The translations under genes were made by a program, and so were the position numbers. From a virus, in IMG/VR virus record IMGVR_UViG_3300029713_000071, positions 1-12,588 of that record: a stretch of 12,588 bases of DNA. One strand, written 5' to 3'. Below, piece after piece: positions 1 through 12,588 of the stretch; the first letter of the stretch is position 1; each line of letters opens with the position of its first letter. Under the pieces are notes generated by a model. That model was not told the origin of the DNA. It worked only from the letters and a program-made list of their open reading frames with translations, and searched no databases.

Positions 1-78
1 TCTATCTTGCCGCCCTCGCTCCAATAGCCGTAGTTGTAGGCCGTCTTTGTGTCGTGGCTTGCATGGTTTAGCGCGTTT
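1..78. repeat. Terminal direct repeat, left copy (circular-closure overlap)
   Basis: tctatcttgccgccctcgct...gcatggtttagcgcgttt is identical base for base to 12511-12588. It lies inside a minus-strand ORF. Confidence 0.95.
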
Positions 79-296
79 TGCCTGGTTTCGGCTGTGAAAA
101 CCCAGCTCAAACCCTTACGGCTTACCGCGAAATGCTGTAGCAACGGCCTTTTCTCTTGAATGTTGCGCCGGATTACGCCGCTTGCTTCGCTCATGGTTAG
201 CCGGTCTATTTGGCTTGCGTCTACTTCGCCATTTGCTATCTGCTCGTGAAAGTGTGCCTTTATCCAGGCTGTTTGCTTTTCGCTTGCCGGTTTCAT
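1..296 (-). CDS. Hypothetical protein, N-terminal part of a 138-aa junction-spanning ORF (continues at 12510)
   Basis: Absent from the ORF track because it runs off the window edge. ATG at 296 (cat at 294-296). Hand translation: MKPASEKQTAWIKAHFHEQIANGEVDASQIDRLTMSEASGVIRRNIQEKRPLLQHFAVSRKGLSWVFTAETRQNALNHASHDTKTAYNYGYWSEGGKI, with no stop down to base 1. In-frame GTG and TTG alternatives lie just upstream (305, 311). No family recognised. Confidence 0.6.
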   Translation of the reverse strand, partial: MKPASEKQTAWIKAHFHEQIANGEVDASQIDRLTMSEASGVIRRNIQEKRPLLQHFAVSRKGLSWVFTAETRQNALNHASHDTKTAYNYGYWSEGGKI

Positions 297-342
297 TGCT
301 ACCACGCCCAATGGTCGCTAGCGTTGCCCGTTGCCATAGCTC

Positions 343-753
343 CTACCTTCCGAACATCTCGCAAACCTTTAGCCACTCTTCTATAGAAATGTCGCGTGGC
401 TTGTCGGTTTCCGGGTCGTAGCTAACGGCAATGAACGTTCCGAAAATCACGTCGTAGAGGTCGCCGCGCTTTACTACGCTCTTGTAGTCCATCTGGGAAA
501 GATAGCCTTCTTTCTCCATGTGGTCGTTAGCGTAGATAGCCCGGTTAGGCGTTGAGCCGTTGAGCGAGGATTCTTCGTTGACGTAAATCAATGGTTCGTC
601 GCCCCAAAGAACGCTATAGGCTTCTACGGGGCCTCCTACTTCCCTTTGGAACGCGCCCAGGTAGCTAGCTTCCAGGCCTTCCCGGTCTTCCGGCTCTACT
701 TCCTTCAAATACGGGTCGCGCCCAGGCTCAATAACCGCAATGTGGATGCCCAT
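343..753 (-). CDS. DUF3846-like protein, function unknown
   Basis: 136-aa ORF with ATG at 753 and AAAGGG 8 nt upstream. The pattern IAVIEPGRDP...LGAFQREVGGPVEA...IYVNEESSLNGSTPNRAIY...YDVIFGTFIAV...ISIEEW matches my recollection of the DUF3846 family, common on Firmicutes mobile elements. Confidence 0.6.
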   Translation of the reverse strand: MGIHIAVIEPGRDPYLKEVEPEDREGLEASYLGAFQREVGGPVEAYSVLWGDEPLIYVNEESSLNGSTPNRAIYANDHMEKEGYLSQMDYKSVVKRGDLYDVIFGTFIAVSYDPETDKPRDISIEEWLKVCEMFGR

Positions 754-785
754 TTGTGCCGCCCTTTCTTTGTCGATTATAAAGG

Positions 786-815
786 CTACTTGTCCATTGT
801 AGTCTATTTGTCCAT
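786..815. promoter_or_regulatory. Two 12-bp direct repeats (CTAYTTGTCCAT) overlapping the promoter; candidate operator
   Basis: ctacttgtccat at 786-797 and ctatttgtccat at 804-815, 18 bp apart. One overlaps the -10 and start site, the other sits in the spacer. Confidence 0.5.
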
Positions 816-824
816 TTGTGTCAA
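796..824 (-). promoter_or_regulatory. Near-consensus sigma-70 promoter for the cargo and maintenance operon
   Basis: Minus strand reads TTGACA (824-819), a 17-nt spacer, then TACAAT (801-796), about 40 nt upstream of the ATG at 753. Confidence 0.65.
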
Positions 825-840
825 TTGGAATGTTGTACCA

Positions 841-856
841 TTCTTACATTCTTTCA
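841..856. promoter_or_regulatory. Octamer doublet TTCTTACA TTCTTTCA just upstream of the -35
   Basis: Tandem 8-mers at 841-848 and 849-856, the same motif family as at 3427-3442, 7466-7535, 8021-8036 and 8318-8333. Confidence 0.45.
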
Positions 857-873
857 AAGCCTATCCAGGCATA

Positions 874-920
874 GAAAAACGGCCCTCTAGAATCGCTTCT
901 AAGGCGTTCTAAAAGGCCGC
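874..920 (-). terminator. Weak candidate terminator after the head-closure gene
   Basis: Minus strand: CGGCC...TAGAAgcgaTTCTA...GGCCG, then TTTTT (plus-strand aaaaa at 875-879). The stem is long and imperfect. Confidence 0.3.
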
Positions 921-982
921 TTCGAGTATTTGCCCATTGCCGCGCTAACGCGCCGCTACGTGGCTCTCTGTGGCTTCTGGGG

Positions 983-1384
983 CTATTTCCCGTTTTGGGC
1001 TAGCTTCTTGGGGTCGTAAGGGATTATGGGGCTAATGGTATTGCCGTCCTTTCGGCTACCATACAAAACCATGTCGCGCGTATAGTCCTCGTATGGGTCA
1101 ATGCGCGTAACCTGGTAGAGAATGCCCCTATAGCCTATTACTAGGTCGCTGGGGTAAGCCGTGCGCAAGCAATCCAGCCAATTAACCCGGAAAAGGCAAT
1201 CTTCCTTTGTGGTCGTGGTGCTGCTCGCATAGACAAGGCTTGCCGAAAGCTGTTTGAAGTAAGCCCAGATACTAGGCTGCGGGTGTACCGGCATGTATCC
1301 GTCAACCGGAAAGCCCTCCGCGTCCCTATAGCTTAGCTTCTTGTAGATAACAATCTTCTTATCCTTTAGAACCTGGTTAGCCAT
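983..1384 (-). CDS. Head-closure / head-tail adaptor protein (HK97 gp9 / SPP1 gp16-like)
   Basis: 133 aa, GAAGGAGGG RBS 6 nt before the ATG at 1384. The C-terminal pattern LFRVNW...DLVIGYRGILYQVTRIDPYEDYTRDMVLYG resembles the Phage_H_T_join family. It sits in the head module. Confidence 0.6.
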   Translation of the reverse strand: MANQVLKDKKIVIYKKLSYRDAEGFPVDGYMPVHPQPSIWAYFKQLSASLVYASSTTTTKEDCLFRVNWLDCLRTAYPSDLVIGYRGILYQVTRIDPYEDYTRDMVLYGSRKDGNTISPIIPYDPKKLAQNGK

Positions 1385-1398
1385 TTCTAGCCCTCCTT

Positions 1399-3039
1399 CT
1401 ACAGTGCGTTTAGAAACTCGTTGTAGTGCTCGTAAAGCCCTACGTAAGCGTCCAGTAGGCTTGCCGTGCCGTCTATGCGCCGCTTCGCGTTGCTGTTCTT
1501 AACCGGAACGATGTTGCCGTTACGGTCTTCCTGAATGCCGGTGTTTGTAAGGCACCATTTCAAAACCGGGTTGTTGTTGTAGATAACCTTCTTTGCCTGT
1601 AGGTCTGCGCCCAGGTTTTGCATGGGCAAGGAAAGCGTTTTAGCGCCCTGTATGCAACGCTCCATAGGAAAGCCGTAGCCCTCCATTTCCTCAACCCAGT
1701 AACGCGCGCTCCAACTGTCGTAGTAAACCCACAAAGGCGTTATGCCGTGCTCTTTGACTATCTCCAAAAACCATGCCGTTACGTCGCTGTAGTTAATCGT
1801 GTTGCCCTTGCAAAGCCGCACTAAACCGGCTTCTAGCCATTTGTCGTAGGGTATTTTCTCTTGCTCTACCCTCTGCGTGAAATTCTCTTCCGGTAGCCAA
1901 TACATTTGATGTATGTAGCGCTTGTGCGTCTCCGGGTGCATCATTAGAACCGTTGCGCATGTTAGGTCGGTCGTTAGCGACAAATCCGCGCCGCCAATGG
2001 CATACGCGCCCCGGAAGTCTTCAAGCGAAAATGTCTCTTCGTTGTTGATGCTGTCAAAGTCCAGCCACGCGTTATAGCGCGTCTCCCTTACGTTGAAGTC
2101 CTTGCAAAGGATGCCGCTAAGGTCTTTGGGGCTTTGCTTCGCGCGCTCCACCTTGGCTACAAGGTCTTCTAGCTTTTTAATCCGGCCTAAGCCTGGGTTG
2201 GCTTTGAACCATGCCGCCGGGTCTGTCCACTCGGCTTTAGCGTCCAGCTCGTAAATGATGGGCAAAAACGTAGGGTCGTTGATAACGCCGTCTACAACCT
2301 TACATGCATACTCGTAAGTATCATCGAAGATGCATTCGCGCACGGTTCCGGCCGTGGTAATCATCACTAGCAGGGGTTGCCGCCTAGCGCTTTGGCTCTG
2401 CTTCATGACCTCGTACAAATTGCGGTCTTTGATGCCGTGCAGCTCGTCAATGATTACGCAACTGCTGTTCAAGCCGTCCAGGGTGTCGCTGTTCTTGCCC
2501 AGGGCTTGCATCTTGCTCATAGCAGCCGAAAAATACAAATCGGTCTTGCGCTTCTTTATGTGCTTCCGTAGGTATGGGCTTTGGCTTACCATGTGGCAAA
2601 CTTCGTCAAAGATTATCTTTGCCTGGTCTTTCTTCGTGGCCACGCTGTAGATTTCCGCCCCGGCTTCGTTATCCGCAAGCATCATGTAAAGGGCTATGCC
2701 CGCTAGCATGGTGCTTTTGCCGTTCTTGCGCGCAACCATAAAGAAGGCTTCGCGGTACTTCCGCAAGCCTGTTTCGCTATCGACAAAGCCGAAAAGCGCG
2801 CTAATAAAGGCCTTTTGGAAAAGCTCTAGCCGCACGGGTTGCCCCGCCCATTCGCCCTTTGAGTGCTTGCAAAAGCGTTCTATGAACTCGATAGGCCGGT
2901 TTGCCTTCGCTTCGTCAAAGCGATATTTGCCGGGGTTGTCCATGTCGTAGACTAGCCGCGCGTATTCCTTCCTAACGCGCTTGCTCGTTACGATTTCCCC
3001 GGCTTCTATCTTGTCGGCGTATGCCTTAATCCAGTTCAT
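1399..3039 (-). CDS. terL: Terminase large subunit (Terminase_1 family)
   Basis: 546 aa with Walker A VARKNGKST, a Walker B-like CVIIDELH, and a C-terminal nuclease-type region. It lies immediately downstream of the small terminase gene. Confidence 0.9.
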   Translation of the reverse strand: MNWIKAYADKIEAGEIVTSKRVRKEYARLVYDMDNPGKYRFDEAKANRPIEFIERFCKHSKGEWAGQPVRLELFQKAFISALFGFVDSETGLRKYREAFFMVARKNGKSTMLAGIALYMMLADNEAGAEIYSVATKKDQAKIIFDEVCHMVSQSPYLRKHIKKRKTDLYFSAAMSKMQALGKNSDTLDGLNSSCVIIDELHGIKDRNLYEVMKQSQSARRQPLLVMITTAGTVRECIFDDTYEYACKVVDGVINDPTFLPIIYELDAKAEWTDPAAWFKANPGLGRIKKLEDLVAKVERAKQSPKDLSGILCKDFNVRETRYNAWLDFDSINNEETFSLEDFRGAYAIGGADLSLTTDLTCATVLMMHPETHKRYIHQMYWLPEENFTQRVEQEKIPYDKWLEAGLVRLCKGNTINYSDVTAWFLEIVKEHGITPLWVYYDSWSARYWVEEMEGYGFPMERCIQGAKTLSLPMQNLGADLQAKKVIYNNNPVLKWCLTNTGIQEDRNGNIVPVKNSNAKRRIDGTASLLDAYVGLYEHYNEFLNAL

Positions 3040-3048
3040 ACGCCGCCC

Positions 3049-3414
3049 CTATGGCCTTGCGTCCAGGAAGGCCATAAGCTCGTCTTCCGCGCCCTTCGCT
3101 TCGTCCTTGGGCAAAAGCTCGCAAAGCTGTCTGTAAAGAAGGCTGTAGCGCTGAATAAGCGTGCTGTAGCTCTTTAGCGCTGGGCTTTCCCTAAGCATTT
3201 CTTGTTTGCCGTTCTTGAAAAGCTCCACCGCGCCTTTTTCGTCCACGTCCGCGCGCAACTCTTCAAGCGTGCAAGCCATGAAAACTAACTCACGGGTCAA
3301 GCTGTCCGCTACGGCCTTCTTCGATTCCGGCACGGCCTTGGCAATCTTGTTGAGCTTGCGCGTTTCTGCGCGCCTGGTTTTGTCTTTGTCTATCTCCATG
3401 CTATCTACCCCCAT
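3049..3414 (-). CDS. terS: Putative terminase small subunit (P27-like)
   Basis: 121-aa helical, charged protein directly upstream of terL. The segment EELRADVDEKGAVELFKNGKQEMLRESPALKSY resembles the P27 small-terminase pattern. The second ATG at 3399 (MEIDKDK...) has GGGGG 8 nt upstream and may be the true start. Confidence 0.6.
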   Translation of the reverse strand: MGVDSMEIDKDKTRRAETRKLNKIAKAVPESKKAVADSLTRELVFMACTLEELRADVDEKGAVELFKNGKQEMLRESPALKSYSTLIQRYSLLYRQLCELLPKDEAKGAEDELMAFLDARP

Positions 3415-3758
3415 TTCAAGTAATCATGTAAGCATGTAAGCATACTTACCCCCCTCCTATGGGAAACCTCGGAGAGGTTTAGAGAGGTGGGCGCTGTGAT
3501 TAAGTGGCGGGCTGCTCCGCCTTCGCCCTGGGGGCGTTCGGGGAATGGTTACCGCTGTGTAAGACGCTCCGAATAGCAGCCACTAGCGCGAAAGAAGGAG
3601 TTAGTAGGGCTAATAGCTGTTGCCTTGGTCTGCTTCCCCGAAAACCAGGCTTCTAGCCTTTGGGTTACTAGCCGGTTGAGCGTCCCGGCAAAGCCCCCGC
3701 CGTCTGTCCGCCTGGCAAGCATCCCTAGCCGTTACCCGGAACGCCTTGCACAACGTAC
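3415..3758. other. 344-bp non-coding HNH-terS spacer; probable cos / terminase recognition region
   Basis: It is by far the largest gap inside the head operon, with short GC hairpins (aaacctc-gga-gaggttt, ggcgg-gctgct-ccgcc, cgccc-tgg-gggcg, aggct-tct-agcct). HK97-like HNH-dependent cos phages place cos next to terS. Confidence 0.4.
3427..3442. promoter_or_regulatory. Octamer doublet TGTAAGCA TGTAAGCA upstream of terS
   Basis: Exact tandem 8-mers at 3427-3434 and 3435-3442, followed by an inverted half CTTAC at 3445-3449. Confidence 0.45.
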
Positions 3759-4061
3759 CTATTCCTTTACCAGGTTGCCCGCTGCATCGAACCGCAAGCC
3801 CTCCGCCGTCGCCCTGCTCGTGAAGTGCTCGTGTTGGTGGCACGTCTGGCAAAGCGCTTCCAGGTTGTCCCAGTTGAGCGTTACGTTTGGGTCGTTGATG
3901 TTGGCGGGCGTTATATAGGTCTTGTGATGGACTATGAAGGCCGGTCGCCCGCAACGCTCGCATACATAGTGCTTGCTCTGCATGTAAGCCCTTTGGGTAT
4001 CCCTCCATGCCTTAGACGTGTAGAACGCCTTTGCAAACTCCTTCATAGTCCACCACTCCAC
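3759..4061 (-). CDS. HNH endonuclease (terminase-associated type)
   Basis: Contains CERCGRP...IVHHK...NLEALCQTCHQHEH (CxxC plus HNH/His-Me finger). The GVG-like GTG at 4061 or, more likely, the ATG at 4046 (MKEFAKAFYTSKAWR) is the start. Confidence 0.85.
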   Translation of the reverse strand: MEWWTMKEFAKAFYTSKAWRDTQRAYMQSKHYVCERCGRPAFIVHHKTYITPANINDPNVTLNWDNLEALCQTCHQHEHFTSRATAEGLRFDAAGNLVKE

Positions 4062-4065
4062 CTAG

Positions 4066-4341
4066 CTAGCCCACGTGCGCTACCGCCTTTAGCAGGTTGT
4101 CAATTGAGCGTTGCAGCTTGTCCGTGTCGGCCTGGGTCGGGTCGTACCAAAGCGACAAGAGGAACTTTGTAGCCGTCTGGGCAAGCGGGCTTGCCGCCTG
4201 GTCTTCTACGGTTAGGCCGGTCGCAATCGTGATGTATTGCGCCGCGCCCTCGATAAGTCCGGCAATAACCGCGTCATTGTCGGTGTTGTCCAGGCGCAAC
4301 CACTCGCGCGCTTCGTCCAGGCTGATAACCGCGTTAGTCAT
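4066..4341 (-). CDS. gp6-like head-tail connector (Phage_connect_1-like)
   Basis: 91 aa. The N-terminus ISLDEAREWLRLDNTDNDAVIAGLIEGAAQYI is the typical motif of this family. It lies directly after the capsid gene, with a GGGGAGGG RBS. Confidence 0.7.
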   Translation of the reverse strand: MTNAVISLDEAREWLRLDNTDNDAVIAGLIEGAAQYITIATGLTVEDQAASPLAQTATKFLLSLWYDPTQADTDKLQRSIDNLLKAVAHVG

Positions 4342-4361
4342 ACGTCAAGCCCTCCCCGCTA

Positions 4362-5621
4362 CTACTTGCTTGCAACGGAAAGCTTCACGAAAGCATCCGG
4401 GGCAATAACCTTGGTATCCGCAATAGCCATGCCGCGATAGTCGATAAGGCCGGAACGGAAAGCCGACTGGGTAGAAGACTCAACCGCAATGCCGTTGGCA
4501 AGGTTGTAGCCCAGGTAATTGAAGTCGCCGAAATAGGCCACGTTATCCGCCACAAAGTCATCAACGACAACATCAAAGCCAAGAATCTTGCCGATGGTCT
4601 CGTTACGCGGGTCGGGAACAAAGATAGGCTTCTTGTTATCGTCCACCATGCCATAGAAGGCCGTGTAAAGGGTCGCGTTGTTCATAACCCACTTAGCACG
4701 ACGGGCATAGCCGCGCTTCAGAAGGGCAACCGCCTTTACAACGTCCAGGTAGGCAATAGAACCGCCCGCCGCTACGGTAACGCTGTTCTTAGCGTCCCAG
4801 GTAACGCCCTTCTCAAGTCCCATGCCCTCGCCGGTGCCGGTGCCGTTGATAAGGCCGTCCGCGATGCACTCCATAACGCAGTTGGTGAGCTCGTCGGTAA
4901 GGTAGGCTTCGAATGCGTTAATGCTCATAGCCTTAACCTTCGCGCTGATAGAGAAAATCTTGATAATCTCGTTAGCGTCGAAGGTAACGTTAGTGATACC
5001 GGGCTGCTCGGTGTTCACGGTCGCGCCCTCGGTGTGCCATGCCGCCTTAGCGGAAGGCGTGGCAACCGGAACGGCAATCTTAGAAGGCATGTTGAAGGCG
5101 CGGGCGATGGAAAGCGCGCCGCCCTCGGTGCGTGCCTTGCTGACAATCTCGTTAAGCGTCTGGGTGGGGATGATAACCGGCGTGTTGCCGCTGGTCGTGT
5201 AAGCGTCCGCCGCTCGCTTCTCCACGTCCATAGCGCGGGTAAAGGCGTTCTTCTCGGCCTGGGTAAGGCTCTTGCCGGTAAGCGTCTTGTAGAAGGCGCT
5301 ACGGTACTCGGCACTTGCGAAAACGTCGCCCTTCACGGCCTGGTTGCTACCACCGGCAAAGCTCATGCCGGTAATGGGGTTGTAGCCGCGCGCTTCCGGC
5401 TCCTGCGCGCCCTGTGCGCCGCCCTGGTCGCCCTGGTCGCCCTGCTTCTCCTGCGCGTTAGCCTTGGCCTCGGCAAGGCCGGTAAGCTCGATATTAAGCT
5501 GCTTAATGTCTACGTTCGGGTCGGTCTCGATAAGTGCGTGCATCTCCTGCGCGCGCTTCTCAATCTCGGCAACGCTCATGTTGCGATAGTGGTTAAAAGC
5601 CTGCTGAACAGTGGTAAACAT
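4362..5621 (-). CDS. Major capsid protein, HK97 fold, with N-terminal delta/scaffold domain
   Basis: 419 aa, with a coiled-coil N-terminus followed by a capsid body (...NAFEAYLTDEL...GTGTGEGMGLEKG...NNATLYT...ILGFDVVVDD...). It follows the prohead protease, as in HK97-type modules. Confidence 0.85.
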   Translation of the reverse strand: MFTTVQQAFNHYRNMSVAEIEKRAQEMHALIETDPNVDIKQLNIELTGLAEAKANAQEKQGDQGDQGGAQGAQEPEARGYNPITGMSFAGGSNQAVKGDVFASAEYRSAFYKTLTGKSLTQAEKNAFTRAMDVEKRAADAYTTSGNTPVIIPTQTLNEIVSKARTEGGALSIARAFNMPSKIAVPVATPSAKAAWHTEGATVNTEQPGITNVTFDANEIIKIFSISAKVKAMSINAFEAYLTDELTNCVMECIADGLINGTGTGEGMGLEKGVTWDAKNSVTVAAGGSIAYLDVVKAVALLKRGYARRAKWVMNNATLYTAFYGMVDDNKKPIFVPDPRNETIGKILGFDVVVDDFVADNVAYFGDFNYLGYNLANGIAVESSTQSAFRSGLIDYRGMAIADTKVIAPDAFVKLSVASK

Positions 5622-5625
5622 GTTC

Positions 5626-6204
5626 TTACACCTCTTTCATAAGGATTTTGTTGCAAAGGATTAGCGCGTTGTTTAGCGCTTCAAGCCGGTTAAGCCCTTC
5701 CGTGAAGGCCTTGCGCGCTTCTACGCTTGCCGTCGGGTAGGCCGGGAATGGGCAAACGCTCACTTCGTATACCTTGGCAATCTTCGTAATGGTGCGCGTG
5801 TTGGTCTTCGGGTCGTAGCTGTCCCCGCCTTCCGGAACGGTGAAAGCAAAGCTCATGCCGCTTAGGTCGCCGCGCTTTACTGCCGTATGCACTGCCCTAG
5901 CGTCTTCCGTGTCCGGTAGTTCCGCCCTCATTTCAAGCCCCTGCCGGGTCAACTCAAAATGCAGGGTTTTGGGTGTGCGCGCCAACGGGATACGGTTCAA
6001 GTCGTGGTTGTACAAAAGTCGGCTGTCCGTAAGGTCTGCGCCGTCCAATGCTCCCCGCTTGATGATTTCCGTATAGCTTCCCGCTGGGTCGTTAATCGTT
6101 GTCGGTGTGTCGAAAACGATTGGCATACCCTCCAAAACAAGGCTTTCGCTACCCTCTGCCGTGGGTGCTTCCGCCCTGATTTCGGCTGTTCTTAGCTCTT
6201 TCAT
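5626..6204 (-). CDS. Prohead maturation protease, HK97 family (S78/U35)
   Basis: 192 aa. LLYNHD (catalytic His context) and LSGMSFAF (Ser context). The start overlaps the portal stop by 4 nt. Confidence 0.85.
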   Translation of the reverse strand: MKELRTAEIRAEAPTAEGSESLVLEGMPIVFDTPTTINDPAGSYTEIIKRGALDGADLTDSRLLYNHDLNRIPLARTPKTLHFELTRQGLEMRAELPDTEDARAVHTAVKRGDLSGMSFAFTVPEGGDSYDPKTNTRTITKIAKVYEVSVCPFPAYPTASVEARKAFTEGLNRLEALNNALILCNKILMKEV

Positions 6205-7424
6205 GCTGTTGCCCCCTCTGAATCCGCCGGGGCTTCGTCTCCGCTTGCCTTAGCAAGCTGGTAATCGTCCACGATGTCGGTATTTGCGTTGTTAAGGCTC
6301 TGCAAACGCTTGTCGCCGTCATCCACCGGCGGAAGGTTGAGAATCTCCAAAGCCTGGTTAATGGTGAGAATGCCGAACGGCATAAGCTCCCGAACAAGCT
6401 CCAGTTTGGTTTTGTTGCTTGCGAACAGAAGCCGCCCGCTGCCGAACTCAATAGCGTTGCCAAACGCTTGCTCGCGCTCCGTGAAAACCTTGCGCGTGAA
6501 CTCCAGGGAAAGAAGAAGGGCGAACGGCTCAATTACGGATTCGTAGAACGCGCCCCATTCGTCTTCTGAATAGGTCGAATTTACGATTTTCTCCGAAATG
6601 CCCAGGTAGTTGTAAATCTTCGTCGCCGTGGCCTTCGTCTGCTCCGGGTCAACCGTTACCGGCTTGCTGTCAATCGGTATGTATTCGCTCTTTGAATCGG
6701 TCGCAACGATGCCGCCATTGTTGGCAACGTCCAGGTACTCGGCAATAAAGGCTTCCTTGTCGGCCTTTAGCTTCTCGTCGCTGAGAATCTGGGTGTATTT
6801 CAGAATGCCGCGAATGGTCGCGCCGCTCTTGATGCCGTTAATGATTCCTTCGTTTTCGGTGTGCGCAAGCTCCAAAGCCGGGTAAATGGCTTCGTTTGAA
6901 TCGCCTAGCAGCTCGTCGCTGTTGTAGTTCCGGCGCAAGTGGATTAAATCGCAGTACGGCAAAACAACCTCGTTGCCGCTCCTGAAACGGAATTGCACGA
7001 AAAGCCGCCCGCTAGCGTCTGTAAGAAAGTCGGCTTGTACGCAAGTCATAGGGTAAATGCTTCTTACATTGCCGCGTTCGTCCCTGTCCAGGAAGGCAAA
7101 GGCGTTGTTGAAAAGGTAGTAATGCGTGGCAAGCTTATAAAGCATGTCGTAGGCGTTCATGTACGGGTTAGGCTGCGTCTGTAGAAGCCTGTTCAATACC
7201 CGGTCGCCTTCCGCCGTCCCCGCGCCGGTCTTGATAACGTGCGCGCCCTTCAACTTCGCACAGTTGCGCGCGATAGCGTCAACCGCTCCCCGGTAAATAT
7301 CGTTTGCATATGCGCCGCCGCTGAAAGCCGTAAAGGTAGCCATGTTGCCGTTAAGCGTCTCCGTTTTGGCAAGCTGCTTGCTGTTCGGCTTAAACCGGCG
7401 GGCTAGATTACTCCACCAACCCAC
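6201..7424 (-). CDS. Portal protein (HK97/SPP1-type Phage_portal family)
   Basis: I place the start at GTG 7424 (cac at 7422-7424) with GAAGG 8 nt upstream, giving (M)GWWSNLARRFKP...NDIYRGAVDAIARNCAKL... The 75 codons upstream in the track ORF (to 7649) cover repeat DNA and a hairpin and look non-coding. ATG 7343 is an alternative start. Confidence 0.85.
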   Translation of the reverse strand: MGWWSNLARRFKPNSKQLAKTETLNGNMATFTAFSGGAYANDIYRGAVDAIARNCAKLKGAHVIKTGAGTAEGDRVLNRLLQTQPNPYMNAYDMLYKLATHYYLFNNAFAFLDRDERGNVRSIYPMTCVQADFLTDASGRLFVQFRFRSGNEVVLPYCDLIHLRRNYNSDELLGDSNEAIYPALELAHTENEGIINGIKSGATIRGILKYTQILSDEKLKADKEAFIAEYLDVANNGGIVATDSKSEYIPIDSKPVTVDPEQTKATATKIYNYLGISEKIVNSTYSEDEWGAFYESVIEPFALLLSLEFTRKVFTEREQAFGNAIEFGSGRLLFASNKTKLELVRELMPFGILTINQALEILNLPPVDDGDKRLQSLNNANTDIVDDYQLAKASGDEAPADSEGATA

Positions 7425-7465
7425 GCGCTCAACCTTCTTTCGTCTTATTAGTAGGCTTGTAGTAA

Positions 7466-7535
7466 TTCTTACAATCCTACATGTAAAAGAATAACACAAT
7501 AACGCCATACATGCAAGAATGCAAGAATGTAAGAA
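7466..7535. promoter_or_regulatory. Inverted array of octamers upstream of portal; candidate late-operon operator/promoter region
   Basis: TTCTTACA (7466-7473) and ATCCTACA (7474-7481) face TGCAAGAA (7512-7519), TGCAAGAA (7520-7527) and TGTAAGAA (7528-7535) across a 30-bp spacer. Only weak -35/-10 candidates are present (TTGCAT-17-TATTGT on the minus strand). Confidence 0.45.
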
Positions 7536-7948
7536 CGCGCAACCCTGCAAGGTGCTTTCGTTCGCGTCCAGGCGATAGCAAGAGACAAGGCAAGGAATAA
7601 ATGCCCCTGTGGGGCGCTGTGGTGCCGTTTCTAGGCCGGTTTGTCCCAAAGATGGGCGAATACCCTAGAAAGCATTGAAAGACGCTCTAACGGCCTTCTA
7701 TGGCCTTATATGCCGGATGTTCTGCATACGTAGGCATTCGCGCTCAATCTGCCGCTTTCTCGCTGTCTTTCGTAACTCAAAAACTAGCCGTTCGCTTTTA
7801 GTCGAAAGCCCTACTAACAAGTGAGGTTAACTTGCTTCTACTAGTCCCCTCCATGTGCTTGTAAAGATGTAAAGACTTGTAGAACTTGTAGCCTTAGGGA
7901 AAATGTGGTCTTTCCACTGATGGATAGGCGTTTTTCCCGTTTTTCGCG

Positions 7949-8014
7949 TCATCACTTTGACACGGTTCAATCATCACTTTGACACGGTTTGCGGGACACT
8001 TTTACACGGTTTGG
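7949..8014. repeat. Iteron cluster 1: three contiguous 22-bp direct repeats
   Basis: tcatcactttgacacggttcaa (7949-7970), tcatcactttgacacggtttgc (7971-7992), gggacacttttacacggtttgg (7993-8014). Core CACTTT(G/T)ACACGGTT. Confidence 0.85.
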
Positions 8015-8246
8015 GCCATTTGTAAGATTGTAAGTATTCGCATAAAACCATGTAAAAGCGTTGCGCTTTCGTCCAGGGCTAAGAAGTGAAGGCCTGGGAA
8101 CTGTTGAAAAGCTCCTTCCCCTTGAAAGTCTCCCTACCCCTCATTCTTAGCGTGCTTGTTAAAGATGGAATAGGTTGGAATAGATTGGAGGAAACGCGAA
8201 AATCGCTAAAAACCCTGCTGGGTAGGCGTGTTTCGGGTTTTAGGGC

Positions 8247-8312
8247 GGGACACTTTTACACGGTTTACGGGACACTTTTACACGGTTTGCGGGACACTTT
8301 TACACGGTTTCC
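8247..8312. repeat. Iteron cluster 2: three contiguous 22-bp direct repeats; probable replication origin
   Basis: gggacacttttacacggttt + ac/gc/cc at 8247-8268, 8269-8290 and 8291-8312. Identical apart from the last two bases. Confidence 0.9.
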
Positions 8313-8399
8313 CAATTTGTAAGAATGTAAGCATAGCCCCAGAACCATGTAAAACCGTTCCGCTTTCGTCCAGGGGTTCAAGCATTCCGCACCACTGAC

Positions 8400-8425
8400 A
8401 AAAACAAAAACGCCCCGCTGGGGCG
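8400..8425 (-). terminator. Rho-independent terminator after the primase-polymerase gene
   Basis: Minus strand: CGCCCC-agc-GGGGCG (8425-8411), then TTTTTGTTTTT (8410-8400), about 70 nt downstream of the stop at 8496. Confidence 0.75.
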
Positions 8426-8495
8426 TTCTCGTGCCATTTTAAGGCGCTCAAATTCAATTCATGGGCAAATACTCAAAGAGGGGTGAAAAACGGCT

Positions 8496-9533
8496 CTAAA
8501 CGGCTCCTGTGGCCTTTTGGCGCACATATTCGGAGTATGTAACGGGTCTGCTTTCCTCTTCCCCGTTCTTCCTGGCCCTCTTTATCAGTCGCTCTATTTC
8601 GGTTTGTCCGAAGGTCTGGTTACCCCTACGCTTTTCGTCCCAACGTTCCGGCTCTAGCCTGTAAAGGCCGCTTTGCCTAAAGAGTGCGTCTATCTGTGCC
8701 GGGTTTGCGTCCGTGTAAAAGATTAGGTCGTTTAGCAAAGCCGCCCTTGCTTCGCTGTAGCCGTCGTTAACGCCTGGGTAGTCGCTTGTGTCCCCGCTCC
8801 ATAGCTTCGCTATCCTGTGCCGGTTCTGTCCTCTGAACATACGCCCCTTTATCGCGTCCAGGTCGCCGCTAACGGCTTGCTGTGGCTTCGTGTAAGCCGT
8901 TCTAACGGCTTCTTTCGCCGCCGCCTGGGTCTGGTTGCCGCTTTGGTCTACAAAGGCGTTGTAGACGTTTTCCAGGGCTTCCGGCGCGTCCTTAATCTCG
9001 CGCCGCCCCTCGAACACTCTACCGGTAAGGATTATGTAGCGCTCTTTAGCGTAAATCTCTATTTCCGGCTTCTTTCCCGTGCCGCTAAAGTGGCAATCCC
9101 TTAGAAGGCCCCTTTTCTTTTCCAGGATTAGGCCGCTTTTCCGCGCGATGATGTGAAAGCCCCGCCCGCTTTGGCTAACCTCTGTGTAGCTGTCCACGGC
9201 TTCGATAATGTCCGCCGCTTCCGGTAGGATGTAACCGTTTCGGTCTATCACGTTATCCAGGTCTATAACGATGTAATCGTCTGTGAATACAAAGCCCAGG
9301 CCGCGATACGTCCCGCCCTTTACGGCTTCGTAGCACGCTTCAAAGCTCGCCCATGTCTTAGGGTCTGTCGTGCTCGCCGCCCGCCTGGTTACCGGGTTGT
9401 ATGGCCGCTTTAGCTCCGATTGGTCGCCGCCATAGACTAGCCACTTAGCCTTAGCCTTTAGCTCTTCCGGTATGGGCTTGTATCGTCCCATGGTCTTAGC
9501 AAAGCTTGCCGGTATGCGCTTGCGTCTCGCCAT
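8496..9533 (-). CDS. AEP-superfamily DNA primase-polymerase (Prim-Pol) without a helicase domain
   Basis: 345 aa. KWLVYGG...KRPYNP...DPKTWASFEAC...GLGFVFTDDYIVIDLDN (DxD), SYTEVSQSGRGFHII (sGxGxH), EIEIYAKERYIILTG. C-terminal YSEARAALLNDLIFYT...IDALFRQSGLYR...RWDEKR... is like the primase-associated domain of phage/plasmid primases. No Walker A motif. Confidence 0.8.
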   Translation of the reverse strand: MARRKRIPASFAKTMGRYKPIPEELKAKAKWLVYGGDQSELKRPYNPVTRRAASTTDPKTWASFEACYEAVKGGTYRGLGFVFTDDYIVIDLDNVIDRNGYILPEAADIIEAVDSYTEVSQSGRGFHIIARKSGLILEKKRGLLRDCHFSGTGKKPEIEIYAKERYIILTGRVFEGRREIKDAPEALENVYNAFVDQSGNQTQAAAKEAVRTAYTKPQQAVSGDLDAIKGRMFRGQNRHRIAKLWSGDTSDYPGVNDGYSEARAALLNDLIFYTDANPAQIDALFRQSGLYRLEPERWDEKRRGNQTFGQTEIERLIKRARKNGEEESRPVTYSEYVRQKATGAV

Positions 9534-9535
9534 TG

Positions 9536-10705
9536 CTAGTCCGCCCCTTTCGGGTAAACCTCTACGCCGTCCGTAAGCTCTTCGTAGCGCTCAATAACGC
9601 CGTAGCTCAAAAGGTATTCAAGCTGCTTTCTTATCGCGTTGCGTATGCGTGACTTACGCTTTCGCACCGCGTCCGGTGTCTTGTCCTTCGAAAAGTCGGC
9701 TTTGTCGTAGAAGCTCTGATAGGAAAGCTTGTACATGTTCGGATAAATGCGTTTTCCCTGGCTCTTCATACTCGCAAGAGTGGTAACGCGGTCGCCTATC
9801 ATGTTCACAATCTCCACGTTGTAGCGCGTGCGCCTTATGCCCCAATTGAAGGGGCCTATCTTCTTTGGCTGTAGCGTGGTCATTTGCTTAACCGCTATGG
9901 CGTACTGTGCCAAAGCCGGAAGGGTACGGCCAAACTCGTAATAGCGCACGTTGTCGCCGTCTTCCGTCTTAATCGTCCAGCCGGTAACCTCTATAAGGTT
10001 GCCTTCGTGCTTAATGGCCCCTATTCCTGGGAATACGTCTAGAATCGCGTCTACGTCAAGCTCTATGTATATCTCGGCCATTTTTACCAGGCTGGCGTGA
10101 AGGCTTTCCAGCTGCTCTTCCGTGGGCTTCACTGTGCTCTTCATGACTAGCTTACGGTAAAGCTGTATGGGCGAAACACGGCATATCCCATGCTCTACCA
10201 GGTCGCAAACGGCAAAGAAGACAAACTTGTCTTCCGCGTCCAGGCCGTCCAGCACCTCGCGCACTTTCGATAGGTTCTTTAGAAGCACTCTAACGGTTCT
10301 GTCTTCGCGTTCGCCGGTAAGCTCTGCGCCCACAACCTTAACAACGGCCTGTGTCTGTCGCTCGATGTGCCTAAACTTCCCTTCCGGGTCTATTCCGAAA
10401 AGGCTACGGGTAACGTTGTCGTTCGAGAGCTGGTAGCCCTCATATTCCCCGTGTAACGTCTGCTTTTTCTCGCCGCCCATAACGGCTTCTATAACTTCGT
10501 CCAATTTCACTTCCTTCAATTCCCCCTCGCTACCTGCAAGCTCCATTTCGTCCAGGTATCCAGCGCTTGCGCCGTCTTTGAATGTGATTACGCCTTTCTC
10601 TATGAGTGCGCCCACAATCGAAAGAAGGGCTTCTTTGCGCTGCTTTTCGTCCTTGATAACGGTTAGCTTGCCGGTGATATAGTCGATAACTTCGCTATTT
10701 CGCAT
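9536..10705 (-). CDS. Hypothetical 389-aa protein; candidate replication initiator / iteron binder (context only)
   Basis: ATG at 10705 with AGAGG upstream, overlapping the preceding gene by 11 nt and ending 2 nt before the primase start. No NTPase motif. The basic C-terminus (KRKSRIRNAIRKQLEYLLSYGVIERYEE) looks like a winged-helix-type DNA-binding end. No family recognised. Confidence 0.7.
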   Translation of the reverse strand: MRNSEVIDYITGKLTVIKDEKQRKEALLSIVGALIEKGVITFKDGASAGYLDEMELAGSEGELKEVKLDEVIEAVMGGEKKQTLHGEYEGYQLSNDNVTRSLFGIDPEGKFRHIERQTQAVVKVVGAELTGEREDRTVRVLLKNLSKVREVLDGLDAEDKFVFFAVCDLVEHGICRVSPIQLYRKLVMKSTVKPTEEQLESLHASLVKMAEIYIELDVDAILDVFPGIGAIKHEGNLIEVTGWTIKTEDGDNVRYYEFGRTLPALAQYAIAVKQMTTLQPKKIGPFNWGIRRTRYNVEIVNMIGDRVTTLASMKSQGKRIYPNMYKLSYQSFYDKADFSKDKTPDAVRKRKSRIRNAIRKQLEYLLSYGVIERYEELTDGVEVYPKGAD

Positions 10706-10895
10706 CCTTCGCCGCCTCTTTGCCGTTTAGGTAATCGTCTATGGCTTCTTGGGTGAAATACCAGGTGCGCCCCATTTTGTGACCAACTATCTTTCCCGCG
10801 TCCAAGTAGCGCTTTATCGACCTGGTAGAACACTCGAAAACTTCCGCTACCTCGTGAATGCTGTAATAAATCTTTCCTCTGATTGTCACGGCCAT
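10695..10895 (-). CDS. Small HTH DNA-binding protein, excisionase/AlpA (HTH_17/MerR-like) family
   Basis: 66 aa. YSIHEVAEVFECSTRSIKRYLDAGKIVGHKMGRTWYFTQEAIDDYL is the classic pattern. AGGAGGG RBS 7 nt before the ATG. Confidence 0.8.
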   Translation of the reverse strand: MAVTIRGKIYYSIHEVAEVFECSTRSIKRYLDAGKIVGHKMGRTWYFTQEAIDDYLNGKEAAKDAK

Positions 10896-10898
10896 TTT

Positions 10899-11240
10899 TT
10901 AACCCTCCTGCTCTTCTGCTTGCTGCTTGTCGGCTGCGTGAATGCCCTTTAGCCGTTCCAGGATTTCCCGGTCTACTTCGTCCAGGCCGCGCCCGTCCAG
11001 GTATTCGGTAATGATTGTTTGTAAGGCTTCTTTCTTGCTTACTCTGTTCATAAAGGCGTAATCGTTGAACCGATTTACTACGGCTTCGTCCAGGCGAAAG
11101 CTAACTACAACGTCTTTGCTCTTTTGCCTGGTTGCCCTTGCCGCCTTTGCCGGTGTCTTCGTCGGCTCTTCCGGCTCTAGCTCTACCGGGTCGCCCATAT
11201 AGTCTTCAATCGCCCTAAACTCAAAGTTCTTATCTGTCAT
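10899..11240 (-). CDS. Ribbon-helix-helix protein; ParG/ParB-like centromere-binding partner of ParA
   Basis: 113 aa. ATGA overlap with the parA stop. The disordered basic N-terminus is followed by VVSFRLDEAVVNRFNDYAFMNRVSKKEALQTIITEYL (a beta-alpha-alpha RHH pattern). Confidence 0.65.
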   Translation of the reverse strand: MTDKNFEFRAIEDYMGDPVELEPEEPTKTPAKAARATRQKSKDVVVSFRLDEAVVNRFNDYAFMNRVSKKEALQTIITEYLDGRGLDEVDREILERLKGIHAADKQQAEEQEG

Positions 11241-11998
11241 TTCTTGCCCTCTTTCTCTAGAATCTCGTTCGTTAGCGCCTGGTAGTCTTTTGCGCCGTTG
11301 CTTCGTGGTGCGTATGCGAAAACGTCTTTGCCCTCTGTTGGTGCTTCTGCTAACGCTATGTTGTTGCGAATCCTGGTAGCAAAGACGGCTTCCGGGAAGA
11401 GTTCTTGTAGCTTCGCTTCTACCGCGCCCGTTAGCTTCTTCCGCCGGTCGTATTTCGTTATGAGTACGCCGGTAACCTTGATATCCGGGTTAATGCGTGC
11501 CTTTGCCGCCTTGATAGTCTGCATAAGCCGCGCGATACCTGCTAGCGCTAGATATTCCGGCTCTAGTGGTATGTAGACTTCCGCGCAAGCTGCAAGGGCG
11601 TTGAGCGCCAATACCCCTAGCGATGGGCTGCAATCTATAAGAATGTAGTCATACTTACTTGTAATCGGCTCTAACGCTTGCTTTAGAAGCTGGTTACGCC
11701 CCGTTTCGCTTGCGCTTTCGATGCCTGTTAGCCGTAGGTCGCCCGGTATGAGGTCGCAACCGTTCGGAAGGCTCCTAATAACCTCTTCCGCCTTCCTGGT
11801 CCCCTTCAAAAGCTCGTAGGCCGTCTTATCGTCTCTTGAAACGTTGAAAGCAAAGCTTGTAGTAAGGCTTCCTTGCGGGTCTAGGTCAATCAACAAAACG
11901 CGCTTGTCCGCCTTCGCAAGTCCCGCGCCAACGTTTACGGCTGTCGTGGTCTTCCCAACGCCGCCCTTCTGGTTCACTATCGCTATTACCTTTGCCAA
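11237..11998 (-). CDS. parA: ParA/Soj-family partition ATPase
   Basis: 253 aa. Deviant Walker A NQKGGVGKTTT, LLIDLDPQGS, ILIDCSPSLG. TTG start at 11998 with AAAGGGG upstream. Confidence 0.9.
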   Translation of the reverse strand: MAKVIAIVNQKGGVGKTTTAVNVGAGLAKADKRVLLIDLDPQGSLTTSFAFNVSRDDKTAYELLKGTRKAEEVIRSLPNGCDLIPGDLRLTGIESASETGRNQLLKQALEPITSKYDYILIDCSPSLGVLALNALAACAEVYIPLEPEYLALAGIARLMQTIKAAKARINPDIKVTGVLITKYDRRKKLTGAVEAKLQELFPEAVFATRIRNNIALAEAPTEGKDVFAYAPRSNGAKDYQALTNEILEKEGKK

Positions 11999-12001
11999 TG
12001 G

Positions 12002-12388
12002 TTACGCCCCTTTCTTTTTTCTCGCGTTTTGGTTGCCAAGTTTTGCGCGGCGCATTCGTTCCAGGGCTTCCGGTGTGTAAACGCCCGTCTTTCCCTTGTT
12101 CCAAGGCTCCGCGCCGCCCGGCGCGATGTTCCAACCAAGTTCCGTTAGTCTCATGCTCTTTATTTCTTCTTTTTCCAGCTGGTAGGCCTCTTCCTGCGTC
12201 AAGCCCTCGGCAATGATTAAGTGCCGTATGTTGTCCCAGCCGTATTTCTTGACTTGCTCATAGAACCGGCTCGAATGCCTGTAGCCCTCGCCATGGTTCC
12301 ATCTTTGCTCCGGCTTCTGCTTGGTAACCCCTATGTATATCCGGGGTACCGGGTCGCAGGGCGTGATATGTGCGTATAGCGTGTACAA
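12002..12388 (-). CDS. Free-standing GIY-YIG nuclease with a NUMOD3-like C-terminal motif
   Basis: 128 aa, TTG start at 12388. TLYAHI...RIYIGVTKQKPEQRWNHG (GIY...YIG...R), QLEKEEI (catalytic Glu context), ELGWNIAPGG (GYN-type Asn), then NKGKTGVYTPEALERMRRAKLG. Aligns by eye with the I-TevI catalytic domain. Confidence 0.8.
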   Translation of the reverse strand: MYTLYAHITPCDPVPRIYIGVTKQKPEQRWNHGEGYRHSSRFYEQVKKYGWDNIRHLIIAEGLTQEEAYQLEKEEIKSMRLTELGWNIAPGGAEPWNKGKTGVYTPEALERMRRAKLGNQNARKKKGA

Positions 12389-12389
12389 G

Positions 12390-12588
12390 CTACGCCCCCT
12401 TTATCTCGTGCTTTATTTGCTCGTTCTGATACCTAACGGCTAAGTCTCCCCGGCCTTCTAGGTACTCGATGCAAAGCCGCTTGTTTAGGAATGGCCCGAA
12501 TAGCTCGCCGTCTATCTTGCCGCCCTCGCTCCAATAGCCGTAGTTGTAGGCCGTCTTTGTGTCGTGGCTTGCATGGTTTAGCGCGTTT
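12390..12588 (-). CDS. Hypothetical protein, C-terminal part of the same 138-aa junction-spanning ORF
   Basis: The frame continues from base 1 across the join (codon GAC is split by it): ...GGKIDGELFGPFLNKRLCIEYLEGRGDLAVRYQNEQIKHEIKGA. Stop TAG is cta at 12390-12392, 1 nt before the TTG start of the next gene. Confidence 0.6.
   Translation of the reverse strand, partial: NALNHASHDTKTAYNYGYWSEGGKIDGELFGPFLNKRLCIEYLEGRGDLAVRYQNEQIKHEIKGA
12511..12588. repeat. Terminal direct repeat, right copy (circular-closure overlap)
   Basis: 78/78 identity with bases 1-78. Confidence 0.95.

Follow-up and report, generated by a model that had tools for sequence, protein, structure and literature searches.

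The window analysed here, a stretch of 12,588 nucleotides from the viral record IMGVR_UViG_3300029713_000071, is a capsid-forming satellite-plasmid of Bacillota with a circular genome of 12,510 bp. It combines head and packaging genes with ParA, iterons and a primase. By Pfam the head and packaging module is complete (portal, protease, MCP, connector, HNH, TerS and TerL). No tail genes were found among the ORFs scanned, and a circle of 12,510 bp leaves no room for a tail module. No integrase was found among the 16 ORFs scanned; the contig is circular and has ParA, iterons and a primase-polymerase. A similar gene set (portal, protease, capsid, connector, HNH, terS, terL and head completion, with no tail genes) is found in the cf-PICI and cf-PISP satellites, and the cf-PISPs of Vibrio likewise carry parA and rep and no integrase (PMC13230959; bioRxiv 10.1101/2022.09.08.507074). 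The cf-PISPs have been reported only in Vibrio, with an Stl-like regulator, whereas the present element, from Bacillota metagenomes, combines a ParA-RHH-HTH_17 module with a primase-polymerase and 22-bp iterons.

The maintenance genes are contiguous on the minus strand. A promoter, P_E (796-824, minus strand), consists of TTGACA (824-819), a 17 nt spacer and TACAAT (801-796), matches the promoter consensus at 11 of 12 positions and has its hexamers preserved in the related element L001. It is the sole recognisable promoter upstream of DUF3846, parA and the RHH gene, and from its position it is predicted to drive DUF3846, orf139, GIY-YIG, ParA, RHH, HTH_17, a 389-aa protein and the primase-polymerase. 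An intrinsic terminator on the same strand (8404-8432, a 13-pair stem followed by a T run) closes the operon. What the preliminary description had taken for cargo expression is expression of the whole maintenance set, from DUF3846 through parA, RHH, HTH and rep to the primase. Two clusters of three 22-bp iterons each, also on the minus strand, lie at 7947-8012 and 8245-8310 (gene-sense AAACCGTGTAAAAGTGTCCCGC in the second cluster); the iteron core includes the octamer-like string TGTAAAAG.

Within this operon parA (11237-11998, minus strand) encodes a Walker-type partition ATPase of 253 aa with matches to PF13614 (8e-53, residues 2-175), PF01656 and PF10609; it is of the small type without an N-terminal HTH. 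Its stop overlaps, at 11237-11240, the start of the gene for a 113-aa RHH-like protein (10899-11240, minus strand), which is followed by that for a 66-aa protein of the HTH_17/excisionase family (10695-10895, minus strand; PF12728 at 7e-11, TIGR01764). The order ParA, RHH protein with N-tail, HTH_17 is kept in about 50 related elements. The RHH-like protein begins with a disordered basic N-tail (residues 1-43) and continues with the ribbon VVVSFRL (44-50), two helices (52-64 and 69-81) and a last helix at the C-terminus. Pfam gave no match to it, while PHROG searches matched residues 36-87 to CopG-like and Arc-like repressor families (E 1e-5 to 0.02). In the AF2 model the two helices after VVVSFRL have pLDDT 80-86 and residues 1-43 fall below 50. 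Foldseek ranked CopG 1ea4 (TMt 0.75, rmsd 2.7) and Arc highest, ahead of numerous RHH antitoxins, all with E > 1, and the best PDB profile match was the RHH protein SvtR 2kel (E = 0.48). The model and the matches consistently suggest, with moderate support, that the protein has an RHH fold. A small Walker-type ParA with a small RHH protein bearing a flexible N-tail encoded directly after it is the arrangement of a type Ib ParABS system.

Scattered around this circle are short tandem arrays of an 8-bp unit of the TGTAAG type. The preliminary description had listed six such control points, and all eight strings that it quoted are exact at their coordinates. Array i (841-856, minus strand; gene-sense TGAAAGAA TGTAAGAA), whose units score 14.8 and 11.6 bits with a position weight matrix (PWM), ends 16 nt upstream of the -35 hexamer of P_E. 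Array ii (3419-3450, plus strand) comprises AGTAATCA (weak), TGTAAGCA, TGTAAGCA and TACTTACC (inverted), that is, 3-4 in-phase units, about 20-45 nt upstream of the terS start (ATG at 3399). It is located between terS and a hairpin and G-run, a candidate cos region conserved throughout the family; no terS promoter could be recognised. Array iiiA (7450-7489, mixed orientation) consists of 3-5 in-phase units, AGTAGGCT (weak), TGTAGTAA, TTCTTACA, ATCCTACA and TGTAAAAG (weak), and spans a candidate portal promoter, TTTACA (7487-7482), 17 nt, TACTAC (7464-7459), with the two strong units in the spacer. This putative promoter has a weak -10, and its -35 is changed in the relative L008. Array iiiB (7512-7535, plus strand) is the triplet TGCAAGAA TGCAAGAA TGTAAGAA, in gene sense 24 nt upstream of the candidate portal -35. 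Array v (8021-8036, plus strand; TGTAAGAT TGTAAGTA) is centred between an inverted iteron copy (8045-8066) and iteron cluster 1, and its paralogue array vi (8318-8333, plus strand; TGTAAGAA TGTAAGCA) between an inverted copy at 8342-8363 and cluster 2. Arrays v and vi share a duplicated module of 61 bp (84% identical) and so are not independent.

The remaining site, iv (7860-7875, plus strand; TGTAAAGA twice), scores only 1.9 bits per unit, a value within the highest ~1% of the background. Its recurrence in relatives is partial and confined to L228, and the CTACAAGT repeat beside it is also present in L066, an element of the AAGACAGC class described below, so the site iv module does not co-vary with octamer class. 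Its membership in the octamer family is doubtful, and the six control points come down to five robust loci, two of them duplicates.

The arrays are far more frequent than chance would allow. They lie in non-coding DNA, as the preliminary description had noted. The tandem doublet TGYAAGNNTGYAAG (TGYAAG-NN-TGYAAG) occurs five times, always on the plus strand and in non-coding DNA, against a mean of 0.01 and a maximum of 1 in 500 dinucleotide-preserving shuffles of the window; TGYAARNNTGYAAR occurs six times against 0.05 expected. When every period-8 tandem with no more than one mismatch was admitted, an unbiased scan returned about 14 loci, of which the six long ones are of the TGTAAG type. At a 7-bit cut-off the density of PWM units is 8.4 per kb of non-coding and 1.1 per kb of coding sequence (Fisher p = 1e-6), and the PWM scan found no doublets inside genes in the window. 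Perfect single octamers do occur within genes (at 7020, 7061 and 5623), at positions that drift in relatives. The intergenic status of site iii depends on the portal start: an in-frame GTG at 7424, after AAGAAGG, fits the 406-408-aa portals called in relatives, and the longer TTG ORF reaching 7649 was rejected as spurious. The units are contiguous, 8 bp long and in either orientation, and functional-looking singles were never seen. Each array has 2-3 strong units, or 3-5 once weak in-phase units, which extend several arrays (for example ii and iiiA), are included.

Comparison with related elements shows that these sites are conserved. We call W class the elements with the octamer of the window, including L064 and L228, and L001 class those with the octamer AAGACAGC. 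Eight close W-class relatives have arrays where the window has them: upstream of P_E, next to the iterons, around the candidate promoter of portal and before terS. Their offsets are fixed, at +58 and about +105 relative to the portal start, +28 relative to the long terS ORF and +103 relative to DUF3846. The array i place holds 2-4 units (4 in L064), array ii is kept in all W-class elements, and array iiiA is kept in eight, with a third unit in L006 and L011. Array iiiB appears either as a triplet or as a palindromic 4-unit array, TGTAAGCG TGTAATCA TTCTTACA TTCTTGCA. Besides these palindromic arrays upstream of portal, 4-unit arrays are found at 174-205 in L064 and 2640-2675 in L002. The composite of inverted iteron, doublet and direct iteron(s) is kept throughout the W class despite differing iteron sequence.

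The sister clade (6-8 elements of the L001 class) carries AAGACAGC in 2-4 copies at the same three promoter-proximal places, including 3-4 copies at the array i place and two copies, inside conserved flanks, at the array ii place. Between the two classes TerL is 87% and TerS 82% identical, and the flanking DNA is conserved. All promoter-proximal arrays have therefore been exchanged together within conserved surroundings, which bears out the earlier proposal of one regulon read by one factor; such all-at-once swap or retention points to one element-encoded master switch. In the wider family lineage-specific units of 8-9 bp overlap or flank the sigma-A-like promoters of portal and of the maintenance operon, at positions that include the promoter spacer and downstream of the -10. 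As far as the placement of the sites goes, the suggested coupling of maintenance and replication, head genes and terminase is real. We found no account in the literature of an octamer regulon in capsid-forming satellites.

Which protein of the element reads the octamers can be approached through the mosaic relatives. Octamer class tracks the RHH core best and HTH_17 less strictly; it does not track Rep, iterons, TerS or TerL. Within the W class, L064 and L228 included, the tails of the RHH protein differ, but its ribbon and helices share ~90% identity or more; between members of the AAGACAGC class the protein is 96-100% identical. The analysis shows that the non-coding sites are genuine and conserved, and that their exchange goes together with that of the RHH core. 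L064 and L228 have W-type octamers at all sites, although their 389-aa proteins are only 37-40% identical to those of W, their primases are 52-61% identical and the iterons beside their first doublet differ; L001 has W-like iterons, yet a different octamer. In these three elements the co-variation of repeat and initiator that is looked for in ori iterons of the SaPI type is not seen for the octamers. It is hence very improbable that the 389-aa protein or the primase binds the octamers as short ori iterons or half-iterons, a reading that would suit the two doublets between inverted and direct 22-bp iterons, the octamer-like string in the iteron core and the paired 8-9-bp arrays near the replication genes of ParA-less relatives; most arrays, moreover, are at promoters or terS, far from the origin. 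The position of array ii between the candidate cos and terS would suit packaging signals (accessory sites for TerS or cos), and doublet junctions do form TACAAT and TACATT hexamers, as if the arrays were promoter elements themselves. Against these two ideas, together highly unlikely in our estimate, TerS is 82% identical between classes with different octamers and most arrays are not near cos, while close relatives differ in the spacing of doublet-borne -35 and -10 hexamers (18 to 20 nt), and the orientation of the arrays and their distance to true promoters vary as well.

On balance we favour, as somewhat better than an even proposition, the reading that the octamers are unit sites of one DNA-binding protein encoded by the element, most plausibly the 113-aa RHH protein, and that they serve as operator and probably as centromere. 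One RHH dimer would occupy each 8-bp unit and adjacent dimers would cooperate, which would account for the grouping of units exclusively into contiguous, in-phase runs of two to four, in either orientation. An operator at the maintenance-operon promoter would give autoregulation of parA, RHH, HTH and rep, and further operators would lie at the iteron origins, at the candidate portal (head-operon) promoter and before terS and terL. Plasmid maintenance would thereby be tied by a single protein to the silencing of capsid and packaging genes.

Several well studied RHH systems resemble this arrangement. The omega (ParB) and delta (ParA) proteins of pSM19035 similarly pair a small RHH protein with a flexible N-tail and a small ParA. 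Omega is both a global regulator and a centromere binder; it binds single 7-bp repeats weakly and needs two, direct or inverted, for high affinity (PMC9499535), as we predict for the octamers. Its repeats, too, are short, non-palindromic and contiguous, and the promoter of its own operon is among those that the dispersed arrays overlap; the promoter regions concerned are three, those of copS, delta and omega, with six parS sites (PMC9499535). The unit is 8 bp (TGTAAGMA) here and 7 bp (WATCACW) in omega, arrays have 2-4 units here and 7-10 there, and the apparent targets are capsid and terminase genes and iteron origins instead of copS and a toxin-antitoxin pair. ParG of the type Ib ParG/ParF system of TP228 (parH centromere, O_F operator) is an RHH centromere-binding protein, the role predicted here; its boxes are spaced by strictly 8 bp from centre to centre, work in either orientation and are operator and centromere at once, it represses its own operon, and an eight-residue ribbon sets its specificity (PMC3130281, PMC3413123). 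The ParG boxes consist of a 4-bp core with AT-rich spacers, in groups of 8 and 12 at one locus upstream of parFG, whereas here nearly the whole octamer is conserved and short arrays are scattered round the replicon. In gamma-proteobacteria MetJ likewise places one RHH dimer on each 8-bp metbox and requires at least two adjacent copies, in dispersed arrays that form a regulon, most of them no more than about 75 bp from a start codon (PMC3228920); unlike the present case it is a chromosomal metabolic repressor with a corepressor, a palindromic metbox and no partition role. Single-sequence and profile searches of PDB sequences retrieved neither omega nor ParG at E <= 10, and no sequence similarity of omega with the 113-aa protein was detected; the resemblance appears to be functional, and we claim no homology beyond the shared fold.

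The dispersed arrays probably double as centromeres, since the RHH protein is the apparent partner of ParA and has a flexible basic N-tail. This role is uncertain, because the arrays have 2-4 units and ParA activation by omega takes a run of 4 or more repeats (PMC9499535). In both clades array i is, by position, where a site for autoregulation at a par-operon promoter would be. We infer that the RHH protein would bind the arrays and repress. The activation that had been suggested for array i is unlikely: P_E is already a TTGACA-17-TACAAT promoter, relatives have the array at variable distance upstream of the -35 and, in L187, downstream of the -10, and RHH regulators with such arrays are known as repressors (PMC9499535, PMC3413123).

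Some observations count against recognition by the RHH protein. Its predicted DNA-facing ribbon residues barely differ between classes (V-S-R in W, L-S-R in the other), and HTH_17 is co-inherited with it, with a recognition helix well conserved within the W class. In the wider family the mapping of ribbon to motif is also loose: L187 has the ribbon VVSFRM but GTAAAC units with a 9-bp period, and TRATFI ribbons pair with both GTAAACA and GTATACA. The structural similarity scores (Foldseek and PDB profile) are statistically weak, terS lacks a recognisable promoter, and that of portal is weak and altered in L008. The AlpA-like HTH, one of three candidates named in the preliminary description beside the RHH protein and a helper factor, might instead read the octamers and activate or antiterminate the head and packaging genes, like AlpA in Gram-negative PICIs. 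Its gene adjoins that of the RHH protein in all ParA-bearing relatives, the whole W class, L064 and L228 among it, conserves the recognition helix (CSTR[ST][IL]KRYLDAG) and wing of the protein, and alpA is needed for cf-PICI induction (bioRxiv 10.1101/2022.09.08.507074). We nevertheless regard this as unlikely, for the AAGACAGC class contains two HTH_17 subtypes, 64-69% identical, with substitutions at the very positions of the predicted recognition helix and wing that separate the classes, while their octamers are identical; in lineages of the GTAAACA type the recognition helices vary widely and the RHH ribbon TRATFI is near constant; and P_E is already a consensus promoter. Contiguous 8-bp-phased units in both orientations are, furthermore, typical of RHH dimers and not of winged-helix monomers. 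The three candidates are narrowed in this way to the RHH protein as the best fit.

A helper-phage or host protein could also read the arrays, which would then sense helper infection. In favour of an external factor, unrelated phage contigs carry TGTAAGAA doublets in inverted pairs while an RHH HMM found no homologue in the DNA fetched for them, which likewise counts against the RHH reading. In addition, the contigs L224-L226, from temperate siphophages, code for a protein whose RHH core is almost the same as that of the satellite, at 85-91% nucleotide identity over 176-250 nt. We think such a factor quite unlikely: among mosaic elements the octamer class changes together with the RHH core that the element itself encodes, a host factor would leave two octamer classes on 87%-identical structural modules unexplained, and the phage protein, an RHH protein with the same core, favours RHH recognition and is not a replacement for it.

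These phage copies raise the speculative, and rather improbable, prospect that the octamer arrays are an interface of phage-satellite conflict. Similarity of the L224-L226 gene to the satellites is limited to the RHH DNA-binding core, and the phage version lacks the N-terminal tail region of the satellite protein. TGTAAG is found 0, 0 and 1 times in the 15-20 kb of phage DNA examined, against about 4.5 expected. Since this DNA is nearly devoid of the motif, the phage RHH copy would act in trans on satellite operators or heterodimerise with the regulator of the satellite, and by either route it might silence or induce the satellite; a captured master regulator would then be serving as a weapon or as an induction signal.

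The first 78 bases of the window (1-78) are repeated at 12511-12588, and this terminal redundancy of 78 bp indicates a circular or circularly assembled unit of 12,510 bp. The minus strand carries every gene. The gene order begins with DUF3846 (343-753), followed by an ORF of ~139 aa that spans the circle junction, GIY-YIG (12002-12388), a small ParA (11237-11998), a 113-aa protein directly after it (10899-11240), HTH_17 (10695-10895), a 389-aa protein (9536-10705) and a primase-polymerase (8496-9533) that is closed by a strong terminator (8432-8404). A non-coding region of 1.07 kb with two clusters of 22-bp iterons separates this terminator from portal (6201-7424), after which come, in this order, prohead protease, major capsid protein, head-tail connector and HNH; a second non-coding region, of 344 bp, precedes terS, terL and the head-completion protein. 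Firmicutes cf-PICIs share this gene order (bioRxiv 10.1101/2022.09.08.507074). No tail genes were found in the window and no integrase among the ORFs scanned, and thus the element is a capsid-forming satellite maintained as a plasmid. Such satellite-plasmids, recently named cf-PISP, had been reported in Vibrio only (PMC13230959) and are here extended to gut and environmental Bacillota. TerL relatives derived from genomes are Bacillota without exception; related elements are circles of 12.1-12.9 kb from gut and fermenter metagenomes. The whole unit had no megablast match in annotated phage and plasmid collections.

A preliminary description had placed tandem octamers at six control points and assigned them to one regulator. 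All of the octamer strings that it quoted are exact in the window. The doublet TGYAAGNNTGYAAG occurs five times, against a mean of 0.01 in 500 dinucleotide-preserving shuffles, and all five copies are on the plus strand and non-coding. In a period-8 tandem scan that was blind to the motif, the only long tandems were again at these loci, and the density of PWM matches is 7.7-fold higher in non-coding than in coding DNA (p = 1e-6). In-phase scoring of flanking units gives 3-4 units for array ii (3419-3450), 3-5 in mixed orientation for iiiA (7450-7489), 3 for iiiB (7512-7535) and 2 apiece for arrays i (841-856), v (8021-8036) and vi (8318-8333). The count of six control points needs amendment: site iv (7860-7875), with a weak score of 1.9 bits per unit, is to be dropped, while v and vi lie within a 61-bp duplication and are counted once, as a single duplicated module.

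In the gene sense, 16 nt separate the end of array i from the -35 downstream of it. The promoter concerned, TTGACA-17-TACAAT, is the sole recognisable one of the entire maintenance operon, parA and the 113-aa gene included; the activation suggested for this site is not supported. The candidate portal promoter, TTTACA-17-TACTAC, has array iiiA in its spacer and flanks and triplet iiiB 24 nt further upstream. Array ii lies between terS and a hairpin plus G-run, and no promoter is visible near it. Arrays v and vi each have an inverted iteron copy on one side and three direct iterons on the other, at equal distance. The resulting composite of inverted iteron, octamer doublet and direct iteron(s), at 7947-8066 and 8245-8363, is kept in relatives with the same octamers (L228, L064, L005) despite changed iteron sequence. 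Predicted promoters in which doublets v and vi would supply the -10 (TTTACA-18-TACAAT and TTTACA-18-TACATT) are not convincing; the -35 to -10 distance is 18-20 nt in close relatives, and the arrangement is missing in the related locus L001. A resemblance of TGTAAGC to a cre half-site, or to WalR and PhoP boxes, was rejected on spacing and symmetry.

More than 200 loci were gathered through homologues of the 389-aa protein and of TerL; an IMG/VR related-locus search with the 389-aa protein found nothing. Eight elements, the window's own (W) included, retain TGTAAGMA-type arrays (the W class: W, L003, L005, L006, L008, L011, L064 and L228), at identical offsets relative to portal, terS and DUF3846, and also beside iterons. 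A second class (L001, L002, L066, L144-L146 and others) has TerL 87% and TerS 82% identical to those of W and carries two to four copies of AAGACAGC upstream of DUF3846, portal and terS, in flanks that can be aligned with those of W. In a third lineage, L070, the units upstream of the same three genes are ATGTAAAC, and in many other lineages GTAAACA- or GTATACA-type units of 8-9 bp overlap or flank sigma-A-like promoters. This replacement of arrays in concert argues for one specific reader and supports the one-regulator idea. Single perfect copies of TGTAAGAA also occur: two, 41 bp apart and in inverted orientation, lie within the portal gene (7020-7027 and 7061-7068), and another is at the protease/capsid junction, adjoining the capsid RBS (5623-5630). 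Relatives vary at synonymous positions of these in-gene octamers, and for want of such conservation we treat them as chance; on this sequence comparison the arrays, therefore, are selected cis-elements. An IMG/VR scan for TTCTTACATTCTTRCA gave 91 loci, mainly lone chance matches, with L064 as the only family member.

The 113-aa protein looks like a ribbon-helix-helix (RHH) protein by four lines of prediction. Its PHROG matches are CopG-like and Arc-like repressors; the AF2 model places a strand-forming segment ahead of helices at 52-64 and 69-81; the best Foldseek matches are CopG and Arc (TMt 0.75, with weak E-values); and the best PDB profile match is the RHH protein SvtR. With a disordered basic N-tail and a gene directly following that of a small ParA, it shares the layout of type Ib ParB (PMC9499535, PMC3130281).

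The candidate readers proposed earlier, an AlpA-like HTH, an RHH protein or a helper-phage factor, can be narrowed to the RHH protein, the core of which follows octamer class. In this fold core, KDVVVSFRLDEAVV.RFNDYAF...SKKEALQTII, W-class proteins are identical at ~90% of residues or more despite unrelated N- and C-tails, and within the AAGACAGC class the homologues are 96-100% identical. The 66-aa HTH_17 protein is a rival candidate of lower probability. It differs between the two octamer classes in its predicted recognition helix and wing, but it falls into two subtypes, 64-69% identical, within the AAGACAGC class itself, and these differ at the same positions. GTAAACA lineages have a nearly constant ribbon, TRATFI, but variable HTH helices. 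Mosaic elements served as natural experiments for reader identity. L064 and L228 have W-type octamers at all sites, with a 389-aa protein 37-40% and a primase 52-61% identical to those of W and with different iterons adjoining the first doublet; Rep/primase and iterons are therefore excluded as octamer partners. TerS and TerL were also rejected, because both are conserved across octamer classes (82% identity for TerS).

Two findings count against the RHH protein as reader. The DNA-facing ribbon residues of the two classes differ little, and across the family ribbons and units correspond too loosely for a simple ribbon-residue-to-base code. Octamer doublets also occur in unrelated phage contigs, and an RHH-HMM search of the DNA fetched from these gave no match. 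The IMG/VR contigs concerned, L241 (5582-5893), L245 (5628-5764), L250 (5426-5557), L291 (7844-7922) and L295 (11902-12230), carry TGTAAGAATGTAAGAA as doublets to quadruplets in inverted pairs, 60-300 bp apart and, in at least one (L245), around AT-rich DNA.

The RHH genes of W (10899-11240), L228 (6004-6336), L064 (1500-1829) and L001 (1391-1696) were compared for modularity. Those of L228 and L064 join a W-type DNA-binding core to an N-tail resembling the L001-class one (MA[KR]KGFDLEK..), which suggests that tail (perhaps for ParA contact) and core (for DNA specificity) recombine independently.

Under the proposed mechanism each 8-bp unit would be bound by one RHH dimer, with neighbouring dimers binding cooperatively. 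As operators, the arrays would autorepress the maintenance operon, exert control at the origins and silence head and packaging genes; they probably also act as centromeres. Binding of this kind would match three known systems. MetJ requires at least two adjacent copies of its 8-bp metbox (PMC3228920); ParG boxes have 8-bp phasing and function in either orientation (PMC3130281, PMC3413123); and omega, both regulator and centromere binder, binds one repeat weakly and two strongly, with six parS sites over three promoter regions (copS, delta and omega) (PMC9499535). By function the closest system is omega of pSM19035, and by geometry ParG and MetJ. Against the model, omega arrays are longer than the short arrays of the window. 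Homology to omega or ParG beyond the shared fold was not detected by single-sequence and PDB profile searches. The novelty lies in context and targets: in a family of Bacillota satellite-plasmids with clear natural specificity switches, a putative ParA-linked RHH regulon covers replication origins as well as the genes for virion head and terminase. If the RHH protein reads the arrays, one plasmid-type regulator governs, in a 12.5-kb satellite-plasmid, the maintenance operon, the origins and those genes for capsid and terminase that phage-mediated transfer requires. An omega-like global circuit would thus be widened to virion morphogenesis, with a testable answer to how head genes stay silent in episomal capsid-forming satellites before the helper arrives. 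The natural swaps between TGTAAGMA, AAGACAGC and GTAAACA-type units form a ready dataset on the RHH recognition code and on orthogonal repressor-operator pairs, to which the mosaic proteins, with their shuffled tails and cores, also contribute.

Near-identical RHH cores are also found in proteins of 127-144 aa on temperate siphophage contigs of 34-38 kb (L224 10001-10384, L226 10001-10435), with 85-91% nucleotide identity to the satellite core over 176-250 nt. These phages have a TerL of just 25% identity, and the RHH-core gene has no ParA or HTH_17 neighbour. In 15-20 kb fetched from them, TGTAAG/CTTACA was seen 0-1 times against ~4.5 expected. L226 and the satellite L064 (4272-4775) share a 504-nt segment (87.5%). 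Other relatives (L020-L024, L076, L095, L102 and others), some of them in Bacillus-group chromosomes, lack ParA and RHH and are probably integrated cf-PICI-like elements. Tandem arrays of 8-9-bp units (TTGTAACC, AGTAACAAG, ACGTGACAR and others) are nevertheless present in them, paired or inverted and ~80-110 bp apart, an arrangement resembling SaPI-type origins.

Several other sequence features accompany the octamers. Just upstream of terS (3445-3500) a hairpin (AAACCTCTCC..GGTTT) is followed by a G-run and then TAAACA or TAAG; hairpin and G-run are family-wide, in the equivalent region of ~20 lineages, and are a likely candidate for a cos site or terminase recognition region. A tandem 9-mer at 7876-7893 (CTACAAGTT CTACAAGT in gene sense) is also found in L228 and L066, and the W class conserves a tandem 11-mer (CCAATCTATTC CAACCTATTCC) that lies at 8168-8195 in the window; since neither co-varies with octamer class, they may be sites for another protein. 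Finally, paralogous blocks of ~100 nt (GGGCAAATACTC ... GGCCTTTTAGAACGCC ... GGCCGTTTTTC) lie at 860-960 in gene sense and, inverted, at 7625-7740 and 8430-8520. An Rfam search of the window (E <= 1) gave no match, so these modules are not known RNAs. They are strongly conserved even between clades with different regulatory modules, and two of them end in a terminator-like hairpin.

Follow-up and report, generated by a model that had tools for sequence, protein, structure and literature searches.

A circular 12.5-kb element of Clostridia-type human gut bacteria joins head and packaging genes to a ParA and replication module and is probably a phage satellite kept as a plasmid

The window, by which we mean the whole 12,588-nt stretch analyzed here (IMG/VR virus record IMGVR_UViG_3300029713_000071), begins and ends with the same sequence. 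This exact 78-nt terminal repeat makes the entire window a complete circular unit, and the extent of 983-11998 given by the first-pass annotation is too short. We counted 17 genes, all on the same strand, instead of the 16 claimed before; the additional one is a 138-aa ORF across the junction. The overlap and the head and packaging region are laid out as follows.

1-78, no strand: assembly overlap, repeated exactly at 12511-12588; the actual unit is a circle of 12,510 bp
983-1384, minus: head-closure protein Hc1, at the tail interface (PF05521, 1.8e-5; phrog_25)
1399-3039, minus: large terminase TerL (PF03354, PF20441; phrog_9, 9e-167)
3049-3399, minus: probable small terminase TerS, 116 aa (phrog_1066, 4e-34)
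3445-3575, minus: conserved noncoding block with a G-run upstream of TerS, candidate cos/packaging site
3759-4046, minus: HNH endonuclease of the packaging machine (PF01844, 4.9e-9)
4066-4341, minus: gp6-like head-tail adaptor Ad1 (PF05135, phrog_40, TIGR01560, 1.5e-13)
4362-5621, minus: HK97-fold major capsid protein (PF05065, 3.4e-35, residues 149-415; phrog_10, 5e-56)
5626-6204, minus: S78 prohead protease (PF04586, 2.8e-29)
6201-7424, minus: portal protein, 407 aa, GTG start (PF04860, 1.7e-51); same gene call in independent contigs

HMM searches with Pfam and PHROGs confirmed the portal, S78 protease, HK97-fold capsid, gp6-like adaptor, head-closure protein, HNH endonuclease, and TerL. The ATPase and nuclease domains of TerL each match Pfam at ~1e-37, and the first ~148 residues of the capsid protein lie outside the Pfam capsid domain. 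TerS is a softer call: the gene sits at the expected position, between HNH and TerL, and is kept in all relatives, but its sole match, phrog_1066, is a family of unannotated function, and the assignment rests on that position. The block at 3445-3575 could be aligned across lineages down to 61% capsid identity; pairing of its palindrome at 3464-3481 is kept via compensatory changes, and a packaging function is predicted from these sequence features.

Alleles of Hc1 swap independently of neighboring genes that are 93 to 99% identical. Compared with the window, Hc1 of L001 is 56% identical although the capsid is 92% identical, and Hc1 of L049 is 94% identical although the capsid is 82% identical. 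Hc1 had no match among 50,697 phage records. In capsid-forming PICIs (cf-PICIs), adaptor/connector divergence sets tail compatibility; the exchange of Hc1 mirrors this and, by analogy, may be a signature of the tail interface. One cf-PICI, EcCIEDL933 (15.5 kb), has a T=4 capsid, which by the same kind of analogy is the most likely geometry here, and the capsid of the element would be small.

Tail, lysis, and integrase functions had been reported missing, and their absence was confirmed in any frame of the window. Pfam, PHROGs, NCBIfam, and PADLOC scans of the window detected no integrase, tail, holin, or endolysin families; a six-frame tblastn search of it with the relatives' integrases and small recombinases returned nothing (E > 0.5); and its intergenic regions hold no plausible small ORFs. 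No CI- or Stl-type repressor is recognizable in the window, and the analysis identified neither a helper phage nor a compatible tail module. What the element does encode, apart from the head genes, is a maintenance and replication module.

1-296, minus: N-terminal part of the 138-aa ORF, continuing at 12390-12510; 138 aa in every independent contig
343-753, minus: DUF3846 protein, first gene of the maintenance operon (PF12957, 9.6e-15)
8496-9533, minus: Prim-Pol with an NrS-1-like helix-bundle domain and without a helicase domain (phrog_1829, 3.6e-60; PF22763, 1.2e-16)
9536-10705, minus: 389-aa protein from a family without annotation; candidate initiator of replication that would bind the iterons
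10695-10895, minus: HTH_17/excisionase-family DNA-binding protein in an AlpA-like position (PF12728, 7e-11; TIGR01764)
10899-11240, minus: probable ribbon-helix-helix (RHH) partner of ParA, with a 4-nt overlap with parA (phrog_876 repressor, 1e-5)
11237-11998, minus: ParA/Soj-type partition ATPase (PF13614 [AAA_31], 7.9e-53; ParA/Soj structures, 3e-55 to 1e-52)
12002-12388, minus: GIY-YIG nuclease-domain protein (PF01541, 6.6e-5; phrog_314, 2e-17)
12390-12510, minus: C-terminal part of the junction-spanning 138-aa ORF

ParA, the AlpA-like HTH protein, and Prim-Pol, as first annotated, were upheld by Pfam and PHROGs. ParA is a Soj-like protein of 253 aa with a dN/dS of about 0.1. The RHH partner proposed along with it is less firm: its family profile matches the RHH protein SvtR (2kel) at an E value of 0.0095 and CopG at 0.37, which are weak matches. 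It has a conserved strand-helix-helix core and a disordered basic N-terminus, its low-confidence model shows an extended-helix-helix topology, and it is a candidate centromere-binding protein or repressor. The GIY-YIG protein, which shares the parA operon with DUF3846 and the 138-aa ORF, is 66 to 90% identical in close ParA-type lineages and 42 to 43% in L060-L062. Family searches with the junction ORF gave no match, and neither did searches of Pfam, PHROG, NCBIfam, and PDB with the 389-aa protein. Models of the 389-aa and RHH-like proteins reached a pLDDT of 55 to 57, and fold searches produced no significant match; the weak matches of the 389-aa protein include winged-helix proteins. Remote relatives of this protein adjoin ParA, HTH_17, and NrS-1-type primases, and iteron similarity tracks its similarity across lineages. 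The iterons lie among several other noncoding sites.

796-824, minus: strong sigma-70-like promoter, TTGACA-17-TACAAT (11/12 matches)
843-856, plus: inverted copy of the 8-bp tandem array CTTACAnn, just upstream of the 796-824 promoter; conserved
3427-3440, minus: 8-bp array CTTACAnn, about 26 nt upstream of TerS
7468-7533, minus: four matches to the CTTACAnn-type array, one of them inverted, upstream of the portal/head operon
7953-8012, minus: iteron cluster 2, three 22-nt units within a 297-nt duplicated unit
8027-8056, minus: promoter-like TTTACA-18-TACAAT reading into iteron cluster 2; its -10 overlaps the 8-bp array at 8021-8034
8246-8310, minus: iteron cluster 1, 3 x 22 nt, minus strand AAACCGTGTAAAAGTGTCCCGY (97% matches)
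8324-8353, minus: promoter-like TTTACA-18-TACATT reading into iteron cluster 1; overlaps the array at 8318-8331
8404-8432, minus: intrinsic terminator at the end of the maintenance/replication operon (13-pair stem, 7 G-C pairs, T-run)

We propose that the 796-824 promoter drives DUF3846, the 138-aa ORF, GIY-YIG, parA, and the genes for RHH, HTH, the 389-aa protein, and Prim-Pol. The iterons noted earlier are real, three repeats in each of the two clusters. Every lineage has iterons with a 22-nt period in this position, each with a sequence of its own, and cluster 1 is a candidate replication origin. The 8-bp arrays are present at every promoter region, with 7 matches in the window, all intergenic, against 0.05 expected; at the spot of the 3427-3440 array, other lineages have AAGACAGC or GTAAACAw arrays. 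These arrays are likely switch or centromere sites, and the one at 843-856 is a candidate operator or centromere. In one relative, the 16,384-nt contig L058, window-type arrays and iterons accompany a different ParA/RHH/389-aa module; this contig may be a chimera, and if it is not, the assignments of proteins to sites are wrong.

The window circle is reproducible and never joined to other DNA. Two contigs, L034 (k127, 127-nt overlap) and L044 (k119, 119-nt overlap), are 100% identical to it with other break points, and a third independent assembly is 97% identical, with a 30-nt overlap. The exact 389-aa protein is found on 22 contigs and the exact capsid on 7; the about 29 contigs encoding the window's exact proteins are all 20 kb or shorter, and none has chromosomal genes at its flanks. 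The 389-aa protein is encoded only on contigs of ≤12.9 kb, the longest for its family being 12.3 to 12.9 kb. No close copy of the element occurs among 185,579 representative genomes. At least three assemblies with the element have records naming human-gut metagenomes, and it was seen in >10 sequencing runs. Its hosts are probably Clostridia-type bacteria of the human gut.

ParA and capsid genes co-occur on similarly small elements: at least five diverged lineages of 12 to 14 kb keep the ParA/replication and head modules together, with 44 to 71% identity to the window in ParA and 55 to 92% in the capsid. Four contigs of these lineages end in overlaps of the assembler type, 55 or 99 nt long. No lineage has lost or disrupted any of the eight head/packaging genes, and wherever a gene has enough substitutions for an estimate, dN/dS lies between 0.06 and 0.5 (0.15 to 0.22 for the capsid); this architecture is kept under purifying selection. 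L010, L015, and L022 have a nonhomologous small protein beside ParA. A small (~190 aa) tyrosine recombinase lies inside the head module of many relatives; L010 and L015 carry a tyrosine recombinase there, and the window has none. Cousins with 52 to 58% capsid identity have tyrosine integrase and XRE-like genes, as read from the sequences; a tRNA gene lies close to the integrase in three of these loci, and four loci belong to larger Clostridia-genome contigs. Apparently, these distant cousins have swapped lifestyle, with an integrase/repressor module in place of ParA/replication.

Given the reproducible, unlinked circle, the conserved and selected architecture, and the integrase-bearing cousins, the partitioned satellite-plasmid reading is well supported, though not demonstrated. 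We consider it probable that the window is a capsid-forming phage satellite kept as a plasmid, not as a chromosomal island. In the cell, it would be a low-copy-number plasmid that depends on a helper. Carriage would involve replication from the iteron region, with the 389-aa protein as initiator and Prim-Pol as primase, and segregation by ParA and its RHH-like partner, both supplied by one operon that starts with the 824-796 promoter and stops at the 8432-8404 terminator; kept in this way, the element would need no excision step. For transfer, an active tailed phage, co-resident or infecting, would lead to expression of the head operon from portal to Hc1, with the 8-bp arrays at promoter regions as likely switch or centromere sites. 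Proheads of the HK97 type would assemble, probably with T=4 geometry, and HNH, TerS, and TerL would package unit-length DNA after cutting it at a cos-type site that lies upstream of terS. The phage would supply tails to the Ad1/Hc1-capped heads and also lyse the cell.

An alternative is that the window is a mini-satellite or mini-phage that, in the manner of Acinetobacter Phanie or Streptomyces MiniFlayer, is nonlysogenic (virulent or pseudolysogenic) and replicates only in coinfection; the circles would then be replicative or concatemeric DNA, and ParA would have another role. Capsid-encoding satellites of 12 to 20 kb do exist, Phanie and Streptomyces satellites included, the window has neither an integrase nor a recognizable CI-type repressor, and a circular assembly cannot tell a plasmid from replicative forms or concatemers. 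However, the cassette of ParA and its overlapping small partner is complete and under purifying selection, the 22-bp iterons are plasmid style and conserved in position, the par and replication genes form one operon with a near-consensus constitutive-type promoter, and the element recurs across gut metagenome records and sequencing runs. We judge this alternative unlikely. It is very unlikely that the window is the excised circle of an integrative island whose recombinase acts in trans, from the host, a helper phage, or another element. An excisionase-family HTH_17 protein is present, several more distant cousins are integrated beside tRNA genes, and many relatives have the small recombinase, but no recombinase or remnant was found in any frame, neither the exact-protein contigs nor the representative genomes hold an integrated close copy, and the ParA/iteron module would be redundant. 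Firmicutes phage-plasmids of 31 to 135 kb with ParA and distantly related HK97 capsids, together with the lack of an identified helper, would fit a cryptic plasmid with a domesticated or decaying head module (GTA-like or a phage-plasmid relic) and without tail-dependent transfer. This is hardly probable with all eight head/packaging genes intact and selected in every lineage and a unit size as tight as expected for headful-limited small capsids. Finally, although the 78-nt overlap equals an assembler k-mer size and the iteron duplication breaks some assemblies, false closure of a piece of a larger phage is extremely improbable, since three assemblers or k-mer settings gave the same 12,510-bp circle from different samples with different break points, and circles of 12.0 to 12.7 kb are also obtained for relatives from five or more lineages.

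As a capsid-forming satellite kept as a plasmid, the element resembles several known systems in part. With cf-PICIs (EcCIEDL933 and the Bacillus/Clostridium/Staphylococcus group) it shares the HNH-dependent head and packaging repertoire and the lack of tail and holin genes. Its gene order, portal-protease-capsid first, is that described for the Firmicutes cf-PICI group, its divergent head-tail interface genes resemble cf-PICI tail-compatibility determinants, and its integrase-bearing cousins look like classical cf-PICIs. Unlike these, the window has no integrase or chromosomal site, ParA/RHH stands in place of the integrase/repressor module, and Prim-Pol has no helicase part. All but 3 of 969 cfPICIs are in chromosomes (de Sousa et al.). 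Phage-plasmids of the P1, N15, and SSU5 types also combine vertical inheritance by ParA with horizontal transfer in capsids; those of Clostridioides difficile and Bacillus are 31 to 55 kb, and Firmicutes phage-plasmid capsids are 23 to 27% identical to that of the window. They are complete phages with tails and lysis, 3 to 10 times larger, whereas the window cannot make a virion alone. P4, Phanie, and MiniFlayer are helper dependent, with genomes of ~11 to 18 kb. P4 is able to replicate as a plasmid, and Phanie and MiniFlayer encode capsid genes; to our knowledge, the latter two do not integrate, have no partition system, and have not been proposed to be stably inherited. P4 itself encodes no capsid protein and in nearly all cases is integrated.

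The partition cassette resembles TP228 ParF/ParG and pSM19035 delta/omega: the gene for a Walker-type ParA overlaps the next one, whose small product has a basic, disordered N-terminus and a core of strand-helix-helix form. The short tandem repeats at several promoters recall omega, whose heptad arrays serve as both centromere and operators. In contrast to ParG and omega, to which there is no significant sequence or fold match, the window pairs its small protein with a Soj-like ParA; its arrays are candidate sites, and L058 contradicts a simple protein-array pairing.

The first-pass annotation saw an undescribed class in this element. That claim is outdated because capsid-forming phage-inducible satellite-plasmids (cf-PISP) have been proposed in Vibrio crassostreae TG54 (bioRxiv, October 2025; Nat Commun 2026, PMC13230959). 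By gene content, TG54 is likewise a small circular extrachromosomal element (15.8 kb versus 12.5 kb) with capsid, portal, protease, adaptor, closure, HNH, and terminase genes, parA, and replication functions, and without tail genes or integrase; for both, plasmid inheritance and transfer in their own capsids on stolen tails are proposed. TG54 differs in coming from a marine Vibrio, a phylum other than that of the Clostridia-type human gut element, and in having an extra tyrosine recombinase inside the head module. Its maintenance genes are repA, a ProQ/FinO-like protein, and an Stl-like regulator, where the window has the probable RHH protein, HTH_17, the 389-aa protein, Prim-Pol, and iterons. 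The present analysis adds lineage-specific iterons, 8-bp arrays at promoter regions, and independent swapping of head-closure alleles. The Vibrio authors found no cf-PISP outside Vibrio (PMC13230959). The lifestyle has been proposed so far only in marine Vibrio, and the window, probably the Clostridia/gut counterpart of cf-PISP, would be a gut variant from Gram-positive bacteria whose maintenance module is unrelated.

The last 78 nt of the 12,588-nt window are an exact copy of its start, and the unit is therefore a circle of 12,510 bp. Two further assemblies from different samples (MEGAHIT k127 and k119) are 100% identical to it; in both the overlap is exactly the k-mer length, and the break points differ. 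A third assembly, at 97% identity, closes with a 30-nt overlap. Samples that contain the element include ERR912108 and SRR21186640. We found 22 contigs that carry the exact 389-aa protein (gene at 9536-10705, minus strand) and 7 that carry the exact capsid, none of them longer than 20 kb and none with flanking cellular genes, and the longest contigs of the 389-aa family (19 clusters) measure 12.3-12.9 kb. A fragment of a larger phage is ruled out by the reproducible circles and the lack of any contig above 20 kb. The first-pass annotation had allowed for mis-assembly of such a phage, and identical circles opened at different points speak against it. It had also allowed for an integrated copy with an integrase; there was none on the contigs or in one genome from each of 185,579 species, among which no close copy of the element turned up. 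A near-identity DNA search of 72,556 plasmids and 50,697 phages gave no match. Since no contig exceeds 20 kb, no flanking cellular genes were seen and no genome holds a close copy, an integrated state is unlikely. Judging from the assemblies, the element is probably a satellite-plasmid that exists as a plasmid in cells.

Every gene of the window lies on the minus strand. Family searches confirmed most of the gene calls made from sequence: portal, S78 protease, HK97-type capsid, the gp6-like head-tail adaptor Ad1 (PF05135 and TIGR01560), the head-closure protein Hc1 (PF05521 and phrog_25), HNH and TerL (both by Pfam), and the maintenance genes for ParA, an HTH_17/excisionase-type DNA-binding protein and a Prim-Pol with an NrS-1-like helix-bundle domain. 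The assignment of ParA as a partition ATPase is firm; those of TerS and the small ParA partner are softer. The putative TerS owes its name to lying between HNH and TerL, and its only match is to the unannotated phrog_1066. The ParA partner is a putative RHH protein: it has a PHROG repressor match (1e-5), its family profile reaches SvtR, an RHH protein, at E=0.0095 and CopG at 0.37, and a strand-helix-helix core is conserved, with a low-confidence model of that topology. Single-sequence structure prediction gave a pLDDT of 55, and a fold search with it returned no significant match.

The predicted absence of tail, lysis and integrase genes held up. No window protein matched an integrase, tail, holin or endolysin family in four libraries, a six-frame search of the window with the integrases and small recombinases of relatives gave no match, and its non-coding stretches contain no credible small genes. 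The 344-nt gap between HNH and terS holds no remnant of an integrase or small recombinase, and the accessory genes include no defence system. The span first assigned to the element, 983-11998, is too short: it omits GIY-YIG and DUF3846 genes that share an operon with parA, and a 138-aa ORF spanning the circle junction had been missed. The GIY-YIG protein (128 aa, 12002-12388) lies directly upstream of parA with a gap of 3 nt. It is 66-90% identical in close ParA-type lineages and 42-43% in three others (L060-L062), and being kept across lineages it behaves as a core gene, not a sporadic homing endonuclease; origin nicking and an anti-helper nuclease are candidate roles.

We compared this gene set with capsid-forming PICIs (cf-PICIs) under the SatelliteFinder definition (de Sousa 2023), which forbids tail and holin genes. 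The window shares with cf-PICIs their own capsid, portal, prohead protease, adaptor, closure protein, HNH and TerL, a TerS on position and phrog_1066, and the absence of tail and holin genes. Unlike cf-PICIs, which carry an integrase and reside as chromosomal islands (all but 3 of 969 cfPICIs are in chromosomes, according to de Sousa et al.), it has no integrase or remnant of one and is never on a contig above 20 kb. Its candidates for their AlpA/MerR/Stl-type regulator and primase-replicase are an HTH_17 protein (AlpA-like superfamily) and a Prim-Pol. The head cassette of the window family matches the portal-protease-capsid-first order of Firmicutes cf-PICIs (Bacillus/Clostridium/Staphylococcus group). 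Phage-plasmids, in contrast, encode a full virion with tail and lysis genes, and the window has neither.

According to a 2025 review, a single satellite, that of an inovirus, had been shown to be a plasmid. [quoted passage not shown] Compared by description, TG54 and the window element are both small circles that assemble apart from the chromosome, and both have the head and packaging genes of a cf-PICI but neither tails nor an integrase. TG54 has parA and a replication initiator; in the window ParA is firm, iterons are present and the 389-aa protein is the presumed initiator. The two differ in phylum, habitat and maintenance module, and capsid tblastn against the 72,556 plasmids gave no Vibrio match. 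No other paper in the literature searched uses "satellite-plasmid" in the cf-PISP sense. Because the window element fits a cf-PISP in every feature compared, it probably belongs to that kind rather than to a new class. The earlier reading of a tail-stealing, partitioned plasmid was largely right as biology, but its claim to an undescribed class was wrong, since TG54 had already been proposed in Vibrio (PMC13230959).

Non-coding and regulatory features of the window
754-982, 3415-3758 and 7425-8495: the sizeable non-coding stretches; there are no others
824-796: near-consensus promoter TTGACA-17-TACAAT, preceding DUF3846
8432-8404: strong terminator, following Prim-Pol
7953-8080 and 8250-8378: duplicated unit, each copy combining a conserved CCTGGACG box and a promoter-like site with an 8-bp array and three 22-nt iterons
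8353-8324 and 8056-8027: promoter-like sites of the duplicated unit, reading into three 22-nt iterons

The promoter at 824-796 and the terminator at 8432-8404 delimit a single maintenance/replication operon, which runs across the circle junction. Prim-Pol and portal are separated by a 1.07-kb region that contains the 297-nt duplicated unit, and an Rfam scan of this region found no RNA family. Several Logan contigs (L036-L040) break exactly within the 297-nt repeat. Both origin promoters point through the iterons to a hairpin at 7615-7603 that resembles a terminator, and a non-coding RNA spanning the origin may therefore be made.

Iterons with a 22-nt period occur at this position in all five lineages examined, with a sequence own to each. 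Iteron-type replicons are defined by tandem 17-22-bp origin repeats bound by their own initiator, and these repeats are candidate replication origin iterons. Their likeness tracks that of the 389-aa protein, not that of Prim-Pol: between the window and the related locus L053 the iteron differs at 1 base in 17, and the 389-aa protein is 57% and Prim-Pol 48% identical, while two other relatives, L049 and L057, are alike in both iteron and 389-aa protein. Since the iterons track it, and since its remote relatives adjoin ParA, HTH_17 and NrS-1-type primases, the 389-aa protein is likely the replication initiator. It has no Pfam, PHROG, NCBIfam, PADLOC or PDB-sequence match, and its AlphaFold model (pLDDT 57) gave nothing significant in Foldseek. 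A profile search of 1.84 billion representatives recovered 593 clusters at E<=1e-3; 60 sampled remote relatives are unannotated, with no PHROG match, no PDB match better than E=0.27 and a sole Pfam match, DUF3895, in one member. The protein and its relatives (P0020-P0167) form part of a large unannotated superfamily, and its C-terminal two-thirds is common to proteins of 400-600 aa.

Conservation of the last ~130 nt ahead of terS extends to lineages whose capsid identity is 61%; the stretch contains a G-run and a palindrome whose pairing survives compensatory changes, which suggests a structured or two-fold-symmetric recognition site. The palindrome, AAACCTC-TCC-GAGGTTT at 3464-3481, has homologous positions in three relatives (L053, L060 and L061), and its compensatory versions read ACCCG..CGGGGT and ACCC..GGGT. 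We regard this block (about 3445-3575) as a candidate cos/packaging site, in line with the HNH-dependent cos packaging of cf-PICIs. As for capsid geometry, EcCIEDL933 packs 15.5 kb in a T=4 shell, so T=4 would be most likely for 12.5 kb.

Alleles of Hc1 shift independently of neighbouring genes. Relative to the window, L001 has a capsid 92% and an Hc1 56% identical, and L049 a capsid 82% and an Hc1 94% identical; L057 and L049 share TerL at 99% and Hc1 at 64%. The divergent region of cf-PICIs is their adaptor/connector pair, which has been shown to decide which phage tails are captured. Hc1 swapping bears the same signature, which argues that the heads may acquire tails. A search for the helper with Hc1 among phage records gave no match, and in IMG/VR Hc1 matched solely other contigs of at most 13.2 kb, at least five of them satellite-like, and no helper. 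The weakest of these matches, the 6.7-kb L065 (43%), was judged without the region downstream of Hc1.

The relatives come from IMG/VR, Logan assemblies and JGI/ENA metagenomes. In at least five diverged lineages, elements of 12-14 kb join a ParA/replication module to the head module, the co-occurrence for which the first-pass annotation had proposed to search; four contigs of these lineages carry assembler-type terminal overlaps of 55 or 99 nt. Identities across them are 44-71% for ParA and 55-92% for capsid. Close lineages have the full gene order in common, and in L010, L015 and L022 the small protein beside ParA is non-homologous. Every gene with enough substitutions to judge has a dN/dS of 0.06-0.5, and head and plasmid modules are therefore both under purifying selection. 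Between the window and L039, dS is 0.02-0.06 from parA to Prim-Pol and 0.18-0.75 in the head genes; recent recombination thus joined modules of different histories. Positions 1-37 of L009 (IMGVR_UViG_3300018483_000012) are Illumina adapter sequence (ATCTACACTCTTTCCCTACACGACGCTCTTCCGATCT), so that this public viral contig is contaminated.

The head cassette recurs in more distant cousins (capsid 52-58%), together with what we read from sequence as a 360-410-aa tyrosine integrase and XRE-like genes. A tRNA gene lies near the integrase in three cousin loci, and four belong to larger contigs in genomes of Anaerotignum, Oscillospiraceae or unclassified Bacillota; such cousins look like classical capsid-forming PICIs. 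A third flavour of relatives is circular and lacks ParA, with a small recombinase and a different unannotated ~400-aa gene in which we read primase-like motifs. In the cultured Clostridium sp. K13, scaf_59 (L031, NZ_JAASHM010000059.1) is a self-closing 12,653-nt contig with a 77-nt terminal overlap that holds nothing but such a cousin element, with a capsid at 55%, a small recombinase, no ParA, and a 404-aa gene, read as a replication protein, that differs from the window's. Many relatives, two of the ParA type included, have within the head module a ~190-aa protein consisting of a tyrosine-recombinase catalytic domain alone (PF00589, 1e-26), between Ad1 and HNH or terS (L010 7598-8143, L015 6981-7529, L006 10887-11462 and 11 other loci); the window has none. 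It may be a dimer resolvase; TG54 offers a parallel, with a "distinct tyrosine recombinase" within its own head module.

The motif CTTACAnnCTTACA occurs 7 times in the window against 0.05 expected, always between genes, and makes up short arrays of 8-bp tandem repeats (CTTACAnn).

Array sites in the window
terS: ~26 nt upstream of the gene
portal: upstream of the gene
both origin-proximal promoters: covering their -10 regions
maintenance promoter: a short way upstream, in inverted orientation

Other lineages have AAGACAGC or GTAAACAw arrays at the same positions. Array type goes with the RHH allele, including its putative DNA-reading strand (VVVSFRLD versus TLVSWRIS), and also with head-module type. 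We rejected this covariation as proof that the arrays belong to the RHH-like protein, since they follow the head module too and L058 is an exception: there window-type arrays and iteron are combined with another RHH/389-aa module. L058 (ERZ1034962 NODE_563; 16,384 nt, of which 12,298 nt were analysed) is longer than one unit; its head genes, arrays and iteron are of the window type, and its ParA/RHH/HTH/389-aa/Prim-Pol block is a different one. Its length approximates one unit plus one ParA-to-Prim-Pol block, and it may therefore be a chimeric assembly or a heterodimer of two co-resident variants; it may also be a true recombinant with mismatched sites. Binding of the arrays by the RHH-like protein is our hypothesis, and the arrays are a candidate centromere of the ParA system. 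A second short repeat, distinct from the CTTACA arrays, lies at 790-819 and is a candidate further operator. It reads TTGTCCAT on the plus strand, in ~3.5 copies, and ATGGACAA on the gene strand, and it runs over the maintenance promoter's -10 region and start.

A broader reading, which we hold only tentatively and consider rather unlikely, is that in this gut-Clostridia satellite-plasmid family the partition cassette doubles as a lysogeny switch and modules recombine freely. The RHH partner of ParA would bind arrays at every promoter of the element, that is, those of the maintenance operon, the two origin-proximal promoters and the late promoters of portal and terS, so that a single complex would both form the centromere and silence the capsid and packaging genes. 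A helper phage would displace the RHH protein and thereby induce the satellite, and iteron/initiator, array/RHH, head and tail-interface modules would swap to match new hosts and helper tails.

The relatives, the nearest phage capsids (<=33% identity) and contig records naming human-gut metagenomes point to human-gut Clostridia as the putative host. ParA and Prim-Pol had best plasmid matches below 50% identity from many phyla, those of Prim-Pol being haloarchaeal, and are therefore uninformative on host.

Phage satellites have so far been treated almost entirely as chromosomal islands, and capsid-forming satellite-plasmids have been proposed in Vibrio only and reported absent from other genera (PMC13230959). 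Our results extend this very recent concept to gut Gram-positives and reveal a recombining modular family. They indicate that the probable satellite-plasmid lifestyle arose independently in Gram-positive gut anaerobes, where a ParA/iteron module took the place of an integrase/repressor module and the head cassette was conserved. Satellite searches that demand an integrase or chromosomal location miss such elements, and small "viral" circles in gut viromes may be plasmids. The Clostridium sp. K13 element could serve for experiments on episomal capsid-forming satellites of Clostridia, and hypotheses on origin, switch and tail matching are open to test from the window element. A self-packaging replicon of 12.5 kb lends itself as a minimal system in which to study small HK97 capsids, tail piracy and how partition is coupled to late-gene control.

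Follow-up and report, generated by a model that had tools for sequence, protein, structure and literature searches.

A putative iteron-type replication origin and its candidate initiator in a 12.5-kb circular, capsid-encoding element from the human gut

The region 7855-8375 of the analysed DNA (the window, 12,588 nucleotides of a viral record) is probably, at a likelihood of about 0.7, the vegetative or plasmid origin (oriV) of a 12.5-kb circular, tail-less, capsid-encoding satellite-plasmid. Its layout points to an iteron-type theta origin, putatively bound by p389, a protein of 389 amino acids encoded on the same element. Origins of this kind are well known; the initiator family is uncharacterised, and no new principle is involved. 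The initial annotation of the sequence had proposed an origin served by an initiator of the element itself, naming the 389-aa protein and the PrimPol (primase-polymerase) as candidates. The first of these is the best-supported reading, given the fixed position of the array 3' of the p389-PrimPol gene pair, the covariation of the iterons with p389, and a fold match of p389 to RctB.

The window comprises a complete circle, with a 78-nt terminal overlap that reduces it to 12,510 bp. Circular assemblies of 12.5-12.6 kb that are independent of the window are also present, several of them with terminal overlaps. The circle has 16 genes, all on one strand, and none is a tail gene. Portal, protease, capsid, adaptor, HNH, terS, TerL, and head-closure proteins are encoded, together with a ParA (PF13614, E=8e-53). 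The called genes include no integrase, and the element has no helicase. Three non-coding regions are found, and the one that holds the iterons, at 1.07 kb, is by far the largest. The source is human gut, and the relatives of the TerL are mostly in Bacillota. A megablast of the whole window against phage and plasmid collections gives 0 matches, a scan of GTDB genomes for p389 has no match, and the exact 20-mer of the iteron is absent from IMG/VR. Scans of the window for tRNAs and with Rfam (E up to 1) also return nothing, and thus lend no support to a known RNA gene in the iteron region.

The iteron region contains six 22-bp repeats in two triplets with exact 22-bp phasing, as first annotated, with the register shifted by 2 nt. 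The cluster nearer the PrimPol gene is detected by TRF with period 22, 3.0 copies, 97% matches, and a score of 123. The degenerate motif AAACCRTGTANAAGTGTYSCGC, read on the minus (gene) strand, has 6 matches at ≤3 mismatches, against 0.01 expected from 200 shuffles. At ≤5 mismatches, the 12.6-kb window has no match to it outside 7969-8363. The larger context that the clusters were said to share is also present, as extended repeats of 60-61 nt with 84-87% identity, 297 bp apart. The downstream motif beginning 'ccatgtaaaa' exists too, but is in fact an inverted copy of the iteron that recurs in both modules. The features are collected in Table 1.

Table 1. Coordinates of the origin modules and of associated features in the window (minus is the gene strand).
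Feature	Coordinates	Strand	Description
Octamer triplet TGCAAGAA TGCAAGAA TGTAAGAA	7512..7535	+	Third, iteron-less module remnant upstream of portal; operator-like
Second ~125-nt copy of PrimPol 3' end plus terminator	7590..7725	-	From alignments; separates origin modules from portal promoter region
Whole module B	7855..8078	-	Layout as module A; own AT-rich repeats TGTAAAGA x2 (7860-7875), CTTGTAGAA / CTTGTAGCC
Module B triplet	7947..8012	-	Class 1 at 7991-8012; class 2 AACCGTGTCAAAGTGATGA at 7969-7990 and 7947-7968
Module B AT-rich spacer	8013..8044		Octamers TGTAAGAT TGTAAGTA at 8021-8036
Module B inverted iteron AAACCATGTAAAAGCGTTGCGC	8045..8066	+	1 mismatch to consensus
Whole module A	8152..8375	-	From alignment; 90% to L016, 79% to module B
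Module A triplet, nearest PrimPol	8245..8310	-	3 x 22 bp AAACCGTGTAAAAGTGTCCCG(C/T), class 1; 0, 1, 0 mismatches to family consensus
Module A AT-rich spacer	8311..8341		Octamers TGTAAGAA TGTAAGCA at 8318-8333; candidate unwinding element and/or regulator site
Module A inverted iteron GAACCATGTAAAACCGTTCCGC	8342..8363	+	Faces triplet across spacer; 3 mismatches
Intrinsic terminator	8404..8432	-	13-pair stem, then T-run; closes the long early operon that runs from DUF3846 to PrimPol; immediately upstream of module A
PrimPol (primase-polymerase)	8496..9533	-	NrS-1-type helix-bundle domain, no helicase domain; PF22763, E=1.2e-16
p389 (389 aa), putative initiator / iteron-binding protein	9536..10705	-	Tandem winged-helix-like domains; uncharacterised family

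In gene orientation, module A runs from the inverted iteron through the AT-rich octamer spacer and the triplet to a conserved 'cgcctaccca' box and TGGAATAGRT short repeats (8166-8189). The inverted and the direct iterons face each other across the most AT-rich spacer of the region. The 40-mer 8296-8335 has 68% AT, which is in the top 1% of the genome, and the 40-mer 8018-8057, with 75% AT, is the second most AT-rich of the whole element. The short-repeat patches beyond the triplets have 65% AT. All of these AT-rich patches lie within the top 1-5% of the element, although they are short and reach only 65-75% AT. No match to the DnaA-box sequence TTATCCACA occurs at ≤1 mismatch in 7400-8500.

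The two clusters had been ascribed to a tandem duplication of about 298 bp. The spacing of 297-298 bp holds, but only ~225 bp of each 298-bp period are homologous, and the ~73 bp between the modules do not align. Modules A and B differ from each other more than from the single full modules of two relatives, B being 91% identical to that of L018. A recent in-situ duplication is ruled out by these identities. By alignment, the modules are different allelic cassettes, each nearer to the module of another element than to the other. The two-module layout also occurs in L003, L004, and L021, which are independent assemblies of other samples, and it is therefore no assembly artefact. Several short-read contigs break within the iteron array. 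The two units of cluster 1 that were taken as diverged do differ, but on comparison with relatives they are a second iteron class and not the product of decay. Their sequence is the main, regular iteron of L018. The classes are mixed within arrays, with class 2 units in the window and class 1 units in L018. This suggests that one initiator may tolerate several classes, or that some units are non-functional relics.

The mixture of classes also allows the doubtful proposal that the two cassettes are origins of different specificity joined by recombination, so that the satellite could use or titrate the initiator of a co-resident relative. In that case, module A would have only iterons cognate to the element's own initiator clade, and module B would be an L018-type cassette with two iterons of the class of a very different initiator, 36-38% identical.

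Relatives were found via homologues of p389 or the PrimPol, with PrimPols 44-94% identical to that of the window and p389 34-92% identical where the locus encodes it. Every examined relative with an intact post-PrimPol region has a contiguous triplet of 21-23-bp iterons directly 3' of the p389-PrimPol pair; the locus L015 ends inside the iteron array. In all relatives, the arrays begin ~130 bp past the PrimPol stop codon, just beyond the terminator. At ≤5 mismatches, no iteron matches occur outside the post-PrimPol intergenic region in the window, L003, L004, L013, L014, and L016. L018 has one extra iteron of the cognate class, inverted and beside the early promoter. The inverted copy is kept at the same position in the window clade, L016, L022, L018, L013/L014, L024/L025, and L001, and none was found in L019, L028, and L033. 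More distant chromosomal relatives, in Staphylococcus, Alkalibacillus, and others, show no 22-bp iterons; the interval from the primase to the portal gene contains only short repeats that resemble the octamers.

The candidate initiator p389 belongs to a family of ~600 representative clusters that has no Pfam model. An AF2 model built on a 77-sequence alignment reaches pLDDT 88.2 and pTM 0.78, and a poor model from 17 close homologues (pLDDT 59) was set aside. In a Foldseek search of the PDB, the top 3 matches of the model are all RctB domains 2-3 (prob 0.94-0.99, E=3.8e-3 to 1.3e-2), although the structural match is modest, with TM 0.33-0.43. Lower matches are generic winged-helix proteins with prob <0.5. 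RctB is the iteron-binding initiator of Vibrio cholerae chromosome 2. Sequence comparison gives p389 no match in Pfam, PHROG, or NCBIfam, no meaningful match in profile searches of the PDB, and nothing by tblastn in phage and plasmid collections. A Foldseek search of BFVD finds one uncharacterised phage protein only. An hhalign comparison with RepE gives a probability of 0.2%, where only a positive outcome would be informative. The 77 family members have only scattered matches to winged-helix regulators in Pfam and NCBIfam, and a few distant members match the PHROG entries 'replication initiation protein', 'DnaD-like helicase loader', and 'replication initiation O-like'.

The p389 family co-occurs with NrS-1-type PrimPols, and in every relative the two genes are neighbours that almost overlap. 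The contig of one distant p389 homologue also has a PrimPol-DnaB_C helicase gene and an HTH_17 gene. The PrimPol of the element matches phrog_1829 'DNA primase' (E=3.6e-60) over only the first ~300 of 772 profile positions. Neither p389 nor the PrimPol has a detectable helicase or P-loop domain.

Iteron sequence covaries with p389, and not with the partition or regulator proteins, across 11 related elements whose iteron consensus sequences were picked by hand. The Mantel correlation of iteron distance with p389 distance is r=0.68 (Spearman 0.72, p=0.0002). It is 0.38 for the PrimPol (p=0.0004), 0.19 for ParA, 0.13 for the ribbon-helix-helix-like (RHH) protein, 0.16 for HTH_17, and 0.12 for the portal protein, and those for ParA and RHH are not significant. 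When both are regressed jointly, p389 has a coefficient of +17.3 and the PrimPol one of -5.3. The PrimPol gene sits between p389 and the iterons, so that simple linkage would favour the PrimPol and not p389. L018 and L034 are nearer to the window than L013 is in ParA, RHH, HTH_17, PrimPol, and portal, and are farther only in p389. Their p389 is 38-41% identical to that of the window, against 58% for L013, and their iterons have 7-8 mismatches, against 3. Within the iteron, the AAACCRTGT half is conserved and the 3' half varies.

Each cassette has three head-to-tail 22-bp iterons with one inverted iteron opposite them across an AT-rich spacer of ~30 bp, and another patch of AT-rich short repeats follows ~60-110 bp past the triplet. 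In the proposed mechanism, monomers of p389, encoded two genes upstream, would occupy the iterons from a single face of the DNA helix, 22 bp being about two helical turns. The bound p389 would bend and melt the adjoining AT-rich DNA, and the host replicative helicase might then be recruited; a host enzyme is proposed because the element encodes none. The PrimPol, translated from the same operon, would synthesise the initial primers of theta-type replication. Extra initiator sites are probably provided by the second cassette and the inverted copies, and these sites may serve cooperativity or copy-number or incompatibility control; copy control or handcuffing by the second set is a speculative role. 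GC skew, which had been suggested as a check, was computed and shows no switch at the iterons, with the cumulative skew falling monotonically. It is uninformative here because the 12.5-kb replicon has all its genes on one strand.

The surroundings of the modules carry further signals. Octamer doublets occur at 5 sites, against 0.01 expected, and every site is in non-coding DNA. These octamers also lie on both sides of a promoter, TTGACG-17-TATAAT, ahead of portal in L019. The TGTAAGNN octamers interspersed in the modules are a separate class of sites that is common to late-gene control regions, and their binder is more likely a regulator, possibly the RHH partner of ParA. The second ~125-nt copy contains a terminator-like hairpin at 7615..7603, and the consensus RNA structure of the repeated ~125-nt module is unconvincing (-2 kcal/mol). 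Each origin module has a predicted sigma-70-like promoter on the gene strand (TTTACA-18-TACAAT, 8056..8027; TTTACA-18-TACATT, 8353..8324), with its -35 box within the inverted iteron and its -10 box within the octamers. A conserved small RNA or peptide driven by these promoters was considered and dropped, as neither the promoters nor an ORF are kept in the L013 and L019 clades.

Such promoters would fit arrays that are operators, with p389 as a regulator that acts on the module promoters or the late portal operon; the actual origin would then be at another site, such as the octamers or the AT-rich short repeats. The inverted cognate iteron beside the early promoter of L018 agrees with this, and the winged-helix fold is common in regulators too. 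It is nevertheless unlikely, given that the promoters lack conservation and no conserved ORF lies downstream of them, that a terminator-like module stands between the arrays and the portal promoter, and that p389, with its 389 residues, two winged-helix-like domains, and a gene fixed beside that of the PrimPol, has an initiator and not a regulator as its nearest structural match. Autoregulation via an inverted iteron is a normal property of iteron initiators, and the operator-like evidence is thus compatible with an origin.

The arrays could also be a partition centromere of the parS or parC kind for ParA, bound by the RHH-like protein of 113 residues encoded just downstream of parA. The element does encode ParA and an overlapping small protein with weak matches to CopG-like repressors (the ribbon-helix-helix family). 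Type Ib centromeres usually lie directly upstream of parA; here no non-coding DNA is found at that position, so a centromere must be elsewhere, and the iteron region is the largest non-coding stretch. Two clusters of contiguous direct repeats in helical phase are typical of plasmid centromeres such as R1 parC, pSK41 parC, and pB171 parC1/2, and phased tandem repeats serve ParR or ParG-type adaptors. A centromere is decidedly unlikely, however, since iteron divergence tracks neither the RHH protein nor ParA. In L018 and L034, the RHH protein is 58-72% identical to that of the window and the iterons are very different, whereas in the L013 clade it is 26-27% identical and the iteron is nearly the same. 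RHH centromere binders use short sites of 7-8 bp. The TGYAAGNN octamers fit such sites better, and they are replaced by other short repeats exactly where the RHH protein has diverged most.

Recognition of the 22-mers by the PrimPol, as the initial annotation allowed, would have its helix-bundle domain select the template and synthesis start there, with some other role for p389. The array does lie directly 3' of the PrimPol gene, the helix-bundle domains of pRN1 and NrS-1-type enzymes let them recognise the template sequence, and PrimPol distance does correlate with iteron distance. The PrimPol is very unlikely to be the iteron binder, though, as its correlation is much weaker than that of p389 and turns negative in the joint regression. 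L018, with a PrimPol 66% identical to that of the window, also has more divergent iterons than L013, with one 49% identical. Known helix-bundle recognition motifs are of 3-8 nt, unlike 22-bp duplex repeats. A packaging site (pac or cos) for the small and large terminase is suggested by the junction of the replication and morphogenesis modules at this region, and terminase small subunits often bind repeat arrays, but it is hardly credible, since HNH-terS-TerL have their own 344-bp non-coding region (3415-3758) 4 kb away, with a separate octamer array directly before terS, and clades with differing iterons share a structural and packaging module conserved at 79-97%, with a low portal Mantel r as well.

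Iteron-type theta origins include those of F (RepE), R6K (pi), pPS10 (RepA), RK2 (TrfA), and V. cholerae chromosome 2 (RctB/ori2), and DnaA boxes occur in many of them but not in all. Such origins have at least three direct initiator-binding repeats of 17-23 bp, clustered in non-coding DNA. The region resembles these in its several direct iterons of ~22 bp with two-turn phasing, an inverted copy, and AT-rich DNA alongside. It is also similar in having a cis-encoded candidate initiator, predicted to be a tandem winged-helix protein, that diverges together with the iterons. Rep initiators of iteron plasmids bind via winged-helix domains (PMC4980987). In contrast, p389 has no sequence similarity to Rep_3 or another Rep family, no DnaA box was found in the region, the putative initiator gene is within a long operon and not beside its own operator, the element has its own PrimPol, and two non-identical cassettes with mixed iteron classes are present.

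Among satellites, the crr of P4 comprises two long direct repeats, each with three initiator-binding repeats, a pattern similar to that of the two modules and their iteron triplets. The P4 repeats are octamers bound by alpha, a fused primase-helicase, the alpha gene lies between ori and crr, which are separated by ~4.5 kb, and P4 has no separate winged-helix initiator. In SaPI/PICI elements, the ori is directly downstream of the replication genes and has oppositely oriented iterons around an AT-rich core (PMC9371898). The satellite context, the position of the putative ori directly 3' of the replication genes, the opposed repeats around an AT-rich stretch, and the winged-helix recognition, here predicted, are in line with that pri-rep-ori arrangement (PMC9371898). 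SaPI iterons are of 5-6 bp and their Rep is a self-loading helicase, whereas the iterons here are of 22 bp and are paired with proteins free of helicase or P-loop domains.

As a whole, the element resembles the recently described capsid-forming, phage-inducible satellite-plasmids (cf-PISP) and chromosomal islands (cf-PICI). Like Vibrio cf-PISP TG54, it is a small circle with ParA, replication, and capsid genes and with no tail genes or integrase (PMC13230959). The report on TG54 found cf-PISP only in Vibrio (PMC13230959). The present element differs in its gut source and mainly Bacillota TerL relatives, and in having p389 and a PrimPol instead of the RepA named there.

The mechanism proposed is a familiar design, unsurprising to those who specialise in plasmid replication. 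Tail-less capsid-encoding circles of ~12.5 kb recur across many human-gut metagenomes, with hundreds of relatives of ~12 kb, and they look like satellite-plasmids that have so far been reported from Vibrio alone. For this family of elements, the analysis offers an origin that is concrete and open to testing, together with a candidate initiator, and to a sizeable unannotated protein family it assigns a probable function, that of an iteron-binding replication initiator. If the two cassettes do have different specificities, they would amount to cross-talk between origins or to a weapon of incompatibility among competing satellites, resting on an uncharacterised family of tandem winged-helix initiators. 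With a known ori and Rep pair, a minimal replicon or shuttle vector would become possible, and copy number, competition with relatives, and coupling to helper-phage induction would become testable.

Inferred, like every functional statement here, from sequence, comparative genomics and predicted structure, the region most likely functions as an iteron-type theta origin. The two triplets of 22-bp iterons proposed in the initial annotation were recovered by repeat search and TRF, with exact 22-bp phasing in both clusters. The unit reads AAACCGTGTAAAAGTGTCCCGC on the gene (minus) strand. For the family, the degenerate consensus AAACCRTGTANAAGTGTYSCGC has six matches at ≤3 mismatches versus 0.01 expected, and no further match elsewhere in the window at ≤5. 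The flanks of both clusters match at 84-87% over 60 nt, 297 bp apart, as had been claimed. The two-triplet layout is also present in L003, L004 and L021, independent assemblies from other samples, which rules out an assembly artefact; the match count excludes chance.

Coordinates of the repeats, genes and regulatory features in the window
Feature	Position	Strand	Remark
Proposed origin region	7855-8375		
Module A	8152-8375		nearest the primase-polymerase gene
Module B	7855-8078		
Direct iterons, cluster 2	8245-8310		in module A; 3.0 copies, 97% matches (TRF)
Direct iterons, cluster 1	7947-8012		in module B
Inverted iteron, module A	8342-8363		3 mismatches
Inverted iteron, module B	8045-8066		1 mismatch
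AT-rich short-repeat patches	8156-8195, 7860-7900		beyond the triplets
Octamers	8021-8036, 8318-8333		both origin spacers
Octamers	7512-7535		upstream of portal
Octamers	3427-3440		directly before terS start codon
Octamer	near 845-860		one copy
~125-nt module	8395-8530	-	overlaps primase-polymerase 3' end
~125-nt module	7590-7725	-	before portal promoter
~125-nt module	860-990	-	after head-closure gene
Early operon promoter	796-824	-	TTGACA-17-TACAAT
TTGTCCAT repeats	790-819		
Primase-polymerase gene	8496-9533	-	
p389 gene	9536-10705	-	
GIY-YIG gene	12002-12388	-	3 bp upstream of parA

The downstream context initially recorded as ccatgtaaaa(g/c)cgtt(g/c)cgc proves to be one more iteron, inverted relative to the triplet. 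Each module thus comprises, in the direction of transcription, an inverted iteron, a spacer of about 30 bp, and three direct iterons. The octamer doublet sits inside this spacer. With 75% and 68% AT over 40 nt, compared with a mean of 47% for the genome, the spacers rank among the element's most AT-rich stretches.

The tandem duplication of about 298 bp is real as a repeated context, but its homologous part covers only about 225 bp of each 298-bp period. Modules A and B share 79% identity. Each has a closer match in a relative with one full module: L016 for module A (90%) and L018 for module B (91%). They are therefore two allelic cassettes that were brought or kept together. A recent in-situ duplication was rejected, as each module is closer to a relative's module than to its neighbour. 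The cluster 1 units first taken as diverged (AACCGTGTCAAAGTGATGA) are the regular iteron of L018, which repeats it three times; module B is a hybrid, and its first iteron belongs to class 1, the class of the module A triplet. Several Logan contigs of the same element (L005-L009) start and end within the iteron array and fall about 300 bp short of the window's length. Cassette copies may have been collapsed in assembly, or their number may truly vary between samples. Short-read assemblies frequently break inside the array, which makes any count of cassettes per natural molecule tentative.

Relatives were gathered via homologues of the 389-aa protein (p389) and of the primase-polymerase (PrimPol). 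In every relative with an intact post-PrimPol region, three contiguous 21-23-bp repeats closely follow the PrimPol terminator, even where p389 is only 34-45% identical to that of the window, and this conservation supports the origin first proposed. The window clade has a 3+3 layout. In L016, L018 and L022 the triplet is accompanied by one distant copy, L013 and L014 have 2+1+3, and in L001, L024 and L025 a longer, dispersed array terminates in a contiguous triplet. An inverted copy on the PrimPol side is also found in most clades, as are additional single or double copies; the inverted copy was not found in L019, L028 or L033. Whole-contig scans of the window, L003, L004, L013, L014 and L016 at ≤5 mismatches gave no match outside the post-PrimPol intergenic region. 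The 5' half of the iteron (AAACCRTG) is widely conserved, and the 3' half sets the class (GTGTCCCGC, GTGTTGCGC, GTGATGAC, and further variants in L019, L028, L033 and L034).

A pure operator array is an unlikely alternative. Promoters are predicted across the inverted iteron and octamers. These promoters are not conserved in other clades, however, and because an autoregulatory inverted iteron is normal for iteron initiators, the overlap is compatible with an origin. L018 has one extra inverted copy of its own iteron class at 497-518, just upstream of its early promoter (TTGACA-18-TATAAT), and four octamers flank this copy. It suggests initiator autoregulation, or origin-promoter looping, in the L018 lineage; unlike L018, the window has no iteron copy at its early promoter.

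The exchange of modules between lineages makes the candidate iteron readers separable. Among six proteins, only p389 is farther from the window in L018/L034 than in the L013 clade, and the iterons are likewise more different.

Identity to the window and Mantel correlation with iteron distance
Item	L018/L034	L013 clade	Mantel
p389	38-41%	58%	0.68
PrimPol	58-66%	49%	0.38
ParA	71-73%	67%	0.19
HTH_17 protein	59-65%	39%	0.16
113-aa CopG-like protein (RHH)	58-72%	26%	0.13
Portal	92%	80%	0.12
Iteron mismatches	7-8	3	

The Mantel comparison of iteron Hamming distance with protein distance covers 11 related elements, with iteron consensuses picked by hand and classes mixed within some arrays. The covariation is strongest for p389 (Spearman 0.72, p=0.0002), and a joint regression gives a large positive coefficient for p389 only, in line with its earlier nomination as one of two candidate initiators. 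PrimPol as the iteron reader has a weaker correlation and a negative partial coefficient; its gene separates p389 from the iterons, and linkage by itself would thus favour PrimPol, not p389. A centromere for ParA/RHH is disfavoured, as iteron divergence follows neither protein. A pac/cos site fits poorly, since the packaging genes have a non-coding region of their own and no covariation is seen between the structural module and the iterons.

No sequence match to p389 was found in Pfam, PHROG, NCBIfam or PDB. Its C-terminal ~235 residues are shared by 596 representative clusters (exhaustive profile search, E up to 1e-3). No sampled member is annotated, and the GenBank members DAM87213.1 and UVX71539.1 are labelled only 'hypothetical protein'. 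The AlphaFold2 model from a 77-sequence family alignment is confident (pLDDT 88.2, pTM 0.78), with predicted helix-helix-helix and beta-hairpin units typical of winged-helix domains. The best three Foldseek matches in the PDB are all RctB domains 2-3 (5tbf, 5ubf; probability 0.94-0.99, E=4e-3 to 1e-2, TM 0.33-0.43), followed by generic winged-helix proteins at E>0.4. RctB, which binds iterons, is the initiator of V. cholerae chromosome 2, and its domains 2-3 resemble plasmid Rep proteins. No match was seen by hhalign between p389 and a RepE sequence. A few distant family members match PHROG replication-initiator or DnaD-like families, and the contig of one distant member (L035) carries genes for a PrimPol-DnaB_C helicase and an HTH_17 protein. 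The predicted fold and context, rather than family membership, support p389 as the candidate initiator.

At such an origin, p389 monomers would bind the phased iterons and the facing inverted copy, and the nucleoprotein complex would melt the AT-rich spacer and/or the AT-rich short-repeat patch. The helicase loaded would be that of the host, and PrimPol, co-expressed with p389, would prime theta replication. The second cassette and scattered single copies may serve as extra binding sites for cooperativity or negative control; handcuffing, suggested initially, would be a speculative role. GC skew is uninformative here.

All 16 genes of the window are on the minus strand. The order is DUF3846, a 138-aa ORF, the GIY-YIG endonuclease, ParA, a 113-aa protein overlapping it and weakly matching CopG-like (ribbon-helix-helix family) repressors, a 66-aa HTH_17 protein (AlpA/Xis-like), p389, and the 345-aa PrimPol, which has an NrS-1-type helix-bundle domain without the helicase part. 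A strong terminator and the 1.07-kb non-coding region with the iterons are 3' of PrimPol, followed by portal, prohead protease, major capsid protein, adaptor and HNH and, after a 344-bp gap, terS, TerL and head-closure protein. No integrase, tail gene or helicase is among these genes. The 78-nt terminal overlap indicates a complete circle of 12,510 bp, and contigs of 12.2-12.9 kb from many human-gut samples contain the same genes in differing circular permutations.

The homing-endonuclease-like GIY-YIG gene lies within the early operon, leaving no room for the usual centromere/operator upstream of parA. The early promoter is near-consensus sigma-70 and is overlapped by ATGGACAA repeats; the repeats over it are presumably the operator of a switch controlling the replication and partition genes. 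The ~125-nt module (GGCCACAGRAGGCCGTTAGAGCG ... terminator-like hairpin and T-run), in three copies per genome, is also kept in L013 and L018, and RNAalifold found no convincing consensus structure in it beyond the hairpin (-2 kcal/mol).

TerL relatives (55-75% identical) are mostly from Bacillota genomes. Some are on chromosomal contigs that keep the PrimPol-to-TerL gene order, like capsid-forming islands, and others come from small contigs where a ParA relative is encoded too (L072, Bacillus ectoiniformans, 14.3 kb; L046, a Christensenellaceae MAG, 12.8 kb). The two modules of three iterons look like P4 crr, in which two long direct repeats carry three binding sites apiece. The system is not placeable in the Rep_3 plasmid family by sequence. 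In SaPI/PICI satellites the ori directly follows the replication genes on their 3' side (PMC9371898), as proposed for the window, which falls outside the SaPI definition because it has no helicase-initiator and its iterons are not 5-6 bp. The element looks like a capsid-forming satellite-plasmid (cf-PISP), a type with published precedent, recently described and so far only in Vibrio (PMC13230959). The gene content matches, and the setting differs, being human-gut metagenomes. The part of that article consulted does not cover the gut and Bacillota occurrence or the p389-PrimPol replication module. What is new here is the initiator family, the fact that it is paired with a PrimPol lacking a helicase, and the presence of two allelic cassettes that mix iteron classes.

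The TGYAAGNN octamers form a repeat class separate from the iterons. Their doublets or triplets are present at five sites, where chance would give 0.01; all five are non-coding and lie on the same strand. In L019, octamers flank a consensus promoter (TTGACG-17-TATAAT) upstream of portal, and the L013 clade, whose RHH is the most diverged, has GATTGAC and AGACAGCA repeats in their place. The octamers are therefore read as sites for a regulator, probably operator or centromere-like sites of RHH or HTH_17. The omega protein of pSM19035 is a model for an RHH regulator of this kind, and by analogy, as a lead, the octamers are possibly bound by RHH as the partner of ParA. If so, centromere function would also be located in this region.
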